A stretch of 64,000 bases of DNA, from assembly GCA_963700145.1 (NCBI GenBank), contig OY969474.1, positions 3,872,001 to 3,936,000 on the forward strand, read 5' to 3'. The notes beneath the pieces are model-generated. The model worked only from the letters and a program-made list of their open reading frames with translations, had not been told where the DNA came from and made no database searches. The translations under genes were made by a program, and so were the position numbers. Origin of the DNA: an uncultured Acidobacteriota bacterium. GTDB lineage: Bacteria; Acidobacteriota; Thermoanaerobaculia; Multivoradales; UBA5704. This document shows, one piece after another, positions 1-64,000 of the stretch; within the stretch, counting starts at the first letter, position 1; the number at the start of each line of letters is the position of its first letter.

Positions 1-1344
1 CCAGGTGCCCGCCGGATAGGTGGCGCGGCCCGCGGTCACCGGCCCCGTGGCGCGCTCCACCCGCACGCCGTGCCGCAGCAGCAGCTCGACCAGGCGCGCC
101 GCGGCCACCGGGTCGTGCTGCCCGGGCGGCACGAGGAAGGCGTACGGCGGCTCGCTGCCGCCGCGCGCGATCGCCTCGCTCGCCATGCGCCAGGTGTTGC
201 GCAGCAAGTCGGCGCGGTGCGTGGCCGAGGTCTCGAGCAGCGCCTTCGTCGCCACCAACTCGTACTCGACGATGTCGCGCAGCCGCCACCAGCCGCCCTC
301 CCAGGGCGAGGGGTAGTTGGCGCGCCGGCCGTACTCCGGCAGCCCCTTCTGGCCGCCGCGCAGCTCCTCGGCCGCGACGTGCAGCGGCGAGGCGAGGTTG
401 GCGCTCGCCACCTCGGTGAGCAGGCCGGTGACGTTCTTCCACCAGGCGGTGTTGCGCGTGCCGCCGATCCAGTAGCTGTCGAAGATCATGTTGTTGCCGA
501 CGCCGCGCTTGCCGGCCTCCTCCAGGCGCACGCTCATCGCCGTCCCCAGGAGGTCGGCCTGGCGGAAGATCAGGGAGTGGACCTCGGGAGCGAGTGGGTC
601 GGTCTGCGGCGGCACGAACATCCGCGGCCCGACCGAGCCCATCTGGTGCTCGTCCAGGAAGACCTGCGGGAACCAGCGGTGGTAGAGCAGGTCGTTGACC
701 GCCTGCGTCTCCTTCTGCGTCAGCATGGCGAAGTCGCGGTTGTCGTCGTGGCCGACGTAGTGGTGGTAGAGCCAGGGCATCGGGCCGCCCTCGTAGGGCG
801 TGCCGAGCCACTTCCGGTACCAATCGACGACGAGCACCTGGCCGTCGGGGTTGATCGAGGGCATGAGGAGGAGGACGACCTCGTCGAGCCAGCGCAGCGT
901 CTCGGGATCGGTGGCGGTGGCGAGGTCGTGGACGAGCTCCATCGCCATCTGGGTCGAGCCGACCTCGGTGGAGTGGATGGAGCAGGTGACGAGGACGATG
1001 GCCTTGCCCTCGGCGACGAGGGCCTCGGCCTCGGCGGGGGAGAGGCCGTCCGGGTGGTGGAGGCGGCGGGCGATCTCGCGCAGGCGCGGCAGGTTCGCCT
1101 GGTTGGCTTCGGAGGTGACGACGACGACGGGGATCTCGTTGCCGAGGGTCGAGGTCCCGGCGACCTCCATCGAGACCCGCGGCGAGGCGGTGTCGACGAG
1201 CCGCAGGTACTCCACGACCTTCGGCCAGGGGGCGAGCTTACGGTCGGCGCCCACCTCGTGCCCCAGGAAGGCCGCCGGGGACTGGATCTCGGCGGCGCCG
1301 GCCGGCACCGCCAAGAGCAGAAGAATCAGCGCTGTGCGTGGCAT
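1..1344 (-). CDS. M14 family zinc carboxypeptidase, secreted (3' part runs off window start)
   Basis: Manual minus-strand translation from ATG 1344: signal peptide MPRTALILLLLAVPAGAA, SIHSTE (HxxE) zinc motif, NPDG, DDNRD, DEHQMG; not in ORF track because truncated. Confidence 0.85.
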   Translation of the reverse strand, partial: MPRTALILLLLAVPAGAAEIQSPAAFLGHEVGADRKLAPWPKVVEYLRLVDTASPRVSMEVAGTSTLGNEIPVVVVTSEANQANLPRLREIARRLHHPDGLSPAEAEALVAEGKAIVLVTCSIHSTEVGSTQMAMELVHDLATATDPETLRWLDEVVLLLMPSINPDGQVLVVDWYRKWLGTPYEGGPMPWLYHHYVGHDDNRDFAMLTQKETQAVNDLLYHRWFPQVFLDEHQMGSVGPRMFVPPQTDPLAPEVHSLIFRQADLLGTAMSVRLEEAGKRGVGNNMIFDSYWIGGTRNTAWWKNVTGLLTEVASANLASPLHVAAEELRGGQKGLPEYGRRANYPSPWEGGWWRLRDIVEYELVATKALLETSATHRADLLRNTWRMASEAIARGGSEPPYAFLVPPGQHDPVAAARLVELLLRHGVRVERATGPVTAGRATYPAGTW

Positions 1345-1407
1345 GGCGGCGGAGTGTAGCGTGGAGCCCGGGAGGCGGGGCATGGCAGCCGGATTGCTTT
1401 TGTTCTA

Positions 1408-2100
1408 GTGGCCATGCTCTCGCATCGCCCTCTGGGGGCCGCTCTCGGAGCCCTGACCGTGCTGCTGCTGGCCGCCGCGCCGGCCGGGGCGCGGAACCAC
1501 CGCGACGAGGAGTTCCGCTACCGCTGGCGCCTCACCAACCTCATGGGGACCGTCGCCGGTCTCTTCCTGCCCAACAGCGGCGAGGGCTCGCTGAGCATCA
1601 AGACCCAGGAGAACGGCAACCTCAAGACCGAGCTCCTCATCACCTCGCCCAAGAGCAAGGAGGGGGAGTACTGGCGCTACGGCTCCGAGATCGACCCCGG
1701 GAGCCTGCGCGCCCTGCGCGCCTGGAGCGACTACACCTTCCGCGGCGAGAGCAAGAGCAAGAACGAGCGCATCCGGCAGAAGGACGTCCTCGACATCGCC
1801 TCCGGCATCTACTCGATCCGCCGCAACCCGCCGGCCAAGCCGCGACGGATGGAGATCTGGTCCGACGGCCGGGTCTACCAGGTCGTCGTGACGCCCGGCG
1901 GCGAAGAGATGCGGCAGCTGCCCGGCGGCGCCGTCAAGGCGCGCCACTACACGATCCGCGGGGTCCCCGGCGCCGGCCGGCGCTGGAAGGGGAAGCTCGA
2001 CCTCTGGCTCGCCACCGACGAAGCCGCCACACCGGTCGAGATCCGCATCAGCCGCAACCTGGCCGACGTCCACCTGCAACTCGTCGAGCCGGTGGGATAA
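1408..2100 (+). CDS. Secreted hypothetical protein, DUF3108-like
   Basis: Signal peptide; C-terminal LWLATDEAATPVEIRI resembles DUF3108 ends. Confidence 0.55.
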   Translation: MAMLSHRPLGAALGALTVLLLAAAPAGARNHRDEEFRYRWRLTNLMGTVAGLFLPNSGEGSLSIKTQENGNLKTELLITSPKSKEGEYWRYGSEIDPGSLRALRAWSDYTFRGESKSKNERIRQKDVLDIASGIYSIRRNPPAKPRRMEIWSDGRVYQVVVTPGGEEMRQLPGGAVKARHYTIRGVPGAGRRWKGKLDLWLATDEAATPVEIRISRNLADVHLQLVEPVG

Positions 2101-2124
2101 CTTTCCAAGAGGAGGAGGGAGACC

Positions 2125-2760
2125 ATGAAGCAGCTCACGAACGCCCTGCTGTGCTTCGCCGTCGTCGGCCTGCTCGCCGCCGGCTGCGCGCGCAAGGAAG
2201 ACCCGGCGGCCGACACCGCCACGACCGACACGACTGCGACGGAGCCCGCCGTCCCGGGCGGCGAGAGCGTCCAGGTGACGCTCACCGCCGCCAACGATCC
2301 CGACTTCCGCGGCACCGCCACCTTCACCCAGGACGGCACCGCCGTGCGCGTCGTCGTCGATCTCGCCGGCGTCGACGGCGCCGGCAACCACGGCTTCCAC
2401 ATCCACGAGCACGGCACCTGCGAGGCCCACGACGCCTTCCAGTCGGCCGGCGGCCACTGGAACCCGGCCGGCGTCGAGCACGCCTGCCCGCCGACCGAGC
2501 CGCGCCACGCCGGCGACCTCGGCAACATCGAGGTCGGCCCGGACGGCGCCGCCCACATGGAGACGATCGTCGAAGGGCTCACGATCTCGACCGGCGACCA
2601 CGCGGTGGCCGGCCGCGCGCTGATGCTCCACGCCAAGCCGGACGACTGCCAGACGCAGCCGACGGGCGACGCCGGCGACCGCGTCGCCTGCGGCGTGATC
2701 CCCGGCGGGCCGCCGCACACCGCCGACCACACCGCCCACGCCGGCACGACCGGCCAGTGA
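2125..2760 (+). CDS. sodC: Cu/Zn superoxide dismutase, lipoprotein
   Basis: HGFHIHE, SAGGHWNP, HAGDLGN, LMLH, GDAGDRVACGVI motifs; lipobox LAAGC; RBS GAGGAGG. Confidence 0.95.
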   Translation: MKQLTNALLCFAVVGLLAAGCARKEDPAADTATTDTTATEPAVPGGESVQVTLTAANDPDFRGTATFTQDGTAVRVVVDLAGVDGAGNHGFHIHEHGTCEAHDAFQSAGGHWNPAGVEHACPPTEPRHAGDLGNIEVGPDGAAHMETIVEGLTISTGDHAVAGRALMLHAKPDDCQTQPTGDAGDRVACGVIPGGPPHTADHTAHAGTTGQ

Positions 2761-4025
2761 TCCGCGCCCTCGCGGCGGCGGGCCTGCTGCTCGCCGCCGC
2801 CGGCTGCGCGCCCGGCGCCGAGGGCACCGCCTCCCCGGGCGGGCCGCGGCCGCTCGACCCGCCCGCCGCCCCGGGCGCCATGGCCCCCAGCCTGGCGCTC
2901 GACGGCGCCGATGTCCTCCTCACCTGGCTCGAGCCCGCGACCGGCATGGCGGGCAAGGCGGAGGGCGCGCACGCCCTCCGCTTCGCCCGTCTGACCGGCG
3001 ATCGCTGGTCGGCGCCGGTCACCGTCGCCGCCGGCGGCGACTTCTTCGCCAACTGGGCCGACTTCCCGGCGGCGGCGCGCGGGTCCGGCGGGCTCGTCGC
3101 CCACTGGCTGGGCATGATCGGCGACGGCACCTACGCCTACGGCATCCGCCTCGCCCGCTCCGGCGACGGCGGCGCCACCTGGCGTCCGTTGGGACCCCTC
3201 CACGACGACACCACCCCCACCGAGCACGGCTTCGTCTCTTACGTCCCCGAAGGCGCGGGCGTGCGCGCCTTCTGGCTCGACGGGCGGGAGACGGTCGGCG
3301 TTGCCGGGCACGGGGAGGAGAAGGAAGGGCCGATGGGCCTGCGCACCGCCCTCATCGCCGGCGCCGCGCCGCCGCGGGGCGAGGTGCTCGACACGCTGGT
3401 CTGCAGCTGCTGCCAGACCGACGCCGCGCTGGCCGCCGGCGGGCCGGTCGTCGTCTACCGCGACCGCAGCGAGCAAGAGGTGCGCGACATCGCGATCGTC
3501 CGCCGCACCGGCCGCGGCTGGAGCGCTTCGGCGACCGTCGCCGCCGACGGCTGGCGCATCCCCGGCTGCCCGGTCAACGGCCCGGCCGTGGCGGCGGCGG
3601 GGAAGAGGGTCGTGGTGGCCTGGTTCACCGCCGCGCCGCCGGGACCTCGCGTGCGCGCCGCTTTCTCGGACGACGGCGGCGCCCGCTTCGCCGCCCCCGT
3701 CGAGGTGGACGCCGGCAAGCCGCTCGGCCGCGTGGACCTCGCGCTGACGCCCGAAGGCGACGCCGTGGTGAGCTGGCTCACCCTCGGCGAGAGAAGCGGC
3801 GAGGAGGGGCAGCGCGCCCGCCTCGGCCTCCGCCGCCTCGGGCCGCGCGGCGCCGGCCCCGCCGTCGCCATCGCCACGACCGGCGCCACCCGCTCGAGCG
3901 GCTTCCCGCGCCTGGTCGTCCAGGGCGAGCGCCTGGTCCTCGCCTGGGTCGAGGACGGCGAGCCTTCCCGCCTCCGCGCCGCCGCCCTGCCGCTGGCCGC
4001 GCTGCCGGGCTTCCCTGGCGCCTGA
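2757..4025 (+). CDS. BNR/sialidase-like repeat lipoprotein
   Basis: GTG start overlapping sodC stop; lipobox AAAGC; Asp-boxes RSGDGGATW and SDDGGARF; CSCCQT and GCPVNGP motifs. Confidence 0.8.
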   Translation: MIRALAAAGLLLAAAGCAPGAEGTASPGGPRPLDPPAAPGAMAPSLALDGADVLLTWLEPATGMAGKAEGAHALRFARLTGDRWSAPVTVAAGGDFFANWADFPAAARGSGGLVAHWLGMIGDGTYAYGIRLARSGDGGATWRPLGPLHDDTTPTEHGFVSYVPEGAGVRAFWLDGRETVGVAGHGEEKEGPMGLRTALIAGAAPPRGEVLDTLVCSCCQTDAALAAGGPVVVYRDRSEQEVRDIAIVRRTGRGWSASATVAADGWRIPGCPVNGPAVAAAGKRVVVAWFTAAPPGPRVRAAFSDDGGARFAAPVEVDAGKPLGRVDLALTPEGDAVVSWLTLGERSGEEGQRARLGLRRLGPRGAGPAVAIATTGATRSSGFPRLVVQGERLVLAWVEDGEPSRLRAAALPLAALPGFPGA

Positions 4026-4044
4026 AACCATGGAGGGTAACGAA

Positions 4045-4764
4045 GTGGAACGAATTTTTCTTGGCGTTCTGATGTCCGTTGCGTTGACTGCCTGCGCGCA
4101 GAGCGGCGGAGAGACCACCGACACCGCCACTGACACCGCCGCTACGACTACGACTATGACCGAGACCACCACCAGCACCGCGGCCGAGACGACATCGTCC
4201 GTCACGCCGCCGGAGCCGCAGCAGCAGGAGACAGCAATGAGCCAGTACGAGAGCAAAGTCGCCGAGATCCACACCAGCGACGGCGAGATCGATATCCGCT
4301 TCTTCCCCGACGTCGCTCCGAACCACGTGAAGAACTTCATCGGCCTCGCCGAGAAGGGCTTCTACAACGGGACGAAGTTCCATCGCGTGATCCCCGGATT
4401 CATGATTCAGGGTGGCGACCCGAACACGAAGGCGGGCGATACAAGCATGTGGGGCACCGGCGGTTCGGGAACGAACGTCAAGGCCGAGTTCAACAGCGTG
4501 CCGCACAAGCGCGGCATCGTCTCGATGGCCCGCTCCGGACATCCGGACAGCGCGTCCTCGCAGTTCTTCATCGTCGTCGCCGACTCGCCTTTCCTCGACA
4601 ACCAGTACACCGTCTTCGGTCAGGTCACGAAGGGCATGGATGTGGCGGACAAGATCGTCTCCGCTCCGAAAGGCGCCAACGATCGCCCGAACAATCCGAC
4701 TTCGATCGATAAGATCGTGATCCGCGACGCGCGCGAGGATGAGAAGAGTCCGACACCGAAGTGA
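4045..4764 (+). CDS. Cyclophilin-type peptidyl-prolyl cis-trans isomerase, lipoprotein
   Basis: FHRVIPGFMIQGGDP, SMAR, SQFFI, YTVFGQV; lipobox LTAC; GTG 4045 follows GGAGG (ORF track start 4030). Confidence 0.95.
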   Translation: MERIFLGVLMSVALTACAQSGGETTDTATDTAATTTTMTETTTSTAAETTSSVTPPEPQQQETAMSQYESKVAEIHTSDGEIDIRFFPDVAPNHVKNFIGLAEKGFYNGTKFHRVIPGFMIQGGDPNTKAGDTSMWGTGGSGTNVKAEFNSVPHKRGIVSMARSGHPDSASSQFFIVVADSPFLDNQYTVFGQVTKGMDVADKIVSAPKGANDRPNNPTSIDKIVIRDAREDEKSPTPK

Positions 4765-4821
4765 CGCGATCCGGCATCCGCGAGCGGATGCGCGACCTGC
4801 TGCCGCGAAGACCGCGGGCTT

Positions 4822-5433
4822 TTAGCCCTTTTTCCGCATGACCCAGGTCGTCATGCAGCGCTGATTCTGTACGACGGTCGTCTTGATCGGGTCGATGAGC
4901 GTGCCGTCCAGCGCCTCGGCGAGGCCGAGAAGCCGGGCTTCGTCGACGAGGAAACGCTCGGAGCCGTCCGGAAGGTGAAAGCGGCCTTCACCCAACGGCA
5001 CGAAGCGGCCCTCCATGCCGATCGTCGAAGCCAAACGGCAGAAGAAGAGGCCGTCCCTTTTGAGCAGGCGCCAGCTTCCGTCGAGCATGGCCCGGAAGTG
5101 CGCCGGGCCGCGGGCGAAGTGGAGGACGGCGCTGCTGATCACCACATCGGCGATCCCGGGCGGAAAGGTGCTCGCCTCGACGCTCTCGGCGCGGAAGTGG
5201 TCGGCTGGGATTTGCGGCGCGACTGCCGCGGCGAGCGAGCGGACGCCGGCGATCGCCTCGGCGGACGGATCGAGTGCGTAGACGTCGTATCCCTGGCGCA
5301 GGAAGTAAAGGAGGTTCCGTCCCTCTCCGCAGCCGGCGTCGCACAGGCTCATGCCAGGCGCGATCCGGCCGCGCAGAATCTGATCGACCAGGTAGATGTC
5401 GATCGGACCGAGGAGGGCGGGGAGCTCGAGCAT
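4822..5433 (-). CDS. Class I SAM-dependent methyltransferase
   Basis: DAGCGEGRN motif I, SSAVLHF; likely start MLELP at 5433. Confidence 0.88.
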   Translation of the reverse strand: MLELPALLGPIDIYLVDQILRGRIAPGMSLCDAGCGEGRNLLYFLRQGYDVYALDPSAEAIAGVRSLAAAVAPQIPADHFRAESVEASTFPPGIADVVISSAVLHFARGPAHFRAMLDGSWRLLKRDGLFFCRLASTIGMEGRFVPLGEGRFHLPDGSERFLVDEARLLGLAEALDGTLIDPIKTTVVQNQRCMTTWVMRKKG

Positions 5434-5512
5434 CAGCGAGTGTTGGCCCGACCATATCGCCGACGCGGGGTGCGAAGTGACGGCGCAGTGGCTTTTGTAA
5501 CCCGCTCGCCCG

Positions 5513-8050
5513 TCAGGGGCAGTTGCCGATGCCGCTCTTGGCCGAGCCCACGACGAGGTTCGCCTGGACCAGGCCGCCACCGCTGACGCTCAGGTGGACC
5601 CCGTTGACCGTGAGGCCGCCGGTGGGACCAGGGACCTGCTCGTTGAGCACCAGCGAGACCGGGCCCACGGTCACGTGCGTGTTGGGAGCCACGAGCGTCG
5701 GTGTGGCGATCACGACCGTCGAGCCGATCTTGAGGTAGGTGATCGTCGTCGCCCCCGTGGACCCGTCGCAGCTCGTGGTCGAGGTCGCATGCACCGACCC
5801 GATCTTGACGTGGGGAAGGGTGGCAAGCGCGAGCGAGAGATCCGCCACCGAGGCCGCCGCGGTGGAGCTCTCCGGGAACGCCGTCGTGGTCACCGACGCA
5901 CAGAGAGCGTGAGCGTGCAGCGGACCCGAGAGCAGCGTCGCCACACACGGCACCGACGTGCTCGAGTCCAGGGTCGTCGCGATCTCCCCGGTGTCGGGCG
6001 TCGGCGGCAGGTTGATCAGCGGCAAGCCGAGCAGGGTCACGTTCGCCGAGAGGCCGTAGGCGCGCCCGCTCAGCGTCTGGCCCGTGATCACCACCGGCTC
6101 GCTGCCGCACTCCGAGCTGACAGGGAGGTTGGCGAGGTCTCCGTTGTACGTTGCCACCCAGTTGTAGGTCCCGGCGGCGCCCACCTCGACATCGCCCGAG
6201 TCGCTCACGCCTCCAGCGCCCACGGGCACCGTGGTGCTCCAGAGGGCGTTCGAGCACGTCTCGTCCCCCGGGCCGTACAGGGTAAAGGTCACGTTGCCCG
6301 TCGGCGCGAAGCCTCCCGTCAGGGTCGCCGAGTCGGAGATCAGGCCGCCGGCGGGGACCGACGGCGACGCGAGGGTGGAGATCGTCGGGGTGGCCGCGGG
6401 CCGGATGGCCAGGAACCCGCCCGCCGAGAACGAGGGGGCCCCTCCGACCACCATGCAGCCCCCCGCGCCGCACGCGAGCTCCGACAGGCCACCCGCTCCG
6501 TCCGCATACTGGGCCGAGCCGGGGACACCTCCGGAGATCGGAACGATCGCGCCGAATTTGAAGCTGCTGTTGTAGCCCACCGCCACACACGAGGTAGTGG
6601 AGCAGGCGACGCTCGAGAGGAGGCCCGTGCCTGGCACCGTCTGGTACGGGCCCGCCACGCCGTCGTCGATGGCCACGACGGCGCCCTCGGAGCCCGCCCA
6701 GCCGACAGCGACGCAGTGGGAGGCGTCGGTGCAGGCGATGGACGAGAGGACCACGTCCGGGGAAATGAACTGGGCCGGCCCCGCCGTGCCGTCGGTGATG
6801 ACGACGACGAAGCCGTCGATCGGGTTCCCGGTGAACGCGGGGCTCCCGCCGACGGCCCCGCACGTGCCGGGGCTCGGGCAGGCGATGTCGACGAGGTAGT
6901 CCGTCCCGGCGACGACCTGAGCCGGACCTGCGACGCCGTTGGCGATGGGCACGAGGACGCCCTGGTTGTCGGTGGTCCTCCCGGTCGCGAAACACGAGGT
7001 CGCGCCGGGGCACGACACGTCCGAGAGCACCCCGGCGCCGGGCACGGACTGAGCCGGACCGGCGATGCCGTCGGTGATCGGTACGACGGCGGCGGTGCCC
7101 GCTGGGAAGACGCCGGTGACGCCGGTCGCGACACACGACGTCGCGCTGGCGCAGGCGACGTCGTAGAGGATGTCCGGCCCGGGCACGGCCTGCAGCGGGC
7201 CCGCCACGCCGTTGGTGATGGGCAGGAGGACGCCCTCCTCGTCGTTGCTCCTCCCGACCGCGAAGCACGAGGTGGGGCTGGCGCAGGCCAGGCTCAACAG
7301 ATCGGCATCCGGGAAGACCTGCGTGGGCCCCGGGATGCCATCGGTGATGACAGTCAACGTGGTCTGACCGAAACCTGTGACGATGCACACGCTCGGACTG
7401 GGACAGACAACGTTGTCCAGAACGATCGACTCGGGGATTTCCGTCAAGGGATCCGCACGCAGCACCAGGGGGACCAGCGACACGAAGTCGAGCTCGGTGC
7501 CCACGCCATCGCTGGCGGTGGGGTCCGTCCCCTGGAAGCTGAGCGTGGCCGACGAGCCGGTGGCGGTGACCTCGTATTGGTGGACGGACCACTGGAGCCC
7601 CGCACCGGGCGCCCGCGGGCCGAGCGCGTCGACGCCCAGGCCGTCGAAGCCGACGTCCATCTGGTTCTGCGCCGCGGTGGTGCCCGGCCTGGCCGCGAAG
7701 GCGAAGGCCAGCGAGTACGAGGCGCCGGGCGTCGTCGCAACCGCCTGGCTTACCCCGTTCACGCACGTCGTGTTCAGCTCGATGGACTGGCTGCCATCGG
7801 CGGCGGCGCCGAAGGCGTTGCGGTCGATCTCGATGTCGACGTTGCCGGGGCCGCACGAGCCCGTGGGCTGCCACCCCGGGATCGAGCTGAAGAGCTGGAA
7901 GGACCCGGCGATGACGGGATCTTCGAAGCTCCCGTTCACGATCATCGAGCCCGACGGAGCCGCGGCCTGGGCGCTGGAAAGACCGGCTCCGAGGCCCACC
8001 ACCTGAGCGATGACGAAGAGGAGGCGTAAGTTCTGATGCATCGAGCGCAT
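5513..8050 (-). CDS. Large secreted repeat protein (DUF642-like N-terminus, Cys-containing repeats, Ig-like and C-terminal anchor-like domain)
   Basis: Signal peptide; NGSFEDP start; repeats LxxVACxSxTxCxAxG; RBS AAGGAG. Confidence 0.7.
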   Translation of the reverse strand: MRSMHQNLRLLFVIAQVVGLGAGLSSAQAAAPSGSMIVNGSFEDPVIAGSFQLFSSIPGWQPTGSCGPGNVDIEIDRNAFGAAADGSQSIELNTTCVNGVSQAVATTPGASYSLAFAFAARPGTTAAQNQMDVGFDGLGVDALGPRAPGAGLQWSVHQYEVTATGSSATLSFQGTDPTASDGVGTELDFVSLVPLVLRADPLTEIPESIVLDNVVCPSPSVCIVTGFGQTTLTVITDGIPGPTQVFPDADLLSLACASPTSCFAVGRSNDEEGVLLPITNGVAGPLQAVPGPDILYDVACASATSCVATGVTGVFPAGTAAVVPITDGIAGPAQSVPGAGVLSDVSCPGATSCFATGRTTDNQGVLVPIANGVAGPAQVVAGTDYLVDIACPSPGTCGAVGGSPAFTGNPIDGFVVVITDGTAGPAQFISPDVVLSSIACTDASHCVAVGWAGSEGAVVAIDDGVAGPYQTVPGTGLLSSVACSTTSCVAVGYNSSFKFGAIVPISGGVPGSAQYADGAGGLSELACGAGGCMVVGGAPSFSAGGFLAIRPAATPTISTLASPSVPAGGLISDSATLTGGFAPTGNVTFTLYGPGDETCSNALWSTTVPVGAGGVSDSGDVEVGAAGTYNWVATYNGDLANLPVSSECGSEPVVITGQTLSGRAYGLSANVTLLGLPLINLPPTPDTGEIATTLDSSTSVPCVATLLSGPLHAHALCASVTTTAFPESSTAAASVADLSLALATLPHVKIGSVHATSTTSCDGSTGATTITYLKIGSTVVIATPTLVAPNTHVTVGPVSLVLNEQVPGPTGGLTVNGVHLSVSGGGLVQANLVVGSAKSGIGNCP

Positions 8051-8119
8051 GGCTTGCTCCTTGTGTCAAGCGCAAAGTAAGCTGATTCGCAACATTCGCT
8101 TATAGAGTATTCTCTGTAC

Positions 8120-8581
8120 ATGCCCGAACCACGTCCCAGGGTGCTTCTCGCCGACGACCATCCGATGATGCTCCTCGACCCCGACTTCGAGGTGGTCGCG
8201 GCGGTGATGGACGGCCGCGAGCTCCTCGAGGCTGCGCAGCGGCTGCGGCCCGACCTCGTCATCACCGCCATCTCGATGCCGCTCGTCGACGGCCTCGAAG
8301 CCACGCGCCGGCTTCAGACGGCCGTACCCGGCGCGCGGGTGCTGATCCTGAGCGTCGCTCCCCCGACGCCGCCGCTCGTCAACGGGCTTCTCACGCCGCG
8401 CGAGCTCGACACCGTCCGCCTGCTGAGCCGGGGCCTGAGCAACAAGCTGATCGCCCGGCACCTCGGCGTGTCGGTGGCCACGGTCCGCACTCACCTGAAC
8501 AAGGCCTACGACAAGCTGGGTTCGGCGAGCCGGGTGGAGCTGGCGCTCCTCGCGGCCCAGCCTGGCGGTGCCGTGATGTAG
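8120..8581 (+). CDS. NarL/LuxR-type response regulator with degenerate, shortened receiver domain
   Basis: RVLLADDH; LTPRELDTVRLLSRGLSNKLIA...TVRTH LuxR HTH; receiver truncated. Confidence 0.8.
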   Translation: MPEPRPRVLLADDHPMMLLDPDFEVVAAVMDGRELLEAAQRLRPDLVITAISMPLVDGLEATRRLQTAVPGARVLILSVAPPTPPLVNGLLTPRELDTVRLLSRGLSNKLIARHLGVSVATVRTHLNKAYDKLGSASRVELALLAAQPGGAVM

Positions 8582-8605
8582 ATGACCAGCGACGTCTTTC
8601 GGCCA

Positions 8606-9760
8606 TCAGCCGCCGCCGGCGAGGGGGATCGTCAATCTCCACATGTCGTCGAGCAGCACCGGCGCGAACTCCGCGGTCGCTCCCCCGAAGATGTAGAGCT
8701 CGTAGGCCGTGGCGGTCTTGCGGGAGAAGTGGAACTGGCCGAACCTCGGCGCCGGCGCCGGCCCCGTCATCGCGGTGTCCACGCGCGTCCACGTCGCGGT
8801 GTGGAGATCGAAGGACCAGAGATCGGACAGGGTAGTCCCGTCGAACTTGCTGCCCCCGAAGAGCCAGATGCGGTCGTTGTGCTCATCGGCGATCAGCTTC
8901 GCGTTGTCGCGGTGGCCCGGTCCGCTGTCCTCGTCGAAGACGAGCTGATCCCAGGTCTCCGTGTCGAGGTCGAACATCCAGAGATCGCCGAGGTAGTTCT
9001 CCGGCGTGAACAGACCGGTCCCGTTCACGGCGTCGTTCGTGTATCCGCCGTAGACGAACAGGACGTTCCAGCCCTCGGAGTAGACGAGCGGATGATGGGC
9101 CCGAGCGCGCGGGGCGGGCGACTCGGTCGCGACCTGCTTCCAGCCGTTCTTGTAGCGGACCAGGTCGTGCTGGAGGCCGTCCGGACGGTTGATGAAGGCC
9201 GGCAGCGTCGACGACGAGCCCGAGAAGGCGTACGCGACGGTCTTGTGCTTCCCCTTCTCTCGCACGGCGACCGCCTCCGTGGAGCGGTTGGCGCGCCCGA
9301 TTTCGGCCGCGCCCTGCGAGATCTGCGTCCACCCGTGTACCGGATCGAACCGGAACGTGTCCTGGTGCGTGAGGTCGAGCCCGCGCCGGAAAGGACCTCT
9401 CCCGCCGGAGACGATCAGCGCGTCGTCCTCGGCGACGTACCACATCATCGACTCGGCCCTGGCGGACGGCCCGCCCGGGGACTGACCGAGGTCGTACCAG
9501 GTCAGCGTGTCGACGTCGAAGGCGCTGAGATCGGCCACGGGCTCGTCGTTCGGGAAGGTCCCGTTCAACCCGCCGAAGATGTAGAAGAAACCCCGGTGAT
9601 AGGCGCTCGCACCGTCCCAGAGAGCGTCGGGGACGGCGCCGCCCTGCGCAATCTCGGTCCAGTAGGGCAAGCCCGGCTGGGCGCCGCTCGGGCGGATCCC
9701 GGCGCACGAGAGCAAGAGAGACGCGGTGAGGATCGTCTTGAGGGGGAACGTTTTCATCAC
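8606..9760 (-). CDS. Secreted Kelch-repeat protein
   Basis: Repeated YIFGG/VYGG/LFGG...DLWxFDLxTxTW blades; signal peptide. Confidence 0.85.
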   Translation of the reverse strand: MMKTFPLKTILTASLLLSCAGIRPSGAQPGLPYWTEIAQGGAVPDALWDGASAYHRGFFYIFGGLNGTFPNDEPVADLSAFDVDTLTWYDLGQSPGGPSARAESMMWYVAEDDALIVSGGRGPFRRGLDLTHQDTFRFDPVHGWTQISQGAAEIGRANRSTEAVAVREKGKHKTVAYAFSGSSSTLPAFINRPDGLQHDLVRYKNGWKQVATESPAPRARAHHPLVYSEGWNVLFVYGGYTNDAVNGTGLFTPENYLGDLWMFDLDTETWDQLVFDEDSGPGHRDNAKLIADEHNDRIWLFGGSKFDGTTLSDLWSFDLHTATWTRVDTAMTGPAPAPRFGQFHFSRKTATAYELYIFGGATAEFAPVLLDDMWRLTIPLAGGG

Positions 9761-9770
9761 GGAGCTCCTT

Positions 9771-11885
9771 TTACTGATACGTCACCACGAGCTGCGGCCG
9801 GTTGGCCGAGGTCGAGTTGTTGCCCGAGTAGTAGCCGATGTAATCGTTGCCCCCGTCGTCGTTGTCGTCGAGGTCGAAGTAGACGCGGAGCTGCGTCGTC
9901 CCCGTCTTGTCGAGGGCGGCGAGGCCCGCGGCGTTCAGGCTGCCTTCCGACCAGCTCCCGTTGGACGCGGCGTTGCTCAGGCTCGCCGCCTGGACGGCGG
10001 TCGCCGTGGCTTGGAAGTCTCCCGTCTGGAGCGCCGTCGACCCGGAGAAGCCGCCCGTCTGGACGTCGGCCCGGCAGGTGCCGTGCGTGGTGAAGGGGTT
10101 GGTGCCGCTCGACGTGCCGCGGCGCAGGCGCAGGGTCGCCGAAACGATCGTGGCGCCGTCGGGGATCGACGAGGTGTCGAAGGCGACCACGGATTTGTAC
10201 TGGCGGTCGCTGGTGGCGTCGCCCACCCGCAGGGCGCTGGTGTTGGAGGCGGTGCTGTCGATGGAGCCGCCGGCGTTGGAGGTTTCGGACGACTCCAGCA
10301 CCCAGCCGTCCTGGGCGGCGATCGAGATGAGGGTGACGACGGTCGGCGGAAGCACCGGCGTGGCCGAGGCCTCGTTCGAATTCGGCCCCTCGCCCACCGT
10401 GTTGGTCGCGGTCACGACGTAGAAATAGGCCGTCCCGTTGGTCAGACCGGTGTCCGTGAAGCTCGTGCCGGTCCAGTTGCTCTGGATGGTCGTGTAGGGT
10501 CCGCCGCTCGCCGTGGCGCGATGGACGCGGTAAGCGGTCGCGCCGCTCGCGGCCGTCCAGGTGAGACCGATCTGGCCGTTGCCCGGCGTGGCCGAAAGCG
10601 CGCCCGGCGCGCCCGGCGGCGCCTCGCAGTACTGAGCCTGCTTGCCGATCACGGCATACGGGCAGGCGGCCTGCTCGAGCAGATAGAGGATCGCGGCGCG
10701 GTTGCGGGCGGTCTCGGCCGGGATTACCTCGTCCGGGGGATAGAAACCGCCCTGCCCGGAGGTGACGGGGTACATCTCGAAAGAGAGGGAGAAAATCCGG
10801 TGGGCGCCGTAAAGATAGTCCTTGATCCCTCCATCGGTGATGTAAAGGTCGCTCCCCTGCTGGGGGGTGTAACCGTTGGAGGCGGCCATGGCCTGGCCGA
10901 TGGTGACGAACACGTCGTGGTCGTCCTGGGTCATGTCGGCAGGCACGTCGGTGAAGGTATAGCCGTAGGGCCACATCACCAGCTCGCCGTAGGTATGGAC
11001 GTCTAGGTGGGCCGTGATCTGTTGCGTGCCGCCGACCACGCGGCTGTCGACGAAGTCGCGCACCACCGCGGTTTCGGGGGCCGAGAAGGCCGCCGCTCCG
11101 CGATAGGTTTCGCTGCTCGGCGTGCCGCTGCTGCCGCCGCAGCAACCCCACCTGTAGTCCCAGTTGCGGTTCAAGTCGGTGCCGATGGCGCTCGTGCCGG
11201 CGTTGGGCTGGCGGTTCTTGCGCCACGAAACGTAGCTGCCGGTCGCGATGTCGTACTCGCCGCCGTCCGGATTCATGTCGAAGACGATCCAGACTTCGCG
11301 GCCGTCCACCAGACTGGTGATCTGGGGATCGGTACCGTATTCGTCGGTCAGCATCTTCAGGGTGTAGAGGGCCATCTCGACGGTCAGATGCTCGCGGGCG
11401 TGTTGATGGTGCGTGAAGAGCACCTCGGGCTCGTCCTCGTCGGCGCCCACGTTGTCGGAGATCTTGCCGGCCCAGACCGTGCGCCCCTGATACGACAGGC
11501 CCATGGAAAAAAGCGAGAAGATCGCCGGGTGGTCGAGCGCGGCCTGCTCGAGCTCGGCCACCATTTCGGCGTAGTCGTGGTAGGCCGAGTCGGCCGGCGG
11601 AAAGGCCTGGATGAACGCCTGGGGCTCGAGCGTGAGGCCGAGCCGGCCGAGGGCCCGTGCCTCCTCGGAGGTCGCTTCCACGAGGATGTAGTCGTGGCCG
11701 ACCTCGAAGATGTCCGCGCCGGTGGCGGCGATGGCGGAGCGGGTGCGGGCGTCGAAGACGTTCGAGATCTTGTAGGTCCCGGTGTCTTTGACAGGCTGTG
11801 CGGCGGCGGGCGCCGCCCAAGTCGCCGGGGCGGTCAGGACGAACATCGCGATCAAGACCGCAAAGCCGGGGAATCTGCGTTTCAT
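9771..11885 (-). CDS. Carboxypeptidase T-like M14 metallopeptidase with FN3 and C-terminal beta-sandwich domain
   Basis: HAREH, NPDG, WRKNR, DLNRNW, FSAPET, DVHTYG, FEMYP; FN3 domain follows. Confidence 0.93.
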
Positions 11886-12358
11886 CGAATCACCTCGACA
11901 CGGCGCCCGGTGACGGTGTCGGTGGCGATGGGGTCTTCGTCATCGGTCGTGGGGTCGAGCGGATCCTCTCCGTCCTCGAACGCGCGCACCACGAGCGTGC
12001 CGGCGACGTTGTCGCACCCTTGACCCACCGCGTGCAGGGAAATGTCGACACGGCTGACGTCCTGAAGGGTTCCGTCGTCCCTGAACACGAGGGCGAGCAC
12101 CACCGCTTCGACGCCATCGTGGCCGTCCCTCTCCCAGCTCCCCTGCTGATCGGAAAAGTTGATGAGCGCCTGGAGGGAGCTCGTGGCGAAGAAGGTCCCG
12201 TCGGCCTCGATCGTCCAGAGGGCGGTGGCGCCTCCGTCTTCATCGATCAGGTAGGTCCCGGTGCAGCTCCCCGGACCGCCATCTGCGAGCAGCGAGGCGG
12301 ACGAGCCCACGACCAGGACGGCGAAGAGCAGGGCATGAAGAAGTCTGATTTTCATCAC
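11882..12358 (-). CDS. Secreted hypothetical protein
   Basis: Signal peptide, RBS AAGGAG, 4-bp overlap with next gene. Confidence 0.7.
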
Positions 12359-12402
12359 AAAGGTCTCCTTTCAGAAGAGGGTAGCGGCCCGGAGCACCGC
12401 CC

Positions 12403-12446
12403 GCATCCTCTCTAGGGAGGAGCCTGGCATCCTCTCTAGAGAGGAG
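12403..12446. promoter_or_regulatory. Tandem palindromic operator-like repeat (2 x 20 bp, period 24)
   Basis: GCATCCTCTCTAGGGAGGAG (12403-12422) and GCATCCTCTCTAGAGAGGAG (12427-12446); core CCTCTCTAGAGAGG is a perfect palindrome; lies between divergent genes. Confidence 0.6.
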
Positions 12447-12508
12447 GACGACCGCGCGTAGACGCCCGCGCTTGCGTAGCTTTGCGGGATAAAGTACATT
12501 GCCGCGCC

Positions 12509-13870
12509 ATGAAGAGAGCCAAGATCGCCGGCTGGGCGTGCGCCGCCGTGCTCGTCCTCCTCGCCGTCGCCGCCGGCTACCGCGCCCTCGACCGGGACGT
12601 CCCCGCCGCCGCGGCGACGCCGCCCGCGACCGCACCCGCGACCGCGCCGGCGGCGGCGCAGACCCACCCGGCGGCGGCGACCGACCAGGGGTTCCTCTAC
12701 GGCCGGGTCACCACCGCCGACGGCGCCGTCTACGAGGGGCGGCTGCGCTTCGGCATCGACCAGGAGGCGTTCTGGGGCGACTACTTCAACGGCTACAAGC
12801 CCGAGAACCCCTGGCGCGCCCACCTGCCGCCGGAGCGGCTGAAGGAGCACCACGCGATCGAGATCCTGGGGATCGAGATCGCCCGCCGGGAGCGCCAGGT
12901 CAACCTCGGCCGGCCGTTCACGGCGCGCTTCGGTGAGCTCGCGCGCATCGAGGCGCGCGGCCGCGACGTGCGGGTGACGCTCAAGAGCGGGACCGTCTTC
13001 GACCTCGACCGCTACGGCGCCAGCGACCTGGACGACGGCCTGCGGGTGTGGGACGGCAGGCGCGGCGCCGTCGACCTCACGGCCACGGTCCAGAAGGAGC
13101 TCCTCGGGATCGAGGGCGATCGGCGGATCCGCACGATCGAGCTCCTCCCCACCCCCCCGCGAGGCGCCGCCCCCTACCGGCTGCAAGGTACCGTGCGCAC
13201 GCGGCAGGGCGACTTCACCGGCTTCGTCGCGTGGCACCGGCACGGGGCCCTCGGCCCCGACGAGCTCGACGGCCGCACCGCCGCCGCCGAGGGCAAGGGC
13301 GAGGACGAGCTCAGCCTGCGCTTCGACACCATCCGCTCCATCGCGCGCCGCTCGCGCGACAGCTCCCTGGTGACGCTGCTCGACGGCCGCGAGATCGTCC
13401 TCTCCGGCACCCCCGAGGTCGGCGCCGGCAACCGCGGGATCTACGTCGACGACCCGCGCTACGGCCGGGTGCAGATCTTCTGGGACGCCTTCGAGCGCGC
13501 CGACTTCGGCCCCGGCGGCAGCGGCCCCGCCTACGGCGACTTCCCGCCGGGGCGCCGGCTCACGGGCAGCGTCACGACCCGCGCCGGCCGCCGCCTCGCC
13601 GGCCGGCTGGTCTACGACCTCGACGAGACCGAGACCACCGACACGCTCGACGCCGAGGACCGGGGCGTGAACTACACCATCCCCTTCGGCCTGATCGCCT
13701 CGATCGCGCCCGGCGGCCGCGTGACCCTCCACGGCGGCGAGGAGCTGCGGCTCGAGCGCGCCGGCGACCTCGGCGAGGCGAACCTCGGCATGCTGATCTT
13801 CGTCGAGGGCCGCAAGCGCCCCGAGTACGTCCCCTGGACCGACGTCGAGCGGATCGACCTCGACGACTAG
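12509..13870 (+). CDS. Exported hypothetical protein with three internal repeats
   Basis: N-terminal hydrophobic segment; repeats YGRVTTADG..YEGRL, QGTVRTRQG.FTGFV, TGSVTTRAG..LAGRL. Confidence 0.7.
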   Translation: MKRAKIAGWACAAVLVLLAVAAGYRALDRDVPAAAATPPATAPATAPAAAQTHPAAATDQGFLYGRVTTADGAVYEGRLRFGIDQEAFWGDYFNGYKPENPWRAHLPPERLKEHHAIEILGIEIARRERQVNLGRPFTARFGELARIEARGRDVRVTLKSGTVFDLDRYGASDLDDGLRVWDGRRGAVDLTATVQKELLGIEGDRRIRTIELLPTPPRGAAPYRLQGTVRTRQGDFTGFVAWHRHGALGPDELDGRTAAAEGKGEDELSLRFDTIRSIARRSRDSSLVTLLDGREIVLSGTPEVGAGNRGIYVDDPRYGRVQIFWDAFERADFGPGGSGPAYGDFPPGRRLTGSVTTRAGRRLAGRLVYDLDETETTDTLDAEDRGVNYTIPFGLIASIAPGGRVTLHGGEELRLERAGDLGEANLGMLIFVEGRKRPEYVPWTDVERIDLDD

Positions 13871-14241
13871 CGGGCCGGTTCGAAGAGCTCGACCGGGTTG
13901 CCGTCCGGGTCCTCGAGCTGAATCTGTCGACCGCCCGGCCCCACTTCCATCTCGTTGCGGAACTTCACGCCGGCCTTCTCGAGCGCCTCGATCTGCGCGG
14001 GGAGATCGGTCACGCGCAGCACGACCCGGTTCCATCCGCCCGGCTCCTGGGCCACGCCGCCAGGCATCGGACGCGACCCCGATGCCCCCGGGCCGCTGAG
14101 CAGCAGGCTGAAATCTCCGAGCGAGACGTTGGCGAACGCGGGGAGTTGTTGATGTCGCAGCTCGAACCCGAGATGCCCGGTGTAGAAGGTGACAGCCCGC
14201 GCGACGTCCTTCACGTGATAGCGCACACCGTGCAGGGTCAT
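13867..14241 (-). CDS. VOC/glyoxalase family protein
   Basis: VKDVARAVTFY...EDPDGNPVELF; RBS AGGAG before ATG 14241. Confidence 0.9.
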   Translation of the reverse strand: MTLHGVRYHVKDVARAVTFYTGHLGFELRHQQLPAFANVSLGDFSLLLSGPGASGSRPMPGGVAQEPGGWNRVVLRVTDLPAQIEALEKAGVKFRNEMEVGPGGRQIQLEDPDGNPVELFEPAR

Positions 14242-14378
14242 ATGTCTCCTCTTCCTGCTCGAGCCTGCAACGCCGATGCCTTCGGGCGACACGGTCTTTT
14301 AGCCCTGTGGCACTATGCGAGTGCGGGCGCCCCGCGCCGCTCCGGGCCGGGCTCCGACCCGACGGAGGGATGAATCCC

Positions 14379-14699
14379 ATGAAAGCTTTGCGGAAAGCGG
14401 CCCTCGGGCTGGCGGTGGTGGCGTGTCTGCTGGCGGTGGCCCCGGCCGCCTGGGCAGGGGCGATAGATACGTCGGCGCGGACGGACGCGGGCGGCTGGAT
14501 CGCTGGGTGGGTCGAGCGGATCGCCCGCTGGATGAGCTGGACCGATCAGCCGGGGCCTGGTGAGGGTGACGCTGGCCGGGTGCGGCCGGTGTTCGAGCAC
14601 GACAACTGCGGTATCGACCCCAACGGCGCGCCGAAGCCTTGCCCGCCGGGGATGGGTCCCGAGCCACCCGAGGGCTCCGGTGGCCCGTTGGGAGGCTGA
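14379..14699 (+). CDS. Small secreted protein/peptide precursor with C-GIDPNG-APKP-C motif
   Basis: RBS GGAGG; signal peptide ending AWA; Trp-rich amphipathic segment; Cys pair around GIDPNG; alternative start 14370. Confidence 0.7.
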   Translation: MKALRKAALGLAVVACLLAVAPAAWAGAIDTSARTDAGGWIAGWVERIARWMSWTDQPGPGEGDAGRVRPVFEHDNCGIDPNGAPKPCPPGMGPEPPEGSGGPLGG

Positions 14700-14742
14700 T
14701 CGCCGACGAGCGGACGCGCGATTCCGTATAAAATTGCTACCA

Positions 14743-16074
14743 GTGGACAACGAGCGCGAGCACTCGATTCCCGCCGACGTGCTGGCCCGCTTCGCAGCCG
14801 GCCTTGCGTCGCCCGAGGAGAGCCGCCTCGTCGCTCGCCACCTTTTCGCCGGCTGCGCCATCTGCATCCAGACTCTCTCCCTCGCCGCCTTCCCCGCAAG
14901 GAGCGGCGAGGGTCCCCCGCCAGCCGGCGCCTACGATCAGGCCTTCGCGGCCGTCGACCGTGACGTGGCCGCCGAGCTGAAGCGCCGCCACCTTCCGGCG
15001 CAGAAGCTGCTCGCCGAGCTCGATCGCCTGCCCACCGAGCGGCAAGAGCTCAAGGTCCGGAACGGCACGCGCTACGCCTCGCTGGAGCTGTCCGCGGCCT
15101 ACGTCGAGCGCAGCAACGAGGTGCGCTACCGGAACCCTGCCGAGATGCTCCGGTTCGCGCGCGTAGCGGTCGCCGCAGCGGAGGCTGCAGCTCGCGTAGG
15201 GTTGGAGCCCCGCTCGCTAGTCAATGACGCTCTGGCTCATGCCTGGGGGCAGGTGGCTAACGCACACAGAGTCCGAAGCGAGGTTCCTGAGGCAGGGCGC
15301 GCCTTTGTCCGGGGGGAGGAGTTTCTGCGAGCGGGCACGGGCGAAGCGACCCTTCGCGCGTGGTTTCTTGAGAAGAAGGCCTCCTACTATCGTCAGCGCC
15401 GCGATTTCCGAGCCGCGATGGAGCTTCTGGAAGAAGCAGTTCGTCTGCATTCGCGCTTACACGATCGCAGGGCAGAAGGTCGCGCTCTAATCAGCTTGGC
15501 CCTCGTGACTATCGTTAGTGGCCAGCCTGAAGCAGCTATCGCCCCCCTACAACGCTGTATTCCGATGTTCACCGGCCGGCCACATGACTTGGACCTCCTC
15601 TGGGCTGCAACGCAAAACCTGGTCTTCTGCTTCGTCGAGCTCGGTCAGCCTGCTCACGCCTACGACCTGCTCGCTTTCGCCGAGCCGCAGTTCAAGGAGT
15701 GCTCCGATGAGCTGGTCCACCTTCGCGTGGATTGGGTCAAGGGCAAGATCGAGAGAGAGCTCGGACTCTATGGCGCGGCGCAATTCCGGTTCGAGCTCGT
15801 GAGGGATGAATACCTACGCAGAGATTTGACCGCCGAGGTCGGGGCTGTCTCCCTCGATCTGGCTGAGGTCTACGCTCACCAAGGGCTCGCCGCGGAGCTG
15901 ATCCGCACCGTGGCTGACACGATCCCTCTCTTCCAGTCGCTCGGCGTGGGGCGCGAGCTGATCGCCGCGCTCCTGAAGCTCCAGGAGATCGCCCGCTCGC
16001 AGCAAGCCGCCGTCGCGCTGCTGCGCGAGGTGGCGAAGCAGTTCCAGGAAGACCTGCCGCAGCTCAGCCGTTAG
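14743..16074 (+). CDS. TPR-repeat protein with N-terminal zinc-finger-like motif (HLFAGCAIC)
   Basis: GTG 14743 after TAAAAT; H-x4-C-x2-C resembles anti-sigma zinc fingers; helical TPR-like repeats (AWGQVANAHR, AMELLEEA, EGRALISLA). Confidence 0.75.
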   Translation: MDNEREHSIPADVLARFAAGLASPEESRLVARHLFAGCAICIQTLSLAAFPARSGEGPPPAGAYDQAFAAVDRDVAAELKRRHLPAQKLLAELDRLPTERQELKVRNGTRYASLELSAAYVERSNEVRYRNPAEMLRFARVAVAAAEAAARVGLEPRSLVNDALAHAWGQVANAHRVRSEVPEAGRAFVRGEEFLRAGTGEATLRAWFLEKKASYYRQRRDFRAAMELLEEAVRLHSRLHDRRAEGRALISLALVTIVSGQPEAAIAPLQRCIPMFTGRPHDLDLLWAATQNLVFCFVELGQPAHAYDLLAFAEPQFKECSDELVHLRVDWVKGKIERELGLYGAAQFRFELVRDEYLRRDLTAEVGAVSLDLAEVYAHQGLAAELIRTVADTIPLFQSLGVGRELIAALLKLQEIARSQQAAVALLREVAKQFQEDLPQLSR

Positions 16075-16501
16075 GCAGCGGCGGCACTTCGGGCATCTCG
16101 CGGTCGAGCTCCGCGAAGAGGCGCTCGATCTCCTCGTCGCTGAAGATCCCCTTCTCCTTCAGTCTCCAGATCAGCACGCGGAGGCTCGCGTGCCGCACGA
16201 GGCGCGCGCTGAGCGGGTACGCCGGGTGGGGCGGCGCGGCCGCGGGCTTGCCGCGCACGTCGGGCGGGCCGTAGACCTCCTCGAAGAACTCCACCGGCGA
16301 GACGTCGAGCGCCGCGAGGATGCCGGCGATGTGCACGTAGCGCAGCTCGATCGCGCCGCTGAACACTTGCCGCAGGTAGTCGTGCCGCCGGCCGATGAGG
16401 AGCCCGACCTCGCGGAGCGACATGCGCTTGCGGCGGATGATCTCGCGCAACGCCGTTCGCACCCGAATCATTTCGGCGTCGGCCTGTTGGCTGAGATCCA
16501 C
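16064..16501 (-). CDS. XRE/Cro-like helix-turn-helix regulator
   Basis: LREIIRRKRMSLREVGLLIGRRHDYLRQVFSG...ILAALDVSPVEFF. Confidence 0.75.
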   Translation of the reverse strand: MDLSQQADAEMIRVRTALREIIRRKRMSLREVGLLIGRRHDYLRQVFSGAIELRYVHIAGILAALDVSPVEFFEEVYGPPDVRGKPAAAPPHPAYPLSARLVRHASLRVLIWRLKEKGIFSDEEIERLFAELDREMPEVPPLPNG

Positions 16502-16507
16502 GCCGGG

Positions 16508-16535
16508 ATTGTACCTCTAGTGTTGCGTTAGTCAA
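16508..16535 (-). promoter_or_regulatory. Sigma70-type promoter for the HTH gene (leaderless)
   Basis: TTGACT (16535-16530), 16 bp, TACAAT (16513-16508), 6 bp, then GTG start at 16501. Confidence 0.65.
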
Positions 16536-16621
16536 CAACAGTTCCGCTAGGTGGCACGTTGACATGTGGTCGATAGCTGTGCTGTCATCCACTTCGTGCC
16601 GAGCCTTTACACCTCTCTGCA

Positions 16622-17401
16622 GTGGCATCTACGCCGTTGGCCCACCTGAGCCACTTCGATGCGCTCTTCCTGCTCGCGCCGCTGCCGCGGGCCGAGCGGC
16701 GGCAGCTTGCGCACGCTCTGGTCTGCGATTCCTGCCGCGCGGTCCTCCGCGAAGTCCTCGCGGCCCAAACGCCTGCCGCCTCGCCTGAGACTCCCGCCTC
16801 CCGCCGTTCCCGCCCTCTCGACTACAGCGCCATGTGGACCGCCCTCGAGAAGAAGCTCGCGGCCGAGGTGCCGGAGATCTTCCGCGAGCGCGAAGCCGCC
16901 CAGCGCGAGCTGGAGAAGCTCCTGCGCCTGCGGCGAGACCAGCGCGCCGCCGTCGCGCGCCCCTGGCCTCGCTCGCCATCGCCTCCTCGACAAGAGCGCC
17001 GAAGTGACCGCCGCGGACCCGCGCGAAGGCGAGCACCTGGCGCGGCTGGTCATCACGATGGTGGGGAAACTCGACGTCGCGCGCGTGCCGGTGACGCTGC
17101 TCGCCGAGCTGACCAGCCAAGCCTGGGCGCTCGTCGGCAACGCGCGGCGGCACCGCCAGGACCTGACGGGCGCCGACTGGGCGTTCCAGCAAGCCCAGGC
17201 CCGCCTCGACCTGGCGACCGACCTCGCCGTCAACGCCACCTCTGCCGCCTCCTCTCCGAGCTCCGCCGCGAGCAGGGCCGCACCGAAGAAGCCCTCGCCC
17301 TCGGCGAACGGGCGCGCGTCCTCTTCACCCAAGTCCACAAGCTCGCCGATTCGACTTCCGGCCCGGGCATTCCGCCCGGTCCCGGTTCACAGGAGACGTG
17401 A
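16622..17401 (+). pseudogene. Second zinc-finger/TPR gene, shorter, with two compensating frameshifts
   Basis: HALVCDSC motif; middle part (SQAWALVGNARRHRQDLTGADWAF) lies in another frame and matches AHAWGQVANAHRVRSEVPEAGRAF of the 14743 protein. Confidence 0.65.
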
Positions 17402-17402
17402 C

Positions 17403-17618
17403 ATGGCCAAGCCCCAGAAACGACCCCCGACCCCCGTCACCGAACACCTGAAGGCCGAACGCATCCAGGTGCTCCTCGCCGGCCTGCCGGAATGGCGCGT
17501 CAGCGCCGTCCAGATCGCCGGCGGCGTCGTCACCCTCACCCTCACCACCGCCAAGACCGCCCGCGGGCTGACGAAGGAGGAGCTGGAGCTCGCGGCGGGC
17601 CTGGAGAAGGTGGCGTAG
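17403..17618 (+). CDS. Small protein resembling an internally deleted pterin-4a-carbinolamine dehydratase fold
   Basis: RBS AGGAG; LKAERIQVLLAGLPEW...VTLTLTT...GLTKEELELAA; central part appears missing. Confidence 0.45.
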   Translation: MAKPQKRPPTPVTEHLKAERIQVLLAGLPEWRVSAVQIAGGVVTLTLTTAKTARGLTKEELELAAGLEKVA

Positions 17619-17633
17619 ATGCTCCGCGGAGGC

Positions 17634-17843
17634 CTGGAGATGTTTTCCCAAGGCTCGGGAATCAATCTCCAGCCGCTCAAGATGCGTCTCCAAGCCCCGG
17701 AGATATATCTCCAGGCCTTGGAGATGGATTCCGAGCCGTTGGGAATCGATCTCCAAGCCCTTGGAATCGATCTCCAACCCCGGAAGATCGATTCCCAGGC
17801 ACCGGAGATCGATCTCCAGCCTCCGGAGATGTATCTCCAGCGC
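17634..17843. repeat. Tandem array of 10 x 21-bp degenerate repeats with palindromic core
   Basis: Units start every 21 bp from 17634; consensus yyGGAGATCGATCTCCArscs; core GGAGATCGATCTCC is self-complementary. Confidence 0.9.
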
Positions 17844-17925
17844 CTCCCAGACGAATTCCCGCCGCGCGGAGTCGGTCTCCGCGCCCACTCTCCACCAACT
17901 TCCGACTCAGACAAGGAGTTTTCCC

Positions 17926-18321
17926 GTGCCAGAGAACTTGGGAGAGAAGCTCAAGACCTGGAGGACCCTCGCGGAGGGCATCAAGCCCCGCCTGGAAGAG
18001 ATCCCTCTGCTCCGGGAGGACCAAGCCGAGCTCGCCGCGCTGGTCCTGGAGATCGACGCCCTCATCGACCGGGGCGATCAGCATGAGGCCCGCCTGCGAG
18101 AAACCAGCCGGAAGCGCACGCAGGCGGAGGCCCGCGCGGCCGAGCTCCATGGCCGCGTGGTCTTCGTGCTGAAGGGCCACTACGGCAAGCGCGCCCTCCT
18201 GCTCCACGAGTTCGGCGTCCAGCCCCACGCCCTACCCGGCCCGAAGAAGGAGGAGACCACGCCCCCCGCTCCGACGCCGGCTCCCGCCTCCCAGGAGCCG
18301 ACCCCCGATTCGGGGGCTTGA
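17926..18321 (+). CDS. Hypothetical helical protein
   Basis: RBS AAGGAG then GTG; coiled-coil-like body ending LKGHYGKRALLLHEFGVQP and a Pro-rich tail. Confidence 0.7.
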   Translation: MPENLGEKLKTWRTLAEGIKPRLEEIPLLREDQAELAALVLEIDALIDRGDQHEARLRETSRKRTQAEARAAELHGRVVFVLKGHYGKRALLLHEFGVQPHALPGPKKEETTPPAPTPAPASQEPTPDSGA

Positions 18322-18336
18322 TCGCGGAACACAACG

Positions 18337-18369
18337 GCCGCCGGCGGAGATCTGACCTCCGCCGGCGGC
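18337..18369. terminator. GC-rich hairpin
   Basis: 13-bp perfect stem GCCGCCGGCGGAG/CTCCGCCGGCGGC, 7-nt loop, no U-tract. Confidence 0.45.
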
Positions 18370-18403
18370 GCACCGCTCTCTCACAACACGGCGCGTCGAA
18401 CGA

Positions 18404-18805
18404 ATGGAGGTTCTCGAATGCCCGCCCCGAAGCAAGAGCCGCCCGCTGCCAGTGGCGTTCCGCGAGACCTTCGCGGCCCTGTTCCCCTACACCCCGCTGC
18501 AGCACAGTTTGGGCAGTCTCTTGGCGAGCTTGGCCGAGTTCGCCGCGTCCCTGCCGGCCTTGGAGCCGCCCGGCGAGGTGACGCAGATGGAGACCGCGCT
18601 GCGCGCCGCCGCCGCCGACCTCCGCTACCTCGAGCGCTTCCTCTCCGCGCTCGGCCGCCAGGCCTCCGACCGGAAGCTCCTCCAGACCGACCGCCAGCTC
18701 GCCCGCGGCGCGGGCCGGCTCGTCGTCCGGCTCGGCGCCGCCGCCCGAGCGATCGACGAGATGGTCGACGCGGCCCAGGCGGCCCGCCGCTCGGAGGCCG
18801 GGTGA
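18404..18805 (+). CDS. Hypothetical helical protein
   Basis: Host-like codon bias, amphipathic helices; start uncertain. Confidence 0.55.
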   Translation: MEVLECPPRSKSRPLPVAFRETFAALFPYTPLQHSLGSLLASLAEFAASLPALEPPGEVTQMETALRAAAADLRYLERFLSALGRQASDRKLLQTDRQLARGAGRLVVRLGAAARAIDEMVDAAQAARRSEAG

Positions 18806-18885
18806 TGGCCCGCGCCGGCGCCCACGTCGCCCTCCAAGCCCGCCTCGCCGCATGCCTCAGCGGCGAGGGCTGAGGAGGTCTCCCC

Positions 18886-19625
18886 ATGGACCGCACGACG
18901 AACGCCGCCCTCCGCCTCCACCGCATCCTCCTCGCCCTGCGCGACGCGAGCCGCGAGGGGCGCCCCATCCGCCAGGTCCTCGCCGAGGTCTTCGAGCTCC
19001 AGCCGGACGACGACCTCGCCCTCCGCCGCCGGCTCCTCGCGGTCGACGACCTCTTCGCCGAGTCCGAGGCCGCGATCCGCTGATCCCGGGCGTCGACCTC
19101 CAGCGCCACCTCCGCCACTTCCCCGCGGCCAGGAAAGCCCTCCTCGGCGCCCGCCTCGACCAGGACTCTCGCCGCTACCCCCCGTTCCAGGAGGCTCTCG
19201 GCGAGGCCGTCTGTAGTCCGTCGAGTTCTGCGGCGCGCGAATCGCCGAGGAGTTCCCCGAGACCGCCCTGGCGACCGACGATCCTGGCCGAGGTCGAGGC
19301 CCGGCTCAACGCCCTCTTCGCCTTCACCGCCAGCGCCGAGCTCGACCCCGCGCTCCGCCAGGTCAGCCTCGACATCCTGCAGACCCTCCGCGCCGCCCTG
19401 ACCGACTACCGCATCCACGGCGCCGCCGGCTTGAAAGAGGCCGTCGAGCAGGCGGTGGGCAAGCTCACCGTCCACTACCTCCGCGCGGAACAGGGCGCCC
19501 GCCTCGACCTCGACCAGCTCGAGCGGCTCCTCGACCTGATCTTCAAGTTCGAGGCGCTGTTGGCCAAGGCGTCCGTCTACCTCCCGGCCCTGACCGAGTA
19601 CCTGCCGAAGCTCCTGGGGGCCTGA
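18886..19625 (+). pseudogene. Hypothetical protein, frameshifted
   Basis: RBS GAGGAGG, ATG 18886; frame stops at 19083 but coding-like sequence (LIPGVDLQRH...LPKLLGA) continues in a shifted frame. Confidence 0.6.
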
Positions 19626-19629
19626 CGCG

Positions 19630-20175
19630 ATGGCCGAGTTGCGCTGGCTCCTGACCAGCCGCACCCTGATCGGCGTCCTCCACACGACCGAAGGCGACAC
19701 CGTGGAGGCGGCTGGCGCACGCTCCGCCAGCAGAACGCCGCCCCCCACTTCATCGCCGGCGAGCACCAGATCGTCCAGTGCCGGCCGCTCAACGTGCAGG
19801 CCTCCACGCTGCGGCCGGGCAGGAACAACACCGCCAACGTCCACGCCCAGATCCAGATCGAGATGGTCGCGCGGAGCCGGCAGGGGTTGTGGCTGCCGAA
19901 GGCCGCGACGCTGGAGCCGACCGTCGCCATCCTGGCCTTCTGCGAGAGACCCTCGGGATTCCCTTGAGAGTGCCGAACGACTGGCCGGACGACTGCTCGG
20001 ACATGCCGCTGCCCTGGCCGCGAACAACCGGCGGCGCAGGCAGGCGCAGCGGGGCTTGTGGCCCAAGGAGAAGGGCTGGTGGATGCACCTGGAGGTGCCC
20101 TACCCGGGGCCGACGTGGCACTGGGACTGCGGGGCGGTGCGGAGGACGAGGCTTCTTGCGCTGGCCAGACAGTAA
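19630..20175 (+). pseudogene. N-acetylmuramoyl-L-alanine amidase-like (phage endolysin type), frameshifted
   Basis: GVLHTTEG, then APHFIAG..IVQCRPL..QIEMV in another frame, then HLEVP..HWDCGA. Confidence 0.65.
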
Positions 20176-20187
20176 ACTTCACAGGCC

Positions 20188-20559
20188 ATGAGCGAACCCA
20201 CGACCACCGCATCCTTCTTGCCATGCCCGTTCTGCGGGACTGATGCAGCGGTCCCCATGGGCAGGGGTGACGCAGGCCAATCCCGATTCTGTCCGTCCTG
20301 CGGCGCAGTTGGCCCGCTCGCGGGCAGTAAGGAAGGAGCGGTTGAGGCCTGGAACCGCCGCGCCTACGGCTGGCACAGCGTGGAGGACCGTCTTCCAGAG
20401 GGCGACGGCGCCGAAGTCGAATACCTTATCTTATTTGGCAGTCGACCTGAGCGCTACTCGCCAGCACTGGAGAGGATGGAGCTTGGTATGACAGCAAGGG
20501 CTTGTTCTGCGGAACGTGACTCATTGCTGGCACTTCCCGCGCTTCCGGCGAGACCTTGA
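20188..20559 (+). CDS. Lar (restriction alleviation)-like zinc-ribbon protein with DUF551-like tail
   Basis: LPCPFCG...CPSCGAVGP...AVEAWNRRA, then WHSVEDRLPE; tail looks frameshifted. Confidence 0.7.
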   Translation: MSEPTTTASFLPCPFCGTDAAVPMGRGDAGQSRFCPSCGAVGPLAGSKEGAVEAWNRRAYGWHSVEDRLPEGDGAEVEYLILFGSRPERYSPALERMELGMTARACSAERDSLLALPALPARP

Positions 20560-20864
20560 CGCCAGACGCCGGGCCAACGCTGCTCTTCCCAGTCGGCCCA
20601 GTTGTGGTAATGACAGGCTTTCCAAAGACCGGTACCTATGCCGGGTGCCCACTTGTCGGAGTATCCACAAAACCGAGTTGTTCGGTCATGGCCAAAGCCG
20701 TCCAAATACTGTATGCGCCCTGGACGAAAAGCAGGGCAACGACATAGTTGGCTCAGCCCACTAGGCTCCCCCTCCCCCTCCCCCCTCCCCGCCCTCCCTC
20801 CCCCCCTTTCTGTCAGTTTTCAGCTACTTGACTCATCAGGTCGCTGGCACCTAGACTTCGGTGC

Positions 20865-22013
20865 ATGCCCCCGCAGTATCCGACTGGCGACGGCACCGCG
20901 GCGCCATCACCAGAGCGTCCCCGTCTGCGGAGATGGCTCAACCCTAACGTTGGCGGGATGGCTCGCCTTGCTCACTGTCCGGGCGTGCGCAGGGCCGTCT
21001 TCTGGCTGTTCCAGCGCGCCCAGGATGCTGAATTCGCTGGCCGGGTCATAGCCGAACAGGTCAGCGAAATGAGTCCAGAGACTCTTGATGCACTTGCTAA
21101 GTGGGCGCCAGTCGTTATCGCCGGTTTTGGTCTTACATGGCTCTGGTTCACAGTTGAGCGCAGCCAGCCCCGAACAAGCATACTGATTGGCGCGGCGGCT
21201 GCGAGAGCGCCAGCGGCCTTGCCGCAGTTACCTGCAGAGCTGCCAAAACTTCGGTTCGCGGTGGATGAGCAGGGCATCAAATGGCTCAGATCATCGCCAC
21301 AGGAACTGAAGCGGTATTTCAACTCGCTGCCACTAGGGATGCGTCAGGGAGCGGCCGATGATCTCGTCGGACTACAGGTGCACTGGAAAGGCAAACTGGC
21401 GGGGGTGCGCGAGGAAGATGGCGAGGCGTCTCTTCAATTGATAGCAGATGAACCTAGCAGTTTCCGTGAAGCGTTCTTTGCGACCGTTCCGCTGTTCGCG
21501 GGCTTGAAGAACTATGCCGAGGGGACGGAGATCGCGGTCGAGGGAACGATTCACGACTTTATGCCGTCGCTAACGACATTTCTAGAGCCAGCGGAGGTTT
21601 CAGGGGGCCGCAGGGGGCCGGCCACGCTTCTACCGACAGAGAAACCGTCGGCAATACAAAGCGGACCACTCACTCCGCGAGAAATAAGTCGACAGGTAGA
21701 ACGAGTGCCGCTGGCGCTCAAAGCAACGGCGGCCAAAGGATTTATTGGAGGGGAGGTAAGCTGGCCGATCATCGTTAAACACATCCGCGATAAGAGACCT
21801 GGCTTCGTCGAAGTCTATGGCGAGGCAGAGGAAGGCGATGGTGTAGGCGTCTTTGCTGAGGTTGAGGCGACTGCCCTTATCGCGCTGCTTGATAGTGGCG
21901 CTCGGCTAACGATTAGGGGTCAACTCGCTGAGCTGTCCGTCCCGATTAGGCTGTCTTGGGTTGTGCTTAGGCCTGCGGTTGTCGAATCCGTAGAAAGCTA
22001 CCGCGGCAAATGA
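20865..22013 (+). CDS. Membrane-anchored hypothetical protein with two repeated OB-fold-like domains
   Basis: Long ORF in AT-richer DNA; TM segment; SPQELKRYF..VGLQVHWKGKL and TPREISRQV..IGGEVSWPIIV repeats; start uncertain. Confidence 0.55.
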   Translation: MPPQYPTGDGTAAPSPERPRLRRWLNPNVGGMARLAHCPGVRRAVFWLFQRAQDAEFAGRVIAEQVSEMSPETLDALAKWAPVVIAGFGLTWLWFTVERSQPRTSILIGAAAARAPAALPQLPAELPKLRFAVDEQGIKWLRSSPQELKRYFNSLPLGMRQGAADDLVGLQVHWKGKLAGVREEDGEASLQLIADEPSSFREAFFATVPLFAGLKNYAEGTEIAVEGTIHDFMPSLTTFLEPAEVSGGRRGPATLLPTEKPSAIQSGPLTPREISRQVERVPLALKATAAKGFIGGEVSWPIIVKHIRDKRPGFVEVYGEAEEGDGVGVFAEVEATALIALLDSGARLTIRGQLAELSVPIRLSWVVLRPAVVESVESYRGK

Positions 22014-22109
22014 CTAAGCCAGTCCTCCACCTCAGAGATAAGCTCGCAGCGCGCGCCGGATGCTCGCGCTCTTGAACGTGCGTTCCTTCTCGGCTTCCGC
22101 GCCAGCGCC

Positions 22110-22300
22110 TCGGCTGCTGTACCGCTCGAATGGTAAGCCGCCCAGCTCGGTCCTCGATCTCGTAACGCTGCCCGCGGTCGAAGCCGACGCGCTGGAGCCA
22201 GCGGCCTGAGATGCGGGTCCCGGGACCAGGTTGCGGTAGCCGCGGCTGCGGCAGCAGATGCGCTCGCGCCGCTCGTCGGGCTCGGGAGCTGGTCAGTTTG
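22110..22300 (-). pseudogene. SymE-family toxin remnant (copy 1)
   Basis: RISGRWLQRVGFDRGQRYEIE..GRLTIRAV; internal deletion relative to copy 2; bounds approximate. Confidence 0.65.
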
Positions 22301-22338
22301 GGGGCGGAAGGCGCGGATCGTGGTGCTAGCATCGCGTC

Positions 22339-22566
22339 ATGCGACTCGTGGAAGCCAGGTATGAGGAGGGTCTACTTAAGCCGACGGAGCCCCTTGCGCT
22401 TCGGCCCGGCGAGCGGGTCGGGCTGATCGTCGTCCGGCGCCCGGACCCGAGCCGGTGGGACCTTCAGCGCCTCGCGACGACCGGGGAGGGAGAGGACCTC
22501 GCGCTGGCGAAGCAGGGCCTTGGAGACTGGGCGGGCGCGCTGGAAGGAGAGGATCGCCTTCGATGA
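22339..22566 (+). CDS. Antitoxin-like protein (DUF104/AF2212 family)
   Basis: VEARYEEGLLKPTEPLALRPGERV. Confidence 0.75.
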   Translation: MRLVEARYEEGLLKPTEPLALRPGERVGLIVVRRPDPSRWDLQRLATTGEGEDLALAKQGLGDWAGALEGEDRLR

Positions 22567-22588
22567 CGGAGCGAGCAAGGAGCGAAAC

Positions 22589-22810
22589 TTGCGCTATACC
22601 GTGATCCTGGAGGAAGGGCGAGAGGGTGGGTTCGTCGCCATCTGCCCTGCCCTGCCGGGCTGTGTAAGCCAAGGCAACAGCAGGCAAGAGGCGCTCGGGA
22701 ACATCCGCGAGGCGGTCGAGGTCTACATCGAAGCGCTGCTCGAAGACGGCCTTCCGGTCCCCGTCGAGGAGGGACGCGAGACGGTCGAGATCGAGGTCTC
22801 GGCGCGTTGA
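22589..22810 (+). CDS. hicB: HicB-family antitoxin
   Basis: RBS AAGGAG, TTG start; YTVILE..GGFVAICPALPGCVSQG.SRQEALGNIREA. Confidence 0.88.
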   Translation: MRYTVILEEGREGGFVAICPALPGCVSQGNSRQEALGNIREAVEVYIEALLEDGLPVPVEEGRETVEIEVSAR

Positions 22811-23031
22811 GCAAGCTTCCCGGGGTCTCTCGGGGCAGCAGGTTCGTCGTGCGCTCGAGCGGGGCCGGCTTTTACTTGAAGCGACAGAAGGGCAGCCACA
22901 TGGTGCTCCGCCGTGACGAGCCTTTCGCCCAGGTCGTCGTTCCCGCACATTCGAGCCTCGATACCGGCATGCTGGCGGCCATCCTCGACGCTGCTGGCTT
23001 GACTGCCGAACAGCTCAGAGAGCTTCTCTGA
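22807..23031 (+). CDS. hicA: HicA-family toxin (N-terminal helix garbled by compensating indels)
   Basis: RQKGSHMVL..VVVPAH..LDTGMLAAILDAAGL; GQQVRRALER lies in a shifted frame. Confidence 0.82.
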   Translation: MSKLPGVSRGSRFVVRSSGAGFYLKRQKGSHMVLRRDEPFAQVVVPAHSSLDTGMLAAILDAAGLTAEQLRELL

Positions 23032-23124
23032 TCAGCCCCGAGCTTCTTCCCGCGCCCCCAAGCCTCGCCTTAGTGCCCCTCCAGCGTGACGAGCGACTTA
23101 TGGGCTGTCCCACGTCCCACAGGA

Positions 23125-23925
23125 TCACGGCTCATAACCCATTGAAACCTGTGATAGTCCAGCAGCAGGGTTAGGCTCTTCCCACGACTCGCCACCGTTC
23201 TTAGTTCGGAAAACCCGGTTATTGGCGCCCACACCCCATGCATTAAGGTCGTCCACACCTGACACTTGATACAAACCTGCATTAGGATTGGGCTCATCCC
23301 AGTGGTCACCATTCGCCGTTTTGAAGACGCGGAGATTGCTCGGGTTCCCGATCCCCCAGGCGCCTTCAACCGTCCATGCATCGATCTGATATAACCTCGC
23401 ATCAGGGTTCGGCTCATCCCATTCATTGGTATTGATATTGAATTTCAGGACATGGTCATCAGACGTAAGACCCCAGATATTGTCGTACTTGCCTACCGAA
23501 ATCTGTTTCAGATGTATCGAGGGAGTGAATGGCAGCCAGCTGGAGCCTCCACTGACCCACTGAAAAATACGACCTTCGGATCCAATACCCCACAGGTCAT
23601 TCCCGTTCAAGTTCGATATCTGATCTAGCCTGGCCCCAGCATTTGGTTCGTCCCATGAGTTGCCGTTCCACCGATAGACCCGCCCATCCGGCCCCAATCC
23701 CCACACGGGCCCCCCTTGTTTACTCACAGAAACCTGCTTCAGTCTTGCATCGGGGTTTGGCTCAGACCAGCTGCTCCCATTCCACCTGTACACACGACCG
23801 TCTGGTCCGACTCCCCAGACAGCTAAGGTCGGTGGAGCCGCACCAGGTCCCATCGTCTGGCAGCCTGCCAGTACCAGAAGAATAAGGCTCAAGCTCCTTA
23901 GGATGCTTATCAAATGTCTCATCAT
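23125..23925 (-). CDS. Tectonin-like beta-propeller lectin, lipoprotein
   Basis: Six WG...W.EPNPxARLxQ(I/V)S repeats; lipobox LAGC; RBS AAGGAG; much lower GC than flanks. Confidence 0.75.
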   Translation of the reverse strand: MMRHLISILRSLSLILLVLAGCQTMGPGAAPPTLAVWGVGPDGRVYRWNGSSWSEPNPDARLKQVSVSKQGGPVWGLGPDGRVYRWNGNSWDEPNAGARLDQISNLNGNDLWGIGSEGRIFQWVSGGSSWLPFTPSIHLKQISVGKYDNIWGLTSDDHVLKFNINTNEWDEPNPDARLYQIDAWTVEGAWGIGNPSNLRVFKTANGDHWDEPNPNAGLYQVSGVDDLNAWGVGANNRVFRTKNGGESWEEPNPAAGLSQVSMGYEP

Positions 23926-24083
23926 TCTCCTTTGGCCATCTTGGGCCGCAGTCCGATCCCCCTAGAGACTCCCCGGTAAGTTGTGTAAGTTAGCAAGGAG
24001 AGGCGATAGAGCGCAAATGCGACGTCTGAGCGCCATGATCGCGGTTTGCGCTGAGCCGGGTTAAGACTTAGCCCGGCGTTCGC

Positions 24084-24434
24084 TTAGACGGCGGTGGGTT
24101 CCGAGCGCCCGGGGGACGGCGCCTCGGCCCGGCGATTGGGCGGGCGGTCGGACGGATCGTTGAGGTCGCCTAAACAGCTAGAAGGTAGGAGAAGCGCCGG
24201 GCCGCCCGGCCGGACCTCGATCTCGTAGTGCTGCCCGCGGTCGAAGCCGGCGCGCTGGAGCCAGCGGCCTGAGATGCGGAGGTCCGGGACCAGATTGCGG
24301 TAGCCCCGCATGCGGCAGCAGATGGTGCCGAGCGGCGGCCTTTCGCGGGCGACCGCGGCGCGGGCGAGCTTGCGCTCGCGCCACTCGTCGGGCTCGGGAA
24401 GCTCGTCGGCTCGAAGCGACCGAGCCGGCTTCAC
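24084..24434 (-). CDS. SymE-family toxin-like protein (copy 2, aberrant C-terminus)
   Basis: VPDLRISGRWLQRAGFDRGQHYEIEV. Confidence 0.65.
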   Translation of the reverse strand: MKPARSLRADELPEPDEWRERKLARAAVARERPPLGTICCRMRGYRNLVPDLRISGRWLQRAGFDRGQHYEIEVRPGGPALLLPSSCLGDLNDPSDRPPNRRAEAPSPGRSEPTAV

Positions 24435-24558
24435 GCCACGCTACGAGTCTGACTCCTTATGTCTGAGTTGCGAGTCAAGAGCGCACCGTGCCTCGGCCAG
24501 GGTGAGGGAAAGCCCTGTGATTCTTCGTTCCCATCCTCGAACCCAAGAGGAGGCTCCA

Positions 24559-24735
24559 ATGGCACGCACGCAATGCTGGAATTGTAGTGGCACCGGCAAA
24601 GTCGACTGCTATTACTGCAAAGGAAAAGGCGGAGACCACGACTCCGAGGGTACGTGGCAGCAGTGCGCTTATTGTTATGGCAGCGGAAAGGGTACGTGCC
24701 ACAAGTGCGCGGGGAATGGCTTCGTCGAAGAATGA
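24559..24735 (+). CDS. Stand-alone DnaJ-type zinc-finger miniprotein (58 aa)
   Basis: RBS GAGGAGG; four CxxCxGxG repeats. Confidence 0.8.
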   Translation: MARTQCWNCSGTGKVDCYYCKGKGGDHDSEGTWQQCAYCYGSGKGTCHKCAGNGFVEE

Positions 24736-24780
24736 TCGGCACGCCGCCGCTGGTACGTTTCTCGCAGCCCGGCGCCCGCC

Positions 24781-25752
24781 ATGTCGCTCCTGGTGGCCAC
24801 CCGCCGCACGGTGCTCGTGGTGGATCCCGAGCGGGGCACGGCGAAGGCCGGCGCGCAGCTCGCGGCGCGAGCCGCCTGCCTGGCGGCCGATCCGTACGCT
24901 CCGGGCCGCGCCTGGTGCGGCACCGGTGCCGGCGTGCTGCGCAGCGACGACGGCGGTGTGTCCTGGCAGCCCTCGGGGCTCGACGGCGAGGACGTCACCG
25001 CCATCGCCGCGAGCCCGGCCCGGCGCGGCCTCGTCTTCGCGGGGACCGAGCCGAGCGTGCTCTGGCGCTCGGACGACGGCGGGGCGAGCTGGTCGCGCGA
25101 GGATGCGCTGCTCGCCCTGCCGTCCGCCGGCGAATGGTCGTTCCCGCCCCGTCCCGAGACCCACCACGTGCGCTGGATCGGCTGCCACCCTGCCGACGCC
25201 GGCCGCCTGTGGGTGGCGATCGAGGCCGGGGCGCTGGTGACGAGCGCGGACGGTGGACGCAGCTGGCGGGACCGCGTGCCCGGCGGGCCCTACGACACGC
25301 ACCAGCTGGCGATCCACCCCGAGCGGCCGGAGTGGCTGCGCTCGGCCGCCGGCGACGGCTACTTCGAGAGCCGCGACGGCGGCGCGACGTGGGCCTCGCC
25401 GGAGGAGGGTCTCGACGTCGGCTACCTGGTGAGCGTCGCCGTCGACCCCGGCGATCCGGAGGTGGTGGTGGTGTCGGCGGCCTCGGGCCCGTACTCGGCG
25501 TACATGGCCGGCCGCGCCGACGGGCGCCTCTACCGGCGTGCGGGCGGCGGGCGCTGGCAGCGCGTCGTCGCCGGCTGGCCCGACCCGCCGGCGACGATCG
25601 CCCCGCGGCTCGCCGCCGGGGCCGCCGCCGGCGAGCTGTGGGCCGCGGACGAGCGCGGCGTCCACCGCTCCGGCGACGGCGGCCGCTCGTGGGAGCGGGT
25701 GGCAGCCTTCGCGCCGCCCGCGCCGTCGCTCGCCGCGCTCGCGTTTCTCTAG
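24781..25752 (+). CDS. BNR/WD40-like beta-propeller protein
   Basis: Multiple Asp-boxes SDDGGxSW; GTEPS, WSFPPRPETHHVR. Confidence 0.85.
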   Translation: MSLLVATRRTVLVVDPERGTAKAGAQLAARAACLAADPYAPGRAWCGTGAGVLRSDDGGVSWQPSGLDGEDVTAIAASPARRGLVFAGTEPSVLWRSDDGGASWSREDALLALPSAGEWSFPPRPETHHVRWIGCHPADAGRLWVAIEAGALVTSADGGRSWRDRVPGGPYDTHQLAIHPERPEWLRSAAGDGYFESRDGGATWASPEEGLDVGYLVSVAVDPGDPEVVVVSAASGPYSAYMAGRADGRLYRRAGGGRWQRVVAGWPDPPATIAPRLAAGAAAGELWAADERGVHRSGDGGRSWERVAAFAPPAPSLAALAFL

Positions 25753-25843
25753 ACCCCCCTGCAATCCAAATCCTCCCCCTTCCACGTAGGGCAGTTTGTA
25801 TCGAGGCGCTTCACTCAAAACGTCCAAGGGAGGAGAAACTCAA

Positions 25844-27334
25844 ATGCGTCGAGTCAACATCTGCCTCGCCCTGCTCTGCGCGCTGGCCGCCGCGGCCCTG
25901 CCGGCCGCCGCTTCCAGCCACCGCGAGGCCCCGGGGATCACCGAGATGCCGAAGGTGGACGGCACCGACTTCTACATGTTCAGGAGCTACGAGGCCGGGC
26001 GGAGCGGCTTCGTCACCCTGGTCGCCAACTACGTGCCCTTGCAGGACGCCTACGGCGGGCCCAACTACTTCGCGCTCGACCCGGATGCCCGCTACCGCGT
26101 CCACGTCGACAACACCGGCGACGGCGTCGAGGACGTCAGCTTCCAGTTCCGCTGCGTGCAGGCGCTGGCCGACATCCAGATCCCGGTCGGCGGCGTCGAC
26201 GTCTCGGTGCCGCTGATCAACATCGGCGGCATCTCCGGCGGCCCGGGCAACCGCGACGCCACCCTCAACGTCGCCGAGAGCTGCACCCTCGGCGTGGCGC
26301 GCGGCCGGATCACCAACGGCACGCACTGGGACCTCGTCACCGACTCCGAGACCCACAGCGGCCGCTTCGGCAAGCCGACCGACAACATCGGCCAGAAGTC
26401 GATCGCCGATTACGCGGGGTACGCCCAGCAGTTCATCCGCTCGATCGACATCCCGGGCTGCGGCACCGCCGGCAAGGTCTTCGTCGGCCAGCGCAAGGAG
26501 TCGTTCGCCGTCAACCTGGGCGAGGTCTTCGACCTGGTCAACATCGCGGACCCGCTGGGGCCGCGCGACGCCGAGCCCAGCGCCACCGAGTACAAGAACG
26601 TCACCTCGTTCGTCCTCGAGGTGCCGGCGTCCTGCCTCACCAGCGCCGGCAACCCGGTCATCGGCGGCTGGACGACGGCGCACCTGCCGCGTCAGCGGTC
26701 GCTCAAGAACAACCCGAGCTTCAACCGCCCGGCCGACGTCGGCGGCGACCTGGTGCAGGTCTCCCGCCTCGGCATGCCGCTGGTCAACGAGCTGGTGATC
26801 GGCCTCAAGGACAAGAACCTGTTCAACGCCGTCACCCCCGAGGGTGACGCGGCCGTCGCCACCTACGTCACCAACCCGACGCTGCCGGAGCTGCTGGAGA
26901 TCCTCTTCGGCACGCCGGCGCCGAACAACTTCCCGCGCCTCGACCTGGTGGCCGCCTTCGCCACCGGCATCACCGGCTTGAACCTCCTCTCCGACGGCCA
27001 GCCGCACGAGCTGCTGCGCTTGAACACCTCGATCGCCGCGGTGCCGGCGGCGAGCCAGAACAACCTCGGCGCCCTGGGCGGCGACAACGCCGGCTTCCCC
27101 AACGGCCGCCGGCCGGGGGACGACGTCGTCGACATCGAGCTGCGGGTGGCGATGGGGGTCCTCTGCCACGCCTTCCCCGGCGCCTTCGGCTGCGTCGCCG
27201 CTGACGCGCCGGCGGGGAACCTGCCGTTCACCGACGGCACGCTCCAGGACGCCAGCCAGTTCGACAGCGTCTTCCCCTACCTGCGGGCGCCGCTGCCGGG
27301 CTCGCCGAACGGCCCGAACGGGATCTTCCCGTAA
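25844..27334 (+). CDS. DUF4331 domain protein, secreted
   Basis: ASSHREAP, QVSRLGMPLVNE, GFPNGRRPGDDVVDI, FPYL. Confidence 0.9.
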   Translation: MRRVNICLALLCALAAAALPAAASSHREAPGITEMPKVDGTDFYMFRSYEAGRSGFVTLVANYVPLQDAYGGPNYFALDPDARYRVHVDNTGDGVEDVSFQFRCVQALADIQIPVGGVDVSVPLINIGGISGGPGNRDATLNVAESCTLGVARGRITNGTHWDLVTDSETHSGRFGKPTDNIGQKSIADYAGYAQQFIRSIDIPGCGTAGKVFVGQRKESFAVNLGEVFDLVNIADPLGPRDAEPSATEYKNVTSFVLEVPASCLTSAGNPVIGGWTTAHLPRQRSLKNNPSFNRPADVGGDLVQVSRLGMPLVNELVIGLKDKNLFNAVTPEGDAAVATYVTNPTLPELLEILFGTPAPNNFPRLDLVAAFATGITGLNLLSDGQPHELLRLNTSIAAVPAASQNNLGALGGDNAGFPNGRRPGDDVVDIELRVAMGVLCHAFPGAFGCVAADAPAGNLPFTDGTLQDASQFDSVFPYLRAPLPGSPNGPNGIFP

Positions 27335-27361
27335 GCCGTAGGATCGGCGAGCTTGCAGGCA

Positions 27362-28174
27362 ATGGGACGCCTCCGGCTCGCCGTCGTCGCCGCGGCGTGG
27401 CTGCTCGCTCCGGCGGGCGGCGCCGCGGCGCACGACTTCTGGATCGAGCCGTCGCTCTTCCGGCCGGCGCCGGGGGAGAAGATCGCCGTCCGCCTGCGTG
27501 TCGGCGACACCTTCCCCGGCGAGGCGGTGCCGCGCTGGCCGGAGCGCATCGAGCGCTTCGTACTGGTCGGACCGGCGGGGGAAGCCGAGGTCTTAGGCCT
27601 CCCCCGGATGGACCCGGCCGGCTTCGTGGTCGCGGCCGAGCCGGGCCTCCACCTGCTGGTCTACGACAGCAACCACGCGCGGCTGACGCTGGAAGGCGAC
27701 CGCTTCGAGCAGCACCTCGCCGAGCAGGGGCTCGAGCGGGTGAGCGCGCTGCGCAAGGAGCGCGGCGAGAGCGCCAAGACGGCGCGCGAGATCTACTCGC
27801 GCTGCGCCAAGGCGCTGCTCCAGGTGGGGAAGAAGGAGGCCGGGCAGGGAGGGCACGACCGCCGGTTGGGCCTGGAGCTGGAGCTCGTGCCGCTCGCCGA
27901 TCCCTACACGCTCGCCGGTGGCGGCCCGCTGCCGCTGCTGCTCCTCTACCAGGGAAAGCCGCTGGCCGGCGCGCGCGTCGAGGCGCGGACGCCGGCGGGC
28001 GCGGCCCCGGTCTCCGGCCGCACCGACGCCGACGGGCGCCTCGTCCTCTCCCTGCCCGGCCCCGGCTTCTGGCTGGTCAAGGCCGTCCACATGGTCGAGG
28101 CCCCGGCGGGCAAGGACGCCGACTGGGAGAGCTTCTGGGCCTCGCTGACCTTCGAGGTGCCCGCGGCGCAATAG
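27362..28174 (+). CDS. DUF4198 domain protein (metal-uptake associated)
   Basis: AHDFWIEP, LELVP..PY, GRTDADG, WESFWASLTF. Confidence 0.88.
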   Translation: MGRLRLAVVAAAWLLAPAGGAAAHDFWIEPSLFRPAPGEKIAVRLRVGDTFPGEAVPRWPERIERFVLVGPAGEAEVLGLPRMDPAGFVVAAEPGLHLLVYDSNHARLTLEGDRFEQHLAEQGLERVSALRKERGESAKTAREIYSRCAKALLQVGKKEAGQGGHDRRLGLELELVPLADPYTLAGGGPLPLLLLYQGKPLAGARVEARTPAGAAPVSGRTDADGRLVLSLPGPGFWLVKAVHMVEAPAGKDADWESFWASLTFEVPAAQ

Positions 28175-28180
28175 AGAAAG

Positions 28181-28207
28181 GCGGGGCCGGCACGGCGCCG
28201 GCCCCGC
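28181..28207. terminator. Hairpin between convergent genes
   Basis: 11-bp stem GCGGGGCCGGC/GCCGGCCCCGC. Confidence 0.5.
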
Positions 28208-28219
28208 GCGGTCGGGGCG

Positions 28220-29242
28220 TCAGTAGCAGGTGTTCCAGGGGTACCAGGGGTCGTAGCAGGAGCTGGACGTCCAGTCGTAGCAGGAGAAGAACAGGTACTC
28301 GTAGCCCCACAGCTCGTCGCTGTAGCTGCCGTCGCACTGCGTCGTCCGCCGGTAGACATCGCGGCGGTAGACGTGCTCGACCCGGACGTGCCAGAGGCCG
28401 TCGTACCAGTACCAGATCTGGTCGGGATAGCAGATCTGGTCCCACCAGTAGACGTTGCTGCCGAGGTAGTACCAGCCGGTCGCCCAGTAGCTCACCGTCG
28501 GTCCTTCGCAGGGGGGCGGCGGGGGCGGCGGGTCGCAGCTCTCCAGGCAGTCCTGGTACTCGATCTCGCACTGCTCGCACCAGTCCATGCCCTCGCAGTA
28601 GGTGGCGTAGCACTGGTCGCGCTGCATCTGGCAGGTCTCTTCGCAGGTGGCTTCGGCGACGAACGTCTTGTCGGCGCTGGTCAGTGCCCTGATCTTGATC
28701 TTCGGCAGGTCCCGCTTCCCTTGCCCCGCGACCTGCGACTTGATGACCTCGGGGCGGAAGGGCGCCGCGAGCAGCGTCCGGCTCTCCTGCTCGAGCTCGG
28801 CGAAGGAGACGCTGCGCTGGAGCGAGCCGTCCTGCCAGACCTCGACGCGGACGCGGTCGGGCGCGGCGCGGCCGATCGCGGCCAGGAGCTTGCGCTCCGC
28901 GGGACGCATGGCGAGGAGCTCGACGACCGTCCGCGGGTTCAGCGCGTCGGCCGGCTTGGCGGGGGGCTGGAGGGACTTGAGCGGCAGCACCTCGGTCAGG
29001 TGGCGCTGCCCGTCGAGGAAGTAGCGCAGCTCGACGTCGGCCTGGCCGGCGAGCGCTTCGGCGTCGAAGAACAGGTGGTCGCCGGCCGAGCGCGGAAGCT
29101 GCCCGGCGGGCGCGAACTCGTGGTTCTTGGTGTTGGCGGGAGAGCACTGGAGCGGGGCCCCGCTCAGCGTGAACGAGGCCTCCGCGCGGGCGAGCGAGGG
29201 GACGACCATCAGCAGACAGAGAGCGATCGTTAGCCGCTTCAT
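28220..29242 (-). CDS. Secreted protein with Cys-rich and Tyr/Trp-rich C-terminal region
   Basis: RBS GAGGAGG; signal peptide; CEETCQMQRDQC...C repeats, poly-Pro linker. Confidence 0.75.
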   Translation of the reverse strand: MKRLTIALCLLMVVPSLARAEASFTLSGAPLQCSPANTKNHEFAPAGQLPRSAGDHLFFDAEALAGQADVELRYFLDGQRHLTEVLPLKSLQPPAKPADALNPRTVVELLAMRPAERKLLAAIGRAAPDRVRVEVWQDGSLQRSVSFAELEQESRTLLAAPFRPEVIKSQVAGQGKRDLPKIKIRALTSADKTFVAEATCEETCQMQRDQCYATYCEGMDWCEQCEIEYQDCLESCDPPPPPPPCEGPTVSYWATGWYYLGSNVYWWDQICYPDQIWYWYDGLWHVRVEHVYRRDVYRRTTQCDGSYSDELWGYEYLFFSCYDWTSSSCYDPWYPWNTCY

Positions 29243-29484
29243 TCCGAATCCTCCTCAGGTCGCGAGTCGTTCGTGAAAAAAGCGCCACACAAGGATGGAG
29301 GTCGCCCGGACCCTCCCCCCTGGGAGGCGAACGGCAGCGCAGCGGCGCCGGCGAGGAAGAGAAGCAGGGCATAAGGGATCAGGAGAAGCAGCGAAGACAG
29401 CGATATTGAACTAAGCAAAAGTCACGCCTGAGGGCGGGAACCTTCCTGCTACGCTAGCCGCGGGCAGGGCACGGAGGGCATCCG

Positions 29485-29988
29485 ATGCACACGTCCGAGC
29501 GTTGGCGGCACCTGCGGCGCCGCTGGGACATTTCCACCTACTACCAGCGCTTCGAGAGTCTGGTCGCGTTCGTCCTCACGGTCCTCATCAGCGGGATCGT
29601 CCTCGTCGCCTTGTATCGCCTGTCGGTCGGCGTCATCGCCAGCCTGGTGTTCGGCGCCCTCGACCCGCTCGACCACAAGGTCTTCCAGTCGATCTTCGGC
29701 GAGATCATGACGCTGCTCATCGCGCTGGAGTTCAACCACACCCTGCAGTACGTTGTGGCGAAAGAAGAGAGCATCATCCAGACGAAGGTCGTGCTGCTCA
29801 TCGCCCTCTTGGCCCTCGCGCGCAAGCTCATCATCTTCGACGTCCGCGAGCTGAGCCCCGACCAGCTCCTCGGGCTGGCCGCGGTCACCCTGGCCCTGGG
29901 GATCACCTACTGGCTGATGCGGGAGCGCGACGACCGGGCGCTGCAGGCCGCGGCCGGCCGGCCGGCGACCCCGGGGAGCCCGGCCTGA
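29485..29988 (+). CDS. PsiE-family membrane protein
   Basis: Four TM segments; FGEIMTLLIALEF, LIALLALARKLII. Confidence 0.85.
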   Translation: MHTSERWRHLRRRWDISTYYQRFESLVAFVLTVLISGIVLVALYRLSVGVIASLVFGALDPLDHKVFQSIFGEIMTLLIALEFNHTLQYVVAKEESIIQTKVVLLIALLALARKLIIFDVRELSPDQLLGLAAVTLALGITYWLMRERDDRALQAAAGRPATPGSPA

Positions 29989-30380
29989 CGACGCGAGAAG
30001 ATCCGCGCCTCGCGCGCTTCACCGGAATCTGCCTCGCCCTCCCGGAGGCGACGCGCGAGGACCAGGGCCGGCACGCCGCCTTCCTGGTGCGCAAGAGGAC
30101 CTTCGCCTACTACCTCGACGACCACCACGGCGACGGCATCGTCGCCGTCACCGCCAAGGCCCCGCTCGGCGAGAACGCCGACCTCGTCGCCCACGACCCC
30201 GAGAGGTACTACCTGCCCGCCTACATCGGCCCCAAAGGCTGGGTGGCGCTCCGCCTCGACCGCGGCCGGATCGACTGGCAGGAGGTCGCCGACCTCGTGA
30301 CCACAAGCTACCGCCTCGTCGCCCCCAAACGGCTGGCGGCGCAGGCTGCCGGCATGGGAAGTGCCTCCCCTGGGGGCTAA
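29985..30380 (+). CDS. MmcQ/YjbR family protein
   Basis: ICLALPEA, FLVRKRTFA, PAYIGPKGWV, SYRLVAPKRL; start uncertain (CTG overlapping upstream stop). Confidence 0.8.
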   Translation: MTTREDPRLARFTGICLALPEATREDQGRHAAFLVRKRTFAYYLDDHHGDGIVAVTAKAPLGENADLVAHDPERYYLPAYIGPKGWVALRLDRGRIDWQEVADLVTTSYRLVAPKRLAAQAAGMGSASPGG

Positions 30381-30389
30381 TATGGAGCC

Positions 30390-30728
30390 ATGGTTAAGAA
30401 GAAGGTTCCTCAGTTCGCCAACGAAGACGAGGAACGTGCGTTCTGGTCGGAGCACGACTCCACGGAATACCTCGACTGGTCGCACGCCCGCAGGGCCTCC
30501 GCACCGCACCGCCAACCTCCCGCATTCGTCCTCTGTCTGGAGCACGGTGGTTATGAGGCCTCGCTCGAGCCTCGGAAGGTCTACCGGGCAGTAGCAGATT
30601 CCGAGGCCGAGGCCCATGGCTTGATTCGGGTCATCGACGAATCTGGCGAGGATTACCTCTTCCCTGCCCATCTCTTCGTCCGCATTCAGGTTCCGGAGCA
30701 AGCCGAGAAGGCCTTCGCAGTCGGCTGA
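30390..30728 (+). CDS. Apparent fusion of an antitoxin-like N-terminus and a small hypothetical domain
   Basis: KKVPQFANEDEERAFWSEHDSTEY followed by FVLCLEH.GYEASLE.RKVY...RVIDESGEDYLFP. Confidence 0.6.
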   Translation: MVKKKVPQFANEDEERAFWSEHDSTEYLDWSHARRASAPHRQPPAFVLCLEHGGYEASLEPRKVYRAVADSEAEAHGLIRVIDESGEDYLFPAHLFVRIQVPEQAEKAFAVG

Positions 30729-30770
30729 CGGGCCCGGCGCGCCAAAGGCGCGCTGCTAGAGTCGCGGACG

Positions 30771-31796
30771 ATGCCCCTCGAGGCCGTCGTCGCTCCGAAC
30801 GAAGTTTCGGGCCCTCTTGCGGGGCTCCGCGCCCGCGCCCGCGGCGGGCCGCGGGCGGTGGTGGTGTTGGCAGAGGGGGAGGACCCGCGGGTGGTGCGGG
30901 CGGCGGCGGTGGCGGGGCGGGAGGGGATCTGCCGGCCGCTGCTGGTGGGGGCGCCGGAGCGGGTGGCGCTGGCGGCGGCGGAGGCAGGGGTGGAGGTGCC
31001 GGGGGACGTGATGGACCCGGCGGCCGATCCTTTCTTGCCTGAGCTGACCGAGCACCTTGCCCGCCGGCTCGGCGATCAGGCCGCATTGGCCCCCGAGCTG
31101 GTCCGCGATCCGCTCCATTACGCCTGCCTGCTGGTGGCAACGGGCCGCGCCGGCGGGGCGGTGATGGGGGCGGTGGCGCCGACGGCGCAGACGGTGCGCG
31201 CGGCCCTGCGCGCCATCGGGCCCCGACCCGGCCTGCGAGTGGTCTCCTCCTGCTTCCTCATGGTCCTCCCCGACGGCCGCGCCCTGGTCTACAGCGACTG
31301 CGGCGTCGTCCCCGACCCGACGCCGGCGGCGCTGGCGGACATCGCCGAGGCGGCGGCGGGGAGCTGCCGGGTGCTGCTGGGGGAGGAGCCGCGGGTGGCG
31401 CTTCTCTCCTTCTCGACGCACGGCAGCGCCGCGCACCCGCGGGTCGAGAAGGTGCGGCGGGCGGTGGAGCTGCTGCGGGAGCGGGGGGTCGCCTTCGCCT
31501 TCGACGGCGAGCTCCAGGCCGACGCGGCGCTGGTGCCGGAGGTGGCGCGGCGGAAGGCGCCGGGGAGCCCGCTGGGCGGCGACGCCAACGTGCTGGTCTT
31601 TCCCGACCTCGACTCCGGAAACATCGCCTACAAGCTGACCGAGCGGCTGGCCGGGGCGCGAGCGATCGGGCCGCTGCTGCAGGGTCTCGCCAAGCCGGTG
31701 CACGACCTGTCGCGCGGCTGCTGCGCCGAAGACATCGTGGACGTGCTGGCGGTGGCGGCGCTCGAGGCGCAGGCGGCGGCGGGAAGCGCCGGATGA
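30771..31796 (+). CDS. pta: Phosphate acetyltransferase
   Basis: [45 protein letters not shown]. Confidence 0.92.
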
Positions 31797-33085
31797 GAGT
31801 CCTCGTCGTCGGCGGCGGGGGCCGCGAGCACGCGCTCTGCTGGAAGCTGCGGCAGAGCCCGGAATGCGACGAGCTGTACTGCGCGCCGGGGAACCCGGGG
31901 ATCGCGGACGTCGCCGACCGGGTGCCGATCGCCGCCGAGGAGATCGTACGGCTGGCCGACTTCGCGCGCGACATGCGGATCGACCTGACGGTCGTGGGGC
32001 CGGAGCTGCCGCTGGCGCTCGGGCTCGCCGACGAGCTGGCCTCCCGCGGGCTCGCCGTCTTCGGCCCCTCGGCCCGCGCCGCCGAGCTCGAGGGGAGCAA
32101 GGCCTTCGCCAAGCAGTTCATGGAGCGGCACGGCATCCCGACCGCGCCCTTCCGGCTGGCCCACGACGCCGCCGAGGCGCGGGCGGCGCGGCAGGAGCTC
32201 GGGCTCCCGATCGTGCTCAAGGCCGACGGCCTGGCCTCGGGCAAGGGGGTCTTCGTTTGCGCCTCGGAAGACGAGCTCGACGACGCCCTCGCCGCCCTCT
32301 TCGAGGAGCGCCGCTTCGGCGCCAGCGGCGAGCGCGTCGTGGTCGAGCAGTTCCTCGAGGGCGAGGAGGTCTCCTTCCTCGCCCTCGCCGACGGCGAGCG
32401 CCTGCTGCCGCTCGCCACCGCCAAGGACTACAAGCGGATCGGCGACGGCGACACCGGCCCCAACACCGGCGGCATGGGGTGCCACAGCCCGTCCGGCCTC
32501 TTCACGGCCGAGATCGCCTCCGAGGTCCTCGACAAGGTCCTGCGGCCGACGATCGCCGGCATGGCCGCCGAGGCCCGCCCTTTCGTCGGCGTCCTCTACG
32601 CCGGCCTGATGCTCACCGCCGAGGGGCCGCGCGTCCTCGAGTTCAACGCCCGCTTCGGCGACCCGGAGGCGCAGGCGATCCTGCTGCGGCTGGAGGACGA
32701 CCTCCTGCCGATCCTCGCCGCCGCCGCCGCCGGGCGCTTCGAGACGCCGCGCCTGCGCTTCCGCCCGCAGGCCGCGGCCTGCGTCGTCCTGGCGAGCCCC
32801 GGCTACCCCGGGAAGCCGGTGACCGGCGAGCCGATCGGCGGCCTCGAGCGAGCGGCGAAGCTGCCTGGGGTCGAGATCTTCCACGCCGGCACCACGCTCG
32901 ACGAGGACGGCTGGCTGGTCTCCGGCGGCGGCCGCGTGCTCGACGTCTGCGCCCTGGGCGCGGACCTGGTCGAGGCGCTCCACCGCGCCTACGCCGCCGT
33001 CCAGCAGGTCGAATGGGCGGGCAAGACCTACCGCCGCGACATCGGCCGCCGCGTCGTCGATCGCATCGCCGAAGTCCAGCATTGA
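31793..33085 (+). CDS. purD: Phosphoribosylamine-glycine ligase
   Basis: [47 protein letters not shown]. Confidence 0.97.
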
Positions 33086-33210
33086 CGCGGACTTAGCCCG
33101 CTGCCACAATGCCCGCGGCCCTCGGCCGCCAGGAAAACTCCGCGCTGGTACCCAACGTGCATCGGGTACGCGAGCGGTATCGGCGCGTTCGCAGGAAGGA
33201 AGTCGTCAAC

Positions 33211-33939
33211 ATGGGATGCTCCGGTTGCTCCTTCGCAGGGATGTCCACCGCCGTCGAAGACACCTACGTCGGCGTTCGCTTTCGTGAAGAGACGAACTTG
33301 ACCCTCTGCGCCACCAACGGACAGATCTACGCGCGCGGCGCGCGCGTGGTCGTCGAGCTCGAAGGCGGGCCCGCCTTCGGCGTCGTCGAGGCCTCGCCGA
33401 TGCCGGTCTTCAAGCCCTGCCAGAAGTCGAGCGCGCGGCCGATCCTCCGCCCCGCCTCGGCCGGCGACACCGCCGACTTCGACCGCCAGCGCCAGCACGA
33501 GCAGCAGGGCAAGCTCTTCGCCCAGGAGCGGGTGCGCGCCCTCGGGCTCGACATGAAGGTCTCGCGCGTCGACTTCGCGCTCAGCGGCAAGAAGGCCACC
33601 TTCTACTTCACCGCCGAGCAGCGGGTCGACTTCCGCCAGCTCGTCCGCGACATCTCCTCGCGCTTCTCGGCGCGGGTCAAGATGGTGCAGGTCGGGGCGC
33701 GCGACGAGGCGGGTCTGGTCGGCGGCATCGGCGTCTGCGGCCGCACGCTCTGCTGCTCGACCTGGCTCCACGACTTCCGGCCGATCTCGATCCAGATGGC
33801 GAAGCGGCAGAACCTGTCGCTCAACCCGTCGAAGATCTCGGGGCAGTGCGGGCGGCTCCTCTGCTGCCTGGCCTACGAGGACGACCAGTACCGCAGCAAG
33901 AACCCGGAGGGGCGCGCGCCGGCGTCGCCCGCTGCCTGA
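33211..33939 (+). CDS. ricT: PSP1/RicT (YaaT) family Fe-S protein
   Basis: [49 protein letters not shown]. Confidence 0.9.
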
Positions 33940-34292
33940 TGGCCAACCGCAAGCTGATCCGCCCCGACATGAACGAGCTCAAGAAGGAGCTGCCGTCGCG
34001 CAGCGTGCGCCGCAAGCAGTCGCCGCCCGAGCAGACCAACGCCGAGGAGTTCTACTACCTCAAGAACATGGCGGCGCGGACGCCGATGGTGGTGGTGCTG
34101 GTGAACGACGAGGAGCTGCACGGCTGGATCGAGTGGTACGACAAGGGCGCGATCAAGCTCAACCGCAACTCCGGCCCCAACCTGCTGATCCAGAAGCACG
34201 CCATCCGCTACCTCTTCAAGGAGGAGGAGCTGCGACGCCGCTCCCCTCGGCGCGGGCCGGCGGGCAGCGACGAGTCGCCGTTCCCGCGCTGA
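33939..34292 (+). CDS. Hfq-like Sm-fold RNA chaperone
   Basis: [30 protein letters not shown]; TGATG coupling with ricT. Confidence 0.75.
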
Positions 34293-34321
34293 CGCCGGAG
34301 GGCGTCTCCTGAGCACCTCCG

Positions 34322-34359
34322 CTGTCATCCCGAGCGCAGCGAGGGATCTGGGCGGGGGG
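34322..34359 (+). repeat. Left half of a dispersed palindromic repeat
   Basis: CTGTCATCCCGAGCGCAGCGAGGGATCTGGGCGGGGG nearly matches 53929-53966. Confidence 0.75.
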
Positions 34360-34368
34360 CCTCGCTGG

Positions 34369-35370
34369 TTGGCCTTCACGCAAGGCGACCCGGCGGGCGT
34401 CGGCCCCGAGATCCTCCTCAAGCTGCTCCAGTCCTCGCCGCCCACCGCATCCTGGCGTCCTTTGCTTGTCGCCGAGCGCGCCGCGTTGGAAGCGCTGCGG
34501 CCGGTCCTCCCCGCCGCTCCCTGGGACCGCCTTCTCTACCTGAGCGGTTCTCCCACGCGAGGAGAGCTGGATCGGGTGAGCGGCATCCCCGTCCTCGACC
34601 CCGTCGGCGCGCCGCGCCCGATCGCCTTCGGCGCCTCCGGCCCCGCCGACGCCGCCGGCGCCCTCGCCGCGCTCGACCTCGGCGCGCGGCTGGCGCGCGA
34701 CGGCGTGGCCGACGCCCTGGTCACCGCACCGGTCTCCAAGGAGTCGATCGCCCGCCACGTCCTCCCCGGCTTCACCGGCCACACCGAGCGCCTGGCCGAA
34801 GCCTGCGGCCTCGAGCGCTACGGCCGCGACTATCTGATGGCCTTCCTCGCCCCCGACCTCCAGGTCGTGCTGCTGACCGTCCACCTGCCGCTCGCCGCGG
34901 CGCTCACGCGGGTGCGGCGCGAGGCGGTCGAGGAGGCGCTCGCCTGCCTCGCCCGCCACGCCGGCGGGCGGATCGCGCTCGCCGGGCTCAACCCGCACGC
35001 CGGCGAGGGGGGGCTCCTGGGAGCGGAGGAGGAGCGGGAGCTGGCGCCGGCGGTGGCGGCGGCGCGGGAGCGCGGGCTCGACGTCCACGGCCCGGAGAGC
35101 GCCGACTCGCTCTTCGCCCGCGCCCGCGGCGGCGAGTTCGACTGGGTGCTGGCGCTCTACCACGACCAGGGGCTGGTGGCGGTCAAGACGGCGGCCTTCG
35201 GCCTGGCCACGAACTGGACGCTCGGCCTGCCGTACCTGCGCACTTCGGTCGATCACGGGACGGCGTTCGGGATCGCGGGGCGCGGCGTGGCCGACGCCAG
35301 GCCGCTGGCGCAGGTGGTGGAGACGACGCTGAAGCTGCTGTCGGGCGAGCTGCCGCTGCGGCGCTACTGA
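34369..35370 (+). CDS. pdxA: 4-hydroxythreonine-4-phosphate dehydrogenase
   Basis: GDPAGVGPE, TAPVSK, GHTE, LNPHAGE, YHDQGL, RTSVDHGTAF. Confidence 0.95.
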   Translation: MAFTQGDPAGVGPEILLKLLQSSPPTASWRPLLVAERAALEALRPVLPAAPWDRLLYLSGSPTRGELDRVSGIPVLDPVGAPRPIAFGASGPADAAGALAALDLGARLARDGVADALVTAPVSKESIARHVLPGFTGHTERLAEACGLERYGRDYLMAFLAPDLQVVLLTVHLPLAAALTRVRREAVEEALACLARHAGGRIALAGLNPHAGEGGLLGAEEERELAPAVAAARERGLDVHGPESADSLFARARGGEFDWVLALYHDQGLVAVKTAAFGLATNWTLGLPYLRTSVDHGTAFGIAGRGVADARPLAQVVETTLKLLSGELPLRRY

Positions 35371-36776
35371 AAAAACCCGTTCACGTCCACGATCAGATGG
35401 ACCATTCCATTTGCCCCTGAGCTGTGGTGGACGGCGAGGGTGCCGGTGCCGCTCGAGGCGAGCATCAGCACGGCGTTATTGCCGCGGACCTGGCCGGCGG
35501 CGAAGTTGACGGTGCTCGTCGCGCCGCCGTCGGCGTTGCCGGGGAAGAAGGTGAGGTAGCCGCCCGCGGTCGCGCCGGCCACCGTCACGTTGACCGACAC
35601 CGCCTTGGCGGCCGCCGGGATGCCGCACCGCCCCGTCATCTGGAACACCCGGTGCCAGCCGGGGAAGAGCGCCGGCGCTCCCCAGGGACCGAAGGGGTTG
35701 CGGGTGTCGAGCACGCGGCAGGGGGTGAGGGTGTGGAAGCCGAGACTCGCGGTGCCGGTCCCCACCACCGGCCGCCAGCCGAGCTGGATCACCTCGAAGT
35801 CGTCGCGGTGGAGCGAGGCGAAGGCCGGGTTCAGCACGTCGTTGTTCCAGCGCGTGTCGTAGGTCCCCTGGACGTAGAGGTCGCTGCCGTTGTCGGCCAC
35901 CACCAGGCCGTAGGTCTTCATCGCCTGCGCGATGCGCTGGATCGCCGCGGCCTCGGCAGGCGTGGCGTCGCCGGGGATCGTCGGGTTGACGTTCGCCTTG
36001 AGGCGCAGGCGCGCGCCGAGCGGCAGGGCGTTGGCGCCCGTCGTGGCGTCGTGCGAGGCGGGGTAGACGTAGCCGGTCGTCGGGTGGACGGTGACGCGAA
36101 AGGCGCGGCGGATGGGGTCGGTGCCGAAGGCCTCGTCGTAGCGCGCCAAGCCGGGCAGGATGGCGAGCCCGGCGGCGTCGGCGCTGGTCCAGGTCTCGGG
36201 GCGGCGGTTGTTGCCGTCGAGCGAGAAGATCGCGCCGGAGCTCGCCTCCCAGCGTCCCAGCCCGGCGTTCCAGAAGGCCCGGTAGAGCTCGTAGAGGAGC
36301 CGGTTGTCGCGGTCGACAATCAGCAGGTGCCGGTCGCCGCCGGGATCGACGTTGCCCGGGTAGCCGCCCTCGATCCACTTGGCCTGCGTCTTCGCCTCCT
36401 CGGGGACCGGATAGCCGACCGGCCGGCCCGGGACGCCGGGGTCGCTCTGGCTGCCGAACTCGACCCAGGTGATCGGCTGGAGCGGCTGGCTGCCGGAGAC
36501 CGAGACGTACGGCATGCCGTAGATCTCCGGGAAGTCCGGCGCGTCGCCGCCGAAGTCGGGGTGCAGGCCGACGTTCGAGGCGATTGTGGTGTTGAGCAGG
36601 GCGGTGCTGTTGCCGGCGACCGGCGCCGCCGAGACGTCCACGTTCCACCAGTTGTCCGCCGGAAAGAGCGGCAGCGGCTGGGGCAGCGGGCCGTTGCGCT
36701 GGGGCTGGGCGAGGGCGGCGGTGGAGATGGCCGCCAGGACGAGTGCTGCGATCGATGCCAATCGTCGAATAGCCAT
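35364..36776 (-). CDS. Secreted hypothetical protein with C-terminal PCRVLDTR-type domain
   Basis: Signal peptide; GDRH, WTSADAAGL, KTYGLVVADNGS; C-terminal TPCRVLDTR...HLIVDVNGFF. Confidence 0.8.
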   Translation of the reverse strand: MAIRRLASIAALVLAAISTAALAQPQRNGPLPQPLPLFPADNWWNVDVSAAPVAGNSTALLNTTIASNVGLHPDFGGDAPDFPEIYGMPYVSVSGSQPLQPITWVEFGSQSDPGVPGRPVGYPVPEEAKTQAKWIEGGYPGNVDPGGDRHLLIVDRDNRLLYELYRAFWNAGLGRWEASSGAIFSLDGNNRRPETWTSADAAGLAILPGLARYDEAFGTDPIRRAFRVTVHPTTGYVYPASHDATTGANALPLGARLRLKANVNPTIPGDATPAEAAAIQRIAQAMKTYGLVVADNGSDLYVQGTYDTRWNNDVLNPAFASLHRDDFEVIQLGWRPVVGTGTASLGFHTLTPCRVLDTRNPFGPWGAPALFPGWHRVFQMTGRCGIPAAAKAVSVNVTVAGATAGGYLTFFPGNADGGATSTVNFAAGQVRGNNAVLMLASSGTGTLAVHHSSGANGMVHLIVDVNGFFQ

Positions 36777-36824
36777 TCGGCAATGGCTACTCTACCGCGG
36801 TACGGGCTTACTGCGGGCGCGCCG

Positions 36825-38234
36825 CTACCCGTGCGCCAGCCGCTTCGTGCCCTTGAGGCCCGAGCTGAAGTCGCGCAGCGTCTGCTTGGCGTCGCCGAGG
36901 ACCATCAACGTGTTCGGCTGGACGAAGAGCTCGTTCTCGATCCCTGAGAAGCCGGGGTTCATGCTCCGCTTGAGCACGATGACCGCCTGCGCCTCGTCGA
37001 CGTGGAAGACCGGCATGCCGTAGATCGGGCTTCCCGGGTTGTCGCGCGCCGCCGGGTTGACGACGTCGTTGGCGCCGATGACCAGCACCGCGTCGGTGCG
37101 CGCGAACTCGTCGTTGATCTGGTCGAGGTCGTAGATCTGGTCGTAGGGGACGTTGGCCTCGGCGAGGAGCACGTTCATGTGCCCGGGCATCCGCCCGGCC
37201 ACCGGATGGACGGCGTAGCGCACCTGGACGCCGCGCCCCTCGAGCGCCTGCGTCAGCTCGTGGGTGGCGTGCTGCGCCTGCGACACCGCCATGCCGTACC
37301 CCGGCACGATGACCAGCGACTGCGCCGCCTCGAGGACGCCGAGCGCGTCGTCGACCGTCGCCAGGTTGTAGCTCGGCTGCCCGGCGCCGGGGGCTGTCGC
37401 GTCGCCGGCGTCCTCGGCGGGCGCCTTGCCGAAGGCGCCGAAGAGGACGTTGGCGAAGGAGCGGTTCATCGCCTGGCTCATCTTGAGCGAGAGGAGGAAC
37501 CCCGAGGTGCCGTCGAGCGCGCCGGCGATGATCAGCACGTAGTTGTTGAGCGCGAAGCCGGTCGCCGCCGCGGCGAGACCGGCGTAGGAGTTGAGGAGCG
37601 AGATGACGACCGGCATGTCGGCGCCGCCGATCGGCACGACCGCCAGCACCCCGACCGCGAGACCGAGCGCCCCCATCAGGTAGAAGAGCGCGGCGCGGCT
37701 TGGATCGGCCACCACCAAAACGAGCAGGACGAGCGCGCCGGCGAAGAGCGCGATGTTCGAGGCGTTCTGGCCACGGTAGGTCACCGGCCGGCCGGTCACC
37801 AGCCCTTGCAGCTTGCCGAAGGCCATGAGGCTGCCGGTGAAGGTGAGGAAGCCCAGGAAGACTTCGAGCGCCAGGGCGCCCATGGTGAAACGGTCGATGC
37901 CGCTGCCGCGGTGGACGTACTCGGAGACGCCGACGAGCGCCGCCGCCAGGCCGCCGAAGGAGTGCGAGAGCGCGATCCGCTCCGGCATCTTGGTCATCGG
38001 GATCCAGATCGCCATCGAGGCGCCGATGAGGGAGCCGATGATCAGGCCGGCGATGATCCATTCGAAGCGGATGATCTCGGTGGCGAGGAGGGTGCCGACG
38101 ACCGCCACCAGCATGCCGAAGGCGCCGAGGAGGTTCCCCTGCCGCGCGCGCTTCGGCGACGAAAGCGCCTGGAGGGCGAGGATGAAGCAGACCGAGGCGA
38201 CGAGGTAGGCGAGCGGGATGAGCGACGAGTCCAT
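36825..38234 (-). CDS. pntB: NAD(P) transhydrogenase subunit beta
   Basis: IGGADMPVVISLLNSY, AMNRS, VPGYGMAV, HPVAGRMPGHMNVLLAEA, IGANDVVNP. Confidence 0.96.
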   Translation of the reverse strand: MDSSLIPLAYLVASVCFILALQALSSPKRARQGNLLGAFGMLVAVVGTLLATEIIRFEWIIAGLIIGSLIGASMAIWIPMTKMPERIALSHSFGGLAAALVGVSEYVHRGSGIDRFTMGALALEVFLGFLTFTGSLMAFGKLQGLVTGRPVTYRGQNASNIALFAGALVLLVLVVADPSRAALFYLMGALGLAVGVLAVVPIGGADMPVVISLLNSYAGLAAAATGFALNNYVLIIAGALDGTSGFLLSLKMSQAMNRSFANVLFGAFGKAPAEDAGDATAPGAGQPSYNLATVDDALGVLEAAQSLVIVPGYGMAVSQAQHATHELTQALEGRGVQVRYAVHPVAGRMPGHMNVLLAEANVPYDQIYDLDQINDEFARTDAVLVIGANDVVNPAARDNPGSPIYGMPVFHVDEAQAVIVLKRSMNPGFSGIENELFVQPNTLMVLGDAKQTLRDFSSGLKGTKRLAHG

Positions 38235-38254
38235 CGCGGCCGAGCGCCTCCTGC

Positions 38255-38563
38255 CTACCGCGACTTGGCCGGCGGGACCGGCCGCCGCGTGCGGAACATG
38301 CGCAGCATGCGGTCGGTGATCATGAACCCGCCGACCGTGTTGATCGTGGCGCAGGTGACGGCGACGAAGCCGAGGATCGTGGAGAGCGTGTTGTAGTCGG
38401 CGCCGGCGGCGACCAGCGAGCCGACCAGCGAGATGCCGGAGATCGCGTTGGTGCCGGACATCAACGGCGTGTGCAGCAGCGGCGGCACCTTGGAGATCAC
38501 CTGGTAGCCCAGGAAGCCGGCCAGCACGAAGACGTAGAGCCCGAAGAGCAGCTCGTTCGACAC
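38255..38563 (-). CDS. NAD(P) transhydrogenase subunit alpha, membrane part 2
   Basis: VPPLLHTPLMSGTNAISG, GGFMITDRMLRMF; RBS GGAGG before GTG. Confidence 0.93.
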   Translation of the reverse strand: MSNELLFGLYVFVLAGFLGYQVISKVPPLLHTPLMSGTNAISGISLVGSLVAAGADYNTLSTILGFVAVTCATINTVGGFMITDRMLRMFRTRRPVPPAKSR

Positions 38564-53230: not shown

Positions 53231-53868
53231 GCCCGGGCCAGCCCCCAGGTCGTCCGCACCAGCGCGTAGAGCATCCAGCCGCCGATCAGCACCTTGAGCC
53301 ACGGCGGCCCATAGAAGACGAAGAGCGAGAGCCCGCCGAAGACCATGAGCAGCCCGCCGGCGACCGCGCCGATCAGGCTCAGCGAGGTCGGGTCGCGCCA
53401 CCACCCCGGTTGGCGCAGCATTTCCTTGAGCTGGCGGAAGCTGATCGCGACGTCGAAGCTGCGCCCCGCGCTCTGGCCGTAGAAGCTGTAGCGCCAGCGC
53501 CGGTAGGCCGCCGGCCCGGCCATCGTCTCGCGGTTCCTCCGCAGCATCTCCTCGACCTCTTCCGGCCCCATCGACACGCCGTGACGCCCGAGGTAGATCG
53601 CGGCCGCGACGAAGAGGAGGAGACCGCCGGCAGTGGCGCCGATGAGCGACCACTGCACGGCATCGTGATGCCGCGCCAGCAGCGCCTCGAAGCGGGCAAT
53701 CGGCCCCTTGAAGATCTCGGCGAGGACGATGGCGAGGAAGACGAGCGCGAAGCCCCCGAGCCAACCGCGGACGCCGCGCCAGACGCGGATGAGGAACGGT
53801 GGCTTCGGGGGTGGAGCCGCGGGCTCCGTCTCCACCTCGGAGCCCGGCTCGATCGGGTCCATGGTCAT
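53227..53868 (-). CDS. Hypothetical membrane protein
   Basis: Four hydrophobic segments. Confidence 0.7.
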   Translation of the reverse strand: MTMDPIEPGSEVETEPAAPPPKPPFLIRVWRGVRGWLGGFALVFLAIVLAEIFKGPIARFEALLARHHDAVQWSLIGATAGGLLLFVAAAIYLGRHGVSMGPEEVEEMLRRNRETMAGPAAYRRWRYSFYGQSAGRSFDVAISFRQLKEMLRQPGWWRDPTSLSLIGAVAGGLLMVFGGLSLFVFYGPPWLKVLIGGWMLYALVRTTWGLARA

Positions 53869-53930
53869 CGGGTCCCGGAAGTCTACAGGCCCGGGTCGCG
53901 TGCCGGCGCGCCTGCACCCCCGACTAAGCT

Positions 53931-54015
53931 GTCATTCCGAGCGCAGCCGAGGAATCTGGGCGGGGGAAGGTTCGGCGTGCCCCCGCCCAGATCCTTCGCT
54001 AACGCTCAGGATTAC
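53931..54015. repeat. Dispersed palindromic repeat (REP/MITE-like), full copy
   Basis: GTCATTCCGAGCG...CGCTCAGGATTAC ends with inner 13-bp stem ATCTGGGCGGGGG/CCCCCGCCCAGAT. Confidence 0.8.
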
Positions 54016-54018
54016 GAG

Positions 54019-56274
54019 TCATCTCTTCCTCTTCTTCCCCTCGTCCTCCCAGATCGCCTTCCACCACGGCGTGTCGTCGCCTTCCGCCGGCCCCTTGGCC
54101 TTCATGTTCATCTTGCCGCGGATCTTGGCGATGTCCCAGCCGGTCAGCGAGGCGAGGGTCTGGGCGTCGCGCTCGTGGCGCTCGCGCAGCTGGGCGTGGT
54201 ACGTGCGCGCCGCGGCGCAGGTGGCCTTCCCGGTCCAGGGGTGGCGCAGGATGTAGCGCCCCTGGAAGTTCTCGCGGTCGGCGGTCTCCTGGAAGACCAG
54301 GTCCTCGGGGAAGTGCTCGCCGTCGTAGCGCACGTGGAGGCGGGTCAGGAAGACGTCCTGCGGCGCCGGCCCCGGCGGCACGATCGACGGCCGTCCCGGC
54401 GGCGGGATGCGTCGGCCGCGGCCGCTGCCGTCGATCCAGAAGACCCCCAGCTCGCTCAGCTCGTCGGCGGTCAGCGGATCGGCCGCGCAGGGGTCGCACC
54501 AGGCCATGTCCCAGGCGTACTCGAGGAAGACGGCGCTCATGTCGTGGCGGCTCACCTGCCGGCTGAACATGCTCTTGTAGAAGTCGCCGAACTCGTCCTT
54601 GACGAAGAGCGGCACCTCGCGGTCGGAGGGGAGCTTCACCGTGCGGTAGTTCGTCGTCTCGACGCGCCCCTTGCGCGTCAGCGCGTAGACGAAGAGCTCC
54701 TGCGGCCCGGCGGCGTTGACCATGCCGAGGCGGATCGGCAGCATGAACTTGGGGCTCTCGTAGGCCACCTGCAGCGGCCGCAGGTAGGTGAAGCCGAGCT
54801 TCGACTGCTCGGCCAGGTTCACCTTGGCGACGAAGAACCGCATCCCCTGCTTCAGGTAGCTGCCGAGAACGCCGGTGGCGCCGGCCGGGATGCGGTAGCC
54901 CTCCTCGCGCAGCCAGGTCTCGAGCCCGGCGCTCTCCTTGGCCGAGAGGATCAGGATGTCGTACTCGCCGACCGTGTAGGAGGCCTCGATCTTCACTCCC
55001 AGGCTCTTGGCGCGGTCGGCCGCGGCCCCGCCCATGACGCCGCCGCCGACCGACATCGGCGCCGGGATCGCCCGCTCCAGGTAGACCTGGCAGGGGTCCT
55101 CGTCGAAGTACTCGACCAGCCGCGGCGACGAATAGGCGTCGAGGTGCTCGATGAGCGCGCGCTCGGCGACGTGGATCTGCCCGCGCTCGAGGAACGTCGG
55201 CACCGGCACCACGATCGCGAACTCCTTGGGGTCCCCCTTGAAGTCGTTGGCCATGGTGAGGACGGTGCGGTCGCCGTCGCGCACCAGCACCACCTGCGAG
55301 GCGCGGTTGAAGAGCTTGGTGTCGGCCTTGGCGACGTAGAAGCCGCAGAAGGCGTTCGCCGCCGGCGCCGCGGCGAGCGCGAGCGCGAGGGCGAGCAGGG
55401 CGGTGGGGACGGGCTTGGTGCGGGGCATGGCGAAACCTCCTCGGGTCGCGGGACCCGTTGCGAGCGTGCGCGGCGCGCTCCAGACGTAGCGCCGGCCGGG
55501 GAGCAGCCGGTCGAGGAGCGGCACCGCGGGGGAGAGGAAGAAAAGCGAGAGGAGAAGCCCGTTCGGGCGGTAGAGGACGAAGGTCACGTACCCCGCGCCG
55601 AGCGCCACGAGGAGCGCGAAGAGGATGCGGCCGGCGCGCGAGTCGGGCGTCGTCTTGGGGTCCGAGATCATGAAGAAGCAGAAGATCAGGAAGGCGCCGT
55701 TGGCGAGCTGGTGCAGCGGGATCGCCGCCGGCTGCCCGAGCCAGAGGGCGCGCCCGAAGAGCAGCGCCAGGTAGAAGCCGAGGAAGGCGTAGGTGACGTC
55801 CGAGCGCGCGGCGCGGTTGACCACCAGCCCGCCCAGGCAGGCCAGCGCGAAGCCGAAGACTGCCACGTTCCCCCACTGCCCCGGCGACACCCAGACCTGC
55901 CCGGTCGCGAGCATAGCCGCCACGATCCCGAAGTTCGTCGGGTTCCAGAGGTGCTTGCCGTCGAAGCGGAGCAGGAACTTCGAGGCCACCGTGGCGACGG
56001 CGGCAGCGACGGCGAGCAGCAGGAGGTTGGTGCGCAGCAGGAGACAGAGCGAGAGCCCCGAGATCAGCGCGCTCCGCGGCTCGAACGCCGGCAGGCGCCA
56101 GAGCCGGGTGCAGGCCCACTGCGTGAGGAGCACGGTCCCAAGGAGGACCGCCGCCCGCAGCGGCTCGATCTCGAGGTCGAGCCTGGCGATCCCGTAGACG
56201 AAGAGCGAGGCGAGGACGGCGATCTGGTAGTGCCGAGGGTCGCGGGCGAAGGCGCGGAGCGGGGCGGCGTTCAC
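54019..56274 (-). CDS. In-frame RnfD/NqrB-like membrane domain plus DUF2330 domain
   Basis: KHLWNPTNFG, FFMISDPKTTP, then signal peptide and AFCGFYV, LPIRLG, TRLH; internal RBS and ATG at 55428. Confidence 0.82.
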   Translation of the reverse strand: MNAAPLRAFARDPRHYQIAVLASLFVYGIARLDLEIEPLRAAVLLGTVLLTQWACTRLWRLPAFEPRSALISGLSLCLLLRTNLLLLAVAAAVATVASKFLLRFDGKHLWNPTNFGIVAAMLATGQVWVSPGQWGNVAVFGFALACLGGLVVNRAARSDVTYAFLGFYLALLFGRALWLGQPAAIPLHQLANGAFLIFCFFMISDPKTTPDSRAGRILFALLVALGAGYVTFVLYRPNGLLLSLFFLSPAVPLLDRLLPGRRYVWSAPRTLATGPATRGGFAMPRTKPVPTALLALALALAAAPAANAFCGFYVAKADTKLFNRASQVVLVRDGDRTVLTMANDFKGDPKEFAIVVPVPTFLERGQIHVAERALIEHLDAYSSPRLVEYFDEDPCQVYLERAIPAPMSVGGGVMGGAAADRAKSLGVKIEASYTVGEYDILILSAKESAGLETWLREEGYRIPAGATGVLGSYLKQGMRFFVAKVNLAEQSKLGFTYLRPLQVAYESPKFMLPIRLGMVNAAGPQELFVYALTRKGRVETTNYRTVKLPSDREVPLFVKDEFGDFYKSMFSRQVSRHDMSAVFLEYAWDMAWCDPCAADPLTADELSELGVFWIDGSGRGRRIPPPGRPSIVPPGPAPQDVFLTRLHVRYDGEHFPEDLVFQETADRENFQGRYILRHPWTGKATCAAARTYHAQLRERHERDAQTLASLTGWDIAKIRGKMNMKAKGPAEGDDTPWWKAIWEDEGKKRKR

Positions 56275-56391
56275 GGGCGGTCTCCTGTCGGCGGATTAGA
56301 CACCTCACCGGGGGCAAAGAAAACCGCGCTTCCCGGGCGGGCCTCCCTCCAGGCTCCGCTAGGAGTAGTCTTGAGTCTCTGAGGCTCAACT

Positions 56392-56868
56392 ATGGCACCT
56401 CTCATCGTCCTGATCGTTATGACGCTTCTAGCGCGGCTCGCCGGGCAGCTCGGGGTGGGCGCGCTGCGGGATTGGGCGGCGGCGACGCGGGTGGGGCTGG
56501 CGGTGATGTTCTGCTTCACCGCCGCCGCGCACTTCAACGCCATGCGGCCGGACATGGTGCGGATGGTCCCGCCGTCGGTGCCGGCGCCGGAGCTCATGGT
56601 GACGTTCACGGGGGTGTGCGAGATCCTCGGCGCCATCGGGCTGCTCGTGCCGCGCACGCGGCGCCTCGCGGCGGTGGCGCTGATCGTCTTCCTCGTCGCG
56701 GTGCTGCCGGCGAACATCCACGCCGCCATGACCGGTGGGACGATCGGCGGCGAGCCGGTGACCCCGCTGGTGCCGCGGATCGCGCTGCAAGCGCTGTTCA
56801 TCGCGCTGATCTGGTGGTCGGGCATCTATGCGGAACATAAGCGCCTCGGACCCGATCGTGCGGCCTGA
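56392..56868 (+). CDS. DoxX-like membrane protein
   Basis: AHF..MVPP..TGVCEILGAIGLL..PANI. Confidence 0.85.
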   Translation: MAPLIVLIVMTLLARLAGQLGVGALRDWAAATRVGLAVMFCFTAAAHFNAMRPDMVRMVPPSVPAPELMVTFTGVCEILGAIGLLVPRTRRLAAVALIVFLVAVLPANIHAAMTGGTIGGEPVTPLVPRIALQALFIALIWWSGIYAEHKRLGPDRAA

Positions 56869-56873
56869 CTGGC

Positions 56874-57087
56874 TGGTTGCCGGTGCGGCGGGCATCTACA
56901 GCATGAAGATCGACGAGTCGGGCAACGTGACCGACGTGCGCGTCGAGCGCCGCGGCCATCCGGAGGTGGACGAAGGCCATCATGGCCGCCGGCCGCCCTC
57001 GAGCAGTGGCGCTACAAGCCGGCGACGCGCGACGGCAAGCCCATCGCCGTGTGCTACACGCAGTCGTTTCGGATCCACTATCGCTAG
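56874..57087 (+). pseudogene. TonB C-terminal domain fragment, frameshifted
   Basis: IDESGNVTDVRV, then ALEQWRYKPATRDGKPI in another frame; GGCCGCC tandem duplication at the break. Confidence 0.6.
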
Positions 57088-57088
57088 C

Positions 57089-57826
57089 ATGCGACCGGCC
57101 GTGATCGACAGGTTCTTCCCCGAAGGCCGCGAGCAGTGGGAGACGTCGCCGGAGTATCGGCAGCGGCGGCAGGAGGCGATTGCCGCCGTCCGCGCCCGCT
57201 ACGCGCCGCTCCTCGCCGGCGCCGGCCCCGTCCGCCGTCTCTGGCTGTGGTGGCAGCGCCGGCGCGCCGTCGAGCGCGAGCTGGAGACGCTGTCGCCGAC
57301 GGACGCTTGCTTCCTGATGGCGCCTTCCTCCGCGGACCCGAGCCCGATCTCGACCGCCGTCGACTTCCACGGCTGGCGCTTCCTCGTGAACCGGGAGGCG
57401 ACGGCCGCCGCCTATGCGGCGAGCAGCTCGCGCGGCGCGGAGGACTGCTCCTGCGCTCACTGCCGGAACCTCATCCGGCAGCGGGAGCGCGAGCTTCCCT
57501 CGGAGCTGCTCGACTTCCTCCGGCGGGTGGGCGTCGATCCCAAGAAGGAGGCGGAGGTCTGGGAGGGCGGCGGTCTCGAAGACGGCCTGTCGTTCAACTC
57601 AGGCTGGTGGCACTTCATCGGCGAGGTCGTCGCGACCGGCGAGGAAGTCATTCCCCTGGAGCCCAACGCGGGGGCCCTGGGCAAGGACTGGACGGTCTTC
57701 TTCCTTCCGGGCGAGACTTCGCTGAAGCTGTCCACCCTCCCCAGTGCGCCTCTCGTGCAGGTCGAGTTCACCGCCAGCCTTCCGTGGGTCCTCGAGGAGC
57801 CCTATCCCGAACCCGCCCCCACATAG
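57089..57826 (+). CDS. Hypothetical protein (possibly two genes read in frame, second start 57317)
   Basis: Second half has CSCAHCRN, GVDPKKEAE, GWWHFIG, LPWVL. Confidence 0.55.
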   Translation: MRPAVIDRFFPEGREQWETSPEYRQRRQEAIAAVRARYAPLLAGAGPVRRLWLWWQRRRAVERELETLSPTDACFLMAPSSADPSPISTAVDFHGWRFLVNREATAAAYAASSSRGAEDCSCAHCRNLIRQRERELPSELLDFLRRVGVDPKKEAEVWEGGGLEDGLSFNSGWWHFIGEVVATGEEVIPLEPNAGALGKDWTVFFLPGETSLKLSTLPSAPLVQVEFTASLPWVLEEPYPEPAPT

Positions 57827-57845
57827 AGGCTGCAGGAGCCGAAAA

Positions 57846-59126
57846 ATGGGAGCAACCAAGAGAGCAAAAGAAAACCACTTGCGGGTGTTCTGGTGGTTCG
57901 CCGTCGGCGCCATGTTCATCCAGCTCGCCGTCGGCGCCCTCGTCGTCTACTTCTTCGAAAAGTGGGACGAGAGGAGCTACTTCGGCGAGATGTTCGGTGT
58001 CGCGAGCTGCCTCTTCTCGGGCTTGGCGCTCGCCGGGATCATTCTCAGCCTGAGGTTCCAGTCCGAAGAGCTTTCCACCACGCGGGAGGAGTTGAGCCGC
58101 CAGTTCCGCCTCTCCCTGCTGAAGAACGTGCTGTCCGAGATCGACCGGCACGACGTGCACCTCGCGCGGAACTACGTGTACCGCAATGCGGCCAAGTACG
58201 CGGCCGTCACCGACGACCCGGTCACTCTCCAACAGCTCGATGAAGAGTCTTACGTCAAGGCTGGCATCGTGAGCAACTCGTTCGATCGGGTGGGAGTCCT
58301 GGTGGTCGACGACGAGGAGTCCAAGGAACTGGTGCTCAAGAGCTTCGGCCCGAGCATCGCGAGGTCGTGGGTTGCTCTCGAGCCCCTGATCAAGGTGCTG
58401 CGCAAGGGGCGATATGGCGCGGAGTACGAGACCTTCTTCCAGAAGCTGGCCGAGGAGGCCATCGAGCGCGCCGATCGGGCAAAGGTGGACGCAATGCTGC
58501 GTGCGTGGGCGGTGGATTCTGGTGGCGATCCCGTCGCGCGGCACGAGCGGGAGGTGGGGCAGCTCGCGCCCCTGCCGCTCGCTGAGCGTGCCACCTACTG
58601 GGAAAGGTTCTACGGCTCCGCCGAGAGCGACTTCCTTTTTGCCGATCGTGAAGTAGGGCGGTTCGGCGTGATCGCCGAGCTCATCGGGCGCCGGCCGGGC
58701 GCCGTGCGCGTTCTCGACGTCGGCTGCGGCGCCGGGGGCCTCTCCGCGCTGCTGCGGCCGGACGACGATTACCTGGGCATCGACATCAGCAGCGCCGCGA
58801 TCGGGCGCGCCGCGGCCGCGCACCCGGGGAGATCCTTCCAAGCAACATCGCTGGAGGAGGTCTCGCTCAAGGCAGGCTCGTTCGACTTCGTCGTGCTCTC
58901 CGAGGTGCTGTTCTACACCGACGCAGTGAGCGCCTTGAAGCGGGCGGCCGCCCTCCTCAAGCCGGATACGGGCCGGCTCGTCGTGTCGATATACTCCTCG
59001 CCCTCGGGAGACGAGATCCATCGGCTGCTTCGGGAACAGGTGGATGTCCTGCAAGAGATTCGGATCACGTCCACGGTCCCCGGGCTCGTGTGGACCGTCA
59101 TCCTCGCGAGGCCGGTGATCGTCTAG
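57846..59126 (+). CDS. Two-TM helical domain fused to class I SAM methyltransferase
   Basis: Two N-terminal TM segments; VLDVGCGAG, GIDIS, FDFVVLSEVLFY. Confidence 0.75.
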   Translation: MGATKRAKENHLRVFWWFAVGAMFIQLAVGALVVYFFEKWDERSYFGEMFGVASCLFSGLALAGIILSLRFQSEELSTTREELSRQFRLSLLKNVLSEIDRHDVHLARNYVYRNAAKYAAVTDDPVTLQQLDEESYVKAGIVSNSFDRVGVLVVDDEESKELVLKSFGPSIARSWVALEPLIKVLRKGRYGAEYETFFQKLAEEAIERADRAKVDAMLRAWAVDSGGDPVARHEREVGQLAPLPLAERATYWERFYGSAESDFLFADREVGRFGVIAELIGRRPGAVRVLDVGCGAGGLSALLRPDDDYLGIDISSAAIGRAAAAHPGRSFQATSLEEVSLKAGSFDFVVLSEVLFYTDAVSALKRAAALLKPDTGRLVVSIYSSPSGDEIHRLLREQVDVLQEIRITSTVPGLVWTVILARPVIV

Positions 59127-59129
59127 CCC

Positions 59130-59681
59130 ATGTCCTCCTACCTCAGCAACCGCGCCGGCGACCCTCCCGACCAGATCAAGCTCTACACCGCGGCCCTTCT
59201 CGAGACGCTGGGCGACCGCAACCCGCTGGAGGTCATGGGCGCGATGCCGGCGGCGCTGGGGGAGGCGATCGCCGGGGTCTCGCCCGAGCAGCTCGCGACG
59301 CCGGAGACGCCGGGGAAGTGGTCGATGCGGCAGGTGGTGCAGCACCTCTCCGACTCGGAGCTCGTCGGCGGCTTCCGCTTCCGCATGGTCCTGGCGCACG
59401 ACCGGCCGGCGCTCGCGGGCTACGACCAGGACCTGTGGGTCGAGCGGCTGCACCGGGACGACGTGGACCTCGAAGCGGCGCTCGCCGAGTTCACGGCCGT
59501 GCGCCGCGCCAACCTGCGGCTGCTCGAGCGGACGACACCTGAGGACCGCGAGCGCGTCGGCCTCCATTCCGAGCGCGGCGAGGAGAGCCTCGGCCTCTTG
59601 ATGCGCCTCTACGCCGCGCACGACCTGATCCACCTCCGCCAGCTCGCCCGCATCCGCCAGGCCGTCGCCCCGGCCGCCTGA
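59130..59681 (+). CDS. DinB family protein
   Basis: GKWSMRQVVQHL, YDQD, HDLIHLRQL. Confidence 0.9.
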   Translation: MSSYLSNRAGDPPDQIKLYTAALLETLGDRNPLEVMGAMPAALGEAIAGVSPEQLATPETPGKWSMRQVVQHLSDSELVGGFRFRMVLAHDRPALAGYDQDLWVERLHRDDVDLEAALAEFTAVRRANLRLLERTTPEDRERVGLHSERGEESLGLLMRLYAAHDLIHLRQLARIRQAVAPAA

Positions 59682-59712
59682 CGCGGGCCTCGAGGCCCTA
59701 GTCAACCGCCGG

Positions 59713-60510
59713 TCAGTTCGCCGCCGCCATCGCCGCCGGCGCCCGGTAGGAGAGGTCGGGGCGGCGGATGCCGACGCGGCGCTCGAAGCGGCGCACGAGC
59801 TGGAGGGTGCGCAGGTTGAGGGCCTCGCCCTCGGCGCCGAGCTTGGCGGCGGCCGCCTCCTGCTTGGCCGCCAGGTCGGCCGGGCTGGCGCCGTAGAAGG
59901 CGACCGCCCAGACCGGTAGGTCGTGGCCGGTGAGCGCCTGGTAGACCATGTAGCCCTCGGTCATCCCCTTCTGCTTGTAGAGCGCCTGCCACTCGCGGGC
60001 GATGGCCTCGGCGTCCATCTCGCGGCCGGGCAGCACGTAGTAGATGTCGTAGCTCACCGCCTTCGACTCGCTTGCCGCCTTGGCATAGTCCGCCGGCCAG
60101 TAGGAGAGGTCGGGGCGCGAGGTGACGACGGAGTCGTTCGAGGCGTGCACCGGCTCGCCGGCGCGGCGCATCATCTCGGCGAACTTGGCCTCTCCGAGCT
60201 TGCCGGCGACCTCGGCGAAGCCCTGCGGCACGGCGCCGATGTCGGCCCACCCCTTGATCGGCGCGACGAAGAAGAAGGAGAAGTCGTCGGTCATCACCAC
60301 GTCGAAGCTGGGGAAGCTCGCGGAGTTGCTGGCCTTGAGGGCGGCGATGAACTCCTTGGTCGTGCTCTCGTAGTCGGCGAGGCGCGACGGGTTGGCGAGC
60401 TCCTCGTGGAGCAGGAAGAGCTGCTGTTGCGACATGTCCTGGGCCGGCAGGGCGAGGCTGCCGGCGAAGAGGGCGGCGGCGAACAGGGCGGTGCACTTGA
60501 GCGTGCGCAT
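59713..60510 (-). CDS. Secreted hypothetical protein with two-fold repeat
   Basis: RBS AAGGAGG; signal peptide; RPDLSY occurs twice. Confidence 0.75.
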   Translation of the reverse strand: MRTLKCTALFAAALFAGSLALPAQDMSQQQLFLLHEELANPSRLADYESTTKEFIAALKASNSASFPSFDVVMTDDFSFFFVAPIKGWADIGAVPQGFAEVAGKLGEAKFAEMMRRAGEPVHASNDSVVTSRPDLSYWPADYAKAASESKAVSYDIYYVLPGREMDAEAIAREWQALYKQKGMTEGYMVYQALTGHDLPVWAVAFYGASPADLAAKQEAAAAKLGAEGEALNLRTLQLVRRFERRVGIRRPDLSYRAPAAMAAAN

Positions 60511-60589
60511 CTCATCCTCCTTGGCAAGTTATGGGTCAGGAATTTCACCCCCTCTACGCGGCGAAGGGGCTGTTTGGATGGGCGCGCCG

Positions 60590-62920
60590 CTACTCGACGC
60601 GGAATGTCACGCCGTCGCTCCGCCCCAGGTCGTCGGTGACGACCAGGCGGTGCGTGCCGGTCTCCGACGCCAGGTAGAGGCGCTCGCCGGGGGCGGCGGC
60701 GCCGACCAGGAGGCCGTCGCGGTACCAGTAGAGCTGGCCGACGCCGGGGCCGGCGCGGGCGAGGAGGGGGATGCGCTGGTCCTCGGCCGGCACGCCGCGG
60801 CGCAGGCGGTAGGGGGTCGCCGGGTCGGGGGAGACGATCGCCGGCGGCTCGCCGACCGGGACGCCGCCGCAGCCGGGGCGCGGGCGCGGCGGCTCGGGGA
60901 CCGGGCGCCCCTGCGCCCGCCACCAGGCGGCCAGCTCGGGCGGGTAGAGGGTGAGGAGCGCGGCGCGGCTCGGGCGGCTCGCCAGGCAGTCGCCGGCCAG
61001 GAGCTTGCCGCTCTCGGCGTCCACCAGCGCCTCGCGGTGGTAGGTGCAGGCGCGCAGGCGCGAGCGGCCGGGGAGGTAGGGCGCGGTCAGCCGCTCGCGG
61101 CAGGCCGGGCCGGGCAGCTCGCGCGAGAGGGCGCAGAGCTCGATCGGTTCGAGCCGGGCGCGCAGCGGCTGCGGCGCGCGCCCGCCGGGATCGACGGCGC
61201 GGAAGAGGTCGAAGAGGAGCGGCCCGGCGTGCTCGCTCCCGGAGATCCCCTGCCGCGGCCGGCCGTCGAAGTTCCCCACCCAGACGCCGATCGCGTAGCG
61301 GCCGGAGAGGCCGATCGCCCAGGCGTCGCGGTGGCCGTAGGAGGTGCCGGTCTTCCAGGCCACCGCCGGCGCGTCGCGTGCCAGCGCCCAGGAGTCGGGC
61401 AGGTCGGGGCGGCGGAGGTCGGTCAGGATCTCGACGATCACCTGCGCCGCCTCGGGCGAGAAGAGCGGCTCGGGCCGCGGCTCCTCCGGGCGGGCCGCGG
61501 TCTCGAGGAGGCGCGGCGCGCGGTGAAGGCCGCCCTCGGCGAGGGTGGCGTAGAGGTTGGTCAGGTCGAGGAGCGTCACCTCGCCGGCGCCCAAGACGAG
61601 CGGCAGGCCGTAGGCGAGCGGCTCGCGGTCGAGGGTGGCGAGGCCGCCGCGCTGGAGGAGCTTCTGGAAGCGCGGGAGCCCGACCTCGGCGAGGAGGCGC
61701 ACCGCCGAGGCGTTGAGCGACTGGATGAGCGCCTCGCGCACCGTCACCCGGCCGCGGTAGCGCTCGTCGTAGTTCTCGGCGACGTACCCCGAGAAGTCTG
61801 TCGGCACGTCGAGGAGATAGGAGTCGGGCAGCACCCGCCCCTCGTCGAGCGCCATGGCGTAGAGGAACGGCTTGAGCGCCGAGCCCGGCGAGCGCGGGGC
61901 GACGGCGCCGTTGACCTGCCCCTGGAAGGCGGTGTCGAAGAAGCCGCCGGAGCCGACCAGGGCGCGCACCGCGCGCGGGCCGTTCTCGACGATGACGACG
62001 GCGGCGTTGCCGATCCCCTGGGCGCGGAGGTCGGCGAGGCGGCGGCGCACCTGCTCCTCGGCGGTGCGCTGGAGGCCGGCGTCGAGGGTGGTGGCGAGGC
62101 GCGGCGTCGCGGGGTAGCGCGCCACGGCCAGCTCGGCGAAGTGCGGCGCGGCGAACGGCGGCGCGCGGCGCGCCTCCGGGAGCGGCTGGCGGCGGGCGTC
62201 GGCGACCGCGGCCGCGGGGAAGGCGCGGAGCTCGGCGAGCCGGCGCAGGACGCCGTCGCGGGCCGCGCGCGCCGCCGCCGGCGCCGTCGCCGGGTCGAAG
62301 CGGTTGGGGGAGCGCGGCAGCGCCACCAGCAGCGCGATCTCGCCGAGCGAGAGCTGGTCCGGCGGCTTGCCGAAGTGGAACCAGGCCGCCGCGCCGACCC
62401 CCTCGACGTTGCCGCCATAGGGCGCGAGGTTGAGGTAGTGCTCGAGGACCTCGCGCTTCGTGAAGCGGCGCTCGAGCTGGAGGGCGCGGAAGCTCTCGCG
62501 CAGCTTCGAGGCGAGGGTGCGCGGCCCCGGCTCCGCCATCCGCGCCACCTGCATCGGCAGCGTCGAGGCGCCGGAGACGACGCGGCCGGCGCGCAGGTTG
62601 GTCCAGGCGGCGCGCACGGCGGCGAGTGGGTTGACCCCCGGATGGCGCCAGAACCAGCGGTCCTCCGCCGCGACGAGAGCGCGCGGCAGCTCGGGGGGTA
62701 ATTCGTCGAGGCGCACCGGCAGCCGCCAGCGCTCGTCGGCCGGCAGGAAGAACCGCAACGGCGCTCCCTCCCGGTCCGCCACCACGACCGCCGGCGGGCG
62801 CTCGAGGGCGTGCCAGGGGAAGGGGAAGAGGAGGTCGAGCGCGCGGAAGTACAGATAGGGGAGGAACGGCATGGCGGCCAGGAGCCACCACCTCCGGCGC
62901 GCTGTCACCCCGAGCCTCAT
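60590..62920 (-). CDS. pbpC: Penicillin-binding protein 1C
   Basis: EDRWF, GASTLPMQ, SALK (SxxK), SLN, KTG; BiPBP-type C-terminus; adjacent to alpha-2-macroglobulin. Confidence 0.93.
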   Translation of the reverse strand: MRLGVTARRRWWLLAAMPFLPYLYFRALDLLFPFPWHALERPPAVVVADREGAPLRFFLPADERWRLPVRLDELPPELPRALVAAEDRWFWRHPGVNPLAAVRAAWTNLRAGRVVSGASTLPMQVARMAEPGPRTLASKLRESFRALQLERRFTKREVLEHYLNLAPYGGNVEGVGAAAWFHFGKPPDQLSLGEIALLVALPRSPNRFDPATAPAAARAARDGVLRRLAELRAFPAAAVADARRQPLPEARRAPPFAAPHFAELAVARYPATPRLATTLDAGLQRTAEEQVRRRLADLRAQGIGNAAVVIVENGPRAVRALVGSGGFFDTAFQGQVNGAVAPRSPGSALKPFLYAMALDEGRVLPDSYLLDVPTDFSGYVAENYDERYRGRVTVREALIQSLNASAVRLLAEVGLPRFQKLLQRGGLATLDREPLAYGLPLVLGAGEVTLLDLTNLYATLAEGGLHRAPRLLETAARPEEPRPEPLFSPEAAQVIVEILTDLRRPDLPDSWALARDAPAVAWKTGTSYGHRDAWAIGLSGRYAIGVWVGNFDGRPRQGISGSEHAGPLLFDLFRAVDPGGRAPQPLRARLEPIELCALSRELPGPACRERLTAPYLPGRSRLRACTYHREALVDAESGKLLAGDCLASRPSRAALLTLYPPELAAWWRAQGRPVPEPPRPRPGCGGVPVGEPPAIVSPDPATPYRLRRGVPAEDQRIPLLARAGPGVGQLYWYRDGLLVGAAAPGERLYLASETGTHRLVVTDDLGRSDGVTFRVE

Positions 62921-62922
62921 CG

Positions 62923-64000
62923 TCACTGCCTTACCTGAACCTCCATCTCCCCCCGCTCCCCGGTCGCCCGTAGCGCCGGGTCGTACATCGCTTCGGCCTG
63001 CACCGGCGGCAGGCGGAACTTGCCGGGGGAGACCGCCCGTGCCACGGCGTAGAACTCCTGCCACGAGTCGGCGGGCAGGTCGGTGAAGATCAGGATCCGG
63101 TCGTCGCGCAGATCGAAGTGCCGCGGCTGGGCGGCCCTCGTCACCCAGGGCAGGGTCTCCGTCGTCTCGAGCCGCGGGTTCTCGACCTCCAGGCCCGACG
63201 GCAGGAGCTGCACCAGCGCCACGTTCCAGACCGGGCCCGAGACGCTGCGCACCCGCGTCTTCAGCACCACGAGGTCGCCCTGCCGCACGCTCCCGAGGTT
63301 GACCGGCGCGCCGTCGCGCGACAGCACCTCGCGCTGCACCTCGAGGCCGGCCGCGGCCGGCTGGAAGGCGCGGTCGGTCGGCACGCCGCGGGTGCGCAGG
63401 CTGTAGAAGGCGGCGCCCGGCTTGTAGCCGGCGTTCATCCGCACCCGCAGTGGCGCCGTGCCGCGGATGTCGCGGAAGACGACCGTCTGCTGGGTGAAGC
63501 TCCCGACTTTCTTGTCGCCGGCGAAGACGGTGCCCGAGTACGGCCCGAGCGCCGCCTGCCGCTTGAAGAGCTGCCCCAGCGCCAGCAGCGTGAAGCCGCT
63601 CTCCTGCGTGTTCCACGGCGTCGTCGCGGCCTGCGCGTCGCGGGCGAGCGTGTCCACCAGCGCCGGGATGCGCGGGCTGCGCGGCGCGGCGTCGAGGAGG
63701 GCGAGGAGGAGCAGGGCGCGGTTCCTCACCGTCGAGTTCCAGTTGCCGCCGGTCTGCCGCGCCACGCGCTCGACCTCGGCGAGCCCGGCGATCAGCTCGT
63801 TGAGCGCCTGCGGGTTGCCGGTCGCGGCGTAGGCCGCGGCCAGCAGCGCCCGCGACTCCGGCCGCAGCGCCGCCTTGTGCTTCTCGCGCAGGAAGTCCAT
63901 GGTGCCGGCGTCGGGCCGCCCGCCGCGCGCCAGGACGAAGAGCGCGTAGGCCGTGCGCTGCAGCTCCTCGGCGCCGTACTGGGCCTTCGCCCGCACCTGC
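62923..64000 (-). CDS. Bacterial alpha-2-macroglobulin, C-terminal part (5' truncated)
   Basis: AYALFVLA, WNTQE, LLPSGLEVEN, DLRDDR, RAVSPGKF.LPP..AEAMYDP. Confidence 0.92.
   Translation of the reverse strand, partial: QVRAKAQYGAEELQRTAYALFVLARGGRPDAGTMDFLREKHKAALRPESRALLAAAYAATGNPQALNELIAGLAEVERVARQTGGNWNSTVRNRALLLLALLDAAPRSPRIPALVDTLARDAQAATTPWNTQESGFTLLALGQLFKRQAALGPYSGTVFAGDKKVGSFTQQTVVFRDIRGTAPLRVRMNAGYKPGAAFYSLRTRGVPTDRAFQPAAAGLEVQREVLSRDGAPVNLGSVRQGDLVVLKTRVRSVSGPVWNVALVQLLPSGLEVENPRLETTETLPWVTRAAQPRHFDLRDDRILIFTDLPADSWQEFYAVARAVSPGKFRLPPVQAEAMYDPALRATGERGEMEVQVRQ

Follow-up and report, generated by a model that had tools for sequence, protein, structure and literature searches.

Predicted exported-peptide and zinc-finger/TPR gene pairs coupled to an alternative sigma factor in uncultured soil Acidobacteria

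In Firmicutes, exported peptides are known to be read by TPR receptors inside the cell, and the RRNPP pro-peptides are typically shorter than 106 aa. ECF sigma factors are mostly under membrane anti-sigma control, and ChrR and RsrA are soluble anti-sigma factors. In type III secretion, the TPR class II chaperones (IpgC-MxiE, SicA-InvF) link substrate export to transcription. A published definition of the RRNPP systems (PMC10075063) names two neighbouring genes, one for a pro-peptide of Sec type and the other for a TPR protein inside the cell. The locus analyzed here, at 14288-16074 of the window (the whole stretch of 64,000 nucleotides under analysis), is a single copy of a lineage-specific two-gene module, consisting of a predicted exported peptide gene and a zinc-finger/TPR gene. 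The pair is one member of a large undescribed paired-gene family from uncultured soil Acidobacteria, and this family is coupled to an alternative sigma factor.

The module resembled the RRNPP systems (Rap-Phr, NprR-NprX, PlcR-PapR, AimR-AimP) in pairing a Sec-type pro-peptide gene with an adjacent gene for an intracellular TPR protein, in the conserved motif close to or at the C-terminal end of the pro-peptide, in the many paralogous pairs per genome, and in a TPR fold near those of RapI, RapH, and NprR (Z 19-22). It differed in that the peptide gene lay upstream and encoded 84-131 aa with a Cys loop, the effector domain was anti-sigma-like with no HTH or Rap three-helix bundle, and the host was a diderm acidobacterium instead of a member of the Firmicutes. 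There was no family-specific sequence match to RRNPP proteins, only matches to generic TPR families, and the likeness is best read as a shared logic and not as family membership. Similar to the zinc class I anti-sigma factors (ChrR-SigE of Rhodobacter sphaeroides, DdvA-DdvS of Myxococcus xanthus, and RsrA-SigR), the TPR protein had an N-terminal His/Cys-x2-Cys that aligned to ChrR and DdvA, and ECF-type sigma genes were found in translational coupling with TPR paralogues; the protein is also predicted to be soluble, as ChrR and RsrA are. Unlike these factors, the TPR family carried H-x4-C-x2-C with the His of an H-P motif as the first ligand, had a ~330-residue TPR superhelix as its putative sensor part, and was expanded to 14 to >40 copies per genome, most of which, including that of the window, had no sigma neighbour and followed an exported-peptide gene. 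The type III chaperones are alike in that one circuit joins a TPR protein of the cytoplasm to a partner that is exported and to a component of transcription, but in the module export would be by Sec, the TPR protein bears its own anti-sigma-like domain, and no secretion apparatus genes adjoin.

A soluble anti-sigma-like TPR protein with an exported peptide, present in tens of copies per genome, would unite the signalling logics of TPR receptors and anti-sigma factors in an abundant, uncultured soil lineage. It offers a testable function for more than 700 "hypothetical" small-protein clusters and a large TPR family, and the conserved sigma factor, the defined promoter motif, and the short, synthesisable peptide motifs provide experimental handles.

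The peptide gene and its linkage to the TPR gene

All features listed in the preliminary description were found where it had placed them, with corrections (Table 1). The signal-peptide ORF of 106 aa was confirmed to form a genuine conserved pair with the zinc-finger/TPR gene of 443 aa. The sequence GGAGG was located 9 nt upstream of the ATG at 14379. The precursor began with a K/R-rich segment, a hydrophobic core, and an A-x-A site (the signal peptide ending in A-W-A), after which came an amphipathic helix rich in Trp, a flexible Gly/Pro linker, and the Cys loop with its I-D-P-N-G. A profile built from 21 members matched 760 cluster representatives at E<=1e-3, and 133 of these were matched end to end at E<=1e-10. 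All 150 representatives listed were 84-131 aa long, and those listed all had the signal peptide, the Trp helix, and the Cys loop bearing D-P-x-G. In the mature peptide of ~60-80 aa, the short Cys loop surrounded a conserved [IVLM]-D-P-x-G, and D-P-x-G was often the extreme C-terminus. The peptide gene was taken as real because of this family of 760 representatives and a dN/dS of 0.36 against the paralogous copy B; purifying selection was shown to act on both the peptide gene and the TPR gene.

Table 1. Features of the module and of the neighbouring repeated block in the window
Feature	Position	Strand	Description
Bipartite promoter-like motif	14288-14313	+	Degenerate GTC[AC]CG-N16-GCAC upstream of peptide gene; loose-pattern match
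Peptide gene	14379-14699	+	106-aa predicted exported pre-peptide; profile match E 4e-26
Zinc-finger/TPR gene	14743-16074	+	443 aa, cytoplasmic, GTG start; from Pfam, predicted structure, and profile alignment
XRE-like HTH gene	16064-16501	-	Convergent with TPR gene; 11-bp overlap of TPR 3' end
Sigma-70-like promoter	16508-16535	-	TTGACT, 16 nt, TACAAT; 10/12 matches; directly upstream of XRE start
Second zinc-finger gene	16622-17401	+	Short finger/TPR-family paralogue with classical H-x3-C-x2-C
PCD-like ORF	17403-17618	+	71 aa; weak partial pterin-4a-carbinolamine dehydratase resemblance
21-bp array	~17636-17881		~12 phased units by eye; 14-bp palindrome of type GGAGAT-NN-ATCTCC
Helical protein gene	17926-18321	+	131 aa, no known family; array directly 5'
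G+C-rich hairpin	18337-18369		15-bp stem, between the two helical genes
Helical protein gene	18404-18805	+	133 aa, no known family; copies in blocks B and C 94% and 84% identical
Decayed block tail	18806-20175	+	From comparison with copy C

The linkage of the two genes, which had been suggested from this single locus, was seen in different paralogues, genera, and families, far more often than chance would give. With the peptide profile at E<=0.01, 11 ORFs were found in this genome, every one of them within 1 kb of a TPR-family gene. With two further peptides that were seen in addition to the profile ORFs, 13 of the 14 full-length TPR paralogues had an adjoining peptide gene, 11 as direct neighbours and 2 in the order peptide-sigma-TPR. 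At the best-hit loci of other genomes, an upstream peptide was detected automatically for 23 of 45 TPR genes, and additional ones were found by eye. In another genus, G006, a peptide gene was adjacent to 13 of 35 TPR genes; 6 others were second in a tandem pair, 1 had a sigma gene only, and no peptide was detected for the remaining 15. The gap between the peptide stop and the start codon after it varied from 17 to 210 nt, and some peptide genes were divergent from the TPR gene. The co-variation that had been proposed as a check was also seen, since peptide and TPR identities were correlated (Mantel r = 0.656, reached by 0 of 2000 permutations), although plain co-inheritance already predicts such a correlation. 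As found, the TPR family was confined to one order of Thermoanaerobaculia (Acidobacteriota), in agreement with the assignment to a lineage outside Firmicutes, and the largest genome complement was 41 copies or more.

The peptide genes were shown to have a common putative promoter motif unlike that of sigma-70. The strict form, GTC[AC]CG-N16-GCAC, was found at 11 of 11 sigma-linked peptide loci versus 1 of 58 peptide-less sigma loci; this comparison of sigma loci is the independent count, the pattern having been derived partly from sequences that were later counted.

The TPR protein and the ECF-type sigma genes

The GTG start of the TPR gene matched that of a 99%-identical database protein, and a TTG at 14734 is a possible alternative. 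Residues 1-50 of the protein formed an anti-sigma-like zinc-finger region (H33, C38, and C41), which a linker joined to the TPR superhelix of residues ~110-440. The finger-like motif was present as first described, but not in the classical HxxxCxxC form of zinc anti-sigma domains, which belongs to the short paralogue. The metal motif of the 443-aa protein was H-x4-C-x2-C (in fuller form, H...H-x4-C-x2-C), one residue longer than the classical H-x3-C-x2-C, and it was found in nearly all members of the family. C38 and C41 were invariant in both TPR-family alignments, and H33 was invariant in the N-terminal alignment and at least 90% conserved in the full-length alignment. The sole Pfam family type in the protein was TPR_12, below the threshold (28.8 bits versus a cut-off of 30.1). 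No HTH family appeared among the Pfam matches of the protein, or among the 25 families shown of the 67 matched by any of 56 members. The predicted structure was an all-helical TPR superhelix (pLDDT 88.1), and neither the sequence nor the model contained a signal or membrane segment. The closest structures to the model were LGN (Z 24.7), RapI (22.4), RapH (20.2), a phage Rap (20.0), and NprR (19.1), which are peptide-binding superhelices. The likeness to Rap and NprR is generic because the eukaryotic LGN scores at least as well.

An analysis of the N-terminal profile against the PDB gave DdvA (E 0.0035) and ChrR (E 0.0047 and 0.0052) as the best three matches. The alignment spanned the H/C-x2-C motif of the N-terminal three-helix region, at a marginal E of ~0.004. 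The Pfam family zf-HC2 had no match to the TPR protein of the window and was not among the 25 families shown of the 67 matched by the 56 members, the 25th of which matched 3 members. A fold search with residues 1-105 returned rows for ChrR, RsiW, RslA, and MucA at sub-noise level (E at least 2.3, Z at most 4.7). The genes upstream of two paralogues in this genome and of several elsewhere passed Sigma70_r2 (35.5-41.5 bits versus 24), and in the sigma-TPR gene pairs the sigma stop overlapped the TPR start. At 59 of the 77 sigma loci in MAGs of Thermoanaerobaculia, the conserved ECF-type sigma gene had a TPR homologue directly after it, and the peptide gene was present at just 11 of the 77. This genome had four paralogues of the ECF-type sigma family and a fragment, none of them at the module of the window; a sigma gene stood beside 2 of the 14 TPR paralogues, and none adjoined the window's own TPR copy. 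The DdvA and ChrR matches, together with the sigma-coupled paralogues, spoke for the earlier suggestion of an anti-sigma-like finger domain. Most likely, the TPR protein is a soluble sensor of anti-sigma-like type, and the exported peptide would be its cognate partner.

Possible modes of action

Around the established features, namely the linkage, the family architecture, the sigma coupling of paralogues, and the common promoter motif, a mechanism can be proposed. The TPR protein would bind and hold an ECF-type sigma factor of the conserved family, encoded elsewhere in the genome. The TPR domain would be the sensor, with the cognate peptide, or a processed piece with the D-P-x-G end, as its ligand. 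The peptide promoter, which is not sigma-70-like, would probably be served by the same ECF-type sigma, so that a feedback loop would result, and the dozens of paralogous peptide/TPR pairs might act as parallel input channels. Taken with all of these parts, the proposal is tentative and has a little less than an even chance of being right. Topology is its difficulty. The peptide is predicted to leave the cytoplasm of a diderm cell, and no export signal was seen in the TPR protein; for the two to meet, the peptide would have to be re-imported or captured before export. Other points that count against the proposal are the missing sigma neighbour of the window's own copy, the extra residue in the metal motif, the marginal profile matches to anti-sigma factors, the G006 TPR genes with no peptide detected, and the small share of sigma loci with a peptide gene. 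The D-P-x-G core common to all paralogues also fits one-to-one specificity poorly unless the x and the flanking residues discriminate. In its furthest form, which is possible but doubtful, Thermoanaerobaculia would have peptide communication of a kind not described in diderms. Every one of the dozens of Cys-loop D-P-x-G peptides exported per genome would have its own cytoplasmic TPR receptor, and since the output of each receptor would be an anti-sigma finger, many channels would converge on a few ECF-type sigmas, which in turn would drive the peptide promoters.

Alternatively, the peptide may be no more than an exported product under common regulation, such as an amphipathic peptide with antimicrobial or envelope activity. 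The finger/TPR protein would then be its dedicated regulator or anti-sigma factor, would sense another signal, and would never meet the peptide. This explanation, which is less likely than not, is free of the topology problem and suits the single promoter type of all peptide genes, as in one regulon, as well as the 15 of 35 G006 TPR genes without a detectable peptide. The long mature peptide of ~60-80 aa, with its Trp-rich amphipathic helix and disulfide loop, also fits, such a build being common among membrane-active peptides. One-to-one pairing and co-divergence over dozens of paralogues are hard to explain in this way if regulators and peptides were interchangeable, and the peptide gene upstream of sigma-TPR pairs also speaks against it. 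By analogy with the type III chaperones, the TPR protein might instead capture the un-exported precursor in the cytoplasm, and export would free or engage the anti-sigma domain. The topology problem would then be solved without an importer and the cognate pairing retained, TPR proteins often bind extended or C-terminal peptides, and D-P-x-G is often the extreme C-terminus. However, Sec substrates as a rule leave fast, and the 14 to >40 parallel copies would have no obvious reason; such secretion-coupled sensing is improbable.

Output through the adjacent HTH protein, as an RRNPP-type quorum switch with the convergent XRE regulator, had been offered in the preliminary description. The 11-bp overlap of the XRE gene with the TPR 3' end, the synteny in 3 of 4 same-genus loci, and the position of 5 of the 7 XRE paralogues of the genome within 300 nt of a TPR-family hit are consistent with this idea. 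However, none of the 25 TPR loci of other genera had an XRE homologue beside the TPR gene, and one XRE copy (at ~215 kb) occurred with an array and a helical gene but without a TPR gene. Between copies A and B, the XRE gene was 98.6% identical and the TPR gene only 73%, which implied that the XRE gene travels with the neighbouring block and not with the pair. Because the XRE gene belongs to this separate block and was absent at the loci outside the genus, output through it is very unlikely. A Sec-monitoring translation-arrest leader (like SecM, VemP, or MifM) controlling the downstream gene would match the small size and upstream position of the ORF, its signal peptide, and the conserved motif with proline that lies at its end or close to it, but is hardly credible given the dozens of copies per genome that precede a regulator family instead of a secretion gene, the variable 17 to 210 nt spacing, the divergent peptide genes, and a separate sigma-70-like promoter between the peptide and sigma genes.

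The neighbouring repeated block

The cassette had been described as one system, but the XRE gene, the second finger gene, the PCD-like ORF, the 21-bp array, and the helical genes are a separate multi-copy block. The region from 16.6 to 20.2 kb and the XRE gene lie outside the module core, and the block is decayed in the window; its left edge coincides with the promoter-like motif at 14288-14313. Of the 4 same-genus loci, 3 had an XRE homologue next to the TPR orthologue, versus 0 of 25 loci of other genera; the block was found with the pair in this genus only. The XRE-like gene is the first gene of the conserved core of the block, with a dN/dS of 0.05 between copies A and B. Its protein had no Pfam hit at E<=0.1 and a weak regulator match (PHROG 2439, E 3e-4), and the copy C paralogue (36% identical) passed HTH_3 (27.0 versus 23 bits). 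The search for sigma-70-like promoters found 1, versus a mean of 0.1 in shuffles.

The divergent finger/TPR paralogue is a real gene, with a single frame throughout in copies B and C (ORFs of 260 and 274 aa), but it is not intact in the window. The alignment with copy B showed 1-bp deletions, with 2 gap columns between 16849 and 16996 and another in 17147-17295, and two of these were seen directly at ~16965 and ~17243. As a result, some 90 codons are read out of frame, which points to a probable pseudogene or an assembly error. In the block tail, only a short stub of the 315-aa gene of copy C was left, and frameshifts or truncations affected the counterparts of the 247-aa and 204-aa genes of that copy. 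The PCD-like ORF is present as described, and its resemblance to Pterin_4a was partial and sub-threshold (residues 37-69 only, E 0.0057, 17.2 bits versus a cut-off of 26). NCBIfam equivalog models gave 12.9-17.4 bits versus cut-offs of 80-146, and an identification as pterin-4a-carbinolamine dehydratase/DCoH was rejected since the domain did not reach the Pterin_4a threshold.

The 3' end of the PCD-like ORF abutted the array, as it did at several other arrays. Tandem Repeats Finder gave a period of 21 and ~9 copies for this array, which ended ~45 nt upstream of the next gene's start and is one of ~92 such arrays in the genome. Both helical ORFs had paralogues elsewhere in the genome and a high GC3 (0.88 at 17926-18321 and 0.94 at 18404-18805), and the 131-aa protein had 14 tblastn matches in the genome, its own copy included. 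The hairpin between the two genes had a 92%-identical copy elsewhere in the genome.

Linkage of the putative exported-peptide and TPR genes

The genome containing the window (G000) was a single contig of 5.46 Mb with 69.5% G+C, in which the window occupied positions 3,872,001-3,936,000, and homologues of the window proteins were found in Thermoanaerobaculia (Acidobacteriota) MAGs. The gene calls were supported by codon-position G+C and ORF listing, and every feature that a preliminary description had listed for positions 14379-18805 was found to be present. An Rfam scan of the window returned only the rRNA operon and tRNAs, with no match inside the region of the peptide/TPR pair and its surrounding block. 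The rRNA operon (43539-48712) was an ordinary one with the order 16S, tRNA-Ile, tRNA-Ala, 23S, and 5S.

Features of the peptide/TPR region of the window
Feature	Coordinates	Strand	Support
Peptide ORF, 106 aa	14379-14699	+	codon-position G+C, ORF listing
TPR ORF, 443 aa	14743-16074	+	codon-position G+C, ORF listing
XRE-like ORF, 145 aa, convergent with TPR gene	16064-16501	-	codon-position G+C, ORF listing
Short finger gene ORF, 259 aa	16622-17401	+	codon-position G+C, ORF listing
PCD-like ORF, 71 aa	17403-17618	+	codon-position G+C, ORF listing
21-bp repeat array	about 17636-17881		
Helical ORF	17926-18321	+	codon-position G+C, ORF listing
Helical ORF	18404-18805	+	codon-position G+C, ORF listing

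Upstream of the TPR paralogues of G000, a small ORF of common build was read, in which a K/R-rich start preceded a hydrophobic core and an A-x-A site, and these were followed by an amphipathic helix rich in Trp, a linker of Gly/Ser/Pro, and the motif [IVLM]-D-P-x-G, often within C...C and often at the very C-terminus. A profile built from 21 peptides matched 760 cluster representatives among the 1.84 billion proteins searched, 133 of them with E<=1e-10. The 150 relatives listed of these 760 were all 84-131 aa long and mostly aligned end to end, and the 12 profile-matched peptides inspected had the same build as the peptide of the window. The dN/dS of the latter was 0.36 (19 non-synonymous and 17 synonymous differences) against its counterpart in copy B, a further copy of the surrounding block in G000. 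The peptide ORF is under selection and widespread. No family was found for it in Pfam and NCBIfam, and its only matches in the protein atlas were unnamed Acidobacteriota clusters, with scores of 0.90-0.91 and recognition under the usual mark.

G000 encoded about 14 full-length paralogues of the TPR protein. A feature scan of this genome revealed 243 small signal-like ORFs, 13 of which carried the D-P-x-G motif; nine of the 13 were adjacent to TPR genes and the remaining four looked spurious. The co-occurrence of the two genes, which the preliminary description had proposed to check, was confirmed with the peptide profile, as all 11 ORFs matched in G000 at E<=0.01 lay no more than 1 kb from a TPR-family gene. 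A peptide gene was present at 13 of the 14 full-length paralogues (the exception lies at 3,645,691), a count that includes, beyond the profile matches, one peptide from the feature scan only and one read at the locus. In other genomes the expected linkage held in part. An upstream peptide was detected automatically for 23 of the 45 TPR genes at best-hit loci, and the rest, inspected by eye, comprised about 3 with a peptide, 9 that were second in a TPR tandem, about 7 after a sigma gene, and about 3 others. The genome of another genus (G006) was a less biased sample than these loci, and 35 TPR genes resulted when the hits in regions spanning 36 of its 43 matches were merged. A same-strand upstream peptide was found for 8 of these, a divergent peptide for 4, the order peptide-sigma-TPR for 1, and a sigma gene only for 1, while 6 were second in a tandem and 15 had no detected peptide; therefore, the linkage is strong but not universal. 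The anticipated co-variation was also seen, since peptide and TPR identities were correlated (Mantel r = 0.656, reached by 0 of 2000 permutations), but this co-divergence shows co-inheritance of the two genes, not binding. The pairing of the peptide and TPR genes is real and conserved.

A TPR subfamily in G006 (loci L132, L133, L134, and L144) had a divergent N-terminus, with the peptide gene on the opposite strand and two or three D-P-x-G motifs in the peptides.

Fold, N-terminus, and range of the TPR protein

Pfam analysis of 56 members of the family gave TPR families only among the 25 families listed of 67 matched, with TPR_12 in all 56. The predicted structure (pLDDT 88.1, pTM 0.74) began with three short helices at the N-terminus, was disordered at residues 51-58, and continued with about 19 further helices. 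The closest structures to the TPR part were peptide-binding superhelices, namely LGN (Z 24.7), Pins (23.7), and RapI (22.4), followed by RapH (20.2), phage Rap (20.0), NprR (19.1), and PlcR (15.8), and Foldseek on the TPR protein found LGN with an E of 1.6e-7 and a Rap protein with 1.4e-5. This likeness to LGN, Rap, and NprR is generic to TPR proteins.

The N-terminus contained the conserved pattern H-P...L..FL...(about 15-20 residues)...R-H-L-L-x-G-C-x-x-C. C38 and C41 were invariant in both family alignments, and H33 was invariant in the N-terminal alignment and at least 90% conserved in the full-length alignment. The anti-sigma-like finger suggested in the preliminary description was supported by the N-terminal profile, whose three best matches in the PDB were the anti-sigma factors DdvA and ChrR (E 0.0035-0.0052) with alignments extending across the metal motif, but a fold search with the N-terminal 105 residues alone gave no significant structural match. 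Non-significant rows covering residues 6-79 were ChrR, RsiW, RslA, and MucA.

The TPR family was matched (E<=1e-5) in 38 of the 41 genomes of relatives, G000 included, and 906 matches were reported, with counts of at least 41 reached in genomes of the same family. When 5 candidates per genome were scored in a phylum sample of 301 genomes, five genomes had a match at E<=1e-15, all in the order of the window, and the other orders covered by this sample gave no match to the family.

The middle of the TPR gene (window 15199-15650, codons about 151-300) had a GC3 of about 0.62, compared with 0.86 in the flanks, and between the window's block copy (copy A) and copy B its dS was saturated, whereas that of the flanks was 0.15-0.5. 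Because of this saturation, the middle points to recombination or a much greater age of this segment, which lies in the repeats that would line the ligand groove, rather than to fast evolution, and diversifying selection on the TPR gene was rejected.

Coupling to an ECF-type sigma gene

The TPR paralogues at 797,828 and 795,427 of G000 each had their start at the stop codon of an upstream 177-aa gene passing Sigma70_r2. Four paralogues of this sigma gene and one fragment were found in G000; besides the two coupled to TPR genes, a sigma paralogue at 2,755,393 was divergent from a peptide-TPR pair. Across 80 MAG loci, with the labels Thermoanaerobaculia, Holophagales, or Acidobacteriota, the sigma sequences shared 80-100% identity. 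Such conservation of a TPR-coupled ECF-type sigma (loci L046-L125; 799152-799682 in G000) is unusual. Among the 77 sigma loci with enough flank, a TPR homologue followed the sigma gene in 59. A peptide gene preceded both TPR-coupled sigma genes of G000 and, elsewhere, the sigma gene in 11 of the 77 loci.

The regions upstream of the peptide genes contained the motif GTC[AC]CG, then N15-16, then [GAC]CAC, of which the window has a degenerate version at 14288-14313. The strict form was found in 10 and the loose form in 14 of 23 upstream regions (expected rates of 0.002 and 0.0105 per scanned window), the pattern having been derived from these same sequences. On an independent set of sigma loci, the strict motif was present in 11 of 11 with a peptide versus 1 of 58 without. 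The sigma genes had a promoter of their own, TGGACA-N17-TAnCCT. The peptide-gene motif is not sigma-70-like, and the ECF-type sigma would be its candidate reader. The idea that the peptide gene has a sigma-54 promoter was rejected, since the sequence upstream of it shows an unsuitable GG/GC spacing. The genome-wide scan with the strict motif gave 144 matches, from which no regulon was readable because they were mostly noise in this G+C-rich genome.

In the preferred reading, the TPR protein would be a soluble anti-sigma-like sensor with the exported peptide as its predicted cognate partner; the sensor would feed the ECF-type sigma, which may in turn drive the peptide promoters. The main weakness of this reading is its topology, together with a peptide binding that is purely predicted. 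Among the main rivals, the peptide could be a regulated exported product only, or the TPR domain could capture the precursor before export. Another main rival is that the peptide ORF, with its signal-like start and its conserved D-P-x-G end, is a Sec-monitoring leader. The components of the preferred reading, the ECF sigma, the zinc anti-sigma domain, the TPR sensor, and the Sec pro-peptide, are all of known kinds. No description of the peptide/TPR pairing was found in the literature searched, including PMC7826278 and PMC9765709, supplementary tables aside, and both the way these components are combined and the scale of it seem to be new.

The repeated block and its 21-bp array

The pair lay within a block of about 6 kb (14282 to about 20170 in the window) that occurred in three fuller and two partial copies of mosaic identity (window, L042, L043, L044, and L045), with copy B at 3,384,129-3,390,220, copy C at 3,110,327-3,103,465, and copies D and E partial. 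The remaining main rival was the output through the HTH regulator, proposed in the preliminary description together with a single cassette. The cassette did not hold as one system: within the same genus, 3 of 4 loci had an XRE homologue adjoining the TPR orthologue, versus 0 of 25 loci in other genera, and amino-acid identity between copies A and B was 98.6% for XRE, 96% for the short finger gene, 83% for the peptide, and 73% for the TPR protein. The genes from XRE onward are a unit separate from the peptide/TPR pair.

In copy C, which was intact, the peptide and TPR genes were followed by XRE on the opposite strand, the 274-aa short finger gene, the PCD-like gene, the array, helical genes 1 and 2, and genes of 315, 247, and 204 aa. 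In copy A, 1-bp deletions affected the short finger gene, the 315-aa gene was a stub, and the 247-aa and 204-aa genes were broken, so that this copy is decayed. The XRE gene was assigned as HTH because its paralogue in copy C passed HTH_3 (27.0 vs 23 bits); a weak PHROG match supported the assignment, and the gene had a good sigma-70-like promoter. No family was found for the helical proteins and other block genes in Pfam and NCBIfam, nor in PHROGs for the copy C homologues except that of the XRE-like gene. The block showed neither an integrase nor notable end repeats, and when its two end regions were scanned separately, neither contained noteworthy direct or inverted repeats.

The array of the window consisted of about 12 units of GGAGAT-NN-ATCTCC with a 21-bp period, and blocks B, C, and D carried an array with a different palindrome at the equivalent place. 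In G000, 92-99 regions of 150-640 bp showed a strict 21-bp periodicity, mostly outside high-GC3 ORFs; 12,720 scan-window positions passed at lag 21 compared with 120-170 at lags 22 and 23. A 14-bp consensus palindrome (>=12/14 positions) was found in 34 regions, 26 of them outside high-GC3 ORFs, with 30 distinct cores, and the arrays matched no known family. Relatives of helical gene 1 and of the PCD-like gene were located near 12 and 10 of 92 arrays, respectively. Clustering of the ORFs near all arrays was dominated by spurious ones of high G+C. Since XRE is nearly identical in copies A and B and their arrays differ, it is unlikely to set the array specificity. The C-terminal half of the PCD-like protein, the array, and helical gene 1 varied together. 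The array is likeliest an operator-like or centromere-like putative protein-binding array before helical gene 1.

Beyond the block, window positions 20188-24735 formed an accessory stretch of lower G+C, in which Pfam recognised a restriction-alleviation zinc ribbon of the Lar type (37.5 bits, cut-off 28.6). Inspection by eye added a pair resembling HicB/HicA, two ORFs similar to SymE/AbrB, a small ORF like an antitoxin, a lipoprotein with repeats, and a zinc-finger ORF with CxxCxGxG, and several genes of this stretch recurred close to other block copies. A perfect hairpin with a 15-bp stem lay between the two helical genes (18337-18369), and a 92%-identical copy of it was found at about 3,433,000.

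What the first reader, a model, noticed from the sequence alone, without database searches (positions are those of the whole stretch)
17634..17843. Ten phased 21-bp repeats with a palindromic GGAGATCGATCTCC core
The units are exactly 21 bp (two helical turns) with no indels, diverge in sequence, and are built on a 14-bp palindrome. Both strands therefore translate to similar heptads (LEIDLQx), and ORFs cross the array in most frames. There are no spacers. It lies just upstream of an RBS-led helical protein. Options: a cooperative protein-binding or nucleation array (iteron/centromere-like), a structured RNA of stacked hairpins, or a heptad-repeat peptide (the minus strand is the more regular).
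Basis: partly seen in the sequence, partly recalled or inferred. Interest (0 to 1): 0.75.

Follow-up and report, generated by a model that had tools for sequence, protein, structure and literature searches.

The report
Gene-linked phased 21-bp repeat array
The ten 21-bp repeats are a real, non-coding row of two-fold-symmetric sites that always travels with a small coiled-coil protein gene, one of sixteen such gene-plus-array pairs (and about a hundred gene-less copies) in this soil bacterium, and nobody seems to have described what they do.

Summary
The array is confirmed: 10 units of exactly 21 bp at 17634-17843. It is neither unique nor unlinked. The genome holds 16 arrays with the same GGAGAT-NN-ATCTCC core and about 121 phased arrays (period 21, 20 or 42 bp; median 211 bp) in more than 20 core families. 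All 16 paralogs of the downstream 131-aa protein (17926, "Y") sit just after such an array. Each of the 10 largest array families contains a Y-linked copy (permutation P = 0.001). Paralogous 6-kb cassettes align on both sides but not across the array, and Y is their most diverged gene. A sister genus without Y showed no arrays in 800 kb. Half-sites are conserved symmetrically without compensatory changes, and evolve half as fast as centre and spacer in orthologous arrays. This argues against RNA hairpins and peptides and for double-stranded DNA read by a symmetric dimer. Y has no known family or fold match. Whole arrays are gained, duplicated and hit by IS elements. Best reading (0.5): a same-face docking lattice for the cognate Y protein. 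Binding is inferred, not shown. Earlier notes of this scan reported the same type of gene-array pair on other DNA. Six literature searches found no description.

The parts
17634..17843 (.). Ten phased 21-bp units: a 14-bp dyad core GGAGAT-NN-ATCTCC plus a 7-bp variable spacer
   Evidence: Member of a 16-array family in this genome.
17864..17884 (+). G+C-rich hairpin (8-bp stem GCGCGGAG/CTCCGCGC, 5-nt loop) between the array and the Y gene. It has no T-run.
   Evidence: Sequence. Folded as a closed stem. Kept in the ortholog with a longer stem. Function not tested.
17913..17918 (+). Shine-Dalgarno AAGGAG, 7 nt before the GTG start of Y
   Evidence: The same AAGGAG leader precedes paralogs.
17926..18321 (+). 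Gene Y: a 131-aa protein with a 60-residue central helix, an arginine-rich stretch and a disordered basic/Pro-rich tail. It is the candidate reader of the array.
   Evidence: 16 paralogs in the genome, all array-linked. No hit in Pfam, NCBIfam, PHROGs or PADLOC.
16659..17618 (+). ORF X (true start uncertain). Its conserved C-terminal ~70 aa end in ...LEKVA* 15 bp before the array.
   Evidence: C-terminal part 71-85% identical at four paralogous loci. No family hit.
16064..16501 (-). H145, a small weakly HTH-like protein transcribed away from the array. Relatives lie near 7 of 16 Y genes.
   Evidence: Sigma-70-like promoter at 16535-16508.
14282..20168 (.). About 5.9-kb cassette (TPR protein, H145, X, array, Y, Z, Z2, one more ORF), present whole or in part at five places in the genome
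   Evidence: Against the copy at genome 3384129-3390220 the alignment stops at 17614 and resumes at 17941.

Best explanation
The array is the cis half of a two-part module. It is a lattice of about ten two-fold-symmetric docking sites on double-stranded DNA, one every two helical turns and so all on one face. It is most likely read by dimers of the small coiled-coil, arginine-rich protein Y encoded 82 bp downstream. Each Y paralog has its own array family. One copy of each family sits beside the gene, and further copies of about 210 bp lie scattered in intergenic DNA without a gene. Proposed working: Y dimers bind the half-sites GGAGAT/ATCTCC and polymerise cooperatively along the face into a nucleoprotein filament or loop of fixed size (10-12 units). 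At the gene-linked copy this filament would also set Y's own expression. Shown here: the anatomy, the gene linkage, the match of paralogs to families, the constraint on half-sites and the turnover of whole arrays.
For: (1) Linkage. 16 of 16 Y paralogs in this genome have a phased array directly upstream. For 14, TRF finds it 36-132 bp from the profile match. For 2, a degenerate array is visible in 21-bp register. In two other genera an array lies within about 100-650 bp of Y at 5 of 7 loci (upstream) and 5 of 7 loci (downstream).
(2) Matching. When 123 arrays are clustered by sequence alone, each of the 10 largest families (4-13 arrays) holds a Y-linked member. Random labelling achieves this in 0.1% of 200,000 trials.
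(3) Co-variation of the module. Paralogous cassettes are 85% identical up to 17614, cannot be aligned across the array, and are 78% identical over Y and Z and 92% beyond. H145 is 98.6% identical while Y is 59.6% identical.
(4) Genome-level co-occurrence. Y occurs in 50 of 60 other genomes of the family, at 4-48 copies, but in 0 of 10 genomes of genus g10. One g10 genome had 0 phased arrays in 800 kb. Y-bearing genomes had 8, 5 and 4 per 400 kb.
(5) Symmetric, uncompensated conservation. Mirror positions have mirror frequencies (for example G156/A9 at position 4 against C149/T16 at position 11). Observed Watson-Crick pairs are close to those expected from independent columns: 115 vs 112, 121 vs 112 and 140 vs 142.
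(6) Constraint. In 5 gap-free orthologous array pairs the 12 core positions changed at 23 of 431 sites and the other 9 positions at 34 of 320 (Fisher P = 0.008). With all 8 pairs the figures are 60 of 803 against 111 of 599.
(7) Size. Array length peaks at 210-251 bp (38 of 121 arrays; median 211 bp), whatever the family.
(8) Y model. Mean pLDDT is 84, with one helix spanning residues 27-86. The invariant R58 and nearly invariant R64 lie in an Arg-rich stretch of it, followed by a disordered basic tail.
Against: No binding was tested or modelled. Y has no recognised DNA-binding domain, and no informative fold match was found. Four Y paralogs that are each about 60% identical to this one go with three different cores, so no specificity code is visible. 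This array family has two intact Y genes rather than one. 44 of 123 arrays belong to families with no Y-linked copy. The array lies upstream of Y in two genera and downstream in a third, so a role as Y's operator cannot be general. There is a small excess of compensated double changes: G-C at pair 3-12 occurs 9 times against about 4 expected. The unit set includes 7 units of an unrelated array. The test of a Y-less genome rests on one genome.
Confidence: 0.5

Rival explanations
1. The element is selfish. The gene-plus-array pair is an autonomous element and the gene-less arrays are its non-autonomous copies, in the manner of REP/RAYT or MITE/transposase. Arrays spread as whole blocks of about 220 bp and have no host function. 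This overlaps with the best explanation, because Y would still have to recognise its arrays.
For: There is one gene-linked copy per family in the 10 largest families. A block of about 225 bp is 88% identical at two unrelated loci, with unrelated flanks. One species has an 11-unit array at an orthologous site where this genome has none. Two gene-less arrays of this family still carry the leader, RBS, ATG and about 15 codons of a Y gene. Arrays occur in tandem, convergent and divergent intergenic contexts (46, 20 and 15 of 90 examined, with 9 more overlapped by ORFs), roughly as the background does (1653, 460, 460).
Against: Y has no nuclease, recombinase or transposase motif or family hit. The genome has no Y1/RAYT transposase. 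No target duplications or terminal inverted repeats were seen at array ends. Core positions are under constraint in orthologous arrays, which pure junk would not show. Orthologous arrays keep the same 10 units at 95% identity between species.
Confidence: 0.25
2. The function lies in RNA. The array is transcribed, as the leader or trailer of the Y mRNA or as a separate RNA, and acts as a multi-site sponge or antitoxin-like partner for Y, in the manner of CsrB/CsrA or the type III ToxI/ToxN pair.
For: In this genus the tandem repeats lie directly upstream of the gene, with a G+C-rich hairpin between. X, the array and Y lie on one strand with no promoter-like site before Y. The RNA folds far better than shuffles (-149.4 kcal/mol, z = -8.8). 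In three related modules the asymmetric centre (CT) has the same orientation relative to Y.
Against: The strong fold is what any palindromic repeat gives. There are no compensatory changes in the arms. Symmetric conservation of GGAGAT and ATCTCC is not expected for single-stranded recognition. Gene-less arrays lie in every orientation relative to neighbouring genes, including divergent promoter regions. In another genus the array lies downstream of Y. There is no Rfam match, and Y has no ToxN or CsrA family hit.
Confidence: 0.15
3. The array encodes a heptad-repeat peptide (LEIDLQx), as an ORF starting at the ATG at 17619.
For: An ATG directly follows the upstream stop codon, and four ORFs span the array. 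In the LEIDLQ frame 6 of 7 third positions of the consensus unit are G or C (read from the sequence).
Against: Against the ortholog there are 8 non-synonymous and 4 synonymous changes, and an indel just behind the array. Variation follows the dyad, not a 3-base period. Sister arrays have 22- and 43-bp steps, TAG in the AG-type units and IS insertions. The ORF runs into the Y gene in another frame.
Confidence: 0.02

Closest known systems
Plasmid partition centromeres next to the gene of their binding protein: sopC/SopB of F (12 x 43 bp, each with a short inverted repeat), parC/ParR of R1 (10 x 11 bp) and of pSK41 (20-bp repeats). Recalled from own knowledge, not from a call.
   Same: A phased tandem array of short dyad sites lies directly beside the gene of a small dimeric protein. 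The array sits upstream in some systems and downstream in others. About 10-12 units are present. Repeat sequence and protein vary together between relatives.
   Different: No ParA/ParM/TubZ-type NTPase was found in the cassette. The arrays are chromosomal. There are 16 modules and about 100 gene-less arrays per genome. Y has no RHH, HTH or ParB family hit. No hit on 72,556 plasmids.
Iteron arrays with their Rep initiator, and titrating arrays such as P1 incA. Recalled from own knowledge.
   Same: Repeats of about 20-22 bp in helical phase lie next to the gene of the protein that binds them, and extra arrays lie elsewhere that could titrate the protein.
   Different: No Rep-family protein was found. 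A-T-rich unwinding elements and DnaA boxes were not examined. The units here are dyad-symmetric rather than directional. There are more than 100 arrays in more than 20 families.
REP/BIME elements with their RAYT (Y1) transposase. Paper PMC3733652 was seen as search listing and abstract only.
   Same: Short palindromic intergenic repeats fall into families. One gene-linked locus goes with many dispersed gene-less copies, and the copies are clustered.
   Different: The genome has no Y1_Tnp gene. The consensus unit has no GTAG/CGTC tag. There is no stem covariation. The strict 21-bp tandem phasing and fixed array size are not REP features.
Type III toxin-antitoxin loci (ToxI repeats upstream of toxN). 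Recalled from own knowledge.
   Same: A tandem repeat array lies directly upstream of a small protein gene with a hairpin between, and the repeat sequence differs between homologs.
   Different: Y is all-helical and has no ToxN/AbiQ family hit. The units are 21 rather than about 36 nt. The array lies downstream of Y in another genus. Gene-less copies are dispersed.

Membership tests
REP/BIME-RAYT | A cognate Y1 (HUH) transposase gene (Pfam Y1_Tnp, PF01797) in the genome | tested here: not met
   0 matches in the 5.46-Mb genome. The same search rang in 6 of 14 control genomes.
REP/BIME-RAYT | An imperfect palindrome whose stem is kept by compensatory changes | tested here: not met
   observed versus expected Watson-Crick pairs were 115/112, 121/112, 140/142 and 95/85. 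Mutual information was 0.00-0.04 for pairs 1-14 to 5-10.
Partition centromere with centromere-binding protein (types I-III) | A phased tandem array of binding sites adjacent to the gene of the binding protein | tested here: inconclusive
   The adjacency holds (16 of 16 Y genes). Binding was not tested.
Partition centromere with centromere-binding protein (types I-III) | A partner NTPase (ParA, ParM or TubZ) in the same operon | tested here: not met
   none of the 8 cassette and neighbouring proteins scanned hits such a family.
Iteron-Rep replicon | A Rep initiator gene next to the repeats | tested here: not met
   no Rep family among the proteins scanned. Y has no hit on plasmids.
CRISPR array | Repeats separated by unique spacers of similar length | tested here: not met
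   units abut, and only 7 variable bases lie between the cores.
Type III toxin-antitoxin (ToxIN, CptIN, TenpIN) | An endoribonuclease toxin of the ToxN/AbiQ type downstream of the repeats | tested here: not met
   no Pfam family for Y; an all-helical model.
Known RNA family (Rfam 15) | A match to a covariance model | tested here: not met
   0 matches at E <= 1 in window 16000-20000.
MITE / insertion-sequence derivative | Terminal inverted repeats and a target-site duplication at the ends of a copy | tested here: inconclusive
   none recognised at one filled-versus-empty site and one duplicated block. The flanks there are diverged.

The most novel reading that the evidence does not exclude
A whole bacterial family (Thermoanaerobaculia family f1: 4-48 gene copies per genome in 10 of 11 genera sampled) carries a system of paralogous coiled-coil proteins. 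Each recognises its own family of phased 20/21-bp DNA lattices. The gene-plus-array pairs seed gene-less lattices of about 210 bp throughout the chromosome. On this reading it is either a new class of self-propagating element without a classical transposase, or a sequence-addressed layer of chromosome architecture, a bacterial counterpart of satellite DNA with dedicated binding proteins.
Probability: 0.25. Interest if true: 0.9.

Novelty: categorically new. Interest (0 to 1): 0.8.

Why it matters
If Y proteins do read these lattices, this is a large, lineage-wide and undescribed DNA-protein system. It comprises more than 100 arrays per genome, dozens of paralogous readers, a fixed two-turn period and a preferred array size. 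It would offer a natural set of orthogonal pairs of DNA address and binding protein. It would give a test case for how tandem repeats are born, copied as whole blocks and kept in phase in bacteria. It may also explain why assemblies of these soil Acidobacteriota break at such loci. The claim is directly testable with a handful of purified 130-aa proteins and synthetic arrays.

Tried and rejected
- RNA evidence: the look-up of sequencing runs listed no RNA holder. All 20 rows that hold part of the stretch are soil or urban metagenome DNA contigs with at most a third of the sampled words.
- The search for related loci with alignment A1 on viral contigs failed because the alignment has no conserved stretch of 7-10 columns.
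- tblastn of Y against plasmids and phages gave no match.
- Foldseek against the PDB gave no match at E <= 0.001. VIA-align wide gave a best Z of 6.7, with generic long-helix hits only.
- The ESM Atlas returned only unnamed, mostly Acidobacteriota clusters.
- Cumulative GC skew gave no clear origin or terminus. The apparent crowding of this family between 2.0 and 4.3 Mb was therefore not interpreted.
- A first locus comparison (G004 array versus window 56329-57094) was not a clean filled/empty pair.
- Two genome-fetch runs asked for stretches beyond short contigs and returned nothing.
- My gene calls are a home-made GC3 filter covering about 76% of the genome, not a gene finder. The nine 'genic' arrays are probably ORFs running through stop-poor repeats.
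- Literature: searches, and passages of one preprint (which reports array periods of 60-79, 18 and 5 nt, none like this one), found no description of such arrays or of the Y family. Papers outside the held library were not searched.

Full report
OBSERVATION. Window 17634-17843 is ten head-to-tail units of 21 bp, with no indel when laid in a plain 21-bp register. TRF finds period 21 and higher-order periods of 42 and 63. The core GGAGATCGATCTCC occurs 7 times at 21-bp steps at up to 3 mismatches. The window as a whole has 15 matches, against a mean of 5.24 and a maximum of 12 in 100 shuffles. Only one unit is the exact palindrome. The stretch is 57% G+C in a genome of 71.5%. It starts 15 bp after the stop of ORF X (16659-17618) and ends 82 bp before the GTG of a 131-aa ORF, here called Y (17926-18321), which has an AAGGAG leader. 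A G+C-rich hairpin (17864-17884) lies between the array and Y.

THE ARRAY IS ONE OF A FAMILY. The window lies at 3872001-3936000 of a single 5,455,767-bp contig. Scanning that genome for GGAGAT-NN-ATCTCC gives 18 blocks with strict 21-bp spacing, which make 16 arrays of 3-15 units, because two arrays are split by insertion elements. A two-unit pattern is found in 4 of 4 other genomes of the genus. It is found in 0 of 32 genomes of other genera of the same family and in 0 of 24 from other families of the order. In the public genome collection, 17 of 29 matching stretches are on contigs titled Thermoanaerobaculia. Of the other 12, two show real 21-bp arrays with a GAGAT-NN-ATCTC core: a Bacteroidales MAG (8 units) and Mesobacillus selenatarsenatis (6 units). 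The ortholog of our array in a sister species has the same ten units at about 95% identity, like its flanks.

A GENOME-WIDE CLASS. Period 21 is the commonest period (286 of 1049 rows). After filtering there are 121 non-coding phased arrays: period 21 in 91, period 20 in 18, period 42 in 11 and period 63 in 1. They total 26 kb, with a median length of 211 bp and a mode at 210-251 bp (38 of 121), and a median G+C of 66%. Their cores differ (GGAAGCTTCC, GGATGTATCC, GTATCAG-CGC-CTGATAC, CAAGCGTAC and others), and most are dyad-symmetric. Of 90 arrays examined, 46 lie between tandem genes, 20 between convergent genes and 15 between divergent genes, and 9 are overlapped by ORFs. The background of intergenic gaps is 1653, 460 and 460. 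The gene calls behind these counts are a crude GC3 filter of my own.

LINK TO THE 17926 GENE FAMILY. A profile of Y finds 16 paralogs in the genome. Fourteen have a TRF-detected phased array 36-132 bp upstream of the profile match. The other two have degenerate arrays visible in 21-bp register. Y is the only sizeable protein family next to arrays: 14 arrays share it, and the next cluster covers 3. Clustering 123 arrays by sequence alone gives families of 13, 12, 7, 7, 6, 6, 5, 5, 4 and 4 members, followed by smaller ones. Each of these ten largest families contains a Y-linked array. Ours contains two, at genome 3889932 and 3204363. Random assignment of 16 labels reaches this in 0.1% of 200,000 trials. 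In all, 79 of the 123 arrays belong to families with a Y-linked copy.

Our array sits in a cassette of about 5.9 kb (window 14282-20168) that recurs, whole or in part, at five places in the genome. Against the copy at 3384129-3390220, identity is 85% up to 17614. Nothing aligns from 17615 to 17940. Identity is then 78% over Y and Z and 92% beyond. H145 is 98.6% identical between these two copies, but Y is only 59.6% identical, and that copy's array has a different core. Two gene-less arrays of our family, at 3138510 and 4237425, still carry the leader, RBS, ATG and about 15 codons of a Y gene.

Outside this genome, Y is present in 50 of 60 other genomes of the family (10 of 11 genera) at 4-48 copies, and in none of the 10 genomes of genus g10. 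In a sample of 400 genomes of the phylum it was found in both other genomes of this family and, outside the family, only once and weakly among 398. In genus g9 an array lies just upstream of Y at 5 of 7 loci. In genus g3 it lies 110-650 bp downstream at 5 of 7 loci. One g10 genome has no phased array in two 400-kb samples. Equal samples of three Y-bearing genomes have 8, 5 and 4.

WHAT THE ARRAY IS NOT.
- Not coding. Variation follows the dyad, not a 3-base period. Against the ortholog, changes in the LEIDLQ frame are 8 non-synonymous to 4 synonymous. Sister arrays have 22- and 43-bp steps, and two carry insertion elements.
- Not a conserved hairpin. Across 165 units (7 of them from an unrelated array that slipped into the set), Watson-Crick pairs in the arms are no more frequent than independent columns predict (115/112, 121/112, 140/142, 95/85). 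The RNA does fold far better than shuffles (z = -8.8), but any palindromic repeat does so.
- No Rfam match.
- Not REP/RAYT: the genome has no Y1 transposase.
- Not CRISPR: there are no spacers.

CONSTRAINT. Mirror positions of the two half-sites have mirror base frequencies. In five gap-free orthologous pairs, the 12 core positions changed at 23 of 431 sites and the other nine positions at 34 of 320 (P = 0.008). With all eight pairs, some of them gapped, the figures are 60 of 803 against 111 of 599. Conservation that is symmetric but uncompensated is what a two-fold-symmetric reader of double-stranded DNA predicts. The two central bases are mostly CT or AG, which are the two orientations of one unit (mutual information 0.45). 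Three related modules keep the same orientation relative to Y.

TURNOVER. A sister species has an 11-unit array between two genes where this genome has about 25 bp. A block of about 225 bp is 88% identical at two unrelated loci, and in one of them it starts at the stop codon of the neighbouring gene. An IS256-family element (Transposase_mut, E = 1e-86) with the 8-bp duplication GTCTTCCA splits one array, and the sister species has that array intact. A 3.8-kb element with an IS1-like transposase splits another array.

THE PROTEIN. Y has no hit in Pfam, NCBIfam, PHROGs or PADLOC. A profile search finds 1263 clusters at E <= 0.001. The ten I looked up are all unnamed and lie on contigs of 0.7-8.5 kb. 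The AlphaFold model has a mean pLDDT of 84, with helices at 5-18, 27-86 and 91-96 and a disordered basic, Pro-rich tail. The invariant residues are R58, L82, G87, L93 and P100. No informative structural neighbour was found.

READING. The simplest account of all this is a two-part module: a same-face lattice of dyad sites on DNA and its cognate dimeric reader, Y. Gene-less copies of the lattice are dispersed as whole blocks. I put this at 0.5. The selfish-element reading (0.25) is compatible with it. An RNA role (0.15) is weakened by the lack of compensation, the symmetric conservation, the mixed genomic contexts and the flip of the array from upstream to downstream of Y between genera.

PRIOR WORK. 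Earlier notes of this scan describe the same type of pair, a small coiled-coil gene plus a phased array, on other DNA. I did not re-test those loci. New here are the census in one complete genome, the match of one paralog to each array family, the cassette breakpoints, the constraint test and the Y-less control. Five searches of the held paper library and passages of one preprint found no description. Comparisons with sopC/SopB, parC/ParR, iterons and ToxIN are recalled from my own knowledge.

Noticed in passing
G000 85018-86380 (outside the window; locus L002): An IS256-family element (401-aa Transposase_mut protein) with inverted ends and the 8-bp target duplication GTCTTCCA is inserted in a sister array. 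A sister species has the array uninterrupted.
   Followed up: yes
G000 about 2566540-2570340 (locus L075): An element of about 3.8 kb with ends GGTACTGTCCTA.TTAGTTTCC and the 8-bp duplication CCTGGCCT splits another sister array. It carries an IS1-like DDE transposase, an HTH_3 protein and an SDH-type ClpP-like protease.
   Followed up: partly
window 14282-20168: The whole cassette of about 5.9 kb around the array (TPR protein, HTH-like H145, X, array, Y, Z, Z2, one more ORF) recurs, whole or in part, at genome 3384129-3390220, 3103465-3110327, about 2031228-2034591 and 3203809-3206110. No transposase was seen in it, and its ends were not analysed.
   Followed up: partly
window 20188-20559 (+): A Lar-family restriction-alleviation protein (Pfam Lar_restr_allev 2.8e-09; TIGR03655) lies right after the cassette, which hints at a phage-derived or mobile neighbourhood.
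   Followed up: no
window 18337-18369: A perfect 15-bp-stem inverted repeat (GCCGCCGGCGGAGGT-CAG-ATCTCCGCCGGCGGC) lies between the stop of Y (18321) and the next ORF (18404). It may be a terminator or a further binding site.
   Followed up: no
window 39624-40914: A tandem repeat of period 330 bp, 3.9 copies, 71% matches (TRF). It is probably a repeated protein domain. Not examined.
   Followed up: no
L030 (Bacteroidales MAG contig) 334-520; L039 (Mesobacillus selenatarsenatis contig) 397-520: Unrelated organisms carry 21-bp phased arrays with nearly the same GAGAT-NN-ATCTC core (8 and 6 units). The loci are too short to see neighbouring genes.
   Followed up: partly
G000 1078565-1093367: Several CRISPR-like arrays share a repeat of about 35 nt (GTCGCAATCCCTCC.TGCTGATCAGGTCGTTTCC) at periods of 76-83 bp.
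   Followed up: no
G000, whole genome: About 18 arrays have a strict 20-bp rather than 21-bp period (for example CGGGCGCTCCCGCACCGAAA). Two of them lie upstream of Y paralogs, so the period is a property of the family, not of the genome.
   Followed up: partly
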